DNA from: Iphione sp. A-MEVVRFRX5
Lineage: Eukaryota
Assembly (NCBI GenBank): GCA_976226885.1
Contig: OZ320314.1
Coordinates: 106,330,001 to 106,394,000, forward strand
Reading direction: 5' to 3'
Length of the DNA stretch: 64,000 nt
Part shown: positions 1-64,000 of the stretch, one piece after another
Layout of the letters: every line of letters starts with the position of its first letter
Numbering within the stretch: the first letter of the stretch is position 1
The notes under the pieces: generated by a model
Databases searched by the model: none
The model's input: the letters and a program-made list of their open reading frames with translations, nothing else
What the model was told of the DNA's origin: nothing
Position numbers and translations under genes: made by a program

Positions 1-1088
1 ATTGACTAAAATCATGCTTTAGAGCAGGCGGCCTCGATTATTGTAAAAAGAGTATATTTATTTCAGCATTGCATATATAGATAGCAGAGTATAAAATAAG
101 ATATGAGCACCATACTGGTCGCAGATACTTCCTGTCCAGTACCTTATAATTATACAGTTGACTCTCGCATAGCATTGAATGCCGTTAAAATTAAAATAGA
201 ATGTACATTAACACACGTTCCGTTGGGTGAGAGATTCTTCCCCATTGTGGTAAACAGCAATATCAATAAAAGTGCGAATTTACATAAACATACGTTCTCT
301 TATGTATTAGATGAGGTCTGAGGCAAACATTACTTGATATCAAAATACCCCCGCCACGTCTCTCGTATCCCCCAAGTGCATTATATTCAGTATTCGTCAT
401 GTTGATACTCTGTTACATGCGGGCCCACATTATTGTCTTCAACTGTCTTCACTAGATGTGTCAGGGGTTGGTGGGGGTTCATACCTGGGACTCTACAGCC
501 TGACTAGCCTCTCCATACACAGCCCTTGCGAGTCCAGCACTACTATGCACTGTGCCACAGAGGCTGAACAATGGCTAGACCATAATTCTTTCATTCAGTG
601 CGGGGTTCAAGTTAAACAGTTGTTATAGGTACTTCATGTACTGTCCTCGGATGTGATCTGCCATCAAATATGAGGCAAAACCAAGGTGCTTACAAACATG
701 TATAGTGTTCTTGACAAGGATTCATATATCCTATTAAAACTACTCCATCTAACAACTGTGTAAGTTGCCAAGCCAGTCAAGAATGTCGAGTGTGGCGAGG
801 CGAAGTTGAGACGGCGGTCAAATGCTTGTCAAGCTGATTCATAGTGAGCTGCTATGGCAGAAACGGGCAACTAGATGACAAGGATTAAAATAGCTTTACG
901 AGCATAATAAAAACATGAATTGTGTGTGTCTAACAAGAGTCCATAGATTAAGAAACATTGTTTAAATATCTAAGGAAATGAAAAACTGGATGTTGACAGT
1001 CTTCCCCCACTTTAATAAAAAAAAGTAACAGAATTTACTGGGGGAGCACCACTTCATTAGTACCACTTTATTAACAGCTATCTGTATC

Positions 1089-2053
1089 ATGAAAGGTGTC
1101 AACATGGCTTTCTATAATATACGTAGTATTGTTAAGAAGGATGGTGAGGTAAGGGAGTACATGGTGGCAAATGATGTGCATGTGTGTGGGGTGAGTGAGT
1201 CCTGGCTGAATGGGTCTTATAGTGCGAGTGATGTTTCGATTGATGGATACAGCTGTATCAGGAAGGACCAGACTTCCTCACAGGGCACAGGAGGTGGTGG
1301 CCTCGTAGTGTTCTACAAGGAGGGTGTGGAGTTGCTAGAGGAATACACTGTGAATGTTGAGAGGGGCACTTGCGAGGTCTTATGTCTCAGACTCTTTGCA
1401 TATGCTGGAGGCACTAACACGGGCATAAAAGAAACATGCTAACGATGATTGGGTCATTGGGGGGGACTTTAATTACAATTATGGAGCGGGATGTAGGGGA
1501 AGCTGCAGCATCTCTCAACTACTGAGTGGCATGGGTCTTATGCAGCTAATTCAAGGTAGCACAATGGTAGATGGTATCAATTGCAATGATCACATTTGGG
1601 TGAACTTTCCTGGACACCTAGGAGGGATCATAGACACTTGGGGAGCTAGCAATCACCTACCAGTTAGGGTTAGGGTCAAGAAAGGAAAAGTGAGTATAGC
1701 TAGGGAAGAGATCACTACACGTGAGTGGGGGAAGGCAGATGTTAATAGACTTCAAGAAGCTGTAGAGGAAGCAGTGAACCTAGGCAGTGGAACCCATGAG
1801 GAACTGTGGGAAGTTTTTGAAATTAAACTTAGGGAGAAGTTAGAACAGATGTGTCCTGTCAAACATAGAGTGATCAAGAAGCAGAGGAATGGGCTTAGGA
1901 TAAGCAAGTAAGCAAAAGAGCTAATGGCTGATCGGCTGTATTTCTTGAAAGACTGGAGGGAGAAGGGAGACTGTGACAGTTTGCATATATTCAAATTCCT
2001 TAATCAGAGACTACGTAGCATCATCAAGAGGGAGGAAAGAGCTTACTGGCATA
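1089..2053 (+). pseudogene. Decayed, 3'-truncated LINE ORF2 fragment (apurinic endonuclease domain and start of the linker), CR1/L2-like
   Basis: ORF 1089-1442 has APE motifs FYNIRS, VSESWL, GYSCIRKD and GGGGLVVF. A frameshifted WVIGGDFN motif lies near 1450-1475. ORF 1531-1911 has NDHIW and SNHLPV (degenerate SDH). Stops and frameshifts are present and no RT domain follows. Confidence 0.85.
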
Positions 2054-2324
2054 TGTGACTTTCTCGTCCCCCGTTGGGGCTCTTTTTGAAGCGGAAGATG
2101 TCACTTTCCTCAGGGATCATTAGGGTTGGTATTGTGGATTAAAGCACCTCCTACCTCAGGGTATCCTTGAGTCCTGAGTTCTTCTCTTCCTCTGTGGTCC
2201 AGGACTGCTTCCAGTTCTGGTTCTCCAATCTGATGTTTCTTCCTCCCGACAGGGATTAATAAAGTTTCATGTTTTGTGCACCTGTCCTGTGTTGCTTATT
2301 TTGGTTTCGAGAGACTTGACCTCA
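2054..2324 (+). mobile_element. Solo-LTR-like cassette (tentative)
   Basis: Starts TGTGAC exactly where the LINE fragment stops, has AATAAA at 2258-2263 followed by a GT-rich tract, and can end in CA (GACCTCA, 2324). No target-site duplication found. Confidence 0.3.
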
Positions 2325-2338
2325 TCGCCCTCATGGGA

Positions 2339-2900
2339 TGATGTACGGGTGAAATAGAGAAACGAGGAGCCCGAGTGTGGATTTTAGAGGGCTTTATTCA
2401 AAGTACATCAATGGGATGATACTCTCCCCCCCTTCTGACAGCAGAACCGAGATGGCAGATGAGTGGCAGACTGGGCTTCCGCTAAGTGGTGGGTCTAGGG
2501 CTTATGAGGCAGACCAGAGCCTCTGGATTCATGTGCCGGGCTGGGAAGCTGGAATTCCTCAGGCTGAAGAGTCCACCTGACTGGGTATCTGCCTGGAGAG
2601 AACAGGAGGGTAGGCCGTTCCTCCACCAGGGCTCTGGTCTGGTCTCGGCCACGATGGAGACTCAAGGAGGAAAATGAAAGTGCTGAATTCTGAATCTCTG
2701 TGGAATGCCTCTCCAGGGAGGATGTGCATGCTCCTTATATCCCTCCCTGGTCCTAGGTTCTCCTTTCCCATTGGCTGAAAAAGGCCTGCTCCCATTGGGT
2801 GGTTAGGGGAGAGAGCTACTCTGATTGGCTCGCATAAGCAAGTACCTCACGGTGGGTCCCAGGAGATCAAAGGAAGATGCTGATGTTATGTCAGTGATAT
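2339..2900 (-). mobile_element. Second solo-LTR-like cassette, convergent with the first (tentative)
   Basis: Minus strand reads CCAAT boxes (about 2828, 2798, 2774), then TATAA (2739-2735), then AATAAA (2398-2393), then a terminal GTACATCA at 2339. This is the U3-R-U5 order. The 5' boundary is uncertain. Confidence 0.35.
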
Positions 2901-3321
2901 GATTGGTATTTATCATCAGAGTGAATCTTTGCTAGTGTACATGACAGATGTTGAACCTATTGTATAAGATTACTTTCTTCAAAAGTGGGCATGACTGGAG
3001 CGTGATATAATATATGCTCACTGTCTGGGTTGGTAGCCGCCAGACAAGTTATCTTTGCTTGCCAGGGCATGAAGTGCTGTAGTCAATGTAAGGTACTGGA
3101 TAGTTGACTGCATCTACTATGGAGGCGTCTTTTTTAGAGGTGTAGGGATGACGTTTAATAAGGGACATAACAAAGACTGCATTGTTTGATGAGCCTCGGT
3201 ATACTCTGCTACTCGTGTTGATTTTTCTGTATTTATTTATCACCTTGCCAATTGTACCTTACATCCAGTCTGGGTTCTGACAAAGAACTTTGCAACTTTC
3301 CAAAGATTCCGAATGAAGAAT

Positions 3322-3350
3322 ATTCAAATTCAAAATTCAAATTCAAATTT
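3322..3350. repeat. (ATTCAA)n short tandem run, resembling a CR1/L2-type retroposon tail on the minus strand
   Basis: attcaaattcaaaattcaaattcaaattt. Confidence 0.5.
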
Positions 3351-6300
3351 ACTGGATGCTTTACTAAAGGGGCACTGAATGGATGATAAAACTGCCCCTG
3401 AAGAAGTCAACTCATTTTGGAGGAAACGACGAAATAATCAAAGATGACTTTACCATCGTTATGTTCTGGTATAATCCGTTTATACATCTCATAAAGAGAG
3501 AACTGCAAATTATTCCGGCGGTTTTGCTAAAGATACATATATTTCATGCAGAGCAAAGAAAATGTGGATGTAAGGGCCTGCTCCCCACATGATCCATCTT
3601 TACATCTTCAATTAATGCAAGAAAAATGCTTAGCCCATTGTACAGTCTCTGGGGCACAACGTGAATGTACCCGAACAGAAATAACCAACACTGCAACCAA
3701 AACGTGAAAAATACATGAGAATAAAGTCCTCGGGGGAAAGGGGGTGTAGAGAGAGATGAGTCGCAGGAGCTGTTTAAGCTATGTACAATTCACCACATTC
3801 CGAGGTGTAGATTGTCACTCAAGTCAGCCCAATGCATCAGTTGTTTCACCATAATCGCTTATGTATAGTCCAAAAAATATACTTCACCAAAAAGCTCTCA
3901 TTGTAATACTGTGACAAACACAAACAGGCTTCGACATTTCAACAAAATACGGTTGAGTTCAACAGCCATATCCAAGAGTGTGGTCTGCCTCTCTCTCTTA
4001 CCTTGTGATAAAGATGCTACTTGTCTGCCATTCTGAAGTGGGATTCAGCGTCTCCATGGTGATAATTAACACTACACATTATCTACTTGAGGGAGCTTTG
4101 GCACAGTTGACCTTTGAGAAGACACCAGTTTCATCACAACGGACCGACGGAAATGACCACAATGGTTTGGCTATCACCAAGCGACTCATTAGCAAGTGCT
4201 CCAAATGTTGCATGAGCAAGTATATTTAGATTTATTGAACTACCACACTGTAAAGAACATTTTCAGGTTTAATACATTGATGTGTTTTTAATTTAAAGAA
4301 ACGTTAAATCATTAAGATTTTCAATAAGCTAGTGTTAATTGCAGTAGCTGCCTAGGTCTATACTCTTTTAATATCAAGACCACATATCTTTTCCTGTAAA
4401 CACCATGGACATATTCAGAAGGTGTTTGAAGCATGTAGACATGTTACTCAATTTATTTGTTTCAGAACTTATATGTATTACTTGCTAATAACATATTGAT
4501 GTACATTAGATTCCTTACGATAAAGGCTTGAATATAAAACACTCTTTTTTTAACAGTGTACACACGGTCGAGGCACGGTTAAAGACAAGATCACAGGAGA
4601 GACTAAACAGGAACAGGGACCAGGACCCTGAACGAATAAATTATTCTTCACTCTAAAAAGAGTAAGTCTATCGTGCCCAAAGTATGGGACATACCAAAAT
4701 GGGCCATTCCAAACTCGGTGTCCTATGCGGGTTTCAATTATAGCAGTGAGAATTGTTAGAAGGCTATCTACTAGAAACAGGTATAATCACAGAGGCAGAT
4801 GAGACCCTTTAGGGATGGTTTTAGTCGAATTAGACACGGCGAAAGGAAAACCAATCTATCATCCCTGTTGCCCCTTTCCAATTACTTTTTTTTAACAATT
4901 CATAGTTCACTATGTGTCCATTGTTGTATCACTGAAATTAAGTAAACAGTTAAGATTATAATCTTCAATCTGAACCCTAGAAAAACAGTAGTTTCTGGTA
5001 ATGTTAATGTTTTGTCAACCCATGCAAGTGCATGTTTAGCATGAAACTCAGTGGGTGAATTCTGTGGGCGCGTGGATTATGACTACTATCTGTTAGAATC
5101 GTACACTAGCACTTCGAAATGCCGTGATAAACTCTTCGTTACCCTCAGCCAATACCCCGGTCTTTTACTCATTAGATCACGCATCCATATAAAACCCTTC
5201 TATTTCGAAGTATTGACCAGTAAAACTCTCTCCTCAGAGAAATGTACCTTTTGATTTGGGGCACAGTCGATGATTTACATCCGGTTAAGTGCCGTGAAGA
5301 TTTGTGAGTTTTAAAAGCAAACTCGACTGCTGAAATGTAAACACTTTCATTGATCTTAGGCAAGTTGTTTAACAAATACCATTTAATCCTCTTGGGTGAT
5401 TTCTCTGTGTCATCGCTTTGCTGTTAATCAGGCGACTTTAATGCCACCTGATGGCATATAGGGGAGACACCAACGGCAGCCATTGAAAACCTTTTCATTA
5501 AGCCCGGATGTTAGCATTCGTTTTTCCTTGATAGAATCGTCCCTTAGAATGTCATTCTCGTATTAAAAATAACCGATCACGCTTCTGTAAGTCTGATAAA
5601 GTTTGAAATGGGACTGTCACTCTTTCTAGATAACGAACATCACGAGACGCACACACAGAAATAACATATGTCCTAAATACACACGCCTCTACGTAAAAGT
5701 CACAAGATGAGTAGTTGAGAAAGACATCTTCATTTATATAATGCTATATCTTCATATGGGTTCTAAAGTAGACATCTCTCTTAATAACCCTGATGTAAGG
5801 GTGACCTTGTAAACTTAGGGATGGACATTCCAGGCACCCCTCCATTCGCCCCAGTGCAATTATTATAAAGATGAGTTTATTTCCCAGTGCATGACAATAT
5901 GGGTAAGCAGTATTCTATGAGCGCTACAGTAATCTGCCTCTCCGCTTTTGATCAATGAAAATTGCCTGGTCTGAATCTTAACTATGCGATCGGCCGTTTA
6001 ACCAGGGAATAGCGCATAATATTTTAAGTACCCCTCACACAGCCCCCCATCCTCTTACAATGATCCACGGCTCATCAAGCAGCGTGATCCGCTCGTTACA
6101 TTTACATGATAAACTACTTGTCCGCACAAAAACACACATCAAGGAGAAAGAACGCAACAAAGGGTGTTCGCGGGCCACGTAGGGGTGTGATTTATTTAAA
6201 TGCAGCCGGTCCCTTTCTCTTTCACTAGAGAATCGATACGAGCGGTAGTGTGCTAACTATAAAATGTGTGGGTACCTGTAGGCGGGGGGCATATTATCTT

Positions 6301-9300
6301 TAACAGTACGTGATCTATAGAGGATATAGATTCCCTATGCTCCATTCACGCGGCCAGGCATCACACCTGGTCCGACTGAATTAAAGCTTGCAATATTGCT
6401 TCCCATACATCAGTTGGACTGGGGGAAAACATATGGGTTTCGTCGCAGGGACCTGCCGCGAAGACCTCAACAGGGAGGATTTAATCCCTGCCAGAGTGAC
6501 TGTTTCATACATAAGACACGGAGAGCTCAACTTCCAGTGCAAACGGGAAATTTCTTTAACTAACTACAAATCCAAGTCAGTGACCGATTTCTGCCCAGAG
6601 TCATACTTCTCATTGTCATCCTGTAACTAAATATTCGACTTGGAAATAGGAATACCTCTAAATTATCTAGGAACAGAGCTTCTTTTTAACGAAGTTTGCC
6701 AGATTCACATAGTTTGTTGCCTCAGGCCACTTTTTCCCCATGCCATGTTTTCTCAAAATGTGCTGTCAAAGGCGATGGCCATCAAAGACTGATTGATTGA
6801 TAAGCAAACATTGTGTTTGATAACTGCTGAATTGTTAATATGCTTCTCATAACAAAGTTTCTTAGAACGAAGCACTTTCATGGTACACGCCCATTTCGTT
6901 CACATAGCTATGTATGTGATTACAAAGAATTATCTAAATATTTGACCTCTTGGTAATCTATCAGTGTGTCAGGAAAAACCTAAGATATAAAGTTTTGTAT
7001 GAATTAAGGGATCATGATCATATGAATTGCCAGAATAGAGCTTGTTTGAGAGGTCCAAACTATAATCTTTCACATAAACCCATTATTTCCTGCTCCTTTT
7101 TTAAGTTTGGGACACCCTTGATTACAAGTAAAAGTGTCTTATTTCTGGGCTGTGCCGAGTTGTGGATGTTACACTGTAAAAATACAATATGATGTTTAAT
7201 TATCATAATCATTATATACTTTGCTCATTCTGCCATTCGAGTAGGTCAATAAATCGCTCTTGGGAACCCTATAGTACATGTTAACTTAGAAAAACATGAA
7301 ATTAGCCTGTCCCAAGGTGAGAAGTCTTATATGGAAGGATAGGAAGCCAACGAAGACTTACGTTCACACCTCATTATGGCGAGTCTCTTTGCTAGATAAA
7401 TTATCTCAAATACATGTACCATAAATTTCTCACCTGAAATCGCACCTGAAGTACCCAACACTGACAAATTCATTCGAAGAGCACGAAAAGAGCCTACACT
7501 TGTCTTCCTTCTCAGCTTGGGTGTCCCTTTTTACATAGAAAAGAGTGAAAAGGTAGGTTCTAGCTAAAAGAGTCCTGACACCTACCAAATTGTTTCCCAA
7601 TATTGGGGCTCACTCTAGTCACATATGTAAACCGCATTTCCTATTTGCATGCAAATTAACTTCTAGTCAAGCCGTATTTCGAAACAACACGCTGGGATGA
7701 TTGAGTTCCCCGAACTGTGTTCAGCCTCAGAACGACAGATGCAACTGACTTAATCCTAATAACCTACTACAGAATGCGTCAAGTGAGGCATTCCCCTGAT
7801 GATATATCGTTCCCGTAGGTGCTTGTCAGTATGAGCTGCATATGATTCATCGCTACCTAGAAATATATCAGTTAAATTCTGTATACTGTGACATTCAGGT
7901 CTGTTGCTGGCGAACTGTCGTATTTTATTACCCATTACCGACTGACTTCTGAGAAACAGTGTGCTTGGCACCTGAATTAAAAGTCGGAATTAATACAAAG
8001 GTTAGCGAACATAAAGATAACAAGAATTGTCAGAGCTGTTTTTAATTCCAAATTTTCAACGTAAAACAGACTTTTCCCATAGGGCTTTGCTCCTACAGTA
8101 ATCCACCTCTGTATAGTTATTGACATAGGACTGCGTTCATGTTCATGTCAAGTTTTAATCAGAAAGGTGTTTCCTCTATATGCGTAACGGCTTGCTGCTT
8201 GCCAGTCTTTTGGAAACAGCAGTTCTTTAGTTTCATGCAAAGGAAATTTTCAATGTCTACATTACTGCATTCAGAATGCTAAGTGATTTATTCAGTGTAG
8301 GCTAATTTCGGGGGTGCCTACAAGCATTCAAGAGACCATAATGGTAGTACATATTAACCCCCTCGTAGATCAATAAATCTGGAACCGCTTAATAATTCAA
8401 GTCCTCACGGTGAGTGTTAGATGCGTGGGCGTCAAAGAAGTCTTTAACTTTTTTCCTCTATCTCTTATACTACTAAGGGAATTTTTAGGTGTAAATGATT
8501 AGCATGAAAGAACATATTACTATATCATTGAAATTATGTTATTAACAGGTTATTGCGATATTAAGTACGATAATCTATTCCAATGCACAATGTAAAAACA
8601 CGCGAATGCCAATATGGGAGCAGTTGGCCATTTTCCCTATAAAACCAGCCTGGTTTTATCTGAACACTGACTGTCTAATGCAGTGTCTGTGCATGTGTAG
8701 TCCTCTCACGCTGTCAGTGACAGACCATTCACATAAAATCCTCGTGTGGATGCTCAACAGGAGCTAATCGTGTCGTTCTTACGTATGAAAAACGAATCGA
8801 GAATACGAAATGGGGCCTTGGGGACGTCTTTATCTACGTCGCTCCCATAAAGAGACCCCTGGTATGAGGTTCTGTCGACGAAAGCGTGTTTCTTTGAATA
8901 ACTCGGAAGAGGTGTCGGGTTGTATTTCCATTTAAGGCAGATTTAGGGTTTACACACCCATGCAAGTCCGGGCGATGCTAACCAAGAAGGACATGCGATC
9001 TCAACTGATCAATATACCAGCTGTCTTCACACCATTAAAGCTATCAATGGTTCGCCCTCCCCCGTCTGTCTTATCAACGGCTAGCCTGTTCATAGATATT
9101 GCCATCAAAGGTCACGCAGGCTTACCTACCATCACCCTGCCCTTTAAATGCTCCTCAAAGCCTACCCTAAAGCAGTTCCCATTCATCCGCCCTACTACTA
9201 AAGAAATAATACATATATGGTACAAATATCAACCCGTGGCTGCGCCCTTCTTCTAATGGCCATATTTATGTTTATTCTCTCGGGCAGAGCTATAAATCCT

Positions 9301-9399
9301 ACAAATGTGCTTACGTCGGTAATATCGCCGGGTGCTAACTGCCGAAGCGTGCCAAGAGGTAGCCGAAACCCACGCACCTTTCTATGGATTATCAGGCCC

Positions 9400-10200
9400 C
9401 CTCCTCATTAGAGCTTCAGGTCGCTCATCAGGGGCATTCTTCTAATCCCCCACCAAAGCTGCTGTCCGTCCGTCCGTCCGTCTGTCAGTCCCTCGTTCCC
9501 ATTCTCGCCCCTCTCCCCCTCTCCCCCTCCCTCGATCCATCCCTAGTGCACCTGATCAAAAGGCTTGGCGCATCCTTGATTGCATCCGTCAACGAGGCTC
9601 CCACTTCTTCCCTTTCTCTTGGCTCCGACACCTCAAAGGTGAGTACCGAGTAACGCCAGGCTGAGTGACGACCGGCCGTAATGACACCAGATGGCGTGAC
9701 GCATGCACAATGTCGCCTGCATTGCCTACTTGTGAGTAGCCTTGCTCTGCTCGCCGTTTGAAGATTCCCTTTCCATCGCGCCGGGCTGGGTAAATACTCT
9801 CACCCATTGCTGGCAGGGCTTTACGTTATAGTCTCCCGGTGAGGAGACCGCCGACACTGAAGCCCATTGACGGTCCATCTCTGCCGTTCTCTCCGGCTCG
9901 GCTAAATGACGCCAATCAGCGCTCAGGAAGCGCCCGCCAGGGGGATGAGAAGCCTAAACTGGCCGTACAACATTAGACCATCGGTGTATGTCGAGGGGGT
10001 GGGGGGGGGGGGGGGTTAGTAGCTACGAGATTACATCCCCCTTAATCAACAGATGTCAGCCCTACGGAAAAGGACAAATGGCGGCCCCCAGTAGCCATTC
10101 CCCTCCCCCGCAACCGGTTTTGAAGTGTCGCCGCCTAGTGGAGAACAAGGCAATGACGCCTCCCGCAAGTAGCCGAGGTGCAGATTGAATATCTTTTTCG
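9400..10200 (+). promoter_or_regulatory. CpG-rich promoter-like region with a candidate non-coding first exon ending at 9638
   Basis: Local CpG enrichment, a pyrimidine-rich leader, a consensus donor AAG|GTGAGT at 9636-9644 and a CCAAT box at 9912-9916. Confidence 0.35.
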
Positions 10201-13200
10201 CCCATGACGCGTCCTCACCTGCAAAGCATACACTCCACACAATTTACATCTGTTTCCTTTCATTATGTTGGGATGTATTTCTCTTGGTTATTTAGGTAGT
10301 CTCCTTTACATTTGCCTCCCGTGATAGTCGTATCATTTTCTAGTTCGCTATTTTAACTTGTAATATTGGCCTATGTTTCCGTCCTGTGTTCCATTTCAGT
10401 TGGAGTGCCATTCAGAGACCATTGTTGAGTGAAGTATACTGCAGTATGACGGAAGGCTTTCCGTGCCTCACTTAATGATGTATGTCAGCCCTGTTTTAGT
10501 CAATAATAATACTATGAAATCTTAATGTTCATAAAGGATTTCCATTGAGGTGCACCCACAGGTGTGAAGATATCATTTACCTATGCAAATCTGCTTTTGC
10601 TGGGCGATGAATAAAGAGTTACTGGTTTTGCCTCTCATTTTTACCCTCTGAGGAGGGAGCGTAATTTAAGTCATGACATTTTGCTCACGTTGACAGGCAA
10701 TTTTTGCATCTACCAAATGCATGTGGATGCTCTTTCGTAATGAATAAGTGATTTCCGACTTTCTGTTTGACTTGATGTTAAAGACTTTTAAAGGTTTGAT
10801 AATGACCATTCCAACATAGAGAAATATGCAAGCTGCTTCCCTCATGAGCTGTCTCGAGACCTGCTCCGAGACAGAACAATAACCAAAATGGCACCACACA
10901 GCTAATGTCAAAAGCTAATCACTCAGCTTTAAGTGGCCTCAAAGTTCCGCCAAAGGCTCGATAGTGCTTGCAATGAATTGATTAGCTTCCTTCAAATCAC
11001 TTGTTTTATTTTACTGTCAGATGTCTCCTGATATTATTAGAAGGTCATAAGCAGTTAGTGTGATTTTTTTTGGTTTTGAGATCAAAGACGCCGTTGAACT
11101 TTGGACGACTAGCTAGAACCTAATGCATGTCGGGGGACATCTAGAGGGAAGGAAAAAAACCGAAACTCCATAGGAGAGTCGGTGAGAAGATGATGTGTCA
11201 GCACTCGTATACCCTCCCTGCTATGTTCAATATTCATAATGGATATGACTATTAATATTTGATGATGCTTCTGGAGAGCACGAATATACGCCACACACGA
11301 ATATACTCCTAGAAATCATAACAATCCATGTCCTTCAAGTCGTCTAATGTTGCCGTCTACAAGTAGTGTATGAAGGTCTACATATTAATATCATACAGTA
11401 TATTTATATATGTACGGGGTATATGGATTCCACACTGATCCTGCTAGATAATTTGTGGGAACCCCGCATTTAAATGTAAAATAAGCTGAAGTTGTAAGCC
11501 GCATTCCTCCGGGAGTACCGGCACCCGTGTCATAGCTAATAAACACCCAAATATACGTCAGAGGAGAGCAGGATCTTCGTCTGCATGATGTCAATACGAA
11601 GGGGACACTGGAACACCGTAAAAGTAACTCGAGCCCACAGAATTTAATACACAGGGCCATCTCCTAGGAAATGTAAAAGTTTCAGCTGCATATTATGAAT
11701 AATGCACGTACAATAGGGAAGTGTGAAGGAAAGCGGACTTACCGGTTAAAGGGCGTATCCGCAGTTAACGCTCATTGGTTTTCATTGCGGGAGGAGGCAA
11801 GCTGCAATCAATAGTGCAATCACAAGATTCTGAACTTGCATGTACTACAGATCACACGTTATGGCAACGGGGGATTGATGTAACTCCTTGGCTAGCTCTA
11901 GACCCCTTTTGAATAATTAAAAGCCCCCAGGAAGAATTGTGCGACCTTTTTAACCGGTGATTACATGGGTCGATCCAATTAAGGCGTTAAGAAATCTTCG
12001 TGAGCGTTAAAGATGCACGACGTGCAGTTAATCTCGTGAAAAGCACTTTCAGGTGTCGAATATACTTTAGGTTGATTTGCAATATTGCAAACGCCATCCC
12101 GAACATGACATTGAATAAGGTTAACAGTTGCATCTTTGGTGTAAACATGGTCTTTTAAGGCTGTGATGTACCTTTGAGTGACATGTTTTGCTACTGATTT
12201 ATTGGTTTAGGACGGCCGACGTAGTTGGTGCTGAAAAGCAACGCACACATTTCTTCAAGAACAAACCATCAAGGCTGCGTATGTCTTTAATTGTTGTTAC
12301 TGTATAAAAGGCAGAGAGCATCCTGCATATATATTTACGACACCCTCCTCTTCACACACAAACACACACGCACACACCCATACTAGCACACAGACAAGCG
12401 GCTGACATCGAAAAGATATAATGCTGGGAAGCACCCTAGACTGCAAGTAGGGAGGAAAATCTATAGCCGCTGTGAGAGCAGAATGTTGACAGTGAAGATG
12501 AGAAGAATTGGCATTGGCACGACCGCCGCCCCCCCAACCTATACGGACGCAGCACTTACCTTTATAGTAGCATGCATGTAACGGTTCGCGTTCATTCGGA
12601 CCCGTTGACATAAGCCTACTTGGCACTCATGAACGTGTCCGGCGAGCCGCGCATCAAAATTCCCTCAAGTTTGCCTTTGCCCCGAGGATCGATCTTAAAC
12701 GACCATGAGGAAGCCAAGACCAACAGCAGTCACTTCTGAAAGAGAATATATAAACGTAGACTTTACATGTGACTGCACCAGAGGAAGAATGTGCTAGCTT
12801 CTGAAGTAAACTGTAAGTGTACAGTGGGCTCTTCCTTAAACAACAATTTTAAGTTCCATGTCATTTCGTTGGTATATTGGCCTTGTCGGCTATAGGCGAA
12901 GAATATAGTAAAAGTTAAACATACATGCTGACTGACGGCCCACTGTATATGCCACCTTGAAATGACGCTTCTAGTGTCATTTTTACTTTATTAAGAGTAG
13001 ATTTTAATAGCAATACTTCACATTATTCGAGCTCCGATAATTGTTTCTTAGGCTCTACGAACAGAAACAAAAAAAACGTCACAAGTTCAACTTGCGGAGT
13101 CAAAGTGTGTCTCGCCAGGTTTTATTTCTATGAGAATAGCGTGTCATTACGTTCCAGTCCGTGCGCATCTATTAGCCTCTGAAGTATCTCGTTATGGCAC

Positions 13201-15129
13201 CTCATTTACCTATTCAAACAGTATTTCAGTGGATGATTGACTGCTCCATCTTCTGCTCGAGAGCCACTCGTTCTAGCGCTATCACAGCCCAACTGACACC
13301 TCATCAAACATGTGTGTGTGGGGGGGGCATAAAACGTGTATGTAATGATCAACACCAGACTCAAACAGCACGGGATCTACACGCATCCCACTGACTTGTT
13401 ATCCGCAACCCTTGCCGATGTCTTATCGCCCGAGTCTTGTTATCGTCGTTATCATGCTAAAGGGAATAAAGGAGGTGTTCTGCTCGCTCAGTGGTACCAA
13501 GTGACTCGCCGATACCGATGAGTTATAGTTCGACACGCGCCATTCGCATGATTGAACGTCGAACGATGGCCGCGCCGTCCAGCGGCCGAGCCTTTATCGT
13601 TACAGCCGGACGAACCTGGAGAAAGGAACTCCTGGCCTGCCCGCCGCCAGAGCACCGGCTAGGGGCCTCGTCCCTACCTTTAGGATGACTGGAATTACAA
13701 AAAAGGGGCAGGAATTTCCCCGGGTGGGGGGCGTCTCTGTAGATGGGCGGTCAGCAGTGATGGATGCAGGCCGTTGAGGATGGGACTCTGATGGAAGTAT
13801 GATGGATGCTGGTCGAATCAGCGGTCTTCAAGCCTGTAATGCTGTCGCAGTTTAGCCTGCTCTCGAAAACCTAGGTGTTTCCATTCTATTAGCCTGATTA
13901 AATGCGCGAAAAGGATTGAGATCTATTATGGCAATGAGGCATGGTGCAGGATGGTAAGAAAGTACCAGATGTAACCCCCTTTCCATTACACGGGGACAGC
14001 AAAAAAAGTTCATTTAGGTTAATGCAACTGTCGATCCCTCTTCTACTATATCTCGTTACTATGCCCTATTTCACTGGCCGTGTGTAGTGTGTCGCCCGAG
14101 ATTTCAAGCACAAAACGTCGCGTCCTCTTGTTTCCATCGCCTTTGTGCACATTTTCTAATTCTAGGATTACCGTTGATTGATTATTGCCCGATAGCAACA
14201 GATAGCTTGATGGCTTGAAGTAAACACGGGAGTAACATGTCAGTTGGCACTGTGCATCCCATGTAGACGTAGTTGTATTCTTGTTAGAATTATCTGAAAT
14301 GCCCGGCCCTGCCTGTACGGACCATCTGACTACTAGCCACTCAGGAAGATAAGGCAGAGTAAAAATCCAGACAACAAATTTTATGCAACCGTCTGAAGAC
14401 AATAAGCCAAATGTTTATTTGCCATATTTGTGAATATATTAGTATGTATCACATAATAAATAGGGTAAGGTGTCTCGGTGAACAACAAAGCGATAGCCGT
14501 CTAGGGTAATGAAGGGACCCTTCCACAGCCAAGGCTCACCTGGTAACCAACCAAGGCTGGACTAATAATAACTTACTAATCCAGATGCCGATCGTTTTAC
14601 GACAGTAGCTCAAAAATTCTGAAGTTTCGGAGTACAGCTATTTCGCAAATGGCAATGTAATAAAATTCATATGGAAATCACTTCATCTTGTAGACGAAAC
14701 ACTATATATTTACAGATAATAGGACAGCTTTCAATGTGCCCATCTGACATATCTTAAAAACTAGAAATCTTATTCTGGGTACATGTGAAGTATTTGGATA
14801 AAATCGCAAATACAAAAATGAAACATTGGAGACTATGCATCAGTTACTACGTAACAATATGAAGCTATGGAATTTATTATCAATACAGTCAACAGTCAGT
14901 TGGTGACCAACGGCCAGGCGAGAGCAACTCATGGGAGAGACTGACAAGATAGCTTTTTTCTATAGGTCTCTATAGGTTCCTATAGGTTGGACATTCACAG
15001 GGACTACCAACCAGTACAAGAAACAGAAATACTCAGTCTGAGACTACCATTTTGTACTCATGGGAGCACTCGTGACCACCTATGGTGGTTGAAAAATAGC
15101 AAATTCATTCAAATAGGGGTAAAAAAACA

Positions 15130-15240
15130 GCATAACTGATGCAAGTTTGACTGAAAAACACAGAAACTGATGGAAATATGGCCAGAAAGCGGGAAAACTC
15201 ATGCAAATTCGGCCAAAGAACAGTGAAATTTATACAAATT
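15130..15240 (+). repeat. Diverged internal fragment of the TIR family at 48199 and 63456
   Basis: aaaaacacagaaactgatggaaa...aaaactcatgcaaattcgg resembles the 63605-63665 segment aaaaaatcagaaaaacgatggaaa...aaaactcattcaaattgg. Confidence 0.35.
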
Positions 15241-15316
15241 CGTCTGATCAGAGGCAGAATTCATGCACCTTTTGTTATTTGTCTAAGTAATAATAATTAT
15301 CACGACTTAGGTGCGG

Positions 15317-15355
15317 GAGAGAAAGAGAGAGAGAGAGAGAGATAGAGAGATGGGG

Positions 15356-15391
<36 letters not shown>
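15317..15391. repeat. Interrupted (GA)n microsatellite
   Basis: Direct reading of the sequence. Confidence 0.95.
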
Positions 15392-15393
<2 letters not shown>

Positions 15394-15900
15394 TGTACCA
15401 TCCATCACCAGGGGCGGCCTGGTTGCAAGAGAGACTAGATTCCTCCAGTTCCCCTAGTGGTCGACCGCATGTATATATCAACACTTCTATTAAAATGCTA
15501 CATTTTGAAACTACTACACTCAAATGAAACACAGTCTAGACCCCTTAACATTATCTAAATATGTACTACATGCAATGTAAACAGAAACGTGTAGTTTTAA
15601 ACACTTTTTGTTTAAAATTTTTCATACGTATTAATGTGTCGATTATATTACCCCCTATATCTAGTAAAGAAAGTGACTGGATAAATATCAGTTAAACTTA
15701 GAATATTTTCAACACTTTGAAAGTGTTTTTACAGGAAAAAACGGTTTTGAGGTAAGAGAGTATGGGTAAATGTAGCCATCAAACTTAACACCCGCTTGTA
15801 AAAGGTGTTGATAATATAATATTGCCTATTAGTTTGCACAGGAAACTGATAAAAATGAGCTACTATAGTCATCCCACCACATGTACTTAAAACTACTTCC

Positions 15901-16500
15901 TCCACAGACCTCCACCTCTACTGTTTCCAAATACCTCCACATCTTTTATCTTAACAGATCTTCACATCCACCATCTCCACACACATCCACATCTATTGTT
16001 GCCACAGTTCTCTACATGTACTGTCTCCACACACCTCACCATGTACCATCTCCACACACTTCCACAACTTCTTTTTCCACAACTCCACATCTACTGTTTC
16101 ACATACCTCCACATCTATCGTCTCAACACATCTTTACAACTACTGTCTCCACACATCTCCACATCTACCATTTCCACACATCTTCATATCTACCATAACG
16201 AAACCTCTACATCTGTCCCTATACACCTCAACATCTACTGTTTCCACACTTCTCAGCATCCACCATCTGCACACACCTCCACATCTACATCTCCACACAC
16301 AACCATATCTACCATCTCTACGCACCTCCACACCTGCTGTCTTCACACACATTCACACCTACTACCCCAACACACCTCCACATCTACCATTTCCAGACAC
16401 TTTGTATCTAGTGTCTCAACACACCTGCACATTTGCTGTCTCAACGCACCTCCATCACTTACCGTCTCCACTCACCTCCACATTTACTGTCTCAACACCT
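15901..16500. repeat. Degenerate minisatellite, unit about 25 bp (consensus like CACACACCTCCACATCTACTGTCTC)
   Basis: Recurrent ctccacatcta / ctactgtctc / cacacacctcc motifs over about 600 bp. This explains the His/Thr/Ser-rich ORFs 15881-16198 and 15996-16547. Confidence 0.85.
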
Positions 16501-19500
16501 ATGAATGGGGGATATTCGTCTATTTATATGAAACAGATCGAAATTAGGAGCAAATCCTGCAACGGAGGCCTCTCCAGGTCCGTTGGTTGAGCCAGCCCTG
16601 AGAGAAAGGACACGTTAATGCAGCCTGAAGGGTACATTCCAGGTACGTTAGTCGGATGTTTGTTAAATGAATCATGCCAGGGACCTCTACGGAGACCCTG
16701 CTTCCGTATCTTTCTAACACATTGCTCCCGATGATACGCAAGACAGAGTTTGGAATAATTAAGAGCCTCCCATAATGGACCAGATAAACCTGCTTTAGCG
16801 GGAAACCCTGTCAATGCGAGGGCTTAATGTTATTTTTTCAAGGCCCTGAACATATAACTTCAGCCAGAAAAAAATGGCGATCAATATGTCATCAGTCAGG
16901 AGGAGGCGATATAAAAACAACACGCATAGCAAAGTTGTAAATGTGTGTTCTGAAAGTTCGACATGTGGTTTCATATCCACAGGAAGGTTTATCACACTCC
17001 CAGGGGCACATTTGTGTACTGCCTGGACGAACTTGTGACACTATCGTCCAGTCTTTCCAGTAGGCTTCAATCCTAGACACTGTATCGTATTCGGTCGTAT
17101 AGACACCTCAGATTATGCGGTAGGTTTCGGGATCGCGACCCTGGAGCTGTTGGCTCGTATGACTCTGATCAATGGCTTCCTTCCCTAAGTAAGTTTCCAT
17201 GAGTTACATACAAGTGCCTGCTGGCAACATGCCAGCGTTTTCGAGTTTATTTTTTAGCATGGGGAAACGCGTGACGGTCGATTATGACGACCTGCTCTGG
17301 AGGCTTCCACACAAGTCTTCCGCGCACATCGCTGCATCCCACACTTCAACATATAATCCTCACGACATTGAACGCGGCCATGCGATGCATTGAATCAAGC
17401 TATGGGTTTTGTGCGATCGCAGTACACTGTTCTCCTGTGAGATAAAGGTGCTTAGAAAATACAGGTTTAATTTTCGTTTTAAAAAAAGAAGAATAAACGT
17501 TTGATCATCACAACCGTGTCTGGCTTGTAAATCATCAGCAAATGAAGAATAATCAGAACGTACTCTTCTTGAGTTCATATTACAGCAATCGCTGTAATTA
17601 TGAGGTATGGGAGCTCTGTTCGGCATAACCAAATTAAGGTTTAACGCCCGTGCAAACAAACTGTTAAAACGTGCCCGTCTCTGTCATTCTAGTGCCTTGG
17701 TGGCTGCAAACAGCCTCCAGCGGCAGCCTACGTGGATCCTGCTGCATTGAAATATATGTCATCTCGTTTGCCCAGCTGGTTGCCCAGATAATAAAGAGCG
17801 CGCATTTAGTGTTGCGTGCCTGAGTGCTTCCTAAATAGCATGTCCTCACCACAATAGTTGCTTCGAGATTATATTGGTAAATCAATAATGCTGAAGTGTT
17901 CTCTTGGTCCGTTCACATCGTTCCTTTAAGAAGGGATCTGTACTCTTTCCCCTGCACGACCGGTTTTCGATGTATGGAAATATTACATATTCTTCGTGCC
18001 ATTGAAAAAACCGTTTACATCTATAATCTTAGTGTATTGGGATAAGGGATGCCTTTTTATTGATTAACCGTGAAGACACTTTACATAAATAGCTCAATTT
18101 AGATACATCTTTAGAAGTGAACCATATTAATTAATGTATTCATTTCTGATGCGGAATTTGATGTAAACACAGGCCTAGTGAGGCCATATTTTAAACTCTT
18201 AGATGCTTAATTTTACGTGCCACACAAAACTGAGATCCTATAGGTGCGGCGTGTGCAGAAGGAGGATAAATCCAATCAGCCCTTCTTTCCTTCGGCGAAG
18301 GAGGCATGCAGTAGGAAAAATTCGATTACATGTGATTGATACCAAGCCAGAAGCTTTTTAAACGTTGCCTACAACAAAGAAGATACTTTCAATGCATACG
18401 GTGCTCTTATATTATTAAACGGTTCCGGGGAAAGTGCCATCACCGACCACGTGGGTAGCAGCAGGTGCTGCAACTCTTTGCAGGCTGCGCATTGACTTTC
18501 TTGCGGTTGGCATTATAAAATATTGTAACATTCCCCTTTTTCATATATCCAAGCATATAATTTATTCGTTTATGTGATAAGGTTTGCGTTCATCTCGAGG
18601 AGTGTGCTGGAACAAGGAGACACGCAATGAAAGGCAATATTTGGATACATCCTGGATTTACAGGGTCTCAATTGACATAATAGTGATAATTACGCAACTC
18701 CTCCCAACTCGATAATTACTCGCTACTTAACAGGTAGGCTCATTATCGATAAGGTCTCTAGCGCAAATAGATCAATGTGACAAACCGCCCAGCAGACCTC
18801 TCCCTGCAAGACAATTTGAGCTGGGATCAAGGCCATGCGATCTAGATTCATCGGCGAAAGCCGAGGCATTTGTGTTTTTTCTTCAAATGCCTCTCAACTG
18901 CTGACAAATTTACAACTTTGATCAGTTCTATTTAAAACAATGACCAACAAAAGAAACTTACAAGAGCGGATTGCATTTCACCAATTGCCACATAATGAGA
19001 TCCCTTAGCACTGCTTCCAAAGGAACAGAGTATTACCAGCAAAATGTTAGAGTGATGCTGAAGTGTTATGAATGTGTTTGAAGAGATCAATCAAAACCGT
19101 TACCAACAAAATAGCAGACTAATGATAAGGAGAAACACTAACATTTCTGATTTGATGTTGTACAGAATGTTCAGCGTTTGTTCCATCATTTTGTTATAAA
19201 GTTCTTGTCCACTCCGTACATTAAGTACGGTAAGGAAGCGTAACGTAACGCATTCATTTGAAGTGCAGAATTGTTTAGAATTCATTTTGGAGCAAAGTTG
19301 GGCACGGCATTCGACAATCCCCTACCGGTCTTATTAACTTCAGCCACGTATCTTCTTAAAAGATCTGCTACCCCGTGGCGCCAGAGCGTGGAGTGTAACT
19401 AAAACGGAAGGAGGAAGCCGAGCTGTCCTCCTGGCCCGCCGCTGCACGAATGAGCACAGTTTGCGGCTGCGTATCTGTCTGTTGTGAGGACAGGTTTGGT

Positions 19501-22500
19501 TGAAGCCTGCGCGGCCGGCGCTAGAAGGGGATGATCCTGTCAGCTATAAGCATCGGCTCGCGTGCACACCCAGGTGGCGCTGAAGGAGTCGAGCAAATCA
19601 CGCTAATCGTAAGAGCAGCTCGTGTTGGGCCCAGCAGGACTACTTCACGTTCAGGTCTCTTCCTCGCCTCCGCCATCGCCCTCCCCTACACCTTCGCCCA
19701 CCTGCTGGTTCGTCAGTCCATCCACCCAAGCCGTTGCTTTGCCGCCTGTCTGACGGTCGGGAAGTCTGTGGGGCGCCAAGGCCAACGAAATGAAGGCAAT
19801 AGAATACGTCAACATGCTGGAGGAAATTACAGGCACAAATTCCAAGCGACCATCTGATAGAAGAAGGCACAAAAAGGGCAATAGTCTGGAAGGTCCTCTG
19901 TATACGATAACGGCATCGACATAAAAACCATTAGCACGCCGAACCTAACTGGAATGAACCAGATCCAGTTGGATCTGACTGATTTCGAAGTAGGTTTCAT
20001 TCGCCAATCGAGGAGGAATCAGATGTCTCTGACAGGAAAATATGTTTAACAAATGAACCAATGATTAGGTCAGTTGTTAGTTAATTTAAAGTAATTTGAA
20101 GCATTTTTCCACTTCGTGAAATTCAAAATCAATTAGCACTCTTCAAGCCAACAATATTAATGGCCATTTTCATTAGTAAACACTTTATGCAAACAAAGTG
20201 CGAGATGTGACGTTGAATTAAGAAACAGGAGACTAAGGAAGACGTATTTTCCTTGCTTATTGAAATGTCCTCCCTTACTGCAAACATAGTGGCTGATAAT
20301 GCGTCGATTGTTCATTGTAGAGCGAAGGCGTAACTAAGTCGGGAAGTATTAACTCATTCATCGATTGCCCGCTGTCATCCTGAAATCATTACCTGGACAA
20401 ACATTAGCTCTGCGAAGTGCCCATATATCGACTGTAGCGAATATAATCATTGCAGGGATAAAGCTAACCAATAAACCGTTGTAATACTCAGTGCTATGTC
20501 AGGCACACAGTCTCTTTCTAATACCTTTAACATATCTGTGTTCCTTTCTCCTCTTAAGGATAATACAGAGCGAGCGATGCACGAAATACACCTTTAGCAG
20601 CCAATCACATGTACTATCCTGTTAGTAAATTATTCCTTCACAGACAAAGCTGTCGAGTCCTTCTCTGGTTTTGGTCACGCCAAGACCTACTGGAATTCGG
20701 TTTTTGCTTTGAATAAGTGGGTACCTCTACACCTTATAGGGCCAAGCCAATTTGGTCTACCGCCAACAAAATCACCGCTTCTTTGCCAAGAAAGGTGGTC
20801 GAAATATGAAGTGAACAGAACGTGAGGGGCTAATGAAATTGAGGCCTGTTCCGTGAATACAAGACGTCAGTCAAAACCTATTTTGTCGCCATGAAGAACG
20901 CCTACTTAAGTTTCAAAACCACATTAGAGCGGGAATGTGCTTTGGACGTTCTCGTATGGAACTGGGCTCTTTTAAGTTTCTAATCCTATATCTCCTCAGA
21001 CTTTCGTGCATACACGTCGATACGCAGTTCCCCCTGCCCTCCCTTACAGGTCCCTATGTGCCAGGGTAAATCTACGTTTTTAAACTTTTGATCGCTTAAA
21101 GTACCGTGTTACACTTCCCAATGCACTTGAGGAAATCTCCTCACCGCCCGTGTCACATCTACGCTCCGTTAATATCGTGGCTCGTGAAACGCGTAGCCTT
21201 TGCATGCATACATGTTTGCTTTGTAGTTCTCATATTCGCACTGCAGGTGTGCACGCGGCCAATCACTGCTGGACCATTCTCCTAATACTCACCACCACTA
21301 CCACCCTATAGGTTACTCCCCACTAAGGGTCTCCGGGCCGGTGTAGTTCATTGTGTGAACCTTGCCTGACAGCACGTCGGGCTGCAGGGCCTGGCGAGGG
21401 GATCGTCGGCTGCAGGCATTGTGCAGCATGCATCCTTTTCAGGCAAGTCCTACATACTTCGGATGTCGGTTGTATTCAGTTTCTACATAGGTGCTGGCAC
21501 GGGCCTGTAAAAGGACTTCAAGCATTCAGGAAAATGTCAGAGGATATCTCTTCGGGCGAGGAAAGGCTGTATTCCACTTTTATTCTGTGTCTCCAAATCA
21601 GTGAAACAGTTGAAGGGACGGCTTTTTGTTTAGAAAGGGTCTGTGAATCATGGGAAACCATAAGTGCATATTCCATCAATCTTCTATGTACACTGTACAT
21701 ATCAAATGTTACTGGCTTGATATGGCCTCAAACTAAGCATGCAGTGTGTAGTGCAAAGTAGACACTGCGGCAGAATTAGGTTAACTTCGTTAAACATGAT
21801 TCTTCCCAATCGTGTCTCTTGAAAATTCACTTTGGACACATTTTGCAATGCGGTGACGTACACCACAACATTCTAATTGGGCTTTCTTGTATATTTTCTA
21901 AATAGAGTATAGCCAGTGAATAGTAGCAAGTGGCAAAAACGTCGATATATCGTAATGTCTCTTCCCTAGAAGTAATCTCTGAGAAAGCACGAACTGTCAA
22001 GGGACATGGTGTAGGGGACACTAACTCACCCGCCATAACGTGTTTTGCCTAACGCCAGGTTTCCCCTGTAAATCTTAATTCTTGCGCACTTCAAGGCGGA
22101 CGTGAAGGGCACACGAGCTAAGTGGGGGCTTAGTTCTCATCAATCAGCTGTTGGTTAGGTGTCCTCTGTCCTCTGGCAATGATCCAGTCCTTTGCCATTT
22201 GGTAATCCCCTCTCTCTGTCCTCTAAACGAAAGCCCCATGCCAACTGAAGTGAACTGTTCAGCGTGGAATTTAGACTTAAAATTTACAATTCTAGGTAGC
22301 TAAGATAGCGTATGAGGAAATCATCAGCGGGAATTCGCATCTGAGGCAACTGGACCTCAAACTAATGCTTTCTTTTGTCGAGTCCCTTCTCCGTGTAGGT
22401 AATGGGCATGTACTTATGTTGAGGATTGGACATGGGTTGTGTGACGGCTAGTAGGGTTAAAAACAGTGCCCGGCGATTTAGATGACCCTAAGTTTGTTAA

Positions 22501-25500
22501 CGTCGGACGGGCCAATGTATTACTAACTACGACCCACAACCCGTTCCTTATTCTAAGGTTCCAACCTTCCCACACCGGCACCACCCGCCAGTCCCAAAGG
22601 GTGATGTCTGTGTTGCAGGAAAGGATGAGCACAACCCTCACTGCTCATCATACCTCGACCGAGTGTCACAGCTACGTCACAAGAGAGGGCCTCTGCAAAA
22701 TGTACTCACACAGGGACATTCTGATTTCGGCGAACTTTCTCGGCACAGTGCACATGTATCGAGCGTCAGTGCAATAACTCAGAGGATGAACCCGGGCCTA
22801 CTGACAACGATGTTATGGCCAGTAATCTCCTCTTCCGCAACATTAAAACACACGTGTACGTCTTATGTTATTATCAGTACGGCACACGGCTAGGCTGTGC
22901 TGAAAGCAATTACTTACCTATACTTTTGGAGTAGGTAAACGGCTTCTCCTGCAAAAGAAAGATAAGAAAATTAGAAAGCCGCAGGTGCCATGGCGATCCA
23001 GTATTACAAAGTAATAGATGTAATATATATATATATATCTAAATGATAATGACCATTTCGAAATTAATTTGACTCCAACGCACAACACACCATCAAACGT
23101 CAATATCTTTTTTTTCATTTTAGTCTTCAACATTTATCACTGTCGCTGTATCAAATCTTTTAATGACAATTTGTAACTGAGTTCAGACTGAAAAGGGAAA
23201 GAAAACCTTGACATGATACATCTTCCTTTAAAAATACTGACTAAATTACTGACACTGGAGGAAGAGATCAAAGAGTGTCTGCTCAAGAAAAAAATCAACG
23301 AGGCAAGAGAAATGATTGAAAGAAAAGTACCGGTTAGGAGCGGTATCTGAATACCAAGTAACGCCAATGGCCTGCACCGGAGCGGGGGGCAGAGAAACCA
23401 AACAACAGCCTACATCTACCTAAAGACACTTATAGGGAAAATTGATGAGAAAATGTCATGTTTGCCTCACGCCACGGTTCTCATTACCCAGGGATCGGAT
23501 CAAGAGGAAGGCATCCTCCTTATCGTGATACCCTCTCTCTTCCTCGACTTTGGTGGTTGGTTGGGGGGGGGAGTGAGTATCATGTAAAGAGACAGATGGC
23601 AGTGGCACCTGCGAATTTGCCTCCTGGTAACATCGACCACAGCATATATTTATTTCAAAGGAGGCACACTGTGAAAGAAGTGAATACATGGCATCTGGCT
23701 GCGTTCCAGGGTGGTGAAGAGAGGAAAGGTTGTCGAATGTAATGTTTGTTGAGCTTTTCATTGAGTCCATTGCTGTATTGAAAAAAATGCAATTTTGCCG
23801 CATTTCAACTTTGTCAGGATATTCAGTATTAGTGCTGACCTTGGATGGAATGTGTTCGACAATTGATTTCCAGAGAATTCAGATTAAAAGCTTCAGATTC
23901 TAAATGGAGTTTTACATTTCCTTAATGCCTTATTGCTGTTGTGGTTTAGAGCTATGGGATCGAGGAATCATTCTAGAGCTTTCTCGACAAAACAATTCCA
24001 CAATTATCTTGGTTTCCAAGGATCCCAAGAATTTAGTACTTTGCATCACTATATATTGAATAGAGAAAAAAGACATAGCGTATTGATTTAGTATTTTACA
24101 TAGTCACATTTCTATGAGTACAAGAATCCCACGATGAGCAAGATTTACCTCGTTATAGAACAGACTTCATAAAGTTTCTCTACGAATGCAAATTTTGGAA
24201 AAGGATGAATAAGTATGGCATGGCAACAAGAATGCTTAAAAGCCGCCACAGGGAAAGCTGGCAGGCCACAACTCGGTAGCACTCCTGGGAGACCAGAACA
24301 TAGGCGCGCTTCGAATTAATAGGATGCACAAGTATGAATCGGTTTGTCCTGCCAAGGTTAGGACCAGGATAATTACATACTCCCTACGAAATTCCCCTCA
24401 ATCTAACTAACATATACAAAATAAAATTCGTGTAATGATACTTCTTATAAATTTTACAGAAATAATCGATTTCCAGAGCAGACAGTGGCAATGCCCCAGC
24501 CCACATTTTTAGTTCACACCAGATGACTGTAATTTAACATTGTTCCTCAATCTTCAGCTACGTCCCTCTTTTTTTTTATAGAAATACTGACGTCATTGAA
24601 TTGAACTTACTCTAATCGGTAATAATTCAACGTTGAATTGAAATGAAATGCCTCCATCCATCCAATATCTCACTGCCCGATATAATAGGACATTAAACGG
24701 CATCATTCTTACATCTTAGCGAGTCAGGGATTAAATGATGGCAGCTCGCTGAGAACCGCGTGGCACCAAAGGTAATCCATGTTTGTCACTTAAACCGATT
24801 ATCATCATTCATACGCCCCGTGGGTATACTCCCTCTGGTCGTATTGTCCTTTGCTTTTTGAAAAGCATAAGACTTGAAGAAAATGAAATATTGGTAACGT
24901 CCAGATGCCTCTTCGATGAGAATAGTCTTACGGTCTCCAGGATAATTGGGGAAAAAACAACAAGGAACAGATTAGGTGACGTTTTTCCCCTATCTGCCTA
25001 CCCGTTTACTTTTCTTGTGGAGTGAAAGTGAAAGACAAATATGTTGTTCCGTTCCTGTTTAGCACTACATAGGAAATCAAACTATCAAGATGTATATATA
25101 TGTATATATCCATATGAAAACTAAATATGATCTGTTTTACACAGACAAGCATTTCATTATGCACCTTTAATCAGTGTGACGCATAATATCAAACAAAAAA
25201 GAGGAGAGGAACGAGGAGGGTAGTCGCTTCTATAATAGAATGATCCTTCTTTTTCCTGCCTTAAAGGCTGCTGAACCAAAAACAGCAGACGGAATCCTTT
25301 CCATTAGATCCACTGTAAGCTTTGAGGTCCTTCCCAGTACAGAACTCTGTCATACAAATTTTGCGAAGACTTAATTGATCAAAAAAAACCTAACGTCTTG
25401 CAGTATCTCTCCGGAGTAGGCGAGTGGGTACCAAGTATTACTTTGAAAGAGTTTCCATTTGTTTCCAAAAGAGAACTTGCCCAGTGAATTGATAGGCGCC

Positions 25501-28500
25501 AAGATTACATTTTCTAGGTTTGCATGCAATAGTTTGCCTCATGTGTGGAAGGCATTATATTCCTGCTCTGTGGTAGGACGCAATAACCAAGGTCCCGTGA
25601 CGAATCGCATTTGAACTCGCTCGATCTTTGGTCCAATCAGAAACACTTCTGAGGAACCTGCGTGTCAAACTTTTATTTCTCTCCTGTATGTGAGAGAGAA
25701 ACACGGCAGACAAGGCTGGCTGGAAAAAAAAAGGTAACTAGGAAGAACACTTCATAGGTGCAAAGTAGGCGATTTATAGTTTGTGTCCATCTCGTCGGTC
25801 TATAAACGTTAAAGTATTTTAGTCGATTGTATGAGCTACTCTACTAGCTCTAATCGTGTGACGAAATTGAATTGAATTGAATAGAACTTGTCTTTATTCA
25901 CTTCACAGTGTTGCATACAGTGTGTCCTTTAAGTGAATTTAACAGTTCTAGGATCAAAAATTATATAGTGTTAGGATATGGAGTGACCACAGCGAATAAG
26001 GATTCCCTTAAAAAAAGATAATAATGTCTTGACTGCCGATTGATATCAAACCAGTGTTTGTTTTTAATTCCAGACTGAAATCCACTGCGCCGTTGTTGCA
26101 TTGACGTCCTGTTTGCCCTTCTTCGGGATGAACTGGAAATTGGCTTTTAGCTTTCTAAAGTTACCGTGAGATAATGTATTAAATGGGTCAGATTAATTTA
26201 GAAACCAAATTAAGAACACTATGAGTCTGGCTGATCACATTCCAACCAGCTCCCTTGGCCCTCATTTCATGAGCGCGCCGGTATTAACGAGCAACTGGTC
26301 CCGATAGCAGCCAAGATGCTCTCTCCCCTGGGTTCAATAAAAGAGATAGAGCATGGATTGATTGGCAAATCTTGTTGATGACACTTGCTATAGAGTTTAA
26401 TCTCATTTCCCTCTGAGTGTGCCTCATTACTGAATAAGGTGGGAAAAAAACGTATGATTGGTCTAATCGACAATATAGTGGCTTCTTGAAAAAAGGTGTA
26501 TTTAGAAGATCGTCTAGGCCCCTTGGGTCATGTATATTTAGCACGAGTTAATCATACAGTGAATAGTTAACGTGGATTTTGAAGTTATGACGAATTGCCA
26601 TACTTGCGTTTATGTAATGGTGTGAGTTTATAATTTGTTATCATCAACTGCAATGATGCAGCATGACAATGTAGACGGGTGTATTTTACTTTCCATGAAC
26701 CCGTGCGTTTTTGCACAAAACATTCTTTTAATTGTTCTATAATTGTAAACTGTGTGTGTTTTTAAATGAAATCATATACAAATAAAGTATTTTTTTTACA
26801 TAACTTGATGATACGTAGCCTGACCCCGAGCCTAACTTCCATACCTTACCAGTGCATTCGTATGTATTTGCATAAAGTTTTACAGCAATGTCCGTTTTCC
26901 AACAATGCACATGCAATGCAAATGCAGTGGACGGGTATGGAGCCCCTAATCAGTCAAATGTTACTTCACTGGAAGTGGAAGACGTTATTGATGTCCCTTT
27001 TTCTCGTCTATATGGATTAACCCTTTAGAAACAAATTTAACAGACAAAAGCATTGAGTTTGACTAATTTTGCTTCCCACGCGTGCTAGAACTACAAATAG
27101 ATTCAGACTAGCAAGCACATGCAAGTTAGATATGGAAAGTACGCCACATCGTCCTTTCCTCTTTTTGTTTCCGATAGTCGCTGCAACAGGTGTTTGCCTT
27201 TGAACTTTTACTCAAGTCTAAGTGTGACCTTACACCTTGACCTTTCTATAATGTAACCGCGGGCTGATGGTCCCCCATCGAACGGGAAGCAGCGTATAGT
27301 GGAAATTGGCCATTTCAGGAAGCTGGCCAGGAGGCAACCATTTACAGCCTCCCTTGTGGCTCTTTTGTCTGGATTATGCCTAGACCGCCGTGGAAAGTTA
27401 TATGGACTAAGGCGGCTGCATGAAGTATATAACCGTGTGCTTTATTTATGGGTGGGGATTATTTTCCAATCACCAACGACAACCCACTCACAGTGCTAAA
27501 AACCTGCATTAATGGCTATTTGAATCAATTTGCGGTGGAAAGACAATTTCAAGCAAGCGTTATTTTTTTTGCTTTATTCAACCCGAATGGCTTATATTAT
27601 ATAGTACTTAGGTCTCAGGCCATATTAACGACTAACTGGGTGAATTCAGAAGAGGAATCTACCGTTGATATGGAGGAAATGGCTACTACTCAGGTGTACC
27701 TTTGTTGTGAGTCGTTCGTACCTTGGCCACATGTCTGTTACATCTCGACGTGGGGACGGCGGCCATTAACCTGTGTATCTGGCGCTAACCTGGCAGTTGC
27801 TTGACTTCTTTTCAAAAAATTAACCACAGGGATATCCAGGAAAACTCTGGTCTCCTCTGTGATTAGGTTTCCTGAGGAGGCTGTTCGTCGGATAACCAAG
27901 GTGTTCTACATTTGACAAGATATTCTTTCAAGACGTCAAACTATTTACGGTTCCCTGGCGATGGAAATTTATCTCTACAGCCGTCTGAAAGTTGTTTCAT
28001 GCACCTGTGGCGGAATATTTTGGCCAGTCAAGTGTGCGAAATATTTGTCGATTCTATCACTATCAATTTAGCGATTCAGTGAAGTATATTACAAACTTGC
28101 TTCAAATGGGTGCTGAGAAAGACCTGTCGGCTTTTTAGGAAAAGAATAGTTTAAGTTTATAAAACATTATTTAAAGATGTATCTCTGGGGACGGTCTTTT
28201 GTTTCTTATTTTCTTTCTTTTCCCTGAAAAGTGAATGTCGATCAAAAGATATGTTTTATCAAGGTAATGAAAAAAATGTGATAATATGTGGCTGATGATA
28301 TGAAAACAAGTCACCTTCCTCTATGGGCAAAATACTACAATTTATTGACACTTAAAAATATCCAATGGGTCATTGCGCGTTCCCAACACATTCACAAAAA
28401 TGCCTTTAATGATAGAAAGTATGATTATATGATAAAGATAGCTAACGTGATGCTTTTCAACGTTTTTGTATGGTATAACAAGACGTTTCCTCTATTTCAT

Positions 28501-28845
28501 ACTTTGCAAAGAATGCTGTAGTTACCAGCATTCATTCAATGAGGAAATTGTAGCATGTGTTCTTCGATGTATTTGTGAATGACGAGCCTCTCATATTGCA
28601 TCCCTAGATAAAATCAAGACTATGGCATAAGAAGGTCGGTGAAACTACACCGATGTAACAACAGACAAGAATCAGAGTTGAACATGAAATGACATTATTT
28701 TGACAACAAGGAAGCTAGGAGGCGTTTATGGCATTACTCGTTCTCATTTGCCTCCCGGCATGAACATGCCTAGTAAACTAAGTGAATATTTACAAACATT
28801 TAGGCTAGTTTACTAGAGCCCATACCGTTTTTACTCTGCCACCCC

Positions 28846-28925
28846 CCCCCCCCCCAACAAAAAATAGGTGTGTTTCTGGTTACGACCAGCCCAAAACCTA
28901 GGTAGGGAGTGGGGATGGTTTTTTA
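28846..28925 (+). repeat. Isolated terminal arm of the TIR (MITE-like) family
   Basis: C-run followed by aaaataggtgtgtttctggttac...aaaacctaggtaggg. Matches the reverse complement of 48500-48545 and of 63730-63785. Confidence 0.6.
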
Positions 28926-29566
28926 AAACATTTTTTTACTTCCTTCTTCTGGTTTTTACATAACAGCTTCACTAAATAACCTTTGCTTAGGGGAAAATAT
29001 GCATTGAAATAGCTCCAAAAGACATCTAAAAGGTGTGGATATGATAAATATAAGCAATCCAAGTCATAGTTTTACCCAGAAGAATCTATTTCTAGTATCA
29101 TTCAATGTTAAATTTCTGAGTCGGGAAGACATCTTGAGTCCTACTTCAAATATTTTACAATGAAGGTATTTATCCAATATAGATTATTTTCCATGAAAAA
29201 GAGCAAATATTGTTTTGGTCTCTTCAGACACATGCATGGCTTTGGTAATGACGGGCTATGATACGTACGGCCAGCCATATTAGATCAGCAGATCCTGTTC
29301 CACCAAAATCAGCAGCCAACTTCGGCCTAAGCCCCCCGCCCCTCTCTCTCTGGATTACACACAGGTCTGCACTATGGGTCCTATGGACCAAAATGGTTTG
29401 AATTGTAACCACCTTATGTTAAGATGGTTCATTTCTTCAAAAGTGTAATTTTGAATACTGTTTGTTCGGTATGTAATTAAATATGTTCGGACTTCATACA
29501 ACAAAATGTATAAATGTTCAACCCGATTAATAGATAGGTAAAGGTTACAGACAATGGCCAAAGAGA

Positions 29567-29625
29567 TTAATCACGTGGTCAGTGACGTCATACCAAGGGA
29601 AGAGCCGTGCGCGCTTCTAGTCATT
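29567..29625 (+). repeat. DIRS left inverted terminal repeat
   Basis: 29581-29625 is the reverse complement of 36071-36115 (1 mismatch in 45 bp). 29567-29602 is the exact reverse complement of 35868-35903. Confidence 0.9.
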
Positions 29626-30860
29626 CTGTGCTTATCATTTGGAGTGGACAGACGTGTGTCTGTTTGCTCCAGATGTTCTAGTCTGTTCTCTCCTTTTCTG
29701 ACAAGTGTCATTAAAGGGGGAACGTTATGAGTATGTAAAGGTCACAGGAGGCTCCCCTTCTGGCCAAATGTAGCCCTGACATATTCAACAAGTTTCTGTG
29801 AGGCACTTTTCTTGCCAGATAACATCTCACAACCTTCCACACACCCTGTTCTTCATGGGGAGTGTGGGCCTGAATGAGGTTACACATTGGTAATGTCACT
29901 TGCCTTGCTCAGAAAGTCTCCTTGAGGTATCCTGGAACAAAAACGGGAATAATTCCTCGGAGCCGGGTCGGGCCTCGGCCCGCACCCGAGTTCTGCACCG
30001 ATCAGGGTTCTGCGGGCAACTTCTGCCCGAAAATCCAAAATGGCCGCAGAGCGCCGAAACTCGGCAGGACCGAGGCGGGCCAGACCCGCAAGGTTCTCCC
30101 GAAAAATGGGGAAGATCCGACGAACTCGGGTTCTCGGATTTTTTCCGGGCTGTACGGAGCCGAAACTCGGTAAGCATGTTGCGGGTCTGACCCGCAGTGC
30201 TCCGGGAGCACTCCGGGAGCATTCCGGATAAGTTCGGAATGAAAATCCAAAATGGCCGCAGGCTGCCAAAACTTCGGGAAAAGTACACACAACGTACATG
30301 CTATGTTCCCACAAAGGCGCAGCGTCGTACTGACGCGCAGGCGGGTACAAAGTCCACCTCTACTACGGGGTCCCCCACGACGCCCGTGGCCTGTGACGTC
30401 ACGAGAGCGCGGATGTTGGTGGAAGTGCCCAAAAATGTTTGTACTGTCCCCCCGGAGGCGTAGCCGAAAGCGCGGCGTGGACCCGCGAGTAGACTCCCTC
30501 CGGGACCACGGCCACTTTGTTATGGTCCCCTGGCCATAAGTTCGGCCAGAATGCTTCGATTGCTCTAAAAATTGATGTGCATACCCGCCCCACTCGGGGC
30601 TACGTACATTCCAAAAATGGAGTTGATGCGACAATTCGCGGCGAAGTTATGCTCGAAACAGTGGTTACGCTTTCGCCGGGGTCGAGTGCGGGAGACACCA
30701 TGTCGGGAGACCTCGGGTCTCAGAGACCTTAGTTCTCAAAAACTTGCGCATGGGTCTCAGGAACGCGCATACGAAATTTCGTGCGCATAGGACCAACAGT
30801 TCAAAAGTTATCGCGAAAACACTGCCCCTACCTATGTTTTTGGCACTGATGGCAAAGGGG

Positions 30861-30925
30861 GGGGACAGTCCAAATGGGCCAAGGGGACAGTCCAAACGGG
30901 ACCAGGGGGACAGTCCAAACGGGAC
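30861..30925 (+). repeat. Three tandem copies of a ~22-bp unit GGGGACAGTCCAAAYGGG in the DIRS leader
   Basis: Units start at 30861, 30883 and 30906. A second unit CCGGACCTGGRTGTAAGCA follows twice (30957, 30978; period 21). Confidence 0.9.
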
Positions 30926-31106
30926 TCCCCCTCCCTTACCAGTTGTTGTCTCAAGTCCGGACCTGGATGTAAGCAGCCCGGACCTGGGTGTAAGCACCCT
31001 GGAGGGGTTCATAAGGAGCCCCCTGGACAGGGTTCTGGCATCAGCTGATCACCTGCTGACCAGCTAGGAAGACCAAGAGCTACTCTCAGTCAACCACTCG
31101 AGGAAG

Positions 31107-32825
31107 ATGACAGACCAAGCTGCAGAGATTGAGGTGGTAAAGTTCAGCTCAGGTCCGGACACGGATTCTGAAATAACTTTCCCCTCTCTCCAGTGTGGGC
31201 AAGTTCCACCCCCTGGGGGGGATCTTGACGACACCCAACCCGATCCAGCCCTGGATCTTGGGAAGGGGTCGGCAGCCGGGCCGGTTCTGGCCTTGGGAGG
31301 TTCCGGTTCCGGAACCCCCAGGAATCCAGCTGCACCCAAACACCCATCTAGGAGTTCAGCCTCAAAGAACTCGGCCTCCAAGGACCCCAAGCCGGGGACC
31401 TCCAAGTCGGGAGGACCGAGACCTGGAGGCAAGAGCGGAAGCACCCCCAAGCCGGGGGGCACTCCCAAGCCGGGAGGAACCTCCAACCATGGAGGGAACT
31501 CCAAGGGAGTGGAGACCCCCAAGACCGGGGGATCCAAGTTGGAGGTGGCGTCCAAGGCCATCCCGGAACCCCGGGGCAGGCCGGCGAAGAAACGGAAGAG
31601 ACGGGTCCGTTCTCGATCGGGGTCCTCTTCGGACTCATCGAGATCGCGATCCGACTCGAGAGGCAGACACGACTCGAGGGGACACTCTCGTCGGTCAAGC
31701 TTGGGGAGTTGGGGAAGTCTCTTCTCCAACGACCAAATGCTCATGGCCATGAGGTGCATGGCCGAAACCTGCGCTGACCGCATGGGGCTCCACGGACGGA
31801 GCGAGACTCCGCCAGACAGACGCCACAAGCGGAGGAGGTACTACGTGTCCTCCTTGGATTCCTCCAGCGAGGCGGAGGACGAGTGGACCCTGACGGATGG
31901 GGCCTCAGTCATCCCGGACACTCCCTTGGACGACCCAAGGGACGACCCGATGGACATCGACAACGCGGGCCCTTCGATGCCGGACGTCGTCCAACCGGAC
32001 CCGGCGACCCCGGTCCCTGCCCCGCCGGTGACCGCCCAGGGCGGGCTAGATGAGTTCCAGGTGGAGAGACCGGCGTCAGAGGACCGCACCACGAAGGCGG
32101 CGTCACCGGCAGTAGAGCGACTCATGTCGACCTACTGGAACTACCCTCTGACGCGGTCCAAAGCCAAGGAACTTACAGATACCTTGGAGCGGCCGGAGAA
32201 CCTGACGGTCCTAAAGTGGACCAAGCTGAACCCGGAGCTGGTGCTCCGGGAAGGAGATGTGAGCCGGGACCGACAGACGGCCGAGATCATGCATCTAAAC
32301 CAGTTCGCCGCCCTGCCGCTGATCGAGATCACTAGCGCTTACGACGCCGGCACGCCCTTGGACCCGAAGGAGGTCATGACGAGGGTGACGACGTCGCTGC
32401 GCCTGATGGGGAGAGGATCGCTCCTCTCCAACCACCAGAGGCGCGACATAATCCGCTTCAGGCTGCCGCCAGCGTACAGACGACTCTGTCAGACGGGACC
32501 GCAGGACGATTGGGAGCTTCTCCTAGGGAAGAATATCCCTGACCGTGTGAGGGAGTGCTCCGAGGCAAAGAAGCTGGAGCAGACCCTCACAGTCCGGCGG
32601 CCACCGAGACCAGCATCGGCACCCCCCAGGCAGTCAGGGCAGCAGCAGCAGTCCAACAGGCCGGGGTACAGCAGCAGTCAGAACAGCCGCAGCAGCCACA
32701 GCAGCAACAGCAGCAGGGACAACAGACCGCGGCCAAAAAACGGGCAGCGCCGGCAGGCCAAGAGGCCTGCCAACAGCCACAACAACAAGAGCAGCCAGCG
32801 CCACCAGAAGCAGAGGAGGAAGTAG
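31107..32825 (+). CDS. DIRS ORF1 gag-like protein, 572 aa
   Basis: Open ATG-started ORF upstream of pol. The central block (RPENLTVLKWTKLNPEL...QRRDIIRFRLPPAYRRLC...LLGKNIPDRV) resembles DIRS gag cores. It is flanked by PKPGG, RS-rich and Q/S/N-rich low-complexity tails. Confidence 0.85.
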   Translation: MTDQAAEIEVVKFSSGPDTDSEITFPSLQCGQVPPPGGDLDDTQPDPALDLGKGSAAGPVLALGGSGSGTPRNPAAPKHPSRSSASKNSASKDPKPGTSKSGGPRPGGKSGSTPKPGGTPKPGGTSNHGGNSKGVETPKTGGSKLEVASKAIPEPRGRPAKKRKRRVRSRSGSSSDSSRSRSDSRGRHDSRGHSRRSSLGSWGSLFSNDQMLMAMRCMAETCADRMGLHGRSETPPDRRHKRRRYYVSSLDSSSEAEDEWTLTDGASVIPDTPLDDPRDDPMDIDNAGPSMPDVVQPDPATPVPAPPVTAQGGLDEFQVERPASEDRTTKAASPAVERLMSTYWNYPLTRSKAKELTDTLERPENLTVLKWTKLNPELVLREGDVSRDRQTAEIMHLNQFAALPLIEITSAYDAGTPLDPKEVMTRVTTSLRLMGRGSLLSNHQRRDIIRFRLPPAYRRLCQTGPQDDWELLLGKNIPDRVRECSEAKKLEQTLTVRRPPRPASAPPRQSGQQQQSNRPGYSSSQNSRSSHSSNSSRDNRPRPKNGQRRQAKRPANSHNNKSSQRHQKQRRK

Positions 32826-32919
32826 AGGTGGGTGCTCCCTCGTCTTCTCCTTCTCCTCTTGTGCATGCTACCGAATTGTGTACGTCCCCCCCCCTGGACA
32901 TTGAGATTGTTCCAGGACC

Positions 32920-34648
32920 ATTCAGAGCAGGCAGGCTGGCAGACAGAGGTGACAATGGGACGCCCTGACGACCAGGACTTACATCAGGAGCTTAGCCAGG
33001 GGAGTGACCCTGGAACTCACGGGACTGCCATCCCAGGACCGCGCCCCTTCCATTCCGGAGTCCCACAAGGACTTCGAGATTTTCCGCAGGCTGGTAGACG
33101 GCCTGCTGGAGGAAGGGGTGGTGGAGGAGGCCTCGCCGTCGGCACGAGAGTTCGTGTCGACGATCTTTTTGAGGCCCAAGAAAGACGGATCACACCGGAT
33201 TATCCTGAACTTGAAAAAGTTCAACCAGTGGGTCCCCCACCAGCACTTTAAGATTGAGAGCCTTTCATCCTTCTTACCTCTGGTGGGGAGAGATTTCTAC
33301 TTCACCTCAGTAGACATCGTACACGCCTACTTCTCGGTTCCGGTGAGGGACCGAGACAGAGATTTCCTCCAGTTCATACTGGGGGAACGTAGGTATCGAT
33401 TCACGTGCCTCCCGAACGGACTGGCATCCGCACCGCGGATGTTCACCCAGATGATGCGGGCAGTGCTGGGAGACGTGCGGCAACGCACAGACGCGATAGT
33501 GTCGGCTTACCTGGACGACATTATCCTCTGCCACAGTGATGCAGCAGTAGTTGCCCAGGACACGCGTGTACAGGTGGAGACCCTCCAGGAGTTGGGTTTT
33601 CTGGTCCACCCAGAGAAATCCGTACTGCGACCTGTGAAACGCATCGAGCATCTGGGATTCGTGATTGACTCGGAGTCACTCACGGTCCGGCTACCGGGAG
33701 CCAAGGTGGAGGAGATAAAGAATGTTTGCAGGGATTTCCTGTCCAAGGACTCCCTCTCGGTCTGGCAGCTAGCTGCCTTGGCCGGCAAACTGCAGGCAAC
33801 GGCGAACGCCATACCGCAAATAAAGGATCCACCAGTGCAGGTGGAGATGTACACGGACGCCTCCAAAACGGGGTGGGGTGTATATGTGGAGACGACAGAC
33901 CGGTCATACGGAGAGGCCTGGACCACGAAGATGGCGCGAAGGCACATAAACGAGTTGGAGCTATGGGCTGTGAAGGCAGCACTCAAGCGCGAGGAACACC
34001 TGTGCTCAGGGAAGCACGTGCGCGTGCACACGGATAACTCAACGACCCTGCTTACAATTCAGAACAAAGGGTCAGCCAGGTCCCCGCCATGCAATGACCT
34101 AGCCAGGGAGATCCTGGTGTTTTGTGAGAAGCGCGACATCACGCTCACTATGGCCTTTTGCCCGGGGGTCGACAACGTTGAGGCAGACGAAGCAAGCCGT
34201 CGATTCAAAGACTGCGGGGAGTGGGCTTTGAACCCAGACGTGTTCACCACCCTCCTCGAACAAGAAGGGGGGGGCGCGCATGTACATTGACATTGATCTG
34301 TTTGCATCCAGCCTCAACCATAAATGCGATAGATATGTCTCCTGGACCTATGATCAAAATGCCTTTGCAACCGATGCCTTTACCCTTGACTGGTCAGGGC
34401 TTAATGCACTTATTTTCCCTCCCTTTGTCGTTATTCCCAGGGTGCTGCAGAAGATCCGCCGAGAGAGGCCGTGGGGGCTGCTGGTCATACCGTACTGGAA
34501 GACCCAGCCCTGGTTCAACGCAGCCAGGACGCTCCCTCGCCGAGCAGAGAGGAGAATCCCGGTGGACCGGGACACGCTGATACGGGGAGCGCAGGAGCAA
34601 CACGGAGGCGCAGGGAACGGAATGTCCCTGTGGATATTGACCCTCTGA
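32920..34648 (+). pseudogene. DIRS pol (RT, RNase H, DNA N6-adenine methyltransferase-like domain), disrupted
   Basis: FRAGRLA (frame of ORF 32555) shifts at about 32950 to QWDALTT..RGVTLEL. RT motifs RPKKDGSHRIILNLK, FTCLPNGLASAP and YLDD are present, as are RNase H motifs YTDAS, INELEL, HTDNST and NVEADEASR. A frameshift at the G8 run 34267-34274 separates the MTase-like segment (DIDLFAS, DAFTLDW, FPPF, LVIPYWKTQPWF). Confidence 0.92.
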
Positions 34649-35595
34649 CGGACAAGCTCCGGGGCGTCGGCATACCGGACGCGATAGCGACCCGCATGGC
34701 GGAGGGCTGGTCGACCTCGTCCAAAAAGAACTACCTCTCTTTGCTGACGAGGTTCGAGGCCCACTGCGTGGAGCACCAAGTTGACTCGAGGGCACCCACC
34801 CTGGTGCAGGCGCTCGAGTTCCTCAAGGGACTGGCCCGGGAGGGCCTGTCCTACTCGTACATCAACTCGGGCAGGTGCTTGCTCTCCAGCTTCGTGATAC
34901 TGGAGGGCAACCTGACATTCGGCAACCACCCCCACGTGACCAGGTTTATGAAGGGGGTACGCAGGGCCAGGCCCTTCGTAGCAAAGTTCAAGGAGGTCTG
35001 GGACGTCGGCCCAGTCCTCAGAGAACTGGCCAAGTGGGGTGAGGCTCACACCCTCAACCTGGAGCTGCTGACGAAGAAGACCATCACGCTTTGCCTTCTG
35101 GCCTCTGGCCAGAGGGTACAGACGCTGCAGGTGACCAGACAAGCGGACGTACGCTTCGAACACGACGCCTGCTACATCCGAGTCTCGGGTAGACTCAAGC
35201 ACTCCAGGGACACGTTTGAGAATCCCACGCTGATTTTCAAACCGTTTGAGGACAGGTCACTGTGCGTGTATGAACACCTGGCAACCTACATCGCGGCGAC
35301 TGACGCCTTCACGCACAAAGGGGCCTTGTTCATAGGCTACTCTCACAAGACCACCCTGGCCAAGTACACGAAAGACACTCTCAAGGCGTGCGGCTTGGAT
35401 ACAGACAAGTTCACCGCCCACAGCACGAGATCTGCATCCACGAGCAAAGGGTTGCAGATGGGACTGCCCCTGGACACGGTCCTGAAAGCTGGTGGGTGGT
35501 CGGGCGAGTTGACCTTTACCCGGTTCTACCGAAGGCCGATTAGCCAGGAACAAGTCTTCAGCCGCACGATCCTTGAGAGCGCGCAAACCACATGA
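34471..35595 (+). CDS. DIRS tyrosine recombinase, 374 aa
   Basis: Catalytic set visible: ASGQR (R), RLKHS (K), AHSTRS (H-x-x-R), GGWS (W), RFYRR (Y). An N-terminal SAM-like phage-integrase region is present. The ORF overlaps the MTase frame, as usual in DIRS. Confidence 0.93.
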   Translation: MGAAGHTVLEDPALVQRSQDAPSPSREENPGGPGHADTGSAGATRRRRERNVPVDIDPLTDKLRGVGIPDAIATRMAEGWSTSSKKNYLSLLTRFEAHCVEHQVDSRAPTLVQALEFLKGLAREGLSYSYINSGRCLLSSFVILEGNLTFGNHPHVTRFMKGVRRARPFVAKFKEVWDVGPVLRELAKWGEAHTLNLELLTKKTITLCLLASGQRVQTLQVTRQADVRFEHDACYIRVSGRLKHSRDTFENPTLIFKPFEDRSLCVYEHLATYIAATDAFTHKGALFIGYSHKTTLAKYTKDTLKACGLDTDKFTAHSTRSASTSKGLQMGLPLDTVLKAGGWSGELTFTRFYRRPISQEQVFSRTILESAQTT

Positions 35596-35752
35596 ACTGT
35601 AAATAGTCTAGCGGACCTAGTCTGAGTAGCCAGGTGGCGGTATTGCTATGATAACGTGTTTCATCCACTGACATTGACATGTGTTTTTCAGAAATAAAGG
35701 CCTACGGCCAAATCTTTCTCAATTTGGGCCTTGAGTGCCTTTATTGGGGTAG

Positions 35753-36319
35753 AGGGACTTTGCTCCCGATGACCCCATCGCCTTCGGGCATCACCTTGGG
35801 CCTTGCGGCACTCCTCGGAGAGCTGAGCAAGAGTCCAGGTGCCGGGATACTAGCGCGGTAGACAAAACTTCCCTTGGTATGACGTCACTGACCACGTGAT
35901 TAATACTCTAATTAAACGAGTTTACGACGTTTGATTAGGATTAATCTAGTGGGAATAGTCACGTCATACTAAGGGCCCGCCCTGGGTAACCTCGAATCCA
36001 CATTCGCGTAGGACTCGGTTCCCTTCCTCACCCAGTTTTAGCCAGTATCCCGGCACCAAATATGGCAAATAATGACTAGAAGCGCGCACGGCTCTTCCCT
36101 TAGTATGACGTCACTATTCCCACTAGATTAATCCTAATCAAACGTCGTAAACTCGTTTAATTAGAGTATTAATCACGTGGTCAGTGACGTCATACCAAGG
36201 GAAGTTTTGTCTACCGCGCTAGTATCCCGGCACCTGGACTCTTGCTCAGCTCTCCGAGGAGTGCCGCAAGGCCCAAGGTGATGCCCGAAGGCGATGGGGT
36301 CATCGGGAGCAAAGTCCCT
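35753..36319. repeat. 223-bp near-perfect inverted repeat (35753-35975 / 36097-36319) with a 121-bp spacer; contains the ICR and part of the right ITR
   Basis: Base-by-base comparison shows one mismatch (35960). The terminal 11-mer TAATTAGAGTA occurs at both 36158-36168 and 36320-36330. Confidence 0.93.
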
Positions 36320-39300
36320 TAATTAGAGTAATAATGAGAAACTTTGAAGGAAAGATAATAGGCTAGAAAGGAAAGAGGGCTAGTATTCAAGCTGATACTT
36401 ATATCAATGGGCTTAATGACCCAAGGTACCACAACCTGGCCCAATGGTAGGACAGAAGATCCATGTTAAATGATGGCATTGGAAGGACAGCTTTCGATAT
36501 AGGGCATTTTGTATATTGGTTAAATACACGCACTTCGTTCAGATCGTACTAATAAATGTTCCGTACACTATTTTCGGAATCATCTTTCTACTGCAATGCC
36601 GAAAGTAACTACACAACTGTTTGAAATGTTTCGATGACCACAACAAACATCATGTTGTGTGTACACTCCTCAATTAAACGCACCGATACAACTGGAAATA
36701 AAAAGGGACATATCAAAGTTTAATACAATGAGTACAGAAGAGATGACCTTGTATAAAGATTTTCTTCACGTTCATCTTTCCTTTTTGTACAATGAGGCAT
36801 CGCTACAAATACTGTAGCTGCAATAGTGATATGGTCATTTATATTCTGAAATAAGCTGTAGTAGTGGCGTGATTGCTCATTAACTAAAGGTTATGCGAGA
36901 TGTGCTCGGAAATCCAAGAACGTTTCCTGTCATGCTTGATTTTTCTGCCATGTTTCTTGAAACAAAAATCATTCTGTCAATCGTTGCTCTGGCGTGAAAC
37001 CAGCGGATATTAATCAAGGTTTGCCTGGAATGACGTGTGAGGTACCAAAGGCATCAAATCATAATGATCCAACCCCTTTGGCACTAATTACGGCTCAGCT
37101 CAGCTTTATTTATTGGGCAAACAGGATCATAAGTAATATTTCAGTTTGAGTATCAACATGTATTGGTTTCTTTGAACTACATTAATATTACCTACCTTTC
37201 CTGAAGATACATAAAGTATAGAAACCCGCTTTTAAAAACATCCATGTATAAAAACGAATTGTTGTCGAATTTTCTTCAATATTTATGTTAATGCAATTTC
37301 AAACATCGGCTAATGGCGAGTGCATGGAAGAACCTGATCAGAGGACTCTCTGATTGGTTGCTGAAAATAGAGATAATCATAGCCCTGTATATCTCACCTT
37401 CACTAAGTTTATGCAGAACATGGTACGTGTCATGCACCTCCCAGAAACATTTTCCTCTTTACATTTAGAGCAGCGTGATGAGCAGATATGATACCTCACC
37501 ATGTTGTGTTTGTATGAACTCTCCGAAGTCAATGTAATAATGTAGGATTGATTATAAAGTGGGCATTCAATACCATACCTGCATCCGCGGTCCCCTTTCC
37601 ACCCACGTCCTCTTTGCCTGGTATGAAACATATTCGTGTACGGGCATTCAGCATGGATATATACAGAAATATGCAAAGCCTGATAGATCAGCACCATTCC
37701 GAACCTTTGAGAGTGATGCGAAGTCAAAGGGGTTTAGCATAACTTGCGAATCTCCTCAAAGCAGCTGGAAGCAAGAATAATTTGTCCTCGTCTGGTCCTA
37801 GAAGGAATGTTTTCGCTAACGGCCCGGCTATATTGACTCCAATTTTTCACGTAACACCCTTATAAGTCTGGAAATAATGAAAATGAACGGTACCACTTTA
37901 TCACCAGACAGATGTCAAGGGCATTTTTGCCTTCAAAGACATCCCTGCCTGAACGATAGAGGTTAAGGCACCTTTGATCATGCTTACAATTGAGTCAGGT
38001 GAGTGACATTATGGAGCAGGATGGCCTTCTATGGGCCCTGGGTCCAATCGATCACTAGGGTCAATTATCCCGCCCGTCAGTGTTGAATGTCAAAGTACCC
38101 CCCTCTTAGCCAGTCGGAAACCAACACAACCAGTGGCGAATATACATCAGGACTGCCGTCTGTCAGTCTTGCCTAACCTCTTCCCCCCCTTGACCATTTA
38201 TAGGGAAACTTCCGCCAGTTCCGTCCCGGCCCAAAAGGTTGCAAATGCCGATGTGACATTTATTTGAGTCTTTCGCTCGCAGGTTTTGGCAAAAGCAAAA
38301 CGCCTCCTATACTAGAGAGAGAGATTCATACGCACCAATCCATAATCCCATTCCAAACCTATGGTCTACGTTTTCCGGCGGGAAGGTCAATATCATAAAA
38401 CGTTTTCATTTCATGCAACAAGAGCGTACTCACGCGAAAAAGTCGCGTTTTCAATAAATTATCGCACTCGTAGAAGCACACTTTATCGGTTTTATCGTGA
38501 GAACATTGACAGTTATTTTTACTTGTGGTCGAAGAACCCCTCTTTGTACTGTTCTCGAAGCTTTCTCATTTGCCACTGGAATCGATGAGAGGACTATAAA
38601 AGGTTCTACGAGCTTGATTGATAACTAGCCCCTTTGAAGCACTGCGAAACGAAGTTCTATTCCTTACCCGTGGGCTATCGTACTACTGCAATCCCGATAG
38701 TTGGGTGGCAAAAGGGAAACTATTGGATTTGCAAACCAGTTCCTGGGCCAAATCACCAAGCAGGACAGCTTCAGCCAGGCCCAGGCTTTTCTCACTTGTG
38801 CCCGGTGCTATAGACATATTGACTTGTTCTTCGATGTGCACTTTCACTCCGTTCCCACGTGTTCGGTATGAGTAATATTGCTGTTTTGATCATATCTTAA
38901 AGATCGCCAATTTCGTATATTTCAAGCTTAATTAGACAGGGCTATTTTAGTGTTGAAATTTTAATTTTGAAAGAATAAAGCAGGGAACAGACGGTAAGAG
39001 AATACAATTAATAATGTGGAGTTATCTGAATAAGACAGCGTTTCTAAATTGTACAAACTTTTTGTATGGATAACAGCCATACCCTCTTTTTAAATATTAT
39101 CTAAAGCGGATTTCCACGCCCGTCCTGTCTCACCTCGATCAATGTCGAACTCAATGGCTCCCTAAAGAGGGAGTTTTATTTGAGACGTTTTTTTTCGGGA
39201 TATTGGATGGTATCTTAATGTAGTGAATGAAGTATGTTTTAGTGCTATTCAGTCAAGGAAACATATTCTTCATGCTTCCTACTGTCATTATTGGCAACAA

Positions 39301-41800
39301 GCGAAAACCTTATATCGTTAGACATCAAGTGATCCATACAATTTTTTCTGTTGTCCCCCGCTTATAGCTATTCTGTCATTAGACGGCTATAAACGTGAAT
39401 TGTATATACAGGGAACCTGGGGACACGGTTGGTTTATATTTTGTGTCTGTTTTATCCCTTGTAATTTTTGCCCCTGTGAAATTCCACAGGAGCAGAAACT
39501 GACCTCAAACTAGACATGGCAATAGCCCAGTCACATGTACAACAACCTTGGCAAACAGGTTTTAGTCAGTACTTGGCTTCATCCCCCTGATCCTTTGTGT
39601 TGAGTATCGGTAGGAGAGAAAGTACCCTTTGTTGTGTTAAGGATTGTGCTCTTCCTGGGAGAGAGCAAGTGGCGGTGAACCATGATTCTGTGCCACTTTC
39701 GACTTCCATCACTGATATTACTGACGAAGCAACTCAAAAGATCTAGGAATAGAAACTGACCTTAGGCCCTGATTAGCTCTCCTTTTATGGCCCTTTAACC
39801 TACTTTGGGGTCAGGCAATTTGAAACTTACAATAAAGGTGAAGATTACTTTAGACAACGTTTGCCACTTTTTCATCCCTCTTATGTATTATTGGCCAAAT
39901 TAAAATCTTCTGAAAAAAAGTGGCCTCAGTGTTAACTGAAATATTATTTTCTTTTGCTTTCTTCCATCCTGCTGTTAAGCCGTGGTCAAGGAAAGTATAT
40001 TGTTGGGATGTGTAATTATTGTTTATTCAGTTTTTGAATCATTTGGCGTTAGGGTATAACTATTTTTTATTTTTCGCCCTCCAACCTGCTTCAAATGTAA
40101 AAACCTAGTATACCATTTGGTAACTTGAAACTGCCATTGAGAAGTTGCATGTAGAAGGATGTGACATCATATAACCTATGTCATCAGGTAGGTTTGATTC
40201 AAAATTGCATACACTTATTGTTTACGTTCTAGTTAGAAAAATCTATTCATCCTTGAACTGTTAACTACTGGATGGATACACAAACGTTTATAGAACACAT
40301 TTCCAAACTTACTTTTATTAGGATTTATTTCAAGTGTAAGAGCTACAAACGATCACCCTACAGTATATTGAGCACAATGTGTCGTATCCACTATAAGTAT
40401 TAGAATTCAACAGTGAACATCATCTGTCCAGCACAGCTAACAATTTTGATTTTATATCGTACAATCTTTTTATCTTATGAATCTTGAAACAAAATATCGA
40501 TATAGTTCTTCTTTTACAAGAAAATGCCTTCGTTCCTGACAATAAATCCATTATTTTCCTGTCTAAAGATAAATACAAAACATAATTTCTTTTTATAAAG
40601 AAAATTAACTTAATAAAAATATCACTTCTCACTGAAAACATTTTTTCTTTATATAAGAAAACAAAGAAGATGAAGTAAGAAAATTTACCTTTGCCATGCA
40701 AGGAGATTCTTATCAGTTTTCGGTTTCTAGAATACAAGTTTATTGTAGCACATCTTCCTTATACAGAAACAGAACGAATTCTGCCTAAACCTTTTAGATA
40801 TTCACTTGGCGAGGTTATTTTCCAGACGGAGAGGATATGTTTTGCAGTGAAGAAAGGATAGAATACAAAATTGTTTTTTCTCTATCTCCCTCCACCATTT
40901 TTCCCAAATAACATTGAGATGACACTCTCTATGTTTGTTCCTGAACTTGAAGAAGTAAATAAGCCCTTCTCAATTCTCCGTTCTTGGTGTGTGTGTAGGG
41001 GAGGTACATCCCCTCCTAGTGATGCACCTAATACCTATAATATGTTTGCTGGTATGAACATACCCTGATACAAATTGAATTCTAACAAATGTAGCTCCAA
41101 TAAAACTCAAACAATTTTGACGCCATCAACGATATGGTATTCCATCAAAGACCTTTAAATAACCAGGACCGACAAATTCAATTTCCTCAGACAATTCTCA
41201 AAGCAATAATGGCTGTATACCAACATTGGCATACAATTAGTATTTCTGATACACTCCCCAAAATATACCCTTGTATAAAAACTTCACAAGTGTAACAGCA
41301 AAAACAGGCAGTAGTTTTGACTGAGGGGAACATCGTGAAAGGCGAAGTGTTTGGACGCTTTCCTGCCAGTCAGTTGGTGATAGACTTCAACGTATATCCT
41401 TTTAAAACGTAAATTTCAAAAAAGGGCATTTCGATTGTTCAACAAAATTCCATTCCTTTACAATGTACGTGACAAAAAAGTATGGAAGTATTCTTTCATC
41501 TTAAGTGCCCTAATACAATAAAACCCTCTGATACGACTACCGACAGCACCAGTCATTTTTACCCTCAGTAGAGGCAGCCCTGCTACGTGAGTTGTTTTTC
41601 TTATACAATGGCAACTCACCCTACGGGCAACGGAACTAGGATGGCAACCCAGAATCCAGAGCAGGTTGTATAGCTCCCACTACTATACAAATAGGAAAAT
41701 GAACCTTTTAATACAGGCAACCCTGCATTAAGGGTAACATAGACATATCCCTCCAATGGTTGCATTAGATCTGTTTTACTGTACGGTAATTATATAGAAC

Positions 41801-41925
41801 CCGGGGTTGTCCCCAACTCTTATTTCAAATAGGTTTCCGGGGTCTTTTTGTGCATAGGGGACAGAATCCTATACACCCACGGCCTTTCTACGAGTTGTGG
41901 ACCACTCTGGGATGGGGCTACAGTA
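41801..41925 (-). mobile_element. Headless SINE body (Deu/Nin-like core) related to the SINE at 44928
   Basis: The reverse complement aligns to 45023-45151 (tactgta.cccc...gagtggtcc...caact.gta.aaaggcc...ggtgtatagga...tcccct.tgcacaaaaaga.ccc..aa.acctatt...aagag). Confidence 0.8.
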
Positions 41926-42558
41926 TTTATGTGTTTATAGGAGAAACAAGTTAAAATATATGTTTGGGTTCGCTATGCCTGTTCTATATTTATTTTCATT
42001 ACTTTTTAGACGACAAACTTTTGCGTACCATGTATGAACTTACAAATCGACGCCATCTTGCATATTTTGAGTTACGGTTGAGCATCCGGATTGCAGACGC
42101 CCTCGGTTCTACTTCAAATCGTCCGCATTCAAGACGTTCCATTATAATGCTTAACTGCAGGAAACCATTCGGTTCTGCGTCAAATTGTCCGCACTGCAGA
42201 GGCATCCGCAACTGGGACATGTCCGCGAGGGGACGTCCCACTGTACTGTAGCATTCATGTGTCAGTTTTGCATATTCAATTGACACCTTTTTTTCCCATT
42301 CTATTCTTCTATATTTAAGGTAAATGGTTTTTAATGTATCATTATAATATGATAATGACCAAACCAGAAAATATTCGGAAGCAACATTTATTTTAGTTTT
42401 TTGTTTTCTCGTGAGTCTCTCTCTCTCTTCCCGCCATAAGTGATACAAGTGTATTTCAGAGCAGATGTACATATTTGTAGTGTAATGTATTTGTAATAAC
42501 TTTGATTACTTTTATAACCAGAATACGATGCAAATTCAGGACATTTACGTGAAATTAC

Positions 42559-44566
42559 TTATTTACTGTGGAAGTGGACATGGGAAGTGACATTTCCCTG
42601 GATATTTGATACGTTGAAGATCCCTTCAAATTTCCGGCCCAGTTTATCCGCCGCTGGCATCTTTTGCGTCATCTCTATCGATGTCCTGACCATTTCCATC
42701 TGTAAAGGTATTCGAATTTCATGTGGACATCTTGCTGTAATATTGTATTTCAATTTAGGTAAATTTTAATGATATTTAGATTTCCAATATGCCTGCTTGT
42801 CCATGGACATGGCAAGCACCACTTTCTCAACGTCATCATCTCCCTAAACAAGCGCATCATCTTTCTTGCAGTAAGGTTGTGTCCGCGACAGACTCTCCTG
42901 TTAGAATAATTGGAAAGAAATTCTTTCAAAATGGATCTGAACATTATATCTCAATGTTGAAATTGTCACTTAAGCAAATATATTTTTTTTTCTTTTTTTC
43001 GGTGAGCGACATAATGTTATTTAAAGAAATATGCCATGACAACATGTTCCTCCTACTTGAGAGTAGCGGACAACCTCGTGGATTTCTTCCCATGTTTTCA
43101 CGTGCTTTCTCGTCACTGTTTCTGTGATGTTGCTTGCTTCTTGTTGTAGTGATGTGATAGTCGAAGGCTTGCTTGCCAAAACGCACTTTTTTTCTTCTAG
43201 CGTCTTTGTCTGTGTTTCTTCTTTAACCGGATGTCGAACAAGTGTTTCTGTTGTGCTACACTTACGAGGGAATAATTGTTGAGGCTCTGGACATTTCAAC
43301 CCAGAAAGTTGTGCTACAACTGTTGGATCCATGCTCCCGTGCAGCAGCCGTGTGCAGGTCATCTTTCTTTCTGAGTGGTTGTTGACTTTGCCTTTAAGTC
43401 CAGCTTGCTTGGCCATATTAGGCATAATGTTGGGCTGTTCGTTCCCTCTCATCGGGAGTCTGCTGTGCCATATCTGGCTGCTTGGGAGTCTTTTGCGGTT
43501 GATCGATAAGCACAATGGAGAATCATCTTTCAACATGTCTTTCGGTCTTCTCGGCAAGTGTTCTCTCAATACAAACACCTGGGCATTGCTTGGCATTTTT
43601 CTCATCGCACCACATCTTCGGAGTGAACGATCAGACGTGGCCACAAATGCCTTGACGGATTTTTGTAACCCTTTCCTGAAATTCAATTTATTCTTTTCCA
43701 TTATGGTCTACCTTGATTTTCAAATCGCCCACTCGTACAGTCCTAGACTCCTGGCGACCATGAAATCCAAAGAATTTTGTGGTCAAAAACCACACAGTCG
43801 ATCAGAAAGATAGGAGACTATGGATGCCCAGTGGGCCCAATGTCTATAAACGCTCTTCTTCCTCTGTCAAACATGAGGGCTACAACAACAATGGCATTCA
43901 TCTATTTGTATGTTTGTCTAATAACATTGTATTCTTTTCTTTAAAAATATAATCTTTTCTTTTTTGTGTGCACTATTTTACTGCAACCTTTGTTTTATAA
44001 TATTTTCATTCTGATTATGTATACGTATAAATTAATATCATCAGATACTTCAATAAATCCCTTGTTTGGGGCATTGCCAAGACCATTGCTCTTCAGCTCT
44101 CTCTTCTTGCATATAATTCTTTGCGGCATGTGTCAAATGAATAGAATGACATCAAGCATTCAGGTTATAGGTTATTCTCTAAATGGCATTTAATACTGCC
44201 GAAAACCACCATAAGACTCGTGGGCTCGTAGTCTGTCCCGTCTGCTTTTTATGATGGTCATAATATATTCTCCTTTGTACACATCTAGGATTTTCGGTGG
44301 TATTTCTTCAATCCCGCACTCTTCTCCTATTGTGGACAGCCATTTTTGCATTCGCTCAATGCCTCTCCATGTTTTGGGCTGAGTTTCCTTATTTCTCTTG
44401 CTGCTAATGAATTCTCAGAGTTCGCCTGATAAACAGAAACGTCTTCAACCTCCTTGTCATGTTCACTAAGGTTTTCCTCTTCGTCTGTTTCGAAATCCAA
44501 ATTTAAACCGGCAATTTCAAGATTGAAATTACACGCCATTGTTACAGTGAAGAATTCCCCATTCAA
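42559..44566 (-). pseudogene. Decayed Crypton-type (DUF3504-like) tyrosine recombinase gene
   Basis: Manual minus-strand translation across stops and frameshifts gives IEEIPPKILD, KADGTDYEPTSL, KRELKSNGLGNAPNK, LTEEEERL, TVWFLTTKFFGFHGRQE, GDLKIKVDHNGKE*IEFQERVTKIRQG, RRPKDMLKDDSPL, MAKQAGLKGKVNNHSERK, VAQLSG, NVQSLNNYS, and C-terminal GIFNVSNIQGNVT. Confidence 0.85.
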
Positions 44567-44927
44567 ACGGTGTTTGACAACTCTTCGCTTACATCGCCTT
44601 TTATTCTTTTCACATGGTGATTACATCACGTAGATGTACAATTTAGCTGCGTGCTTTCCTTATACTTTCTGAGTGATTTTTGGGCTTTGCCTTACATTCA
44701 TAAATTCTAAAAGGAATATTTATTATCATTTGTTCAACCCTTTTGGTTTCGGTCTTTTTTTTAATTGTCACATTTTTTGCACATCCAGCATTTTCATCTT
44801 GTTTGTGTACTTTCCAAAATACGAATATAATTTTCCCTCCGCACGATATTTAGAACTTGATTTTTATCATTTCATTCTATTTTTACTAATATATATAATT
44901 TTACTCTTATAAGGTCAGATCTTAAGT

Positions 44928-45310
44928 GGGGAATTAGCTCAGTGGTAGAGCACTGGTCCACTGATGGAGAGGTCGCAGGTTCAATCCCAGGCCTGGGACT
45001 ATTGATCATGACCAGACAGTTTTACTGTATCCCCAATCCAGAGTGGTCCGTGGACAACTTGTAAAAAGGCCCAAGGTGTATAGGATTATGTCCCCTTTGC
45101 ACAAAAAGATCCCAGAAGACCTATTCAATAAGAGTAGGGTGTAACCCCAGGTATTCTGGCCTCTCAGTTCTCAACAATAGAATGGTAGTATGCTTCCACT
45201 CTGCCCACAGGGCTGGGCACGGGGTTGGTGCCCCCACTCCGTAAACCTACAGCCACAGAAACCAGCAATACAAGCTGGCCCTATGCTCCAATCGGAGTAA
45301 ACAAAAAATC
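44928..45310 (+). mobile_element. tRNA-derived SINE with a Deu/Nin-like central domain
   Basis: A box TAGCTCAGTGG (44935-44945) and B box GGTTCAATCCC (44978-44988); the acceptor stem does not close. The core aaaagatccca...ctattcaataagagtaggg...ccccaggtattctggcc (about 45103-45162) resembles the Deu-domain consensus as I recall it. The 3' end is approximate. Confidence 0.8.
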
Positions 45311-45499
45311 ATATTTCATACATGTCAGATCTTGTCTTTCTCTTACTTTAAAGAATAACAAAAATCAGCAGTGTGCAATACATGTATTGTTATCGCACCC
45401 ACGTCAGCCTGTGGTACAAGCCCCCTGCATACGCATAGTCATGAAATAAAACCTCACCTCTGGGATGTCTTTGGTTCCCAGTAAGTGTTCCGATCAAGG

Positions 45500-45798
45500 A
45501 GTGTTTCACATGCATCCATATGAGTTCACTCCGCATCCAGATGCTTATGCAGACATCCCCTGTAAATATTCCCGTGTTAATTGCTTTCTTGTGGTCGCTA
45601 TTTGTATTTCACTATAGACTTCTCTGTAATCCACATGCAGATGTGGAGAAAACCTATCCCCGATAGTTTGAGATCTGCATGCAGATGCAGAAAAATCGAC
45701 ACACATCTGAATGGCTGTATTGGTTGTACAAGGCTTGTAGGAAAATCTGAATCTAGATCGAGATGTGTAGTGGACAAATATGTACATGTGAATAGGCC
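45500..45798. mobile_element. Possible old MITE with degenerate ~45-bp terminal inverted repeats
   Basis: tttcacatgcatccatatgagttcact at the left versus agtggacaaatatgtacatgtgaataggcc at the right. The match is imperfect. Confidence 0.3.
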
Positions 45799-46876
45799 TT
45801 TAGGGGATATCTGCATGCTGGCCCAATACTGAAGTCCTGTTGTACATTGAATATCACGGTCTCTACCAATGGCCGTCCTCTCCCTGCGGTTTCCCACATT
45901 GTTAAGGTGTCTTCTTACATTCTAATACTGGTGAAGATTGTGATCAAAATGTTTCCTTGGAAAGGTTATTCTCGTCTGTTTACTCGTAAAGTGCATCTGT
46001 TTTTGAACCTAAGCTTTACGAATAAAGCACGCATTTACCAGTAAGAAATTGCGAGCATTGGTACCGTTCTCAGACTGAAAAAGACCAAAATATCCTATCG
46101 ACTTTCTTTTGGATTCAAGTTTCAAGAATTCGCGAATCGATATGGAGAAAAAAGTCCCTATAGACTCTAATTTACTGCCAATTCACTGGGACATGTCACT
46201 GCTGGAATCCATTGACATATCGATTGAGCCGAGAGTGTGAAAACCATAATGGAATTCACAGCTCATTTTTTTTTCCAAAATGAGCAGTAAAAACTGTGAA
46301 CTTCTCTGTGAGCGTAATAGCCTGCCCATTTCTCTTTCATCTCGCCTCTGCCTATAGCGATAGACACCGTCGGCGCGGCTGATAACCTTGTGAGCCTTCT
46401 TCTGCGTGGAAGGTGCCCCTGTCTTCCCAACCCTCTTTCTAGCCGTCCGACGACCCGAACCTGCTACCCGCGCCGAACGCCGAACGGATCGATGGACCTC
46501 CAGCCTGCGGGAACGACGTCGATGGATCGGAGACGGGCTACAAATTGAGGTTCCGCATTGCAAGGTCCTGCGGCCATGTTGGGTCATAAGGGCGCCCGCC
46601 TAGTATCCAGCGGCGGCAGGGCCAGTGTGAACGTCTCCTCGAACGTCTCTACCACCTTGAAATGTCTTCCTGTGTCCGGAGGGGGCTGGGGAGGGGGTTG
46701 CGAATTTGGGAAGGGGGGGGGGAGCAGAATTGTGACATCTACTCGGCACTTGTCTGGGCGCCGATTCTAGAGGAACCATCGTGTCGTCCGCACAGAGGCT
46801 TATTATAGGGGCGTCGCCGAGTCCAATCTGCAGCAATGAGACTCCGCCACTTACCCCACACAGATGACTACTTCCC

Positions 46877-46878
<2 letters not shown>

Positions 46879-46936
<58 letters not shown>
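46879..46936. repeat. (TCA)19 microsatellite
   Basis: Direct reading of the sequence. Confidence 0.97.
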
Positions 46937-47342
46937 GTGAGAAGAACTGACTCGGCGATTGCCGTAGAAAATAATGTAAGGCTGCCAGGGAAATCTGCAA
47001 AAATGGATCCTCTCTTCAAGCGTGTAAAGAGCCGGAACGAGTGCGGACCACTGCCCGCTTCAATGGGACCTGTTTTTCCGGCCAGCGCTATACTTTCGTG
47101 ACTGTCACGCCTGATTCCGAAATGGCGGACGTGGTAATTATCGCAGAAACAGCTTAATGGTGAAGCGAAGTAGCTGTGGCGGCCATGGTGGCTGATATGC
47201 TCCTCGCTTGAGATCCTCAATTATCTGCGCCAATGCTAACGGAGTTACCTCAATTCTCAGGCCCTCCTGTCGCCCTGATACCATTTCTACATCACTAGAC
47301 TAGACGATCTCAGACACAGACATTTCCCTCTGTCCTTCTCCT

Positions 47343-47350
<8 letters not shown>

Positions 47351-47434
<84 letters not shown>
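47351..47434. repeat. (CT)42 microsatellite
   Basis: Direct reading of the sequence. Confidence 0.97.
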
Positions 47435-47436
<2 letters not shown>

Positions 47437-48198
47437 CGAAGCCTGAGTTTGACGGCGTGTACTCCCGTTCCATTCATTGTGCGTCCTTTACGACACGGCG
47501 GTTTAGGCAGGAGGACCGCGACTGTGGCAGATGTATCCGGGGAGGGGCTTCCTCCGGCTCTACTAGTCCTGAGCCACAGGCCAACCTTTAGGCATCCTGG
47601 CTTGGACCCCGCCTTTCACGTGTTGTCAGTGCGGGTCAGGTTGTCACCGCTCTAATGCCACACATAACCCCCATGGCCTCGGCTGACCTCCAACCCAAGG
47701 CGTGACCGTCAACCGTCAGACAGCCACTGGTTACTGTTTCGAACAATCATCTTTTACCGATCGATTTCCTGCCGTCAATTAGAAGCCGGTCAGAAGCACC
47801 AGTCCCCACCCCATCCCCCCCCCTCCTCCATCCAGAGTGATTCAGCAGGCGGTGTTTCCAAACATTTCAGCTCCGGCACTGGGCTTCTTCCATCACAGCG
47901 ACTTCCATTCCACCACTGTGATTTTCAGCACCGTTTGGTAAGAGGATTCAAGTGCCATCGGTGACATATGAGGCACCTTCTTGAATATGGCGCCGCCGCC
48001 CTTGATGAGGAGTGTAGGTTCTTCATATCATTGCACTGAGCGGTCGAGAATCGGACCTTCCTGACGCAGAAACATTCGTGATGGATTAATATTCACGTTT
48101 AAGATTGTTTATCATGAAACTGCCTTACATGCATGCATGTTTAGATAGGGATTCTTCCAGCATAATATATATTTTTGGTAATTGCATACACCTCTCAG

Positions 48199-48555
48199 TA
48201 AGGAAAAATAAGGTTTGTTTCTGGTAACAATCAGCCAAAACCTAGCTGGGGAGGAGGGTATCTTTTCAATTTTTTTCCACTTTCTTCCTCTGATTTTCAA
48301 TAATAATAAAGATAATATGAAGAATTTTGACCAATTTGCATGAGTCTGACAGTTCTTTACTGAATTTCCATGGAATTTGATGTTTTTCTACTGAATGTAC
48401 CAAAATATGTCCTGTGAAAACATGTATCGAAGGAAATTTAGCCTTGGAAGCTCTTTGGGGCAAAAAGGTTTTTAGATAGGGTGAGGATTTACTAGGTAGG
48501 GGTGGGTGACCAGAAACACACCTATGTTTGGTGGGGGGGGGTGTGCCTAACCTTA
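48199..48555 (+). mobile_element. Non-autonomous TIR element (MITE-like), about 355 bp
   Basis: Left taaggaaaaataaggtttgtttctggtaac is inverted against right gtgaccagaaacacaccta...cctta. The interior is homologous in reverse orientation to 63456-63791. Confidence 0.75.
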
Positions 48556-49923
48556 AGCACGATGGTTTCATGACCCTAGCTTAGATATTTGTATTCCCTC
48601 CTGATCCTGTGTTAACAGTTTGCTATGTTGTGCATTATTTGTAGTTTTGTTAGTGATCTCCTACGACACAGATTGATTCAGTTTCAAATACTAACAGCTC
48701 TTGAATGAATTACCGAATGCCCACAACAAAACGATTCCCTGTGGTTTTCCAATGCTCATTCAGTCCACTGTTGTTTTCCTTCCCTTTTATTCAATTAATG
48801 AGCCGTTCATATGAGCTTCAAGGGAACCGCCCAGCCCACCGGGAGGTGGTTTGAAGAAGAAAAAAAAGATCTGAAGTGCAAACCTACTCCTTCCGAAAAT
48901 AAATCAACCAATAATACGATTTTCCCAAAACTGTTATCAATTTAAAATTCATTTGTGTGGTTTTGGCGGTGTAAGCCCCGAGCAGGTCTTCCCATGTATG
49001 ACCCCCCCCCCCGACTAGGCAGGCAATTATCCTCGCAGTTCTAACAGGACCAAACAAAAGGTAACTGACACGTTTAGAGCCTTCTTCACCATCCTCTCCC
49101 AATTTTCATATTATGAGCAAGATTTAAAACGTTCTTAGTAAATAAAGATTTCGTTTAAGAAAGAGGCGCAAATGAACTGAGGAACATTTCCTTTTCGAAA
49201 ATAGTCCGATGACGTCATTCCGCCGTTATAAGATCGTGTTGAAGGTCACTCAGTCAACAAAGCTTCCGAAGATGTCCCGCAGAGGGATTTATGTTATAAT
49301 AATGGTGCCTTACGCTTTATGGGTTAGAAGGGGAAAGGCGCGTTATGTTACACTGGGAAGGCAGTTATATACCGCTAACTGTATGACTATTCTATTCAGA
49401 AACCTCGAATATCTGTCAACGGTTGTTTGAAAATGAGCTTTGTTTATAGGCTGCTAATATATGTTTAAACAGTGCTGCTGAAAACGTGAACATGAAGAGA
49501 TAGGTTGCGCGAGACTGTAAAAATTAGAAATAAAAACCAATTCAGACCTAGAAAAATATCTGTTTTTCCAATAACATGCTAAAATATATAGGGTTGGTCC
49601 ACTTTTTGATATCTTTCTTTTTTCAATATAATTCCTGCTGACTGCAGGAAGAAATGTGTAGGATTATATCACTTCTACTGCTTCAACTTTAATAACTTTG
49701 GTATTAAATGAAAGCTAGTAACCAATGAAAAAGATTATGTTAAGTGTACGTTTCTGTCTTTATTTCTTTTGAAGCTATTCCAAACAACGGCAAATAAAAA
49801 GTCATAATTGCCTCTTGTGTAGGGTCGATTGCGTAACCAAAAACACAGATACTTTTTTGTTTGGCCTTCTCAACCAGACTACTGACAATGGGTTTTAGTT
49901 GAATAATGTACTACATATATGTT

Positions 49924-50630
49924 TAAACATTTCGAGGGTGTTAGCAGGGAAAGATAAATGCTTTTGATAGTTAAGAGCCAAGGTTTATTCAGCTACTATG
50001 ATTAGCACCAATGGATTGAAAGCTATATCATAACATTACAATCTTGCTGACACCGTAGTTTCAGTCCCTAGCTCTGTCCATTATTACGTGCTGTTCGTTT
50101 GAATCTACATCTGGTTGGTTTGGGGCCAATATTATCAAACGTCTGTAAACCTGCCTTTAGCAATTATTTTTCACTCTGTAGTCTTGGGAAGATATATTAT
50201 TACAAGTCCCGCTTTGGTGTAGCTTTTAGAAAATATCTCACCTTTGACAATTCCAGCATCAATGAACGATAAGCCTTTCAAATTTGGTTTTAGACTTTAT
50301 GGTTATGAAACCACAAAGTGTTCTTTTTTTGGAAAAGAAAGATACACTCATTACTCCCTGCATTTCTTCTCACCGGTTAATCAGATTAAGACATTGCAAA
50401 ACCCGTGTTATATGGTACATCAGAAAAGCCAATATTAAGCTCAAAGCAATACTTTTCTAAATTGTTGGGGGATGTTGATCTATTCATACAATTAACACTA
50501 ATACAAATCAATGGAAGCGATTGAATTATTTGTATAGGCTAGTAGCACCTGTGTAAACATTTAATGGTGTTTACAGGAAAAGGTAAATGCTTTTAATATT
50601 TAAGGGCATAGATCTTATTCAGCTACTATG
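49924..50630 (+). repeat. Dispersed ~77-bp direct repeat pair (49924-50000 and 50554-50630)
   Basis: Shared taaacattt..ggtgtt..cagg.aaag.taaatgctttt.ata.ttaag.gc...ttattcagctactatg; roughly three quarters identical by eye. Confidence 0.75.
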
Positions 50631-51802
50631 GTGACTTTATATGAAGCAGCCTTTTCTATATTTACTAAACGTTAAATACATACAGACGTTAAAGACACAC
50701 GAGTAGTTTGCACAACCGCTTTGTGCAAGACATCCTTCAATATTCATCGTAATAACCGTCAGTCACTAAATATGTGCGGAGGCATGAAATGTACTCCGGT
50801 TCAGACAGTGTGGCCATGTAAGTCCGTAACACACCTCGCGTTACTCCGTGTTACTAGAATGTGAATTTCTAAGGGTCAGTCTACAATTTCTAAGGGGCAC
50901 GCCGATCTTCTAGCCACTCTTCTGCAAATCCCGATTCTGTGTCTAAGATGTATCAAACACGAAAAAAAAACAATTTCAACAATAAATGACGCATACGATC
51001 TGCAAGTTAGTGGGGCCACGATTTAGGGCATTAGCAGAATTTATAGGGCATATTCAATCAAGCAAGTCGAATTTTGTCGTTTTGGTTTTCTGAAATAAAA
51101 CGAATATATTCATGTTTATAATGACAGATATAACACGCTGGTAATTGTTCAGTTTCTTTCATAGACAGTAACAGGAGTCATATTCTGATGCAAGGTTTGT
51201 CTGCAGAAGTGCCGGCACTAAAATAAGAACACATGCTATCTGAGTCACGTATGTTTTTGCGATATCTATATTTAGAACATCTTAATGAAAGTTTTTAAAA
51301 AGGTCGTCTGGGTTAGGAAAAACAACAGACACGCGCAAAGACTTTACAGAAAGACTATTTCTGGATGGAAATTGGGAAAGTACTAAAAAGAGATGCACAA
51401 AATAATATTCAATGATGCTAATAAATCATTTTAACTTAAGTACTTAAAACTACGTGTACATAAAACTCCACCTTAAATATTCCTTAATATGTTCATCTCA
51501 CCGAATCGATATATTGATTTTTTAAAAAATAAGTATGTTACTGAGATGCACTGGAACATGTCCACGTGCCCTGTCTCACTCGTCTCACGCCTCCTTGCAC
51601 GTAGTCCCTCTTTACATGTTTGTCTCGTTTTTTTATTTTCAGTGCTTTACATTTACGTTGACTTGCTACATCCCAGTCCACAAACCTTTTTGAATGGTGT
51701 CCATTCGCTCTAGACCTCCAAGAACAGTTTCCCCCGCATGCCGCATAACTATACGGTAAAGGGGATGTCTTTGTTTCCACACAAAAATCAGGATGTCATG
51801 CG

Positions 51803-51833
<31 letters not shown>

Positions 51834-51850
51834 ATTTTGTCTCTGTAATA

Positions 51851-51887
51851 TTACCGAGCGATCAATTAATCGCGTTATAGTCGGTAA
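51851..51887 (-). other. 3'-terminal bulged stem-loop of the LINE
   Basis: Outer 7-bp stem TTACCGA/TCGGTAA, inner 5-bp stem GCGAT/ATCGC, 6-nt loop, 17 nt from the poly(A). Confidence 0.6.
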
Positions 51888-52320
51888 ACAGGGTCCGTTA
51901 ACTACGCCTCCATCAAGGCCTTTATCCCTGTGATACTCATAACATCAAAATTTAACTAACAACAAAAGTAACATAACTGACTTTTCCAAATCCTTATTGC
52001 CTATACTTAACATATTCTCTGCCTTGAATATCTTAGCATGATACCATGATAACATGAAGTTTTGTGAAAAAGAAATTGTATAACCGTTTATCTTTCCTCA
52101 AATTCTTTCTCGCAATTTACTCTTTATATTTCGTCTTTAATATTTTACATTGCTTGCATTGCCGGATCATAGAAATATAATGCCTTTATGGAACGAGTAT
52201 GGGTATAATGTTCATGGTTATGATGACATTAATAATGATAATGATGATGATTACAGTGGGGCTTCCGGACTTGTCATAGAACTTCGTGTGATCTGTCCAA
52301 ATTAGTACATAGAACATTCC

Positions 52321-55110
52321 TCATGGTACTCTATTGTTTGCCTTGTCATACCTATCCCAAAGCTCCTTGTGTAATTTAGTCTTAAACTTATGTAAGCTAT
52401 CTTCCATTTTCAAGCTATCTGATATCCTATTCCAGCCCTGACTTCCTTGATAACTCCAGCTGTCTCTGTAGATTGTCCGCTTTACCTTCCTTAGAATAAT
52501 TTGCCTTCCCCTACGACCTCTATTTTTAACTAGATAGTGCTCATCCCCTACCCCTATGCATTTGTGTACCTGTACTATGGCATGTTTTTCCCTCTCTAAC
52601 CATATTGGCATTATCCTGTTTCTCTTCCTATAATCCCGAAGTTCTTCTACTCCTCCTTTCAACGCTACTTTATACACCCTATTCAATTTTTGCTGAACTG
52701 CTGTACTCCCCCGTTTTCCCAGTACTGCCTGTCCATATGTCAACATCGGCTCAATCATAGTCTTTACTATCCTCAGTGCTATTTCGGTGGTAATACAATT
52801 TCGCATTCGCTTCATCATGTACTCCTTATAGGCCATCTTTTTTATGGTTCCATCTACATGTTCACGAAAGGTTAGCCTTTCATCCACTGTTATGCCCAAG
52901 TAGTTGTACCTTTTGACCTGATGGATGACTTTTCCACCCAGATTGAGACCACCATACTCCTCACCTTTTATCGTCTTTCGTAAAGTACATAACATATACT
53001 TTGTTTTCGCAACGTTTAACAAGAGCCTATTTGTCTTACACCATACAAAAACCCTATTCAGGCAACTCTGGGCTTTATCCATTACACTATCCCAGTCGTT
53101 TCCCGAGAACAGCAAGGCGGCGTCATCCGCATATAGGATTATTTCCCCCTCATGAACAGTTTCTGTTATGTCATTGATAAATATCAAAAAGAGTAGAGGA
53201 CCCAACAAGCTACCTTGTGGGACCCCACACGTTATCTGCTGTTTGTTTGAATAGTGACCATTTACCCTAACCCGCTGGCTCCTATTCTGAACATACTCCC
53301 ATATTAAGCTTGCCATCCCTTTCCCACAAGACCTCTCTACCTTTCCACATAGCAACATATGGTCTAACGAATCGAAGGCTTTTGAAAAGTCGAGGTATAC
53401 GTGCACAACCTTCTGTCCCTCGTTTATATTTTCATACGTATTTTGTAAGAGCCTTCCTATAGCATCTGTTGTTGAGCGCTTTTTCCTAAAACCATATTGG
53501 TTGTCTACCAGGAAGTTATTTTCCTCTAGGATCTCAACAATTCTATTGTAGAACAACCTTTCCATTACTTTTGATCCTATCGGCAGCACGCTTACCGGCC
53601 TATAGTTTCCAACCTGGTACCTGTCCCCCCCTTTCCATATAGGCGTCACTACTGCCTCCTTCCATCTACTTGGTACTTTGCCTGTCGACCATATCATCTT
53701 CATAATGTGAGTCAGTTGCATCATTGCCTTTTTCATTAGACTACTCCCTATGTTCTCCATACCCGACGCTTTCTTCTCCTTTAGTAATCCTATAGCCTTC
53801 CATACCATCCCTTGAGTTATCTCATCCGCACCATCCCTTTCCTGCCTATCCCAGGTACCAGCATGGTTCCCTTGTCCAATCTGCAATTGATCTCTAATTC
53901 TTTTACCTACGCCTACGAAAAATGTGTTTATTTCCTCCCCCACATCCTTTCCCCTTATTATTTTATCATCCATCTTTATGACAATGTCCTCATCAGTTGT
54001 CTTATTGTAAATCAGTAGCCTGTTTAATTTTCTCCAAAAAGATTTACTATCATTCTTATTCAGATCCAGTAATTTCTGATAGTACTCATTTCTTGCCCTA
54101 TTCATCTCCCTTTTGCAAACTTTCTTAGCATTTTCATATGCACCCCAGTTTCCCTCGTTTCTTTCCTTATACAGCTTTCGCAATGCCTTCCTCTTTGTCT
54201 TCAGTAAGTACACTATCCTCCTATCTACCCATGGGGATGTCTCTTTGTTACGAACGTTATACCATTTCAGTGGGGCCAGTCTATCAAGCACATGGGCAAT
54301 TATCCGCTCCCATGTTATAACCAACTTATCCACATCCTGTTCATTATAGAAATCACCCCAGTCATAGCTCACTAGCGTTTCTCTGAATTTAGCGTCTGTG
54401 TACTCCCTGTAGTCCCGTTTTCTAGCTCTTTTTATCCCATGTTTCCCCGCGGCCCCTTTCATTTGCACTTTAATCCCTTGATGGTCACTGATTGCTACAT
54501 AGTCAACTTCAGCCTTACTCCCTAATCCTACTTCCTCATACCAGACATCCAACAAGCTTAGACCCTTTTTATATATATATGTCGCCTCCTTTACATGGTT
54601 TTCTAACCCATAACTTAGGCATGTGTTTTCTAATAGTCGCTTTTCCCTTGTGTTCCGTAATAAATCAATATTAATATCTCCTGTCACCACCATCCTACCT
54701 TTATCTTGTCCCTTATCCATTTCCCTGTCTAAGATGTTCACTGCTGTTTCCACATTTCCTAACGGTGGACGATAGACACTAATCAAATGTAATAGTTGGA
54801 CCTTCTTATATTGTATATTTAGCCTCAGATATTCTATCTCCTTTGTGCTTGCATAACCTTCCACTGTTGCGTCATAGCATGCTTTAACATATACCAAAAT
54901 CCCCCCGACTCTTTTGCCTTCCCCCCTATCTTGCCTGAAGATATTGTAACCACGCCAAGCTATCGCTTGGTTAAACACTTTTTCATGTAGCCAAGTTTCT
55001 GTAATGATAACAATATCATATGTGTCCCCCAAGTAAGTTTTTAACTCCTCCCGTTTTCTTAGATAGCTTCTGATGTTGATACAAAACACCTTTATACCAT
55101 CAGCTTCCAT
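52321..55110 (-). CDS. LINE ORF2: APE endonuclease plus reverse transcriptase (929 aa from the first ATG at 55110; track ORF extends to a TTG at 55125)
   Basis: APE motifs CINIRS, ITETWL, VYRPP, TGDINID and ISDH. RT motifs NYRPVSVLP, QYGFRK, YLDFSKAFD, GVPQGSLLGPLLFLIFINDI, YADD and YLGITVD. No stops. Confidence 0.97.
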   Translation of the reverse strand: MEADGIKVFCINIRSYLRKREELKTYLGDTYDIVIITETWLHEKVFNQAIAWRGYNIFRQDRGEGKRVGGILVYVKACYDATVEGYASTKEIEYLRLNIQYKKVQLLHLISVYRPPLGNVETAVNILDREMDKGQDKGRMVVTGDINIDLLRNTREKRLLENTCLSYGLENHVKEATYIYKKGLSLLDVWYEEVGLGSKAEVDYVAISDHQGIKVQMKGAAGKHGIKRARKRDYREYTDAKFRETLVSYDWGDFYNEQDVDKLVITWERIIAHVLDRLAPLKWYNVRNKETSPWVDRRIVYLLKTKRKALRKLYKERNEGNWGAYENAKKVCKREMNRARNEYYQKLLDLNKNDSKSFWRKLNRLLIYNKTTDEDIVIKMDDKIIRGKDVGEEINTFFVGVGKRIRDQLQIGQGNHAGTWDRQERDGADEITQGMVWKAIGLLKEKKASGMENIGSSLMKKAMMQLTHIMKMIWSTGKVPSRWKEAVVTPIWKGGDRYQVGNYRPVSVLPIGSKVMERLFYNRIVEILEENNFLVDNQYGFRKKRSTTDAIGRLLQNTYENINEGQKVVHVYLDFSKAFDSLDHMLLCGKVERSCGKGMASLIWEYVQNRSQRVRVNGHYSNKQQITCGVPQGSLLGPLLFLIFINDITETVHEGEIILYADDAALLFSGNDWDSVMDKAQSCLNRVFVWCKTNRLLLNVAKTKYMLCTLRKTIKGEEYGGLNLGGKVIHQVKRYNYLGITVDERLTFREHVDGTIKKMAYKEYMMKRMRNCITTEIALRIVKTMIEPMLTYGQAVLGKRGSTAVQQKLNRVYKVALKGGVEELRDYRKRNRIMPIWLEREKHAIVQVHKCIGVGDEHYLVKNRGRRGRQIILRKVKRTIYRDSWSYQGSQGWNRISDSLKMEDSLHKFKTKLHKELWDRYDKANNRVP

Positions 55111-55385
55111 TCTAACACCATACAACCCAAAACCCTGTATGTACCATTTGCATAACTTTTCTGTTTGATCAGACCCCTAACACAATAACATCCATATATG
55201 TTTAGAACTCCAAGCCCTGCGCCCTGATGTGGGAACCATATGTTCTGTGTAACATACATGTTCCCAAGTATGGCACTTTGTTGTAGACGATCTAACTGTG
55301 AGACAGTTTCCCCCCGACCCTACTCATTAGTAACTATTTACACTATTTACACCCCCCTGTACCAAAGTTACCAGATATTAGTGGT

Positions 55386-56033
55386 TTAATATATTTTCTC
55401 TAGGAAATTACTAATCAGCTTTGCCAGTTTTCCCTTACCCTCTTCACCTTGGTGACACCCATCTGGAAGACCTCTATATTTTACCACATCCCTTCTTCGA
55501 ACCCTCCTATGTGTCATAGTTCCCACCCTACATGTGATGTTTCCATTCATATGATTGATATGAGTGATGTATTCATTAACATGCCACAGGGCATTGTCTA
55601 ACAAATATTGCTTGAAACTCATACCATTCAAATACCAACAATTGTTCAGCTTGATATTGTATCGAAACAGACTTAGACCAAATATAGTCGCGAAATAGAA
55701 TTTTGTCTCAGGCAATGCACTCTTCAGTAACTCATTTGTTTCATAAAACTTGTTTGTTACACTATTTACCAAGTCACTCAGATTGTCATGTCTCACATCC
55801 ACCCAAGTTCTCCAAGTTCCCTGTACCCACCTTGCGTTTTTCCGAGTTATATTACAGATCCCTGCCATTAAAATTATCCCATCAGATTCTTGGTATGATC
55901 TGTCCTGGCAAATCACCTCTGCAATGTCTTCAATTGCATATCCCGGATAAACTCGCACCGTGATTGCCACACCTCGTGCCCTTAGTATCTGCTGCAGACC
56001 CCTCCCCCGGCTGTCGCATATCAGATACAACAT
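55386..56033 (-). CDS. Stand-alone SGNH/GDSL-type esterase, 215 aa
   Basis: SGNH blocks appear in order: I CDSRG (S8), II YPG (G31), III AGICN (N61), V PDGCH (D191, H194). ATG is in a good context (A at -3). Confidence 0.8.
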   Translation of the reverse strand: MLYLICDSRGRGLQQILRARGVAITVRVYPGYAIEDIAEVICQDRSYQESDGIILMAGICNITRKNARWVQGTWRTWVDVRHDNLSDLVNSVTNKFYETNELLKSALPETKFYFATIFGLSLFRYNIKLNNCWYLNGMSFKQYLLDNALWHVNEYITHINHMNGNITCRVGTMTHRRVRRRDVVKYRGLPDGCHQGEEGKGKLAKLISNFLEKIY

Positions 56034-56282
56034 CTTGTAATGGAAAAAGTATGCTTATCTGACCAGTGGTTCCTTCTACTATATCTTGCAGACTTCTGTA
56101 TTGCCACACTCTGATTGCTGGTCACTTGTACTTGGACAGGTCACTCAGCCGCCGCTGTTGTGGCTTTCCACGTATGTCTGCCCCCGTTCGTCACCACTTG
56201 GTTGCAGATGTCTTAAGTATCTTAGCCCCCTTGGGGTCTGCCGATGCACTGGATCTTCATGGAAATAAAAGTAAACTATTAG

Positions 56283-56882
56283 TACATGCTATCGCATATT
56301 ATCCCCAATTCCCTCTCTTTTACCTCACAAAATAATTCAAGACACCGCTATACATGCTGTCGCATGTTGTAACACGTTTACACTACTATTTGATATAATT
56401 ATATATCTGGCGGTACATCAACTGGCATGCTGTCACATACTGTAATATTTCATTGTCGATAGTTCCTTGTAATATTCTTCCGCTATCTCAAGATATACCA
56501 GTGGAATGTTTATCATTTCCTATGGTTATTTTACTCGCTTCATATTTCACGCACATGCTATCGCATGTTTTCATCCTATAATACTAGCTTAGATACACAT
56601 CCCATATCTCCAAGTTATTTATAATATCCCACTCCATGTCATACTACTGCCTGCACTTTATTTCCTATCTTGATACAACTAAAATGATAAATGTACAAAT
56701 GTATACCTACCTTACAAATTCCTTTATCTGTTTACCTTTGTCAAATCGGTGAGTCAAGACCGCCTTATCTTGTTTTAGAATATCCTCCTTCAACTCCCTA
56801 TGTGAGAACAATGTTTATTTGTCATTTTTGTAGTCAGCAAGGCTTTCTCTATTCATATATGTATGTACATGCTATCGCATGT
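56283..56882. repeat. Five dispersed copies of the hairpin motif ACATGC-TRTC-GCATGT in the ORF1-esterase spacer
   Basis: Copies at 56283, 56351, 56425 (degenerate), 56552 and 56866. Confidence 0.85.
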
Positions 56883-56940
56883 ATAGAGAACCAATTTAAT
56901 GCACATTTTAGTCTAACCTTCCCAATTATCATCCCCACAT

Positions 56941-58422
56941 TTACCCTTCCCCTAGAATTGCCTCCCCTTGTTCTACTCCCCCTACTGCCATCGCTACGTC
57001 GCTCTCCTCCTCCTCTTCATCTACCTGTGGGAACAACTCACTGCGTACCACCATCAATAGACGTCCCAGCATGTTCTTACCCTTATAGGCAGTACCGTGC
57101 GTCACCAGATATCCCATCCCACCGGCTGCCCCCCAAAACATCGACTTACTAGCCGAAACAAGTTCCTTCTTCATTGTACCTTTTAAATCTTCTCCTAAAC
57201 TCGGTGAGCTTGAGAATTTCGCCATTAGAATGTCTCTCATAACCTTCACTCTGTCCTTATCCCAGGTTGTTGTTGCTGTTATCCGCTTACCTACCGATAT
57301 CAGCTCCATCGGGTCCGTCGTCGAAAGTACCTCGTGTTTCGCCCGTTCGTTGTTTGCGTGATTTGCCTTTTCCCACTGATACGCCTGCTCAGCAGAACTT
57401 ACCACCAAGTCTTTATAAGAGAAGGGTGATATGTGCAAATTGCTAAGACTAGCCTCTTTGCCTTGAAAAACTACTCTTTTTTCTGTGTGCACTTGTTTTG
57501 CCGCGGCCAGTGATAAGTCTTCCGGCAACTTTCGGATCTCACTCGGCTTGTATGGCAGGTCGTCTACGTACAAAGTGTTGTTCATTACTTTCGCGCTCCT
57601 CCCCTGTACTTTTGCCAACAGTGCTATGGACCGTAAATCCACTTGTTGCTCTCGCTGAGTTTTCGTTAAGTCGTCACTAATCCAAATCTTGGTTCCCTTC
57701 AGCTTGCCTCTGTTCTTCATAATGCTTGACTTGTCCATGTTTCTCACAAATTTCACCACTACATCCCTGTGGCATTTTACAGACTCCCTCCTGGTTTTAT
57801 AGCAAACTGCTATGTCCCTCTGTTCTAAATCCAACTCAAGCTTTAGGAACAGCTCTTCCGCCACTGCATAAGCGTCGTTTATCTCACCACCCAGTCCACT
57901 GATGACTATTGTGTTTGCCCGTACACTTTTGTCGATTTGTTCCAGCTGCACTTTCTGATCTCGCAGCTCTTTCCTCAGAATTTGGTTTTCCGCTATAACC
58001 GCCGCAGTCTTACCCCGCAGCTCCTTCTGTTCAATTTCTAGTTCCTCATTTTTTGTCTTTAGTTTCTCCATCTCCTTATTCATCTTCTCGATGTTCCCAT
58101 CAGTGCTCCCCCATACCATCTTTGCATCTTCAATACTCCTCTCCACCGACTCCATCCTTCTGTCATTTTTCTTCAACCAGCGCAGTATACTCCCCATATT
58201 TGCTTTTAGGGACGTCAATGCAGTCGGACTTCCCGTTCCTCGCTTGCGTTTCGATCTTCTTTTTTTACTTGGTTGTTCCTCTTCGTCAAACTCATCATCC
58301 CCTTGAGATAGTTGTGAGTCTGAATCTCCAATGCCCTCTAGTATCTCCGTAATTGTTTGATCGTCTCCCTCCTCTGAACCGTCCTTCTGATTCTCCAGAT
58401 TCCTCCCTGCTTGGCTTGCCAT
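56941..58422 (-). CDS. LINE ORF1: acidic N-terminus, NLS, coiled coil, RRM/CTD, fused to a C-terminal NADAR (YbiA-like) domain (493 aa from ATG 58422; track ORF extends to a TTG at 58446)
   Basis: KKRRSKRKR NLS; heptad coiled coil; L1-ORF1-like RANTIVISGL...VVVKF...KLKGTKIWISDDLT. NADAR-like segment at about 57034-57474: FQGKEASLSNLH, SSAEQAYQWEKA, WDKDRVKVMRDILMAKF, LVSASKSMFWG, GKNMLGRLLMVVRSEL. Confidence 0.9.
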   Translation of the reverse strand: MASQAGRNLENQKDGSEEGDDQTITEILEGIGDSDSQLSQGDDEFDEEEQPSKKRRSKRKRGTGSPTALTSLKANMGSILRWLKKNDRRMESVERSIEDAKMVWGSTDGNIEKMNKEMEKLKTKNEELEIEQKELRGKTAAVIAENQILRKELRDQKVQLEQIDKSVRANTIVISGLGGEINDAYAVAEELFLKLELDLEQRDIAVCYKTRRESVKCHRDVVVKFVRNMDKSSIMKNRGKLKGTKIWISDDLTKTQREQQVDLRSIALLAKVQGRSAKVMNNTLYVDDLPYKPSEIRKLPEDLSLAAAKQVHTEKRVVFQGKEASLSNLHISPFSYKDLVVSSAEQAYQWEKANHANNERAKHEVLSTTDPMELISVGKRITATTTWDKDRVKVMRDILMAKFSSSPSLGEDLKGTMKKELVSASKSMFWGAAGGMGYLVTHGTAYKGKNMLGRLLMVVRSELFPQVDEEEEESDVAMAVGGVEQGEAILGEG

Positions 58423-59258
58423 AGCTCTGGACTCCGCGAGTGTCAACTCTTGCCTTGCGTGACCTAATTACGTATCGGCCCCTGTCACCTTACCTTGACC
58501 CTTGACCTTGGTTGTCCGCAACTACCTTTCGAATTATAATTCACCCTAAATCCACATTTATGATTCGTTACCTGTTCTCCCTTCCACACCTAGAGATTCT
58601 CTGACCATTCCTACCAATTCCTGACTGTTAAATTCTGTATTTTCCTGAGGGTTTATCCTATATCCACGTTCCAAGTCTCCGGGGTTCCCGCCTCACACGT
58701 CTACCTCCCTACAGCGCCATATATATCGAGCAAGCTGAGCCGTATTTGGTCCAGGATTGTTTGGATTATGTTTGATTTATTTGTGCCTACCGGAAAATGT
58801 TTGCTCGTGCTGATCCTATTCTATTCAGCGCCCGCAATTCAGGTGCATTGATGTCCCCGGATGTTCATGACTCCGCATGCATGCATTTTTGTAGTTCTCT
58901 TCACTGGCATGTCTGAAGATGTCAGTCTCCTCTGTGAAGCGTTTCTTGTATCCACCCTACGTCGATGGGGAGGACATGATTCGTTACGTTTCTTGTGACG
59001 ATGTGATTAACGACTTGTAGTTACCTCCGTTCTTTTTGAGAGTGCAGGGTGCTTTTTCCACAGGTCTCTTTTTTCAGGAAATCTGTACATGTGTCGACGT
59101 CTACCTTCTTTTCTCATTAGGAAGCCTTTCATGAATGGCGACTACATCAATAATGCACTACTTTGAGGTCAGACCTGACTCCTCTTTATCCTGCAGTTTC
59201 GACCCACCACGGTCTGCAAACGCTGTGGCTGGCAGTGCTACAACCCCCCCCCCCCCGC

Positions 59259-59289
59259 CACACACAAACACACACACACACACACACAC
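59259..59289. repeat. (CA)n microsatellite after a C13 run
   Basis: Direct reading of the sequence. Confidence 0.9.
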
Positions 59290-59341
59290 TCCCATTTCTA
59301 CGTGCGGCAGGTGAAGCTGTCATCCAAGCACGGCGGGGATG

Positions 59342-59731
59342 TTAGTGCTTTGTTTTAAGCCAGACATGCGCCATGATTACCAGGGCGAACGTTTTGGCGG
59401 TCGACACGGCTCGGACCGTTTGGCAGACAGGTGAACTAGTGTCGCCCTCTACCGGGGATGAATAGTAAAAGGCCTTGCCTGTCTTCGTGGCGCTGGACCC
59501 GCATGCCAGACTGTTGTCAGATACGGATACAGTTCCAGGTCTGGGATCACCGCCCTTCTTTGCGGAGTCCCGCAGTTCTCTGACATCATGAAAAGGTCCG
59601 TCCGCTCCATCTCCCGTTCCCTCTGCCACACATGCTCTGGTAAATGGAGACGTGTTCTTTGTGGTTTCTTTGTCTCGGCAATCCAACTCTAGGCACCATC
59701 TGCGATGTCCTGGCCTCCTTCCTGTAACCTG
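59342..59731 (-). other. Candidate host exon (unverified)
   Basis: Strong polypyrimidine acceptor tgtgtttcttctCAGCAG, then a GC/CpG-rich stretch with one frame open for about 130 codons. No recognisable homology. Confidence 0.25.
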
Positions 59732-61932
59732 CTGAGAAGAAACACACGCCGTCGCCTGCCCTGCCCCCTAACGGGTCGAGGGCCAGGCGCAACATTGCAG
59801 GACTGACAACCTGAATAAGCCATACAGCACTAGTACAAGAAAAGGAGGGCGAACATTACCGGTCCCATCCGGTATGCTTTCAGCATATATTTTAAGAGAT
59901 TTGTAGGTTTCCGCCTCTAACTCCCTCCCCCTCTTTGGCAGCCGCAAATGGAATCCCTAGTAGGGTTTCATCACAACATATGTGACCAACTTCGATATGG
60001 TTGCGTGGGCCCTGAAGGAGTGTGCTTTTTTTGGGCGGCATCTCTACACTTCCAAAATGGGTTCTTCCTGATCACACCCAGCGATAACTGGTGGTGGTGA
60101 TCGCGGAAAGTATACCCCAGGAAAGTATTTACTTTAGAGCTTCAATTACACAATGGTCCGGACATCTGCATTTACAGTTGACGGCAAGGGAGAAGGTGGT
60201 GGGCTACGTAGAAATCCCCTCCCGCTCCCTCCAGTAATATCCTAGAGTACTTCCTCACATAGATGATCTAGCCAGGGGCGCTTGCTAAACCTAACAAAAC
60301 CTGCCAAACGGCATCGACAGGCCATCGTCAGCTTTGTGGACATGCACCAAGGCTATTTCCTGAACCTACGTGCCACCTGGTAAATCTTCTTTCGGGTCCA
60401 AAGAACGATGGCTACAGGACAGTCATTGCTGCCTGACCGTTGTCAAAACGGAAACAAGACGTCCCCACTCTCTCACCCCCCAAAAAAAACACATGCGCGC
60501 GCACACACACACACAAACTCATAAAAGTGTGCAAGGCAATACGATAAGATAGATATTCGCGCCAACCGAGTCCATTTGTCGAACACCAGAGGGAAAGCTT
60601 ACCTGGTGGCTATGGTATGGTACGTATTCCGTCCTCGCTTGCCAATGCTCCCGAAATGCCACACTCCCTGCATTCCCCCTTTGAGCCCTTCCCCCTCAAC
60701 CAACTCCCGTTTTTGTCGAGTATGTCGATATGAAAGGGAGGCAAGGCTAAACCTTGTGGTAGGTACATGTACCCCAGCAAGAATTTGATTCCCATCAACA
60801 CAAAGACAGGATGGCAAGAAGATCACAGCTTCTCCATTGATGATGCGACCAGTCATACGTGATAAATACAACTTAATGCCCCGCAAGAAAAATTCGCTTT
60901 TGGCTAGCCAAAATCCCTGCAGTATGCTATATTCGATATTGAAAAACAATGGCAAATCGCCTAAGTATATAATATTATTTTGATTGATTTTGATTGAATT
61001 CCATTAGGTTTATTTTTTTGAGTGAATATCTCCACCCAAACAAAGCGTTTTCAAATCTGACAATTCTAAATTTTGGTTCAATGTATAATTTAAAAATAAA
61101 TGGGATTCCATATCAATTATTTGTCGTCGATTACAGGAGGAACTGCAGACGTTGTTAAGGGTAAGAAGGGATTATTCTCATATGTAGAATAAAAGCATAC
61201 CTGTATATGTACTCAGCTATTTTACTGTTATTTTCTCTTGGACATAACCTTCAGGTATAAAATAAATAAATTTAGTGTTCCTTTTCTCCAGCAGATTTTC
61301 AAACCAGACTAAGATCCCTTCTAGAAGGAAAGTGGTATGGCAAGCTGACACCTATACATCGCCGGGGTAGTCTACAAAGCTTCTGCTTCCTGTGCCGCGA
61401 TCAATCTACATGTATATCTTCGCTTCCGTTGAAACTGGTGCACATCATATATATACACCGGCGTGTATGTATACAAAGAAGACGACCGGTTCTCTAATAT
61501 ACGTACCTTCATGTATACTTGTCGTGCAATAGTTACAACTGTATGTGTTGGATGTAGCCACAAGAAAAACCCGAAGCTCTAAGCCTCTAGAGCACTTATG
61601 GACTGACAAAATAACTTGATATATGAACCATCTTTGATATTTGAGTGGGACCGGAGGTAAGATATCGCTTCGCTGACATCGTAGCGATCAGTATGCGAGT
61701 GGCGGAACGAACCAAATGGAATGTGCAAGATGTATAAAGCACGGGCAAACCATCCATTGACCTGCTGAGGCTCTCGACTATCCCTCTAGTACATGTGATA
61801 TTATCACGCGGGTATAACTTTCATGATAGATGTGGGTCTAGCTATAGGACTGTACCTTTTAAAAATAGATGTCCTTGAGAAGTCTTTAGAAAGGCATGGA
61901 AGACTCAGTTCCTAGCTTCCGCGTGGCCAGGA

Positions 61933-62060
61933 GTGGGAGAGAGAGGGAGGTGGAGACAGAGAGGAAGACAGGCAGGGAGAGAGGCGGACAGAGGGAGAGA
62001 GATAGGGAGAGACACAAAGAGGGAGACAAACAGAGAGCCAAAGGGAGACAGACAGACAGA
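61933..62060. repeat. Purine-rich (AG/GACA) low-complexity tract
   Basis: gagagagggaggtggagacagagaggaagacaggcagggagagagg... Confidence 0.85.
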
Positions 62061-63455
62061 TTCTAAGCATAGGCATTCTAAATCAAATATAGAGACAGGG
62101 ATGCTGCAAGGATACTTCCCCTCACAATTTTATCGCCAGCATGCACATTCACAACTATTCTTCACTTATTTAGGTCACATTCACAACTATAGTCTTCACA
62201 TATTCAATTCTTGTAAAGTCTCTTATCCTGTATTTTCATATAGCCTTTCCCTCTTGATTTCTTTTATCCTGACAAGAGCCGGTGTGATCGCACCATGACC
62301 CAATTCATATGCATTGAAGAAAAATCAATTTTTCCCAGAACAGGGCTCAACTATATTTGCTCTTAACTGAACTAGAGGCAAAGACGAAATTCCGTTCTGC
62401 TGGGATAAAGTATACACGAACATCTCACGAAATTATAGTGCATCTGTTTTATTACCACAAATTACACACAGTGCATATAGATGATTGCCAAATGTAAAGG
62501 TAACCTGTCCAAAGCTTTACTGGCATAGCCCACCGAAGTCCTGCTTATTACGGGTCCGTCTCTGAGAATTGGACCCAGTCGACAATGGATCTAACCACCA
62601 GCGAACATCCCAGGTCACAGCAGGTTGGAACAGAGAAAGGAGTATACAAAGAACACTATGCTAGATCACAGACGGCCAGTTGGAGAATTACTGGCAGAGA
62701 CCTTTCATCCAGGGCGGCTCTGTTGGGAATAAATATGGAGTTCGCATTACCACCTTCACGGCCCACCCTCGTTAGCTGTCCAATAAAACACCCCAAACTT
62801 CATGGAATCACACCAAGTCTTTCATTCGACACCTAAGGGGATGCCAACATCCTAACTACCGGCTGTGTGGTCTTTTCACTGGGAGCGTTCATTTTTGAAA
62901 GGCTCGCCGATCTCAGTGATGAAGATCCTGCGTTCCAGAGTTACTGCTCTTCTGCTATTGTTTGATGTCCGTAGTTGCTTCATATTAAAAGAGGTTTCTG
63001 ATAGGCACATCCCCAAAGGAGGGACACATTAGGAAGGAAACCAAGGTTGTCCTGATTAGAGGTTTCCTACCGTATAGCTGTCCTGGAAGCCATATATTAT
63101 TGTAAATAAGTACTTTTCCACATATAGGGCGTTATATAGTATCACCTGCCAATCCCAGATTTCGTAGAGATCTAGCGATAGAGCTGCCAGTTTCCAAACC
63201 CTCAGCGAGTCAGGCAATGTGCAGAAATATTTCTGAAGAAGACATCATATTTTTAGATGAAAGTCGCTCGATGGAAGGGCACGTATGCATTGCCCCTCTT
63301 GGGTAAATCACTGTAAACCGTTCCTGTCTCACTCAGAATAAATAATGTTGTGTTCGTGTAAACAAACATTAGTGTGAATTTTACATGGGCTGAACTACGT
63401 TTCAGTCCCATTTGAGATCCCCCCAATTAAGGCTGGTAAGGATGTCTCATAGTAA

Positions 63456-63791
63456 TAAGGAAAAAAATAGGCATATTTCTGGTAACCCATCGCGAAGTAG
63501 TAAAATTTTACCCTACCTAAAGATTTTTTGGCCCCAAAGAGTTTCCAAGGGGGAATTTCCTTAGATACATGTTTTCACAGCACATATTTTTGGTAAATTC
63601 AGTAAAAAAAATCAGAAAAACGATGGAAAATCAGCAAAGAACTGTAAAACTCATTCAAATTGGTTAAATTCTTCAAATTATCTTTATTATTATTGAAAAC
63701 TAGAGGAAGAAAGTTGAAAAAAAGATATCCCCTTCCCTACCTAGTTTTTTGGCTGCTGTTAGCAAAAACACACCTATTTTGGGGAGCCTAA
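63456..63791 (-). mobile_element. Second full copy of the TIR (MITE-like) family, inverted relative to 48199
   Basis: aaattatctttattattattgaaaactagaggaagaaagttgaaaaaa matches the reverse complement of 48270-48320. The ends are taaggaaaaaaatagg..tttctggtaac and aaacacacctattttggggagcctaa. Confidence 0.75.
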
Positions 63792-64000
63792 TTGACAAAG
63801 GTTCCTGGACGGAGTTCATAATTATCAAATGCAAATTGGTCATATGCAGTACTTGTTCTCAAATACCTCTTTTCAAGTACAGAAGAATAAATATGGATGA
63901 CATGTTTCACAGTTAAAGAGAGTAAAATGATCATAGGAGAGTGTCTTATTGCAAAGACCTCATCATGCTAACCAATAAATGATAATCGAATGTTTTGACC

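What the first reader, a model, noticed from the sequence alone, without database searches (positions are those of the whole stretch)
51806..58720. Tricistronic LINE carrying two accessory enzyme folds (NADAR and SGNH esterase)
Seen: one co-oriented unit reading 5' leader, ORF1(CC-RRM-NADAR), 0.9-kb spacer, esterase ORF, 275-bp spacer, APE-RT ORF2, 3'UTR, stem-loop, A28, with no stop or frameshift in any ORF. Established: CR1-group LINEs normally have two ORFs, and where an esterase occurs (some CR1, L2 and RTEX elements) it is part of ORF1p. Inference: a young element with a three-gene layout whose RNP may combine a nucleotide/ADP-ribose-related module and a lipid/acyl-modifying module. I know of no description of this architecture but cannot confirm novelty without a search.
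Basis: partly seen in the sequence, partly recalled or inferred. Interest (0 to 1): 0.92.

Follow-up and report, generated by a model that had tools for sequence, protein, structure and literature searches.

The report
Three-gene LINE with NADAR and esterase
This is an intact jumping gene (a LINE retrotransposon) that carries three genes instead of the usual two, adding an ADP-ribose-related NADAR domain and a free-standing esterase; the same layout recurs in other public assemblies, so it is a real, apparently undescribed variant and not an accident of this copy.

Summary
On the minus strand, 51806-~58720 holds three intact co-oriented ORFs, a 3' stem-loop and A28.

- **ORF1p:** an L1-like coiled coil-RRM-CTD fused to a YbiA-type NADAR domain (Pfam E 1e-24, fold matches).
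- **Middle ORF:** a 215-aa SGNH hydrolase (pLDDT 96) with an invariant Ser/Asp/His triad.
- **ORF2:** APE-RT.

Chance nesting is rejected. Homologues of the middle ORF are mostly stand-alone 200-230 aa proteins. In three other public datasets they sit directly after a NADAR-bearing ORF. APE-RT follows wherever the contig reaches that far, including five complete insertions with different flanks.

Three caveats:
- This copy's NADAR has Ser where the YbiA-family catalytic Glu sits. Four LINE relatives keep Glu.
- The 5' end is unverified and no TSD was found.
- The RT clade (CR1 group?) could not be placed. The poly(A) tail is atypical for CR1, and L1/Tx1 looks unlikely.

NADAR in LINE ORF1 was noted briefly in 2025 (oyster Repbase families). 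I found no description of the three-ORF layout. The scan's first readers noted the same layout 19 times elsewhere in this genome; those notes are unchecked.

Verdict: a new variant of a known kind.

The parts
58423..58720 (-). 5' leader (5' boundary uncertain)
   Evidence: Sequence upstream of the ORF1 ATG. Strand-biased composition runs on to about 59000. No TSD and no second copy fix the end.
56941..58446 (-). ORF1 (501 aa from TTG; first ATG at 58422). Acidic tract and KKRRSKRKR basic patch, coiled coil, RRM-CTD, NADAR.
57919..58209 (-). ORF1p coiled coil (aa 80-176)
   Evidence: Long helix in the AF2 model. Weak Pfam coiled-coil hits. Aligns to the L1 ORF1p trimer 2yko.
57481..57912 (-). 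ORF1p RRM plus CTD-like domain (aa 179-322), L1 ORF1p type II architecture
   Evidence: Foldseek to human L1 ORF1p 2yko/2ykp, E 2e-5, TM 0.69 over about 205 columns. Other RRMs hit more weakly.
57031..57477 (-). ORF1p NADAR (YbiA-type) domain (aa 324-472)
   Evidence: Pfam PF08719 E 1.3e-24. PDB sequence hits to YbiA 2b3w and 8bau. Foldseek 8bau E 1.8e-8 with rmsd 2.6, YbiA TM 0.73.
57142..57156 (-). NADAR active-site stretch S431-A-S-K-S435. Ser (TCG) sits where the YbiA-family Glu (E125 of 8BAU) and Asp130 are.
   Evidence: Alignments. Residue roles from PMC11543638. Codons.
56034..56940 (-). Spacer 1 (907 nt, 25 AUGs) with five copies of a 6-bp hairpin ACAUGC-GAYA-GCAUGU at 56284-56299, 56352-56367, about 56426-56441, 56553-56568 and 56867-56882
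   Evidence: four motif sites within 2 mismatches, counted as 6 strand matches, against 0.06 expected; the fifth, more degenerate copy is; all five fold as predicted.
55386..56033 (-). Middle ORF: free-standing SGNH hydrolase, 215 aa. Block I CDSRG (S8), GICN (aa 58-61), block V DGCH (D191, H194).
55111..55385 (-). Spacer 2 (275 nt, 9 AUGs)
52321..55125 (-). ORF2, APE-RT (934 aa from TTG; first ATG at 55110). APE about 54451-55098, RT 52885-53613, YADD present.
   Evidence: Pfam RVT_1 E 2.7e-34, Exo_endo_phos_2 E 8e-5, Exo_endo_phos E 5e-4. 49 homologues found.
51834..52320 (-). 3' UTR with a terminal stem-loop at about 51843-51891
   Evidence: dG -23.5 kcal/mol for the 92-nt stretch, z -2.46.
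51806..51833 (-). Poly(A) tail, 28 A

Best explanation
This is a full-length, apparently retrotransposition-competent copy of an APE-type LINE. It belongs to a set of invertebrate-type LINE families that carry three sense ORFs.

ORF1p is an L1-like RNA-binding chaperone (coiled coil, RRM, CTD) with a YbiA-type NADAR domain fused at its C-terminus. A separate 215-aa gene encodes an SGNH hydrolase with a Ser-Asp-His triad. ORF2p supplies the endonuclease and reverse transcriptase.

Shown: the domains, the intactness of all three ORFs, and the recurrence of the gene order in other assemblies.

Inferred:
- One poly(A)+ transcript carries all three ORFs. The two downstream ORFs are reached by reinitiation or internal entry, because the spacers hold 25 and 9 AUGs.
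- ORF1p coats the RNA.
- The esterase plays the membrane/lipid-linked accessory role proposed for ZfL2-1-type ORF1p esterases, here made as a separate, probably sub-stoichiometric protein.
- The NADAR module binds or removes ADP-ribose-type adducts on the element's RNA or cDNA. That would be a counter-measure to nucleic-acid ADP-ribosylation. In this family, which has Ser in place of the catalytic Glu, it may act as a binding-only or altered-chemistry module.
- The 3' stem-loop plus poly(A) is the site where ORF2p starts target-primed reverse transcription.
For: - Three intact ORFs, A28 and the 3' stem-loop.
- NADAR Pfam E 1.3e-24. The ORF1 model matches the L1 ORF1p trimer and NADAR structures.
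- Middle ORF model pLDDT 96.2, SGNH fold.
- 83 cluster representatives are homologous to the middle ORF, mostly stand-alone proteins of 200-230 aa. D7, S8, D191, G192 and H194 are invariant in 49 aligned sequences.
- Same order, NADAR ORF then esterase ORF then APE-RT ORF:
  - five complete insertions with different flanks in ENA ERZ26222911;
  - two further diverged families in that assembly;
  - ERZ25767047, loci L005 and L006;
  - Logan SRR25320648, locus L008, which shows the NADAR ORF and esterase ORF before the contig ends.
- The L005 element also ends in poly(A).
- P0002 fuses PHD, coiled coil, SGNH, NADAR and CCHC in a single ORF1p. The two enzyme modules therefore co-occur in another LINE-type ORF1 as well.
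- NADAR biochemistry: PMC11543638 and PMC11125620. Esterase role: PMC3905857.
Against: - This copy's NADAR lacks the YbiA-family Glu and the nearby Asp (S431, and S435 or M436). Mutating the equivalent residue abolishes efficient guanine de-ADP-ribosylation in E. coli C7 NADAR.
- The canonical block III Asn of SGNH enzymes is Cys in most of this esterase family (GIC[D/N]).
- No TSD and no defined 5' end for this copy.
- No expression or translation data.
- The hairpins in spacer 1 are not conserved in L008.
- The RT tree does not resolve whether the three-ORF elements form one clade.
- One esterase homologue (L007) stands alone, with no LINE genes nearby.
Confidence: 0.85

Rival explanations
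1. Chance composite. Two or three unrelated insertions (an ORF1-NADAR fragment, an esterase gene, a 5'-truncated LINE) happen to lie head to tail.
For: No TSD was found around the whole unit. The 907-nt spacer is long. One homologous esterase ORF (L007) is solitary.
Against: The same order recurs in several diverged families and in independent insertions with different flanks, across three other datasets. Strand-biased composition is continuous across the unit. All three ORFs are intact.
Confidence: 0.02
2. The true architecture is bicistronic. ORF1p normally continues into the esterase as one CC-RRM-NADAR-esterase protein, or the two are joined by splicing or recoding. The separate middle ORF would then be an artefact of mutation in this copy.
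For: P0002 shows SGNH and NADAR in one polypeptide. In some relatives the gap between the NADAR ORF and the esterase ORF is only 3-56 nt.
Against: In every relative seen, the esterase is called as its own ORF after a stop. The 83 homologues are mostly 200-230 aa and begin 1-15 residues before the DSRG motif. Spacers range from 3 nt to 1.4 kb. In P0002 the domain order is the reverse (esterase before NADAR), and its esterase is not detectably similar to this one.
Confidence: 0.05
3. An already catalogued family. The element belongs to Repbase or Dfam families already deposited, for example the oyster LINEs with NADAR ORF1 that Repbase labels Tx1. Only the write-up would then be new.
For: PMC12477816 reports YbiA-type NADAR domains in ORF1 of several Repbase Tx1 families of Crassostrea gigas. 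The layout is abundant in public assemblies.
Against: - ORF2 here is 929 aa and has no C-terminal CCHC.
- ORF2 finds no L1 ORF2p chain in the PDB sequence set even at E 10, though I did not check that the set holds one.
- No searchable paper describes a three-ORF LINE with a separate esterase.
- Repbase and Dfam themselves could not be searched.
Confidence: 0.35
4. The accessory modules are decaying passengers with no role in retrotransposition. They would be a captured host NADAR and a captured host esterase carried neutrally.
For: The catalytic Glu of NADAR is lost in this copy. ZfL2-1 ORF1p is dispensable in HeLa assays (PMC3905857). The bdelloid extra ORFs showed no clear departure from neutrality (PMC5408684).
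Against: The esterase triad is invariant across 49 sequences that share only 21-29% identity with this ORF. The NADAR E43 and K50 equivalents are kept in all five LINE NADARs compared, and Glu125 is kept in four. Both modules persist together across deeply diverged elements (RT core identity about 37%).
Confidence: 0.1

Closest known systems
Esterase-type (type IV) ORF1p LINEs: ZfL2-1, CR1, RTEX (Kapitonov & Jurka 2003; Schneider et al. 2013, PMC3905857)
   Same: An APE-RT LINE that carries an SGNH-fold esterase with a conserved catalytic triad upstream of ORF2. It has a 3' stem-loop. ORF2 is about 930 aa with no CCHC tail.
   Different: There the esterase is a domain of ORF1p behind a coiled coil, and those ORF1ps lack RNA-binding domains. 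Here the esterase is its own 215-aa ORF, and a separate L1-like CC-RRM-CTD ORF1p exists. The profile of this esterase family hits the ZfL2-1 esterase (4c1b) only at E 0.39. This element has a poly(A) tail.
L1/Tx1-type LINEs with type II ORF1p (CC-RRM-CTD); the Repbase 'Tx1' families of Crassostrea gigas said to carry NADAR in ORF1 (PMC12477816)
   Same: The ORF1p core matches the human L1 ORF1p trimer fold. It has a poly(A) tail. It has a NADAR domain in ORF1p, as reported for the oyster families.
   Different: ORF2 is short (929 aa), has no CCHC, and finds no L1 ORF2p chain in the PDB sequence set even at E 10. The paper mentions no third ORF or esterase. Whether those Repbase families are the same lineage could not be checked.
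Stand-alone GDSL/SGNH ORF3 of bdelloid Vesta LTR retrotransposons and Athena Penelope-like elements (PMC5408684)
   Same: A free-standing GDSL-type ORF carried as an extra gene by a retroelement, with catalytic residues intact.
   Different: A different retroelement class, and a different position (after pol there, between ORF1 and ORF2 here). No NADAR partner is present.
NADAR hydrolases: E. coli YbiA, Phytophthora NADAR 8BAU, DarT1-associated NADAR antitoxins (PMC11543638, PMC11125620)
   Same: The same fold (TM 0.68-0.73, 25-26% identity). The E43 and K50 equivalents are kept (E353, K360).
   Different: Here it is fused to a LINE ORF1p. In this copy the YbiA-family Glu (E125) and Asp130 are replaced by Ser, and by Ser or Met, so guanine-ADPr hydrolase activity is doubtful. 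LINE relatives keep the Glu.
Ectocarpus Gypsy lineage with a NADAR domain at the N-terminus of Pol (PMC12477816)
   Same: A retrotransposon that has acquired a YbiA-type NADAR domain.
   Different: An LTR element, with the fusion to Pol rather than to the Gag-like ORF1p. It has no esterase.

Membership tests
APE-type non-LTR retrotransposon (LINE) | ORF2 with an N-terminal APE-like endonuclease and a central RT carrying the YxDD motif | tested here: met
   Pfam RVT_1 E 2.7e-34, Exo_endo_phos_2 E 8e-5, Exo_endo_phos E 5e-4. LYADDAALL, ITETW, GDIN and SDH can be read in the translation.
APE-type non-LTR retrotransposon (LINE) | A 3' tail (poly(A) or a simple repeat) and target-site duplication | tested here: inconclusive
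   A28 is present. No TSD of 9 nt or more begins at the tail.
APE-type non-LTR retrotransposon (LINE) | A multi-copy, dispersed family | tested here: inconclusive
   The window holds no second copy. A related family sits at 11 contigs with different flanks in another assembly. 19 unchecked first-reader notes report copies elsewhere in this genome.
CR1 group (CR1/L2/Rex1/Crack/Daphne/Kiri) | RT domain placed within the group in a phylogeny with labelled references | not testable with these tools
   No Repbase or Dfam references were available. A tree of 43 unlabelled RTs was unresolved.
CR1 group (CR1/L2/Rex1/Crack/Daphne/Kiri) | A 3' end of stem-loop plus short tandem repeat, not poly(A). Within the group, poly(A) is reported only for the ORF1-less Zenon elements (PMC13343379). 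| tested here: not met
   The stem-loop is present, but the element ends in A28 and it has an ORF1.
L1/Tx1 group | ORF2p of about 1200-1300 aa with a C-terminal Cys-rich (CCHC) domain and clear similarity to L1 ORF2p | tested here: not met
   ORF2 is 929 aa, and no CCHC is seen in the C-terminal 150 aa. phmmer against PDB sequences finds only weak R2 and group II RT hits and no L1 ORF2p chain, even at E 10.
L1/Tx1 group | Type II ORF1p: coiled coil, RRM, CTD | tested here: met
   Foldseek to 2yko/2ykp, E 2e-5, TM 0.69.
SGNH/GDSL hydrolase | The flavodoxin-like SGNH fold | tested here: met
   AF2 pLDDT 96.2. Foldseek probability 1.0 and TM 0.60-0.65 to GDSL lipases, sialate O-acetylesterases and PAF-AH.
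SGNH/GDSL hydrolase | Block I Ser and block V Asp-x-x-His (the catalytic triad) | tested here: met
   S8, D191 and H194 are invariant in 49 aligned homologues.
SGNH/GDSL hydrolase | Block III Gly-x-Asn (oxyanion hole) | tested here: inconclusive
   This ORF reads GICN. The family consensus is GICD, and only some members read G[IV]N[DN].
Type IV esterase ORF1p (ZfL2-1-like) | An esterase domain in the same polypeptide as an N-terminal coiled coil, with no RRM | tested here: not met
   The esterase ORF starts 6 residues before block I and has no coiled coil. The coiled coil and RRM are on ORF1p.
NADAR superfamily, YbiA family | PF08719 match above the gathering score, and the YbiA-like fold | tested here: met
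   87.7 bits against a cut-off of 35.1. Foldseek to 8bau and 2b3w.
NADAR superfamily, YbiA family | The conserved Glu (E125 of Phytophthora NADAR) that defines the YbiA family and is needed for hydrolysis | tested here: not met
   S431 (TCG) aligns to that Glu. P0001, P0002, L005 and L008 all have Glu there.
NADAR superfamily, YbiA family | The superfamily-wide Glu and Lys (E43, K50 of 8BAU) | tested here: met
   E353 and K360 align to them.

The most novel reading that the evidence does not exclude
LINE families that carry NADAR on ORF1p use it to strip ADP-ribose from guanines (or other bases or ends) of their RNA or nascent cDNA. If so, nucleic-acid ADP-ribosylation would be an anti-retroelement defence in invertebrate animals and these LINEs would encode the counter-defence. 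A large share of the 'metazoan NADAR genes' in databases would then be LINE ORF1s. The free-standing esterase would be a second, co-inherited accessory enzyme of the same RNP. The Ser-for-Glu family seen here would be a derived, binding-only or re-tooled variant.
Probability: 0.15. Interest if true: 0.85.

Novelty: new variant of a known kind. Interest (0 to 1): 0.62.

Why it matters
LINEs are textbook two-gene elements, and their ORF1 proteins are treated as RNA chaperones. Here there is a recurrent, conserved third gene (an SGNH hydrolase with an intact triad). There is also an ORF1p fused to a domain whose only well-characterised nucleic-acid activity is reversing base ADP-ribosylation.

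This gives two testable handles.

1. **What esterases do for retrotransposons.** That question has been open since 2003 and 2013. The enzyme can now be studied as a separate polypeptide.
2. **What eukaryotic NADARs do.** The NADAR papers state this is unknown for animals. A retrotransposon context suggests a conflict over ADP-ribosylated nucleic acids.

It also warns annotators that stand-alone 'hypothetical' 200-230 aa SGNH proteins and 'NADAR family proteins' in invertebrate assemblies can be LINE genes.

The long, AUG-rich spacers raise a further question: how are three cistrons translated from one LINE RNA?

Tried and rejected
- **Word-index search with the middle ORF:** nothing found. The exhaustive HMMER search was needed.
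- **Pfam and PDB sequence searches with the middle ORF:** no significant hit. Only the fold and the family profile show it is SGNH.
- **The search for related loci with the esterase alignment:** No metagenome scan was made.
- **Upstream ORFs of the nearest ORF2 relatives:** L002 (PHD-CC-RRM-CCHC) and L004 (CC-RRM only) have other ORF1 types and no esterase. ORF1 regions are therefore modular among related RTs.
- **TSD search:** k-mers and short blastn over 0.8 kb against 2.6 kb found nothing convincing.
- **Rfam on the element, E up to 1:** nothing found, so no HDV-like or hammerhead ribozyme was detected.
- **Hairpin motif of spacer 1:** not found in the L008 spacer. It is family-specific at best.
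- **RT clade placement:** PDB searches give only weak R2, retron and group II hits. Atlas names are generic. The tree of 43 unlabelled RTs is unresolved and does not group the window element with L005.
- **Tx1 membership:** considered and judged unlikely on ORF2 length, the missing CCHC and the absence of any L1 ORF2p hit.
- **E428 as a substitute for the missing Glu:** considered. It lies three residues upstream on the same predicted strand (aa 428-431), so by strand alternation it should face the opposite side. I did not inspect coordinates.
- **Kapitonov & Jurka 2003:** not readable here.


Full report
**1. Observation**

The element lies on the minus strand. The ORF listing gives three co-oriented ORFs.

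| Feature | Coordinates | Size |
|---|---|---|
| ORF1 | 56941-58446 | 501 aa from TTG; first ATG at 58422 |
| Spacer 1 | 56034-56940 | 907 nt |
| Middle ORF | 55386-56033 | 215 aa, ATG start |
| Spacer 2 | 55111-55385 | 275 nt |
| ORF2 | 52321-55125 | 934 aa from TTG; first ATG at 55110 |
| 3' UTR | 51834-52320 | 487 nt |
| Poly(A) | 51806-51833 | 28 A |

The 92-nt stretch just before the tail folds into a stem-loop (dG -23.5 kcal/mol, z -2.5). GC and AT skew are strongly one-sided from about 51.5 to about 59 kb, as expected for one A/G-rich sense strand.

The window has no other copy. I found no target-site duplication.

**2. The three proteins**

*ORF1p.* Pfam gives NADAR (PF08719) at E 1.3e-24 for aa 332-471, plus weak coiled-coil hits at aa 95-188. 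An AlphaFold2 model built on a shallow alignment has mean pLDDT 71, rising to about 90 in the NADAR part. It shows:
- a long helix at aa 80-176;
- an RRM-like alpha/beta domain with a small C-terminal domain at aa 179-322;
- the NADAR domain at aa 324-472.

Foldseek against the PDB returns:
- Phytophthora NADAR 8bau: E 1.8e-8, rmsd 2.6 A, 25% identity;
- E. coli YbiA: TM 0.73;
- the human LINE-1 ORF1p trimer 2yko/2ykp: E 2e-5, TM 0.69 over about 205 columns.

ORF1p is therefore a type II (L1-like) CC-RRM-CTD protein with a NADAR domain added at the C-terminus. An acidic tract and a KKRRSKRKR patch precede the coiled coil.

*Middle ORF.* Pfam and PDB sequence searches are blank, and so is the word-index search. 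An exhaustive phmmer search of 1.84 billion representatives finds 83 proteins with E up to 1e-3 (best 4e-15). Nearly all are 200-230 aa and match end to end.

In an alignment of 49 of them, D7, S8, Q142, N160, D191, G192 and H194 are invariant. The motifs DSRG(R), GIC(D/N)IT and DGCH stand out. They correspond to SGNH block I (Ser) and block V (Asp-x-x-His). The block III Asn is often replaced by Cys.

With this alignment AlphaFold2 gives pLDDT 96.2 and pTM 0.91. Foldseek matches GDSL-like lipases, sialate O-acetylesterases and PAF acetylhydrolase at probability 1.0 and TM 0.60-0.65. The family profile reaches the ZfL2-1 ORF1p esterase (4c1b) only at E 0.39. This is a distinct SGNH branch, not a close copy of the known LINE esterase.

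*ORF2p.* RVT_1 scores E 2.7e-34, with two weaker APE families. The catalytic motifs can be read directly in the translation: ITETW, GDIN, SDH, YADD.

**3. Is the three-gene layout real?**

| Source | What is seen |
|---|---|
| ENA ERZ26222911, P0135 family (205 aa, 26% identical to the middle ORF) | On 11 contigs. Five of six places shown read NADAR ORF (333+139 or 450-452 aa), about 325 nt, 205-aa ORF, about 350 nt, 944-aa APE-RT ORF. Neighbours differ each time (integrase, HECT, other RTs). |
| Same assembly, P0057 family | NADAR ORF ends 3 nt before the esterase ORF; an APE ORF follows |
| Same assembly, P0055 family | 447-aa NADAR ORF, 56 nt, 218-aa esterase, then APE, then RT |
| ERZ25767047, loci L005 and L006 | A frameshifted element with the same order and an intact 231-aa esterase ORF |
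| Logan SRR25320648, locus L008 | 470-aa NADAR ORF1 (NADAR E 1e-28), 1.38-kb spacer, 232-aa esterase ORF, then the contig ends |

The L005 RT core is 37% identical to ours. That element also ends in poly(A), about 260 nt after ORF2.

One homologue (L007) is solitary. A metagenomic ORF1-like protein (P0002, on L001) joins PHD, coiled coil, SGNH, NADAR and two CCHC knuckles in one chain. The esterase and NADAR modules therefore co-occur in yet another ORF1 design.

First-stage notes of this scan report the same layout 19 times elsewhere in this genome, some with TSDs around the whole unit. I could not check them and use them only as leads.

Chance nesting is excluded. A mutationally split ORF1-esterase fusion is very unlikely, because the esterase is a separate ORF in every relative and its homologues start just before block I.

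**4. The NADAR active site**

Schuller et al. give the mechanistically relevant residues of Phytophthora NADAR. E43 and K50 are conserved across the superfamily. E125 defines the YbiA family and is Asp in DarT1-associated NADARs and His in phage ones. Mutating its equivalent abolishes efficient guanine de-ADP-ribosylation (PMC11543638).

In the HMMER alignment to 8bau, E353 and K360 of ORF1p match E43 and K50. E125 aligns to S431, and D130 aligns to S435, or to M436 in the ungapped alignment to L008. The codons are TCG and TCG, at least two substitutions away from any Glu or Asp codon. This is not a single recent hit in an otherwise intact copy. It is probably a family trait.

P0001, P0002, L005 and L008 all keep Glu at this column. 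I therefore treat this copy's NADAR as a fold member that fails one defining catalytic feature. It may bind ADP-ribose-type ligands or use altered chemistry. Its relatives look catalytically competent.

**5. Spacers**

Spacer 1 contains five copies of a small hairpin, ACAUGC-GAYA-GCAUGU. Four sites match within 2 mismatches (six strand matches), where 0.06 matches are expected by chance; the fifth copy is more degenerate. All five form in the minimum-free-energy fold of the whole spacer. The L008 spacer does not contain them.

Spacer 1 has 25 AUGs and spacer 2 has 9. Simple leaky scanning to the downstream ORFs is therefore implausible, and reinitiation or internal entry has to be inferred. 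All three start codons have a purine at -3, and two have G at +4 (read). Rfam finds nothing in the element.

**6. Which LINE clade?**

I could not place the RT, because no labelled references were available. The indirect evidence is as follows.
- ORF2 is 929 aa with no C-terminal CCHC.
- phmmer against PDB sequences finds only weak R2, retron and group II RT matches and no L1 ORF2p chain, even at E 10. This argues against L1/Tx1, though I did not check that the set holds an L1 ORF2p chain.
- The best ORF2 relatives in public data are only 25-29% identical overall, and their ORF1 types vary.
- The 3' stem-loop and the ORF2 size fit the CR1/L2/Jockey side (from my own knowledge). A poly(A) tail is reported within the CR1 group only for the ORF1-less Zenon elements (PMC13343379).
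- A tree of 43 RT cores is unresolved and does not unite the window element with L005.

**7. Literature**

- Esterase as a domain of ORF1p in CR1, L2, RTEX and Penelope elements, preceded by a coiled coil and lacking RNA-binding domains: PMC3905857 and PMC4120745.
- Stand-alone GDSL ORF3 in bdelloid LTR and Athena elements: PMC5408684.
- NADAR in retroelements: a 2025 paper reports it in an Ectocarpus Gypsy Pol. It adds in one sentence that ORF1 proteins of several Repbase Tx1 families of Crassostrea gigas carry YbiA-type NADAR domains (PMC12477816).
- The NADAR papers state that the roles of animal NADARs are unknown (PMC11125620).
- Searches for tricistronic or three-ORF LINEs with an esterase, or for NADAR or DUF1768 with non-LTR elements, found nothing else.

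**8. Verdict**

It is an intact member of a recurrent three-ORF LINE design: ORF1p(CC-RRM-CTD-NADAR), a free-standing SGNH hydrolase, and APE-RT.

Each module was known in retroelements. The arrangement, and the linked inheritance of the two accessory enzymes across diverged families, appear undescribed, although Repbase may hold such consensus sequences. I class it as a new variant of a known kind.

The mechanism is inferred, not shown: one transcript, an esterase acting as a membrane/lipid accessory factor, and NADAR handling ADP-ribose adducts on the element's nucleic acids. It is weakened for this copy by the missing catalytic Glu.

Noticed in passing
window 56284-56882 (minus strand): Five copies of a 16-nt palindromic hairpin motif, ACAUGC-GAYA-GCAUGU, are confined to the ORF1-esterase spacer. 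Four sites match within 2 mismatches, against 0.06 matches expected by chance in the window; the fifth is more degenerate. All five form in the MFE fold. The motif is absent from the L008 spacer.
   Followed up: partly
window 31107-35595 (plus strand): A DIRS-like retroelement. One ORF carries RVT_1 plus RT_RNaseH (33004-34290). It is followed by an ORF with a tyrosine-recombinase (Phage_integrase) domain (34471-35595). A 572-aa ORF with no Pfam hit lies upstream (31107-32825).
   Followed up: partly
L001:40-1635 (protein P0002, ENA ERZ17083299): A single 531-aa ORF1-like protein combines a PHD finger, coiled coil, canonical GDS/GTND/DGLH SGNH esterase, NADAR and two CCHC knuckles. The same two enzyme modules are fused here, in the opposite order.
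   Followed up: partly
L007:7001-7633 (ENA ERZ25767047): A 210-aa homologue of the esterase stands alone. No NADAR or APE-RT remains are detectable within 7 kb on either side. It lies next to an 879-aa ORF with weak DUF6589 and Tesmin/TSO1 CXC hits. It may be a relic or a domesticated copy.
   Followed up: partly
L005 and L006 (ENA ERZ25767047, two contigs): The two degraded three-ORF elements share the same frameshift pattern. They also share upstream neighbours (a 372-aa ORF and a 65-aa ORF at similar offsets). This suggests a segmental duplication or a larger composite repeat, not independent insertions.
   Followed up: no
ENA ERZ26222911, place hzC8vKJa (no DNA held): The end of a second NADAR ORF (459 aa) followed by a 228-aa ORF with a weak Lipase_GDSL_2 hit lies about 5 kb upstream of a complete three-ORF element. 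Two elements of this kind sit close together in the same orientation.
   Followed up: no
window 59000-60500: The stretch just upstream of the element is noticeably GC-richer (0.50-0.52) than its surroundings (0.33-0.46). It holds a 114-aa minus-strand ORF (59342-59686). Whether it belongs to the element's 5' region or to the host is unknown.
   Followed up: no
L008:1602-2984 (Logan SRR25320648): A related element has an even longer ORF1-esterase spacer (1.38 kb). The spacer carries its own short repeats and AT-dinucleotide runs and an 82-aa ORF. Long spacers at this position recur, but their sequence is not conserved.
   Followed up: partly
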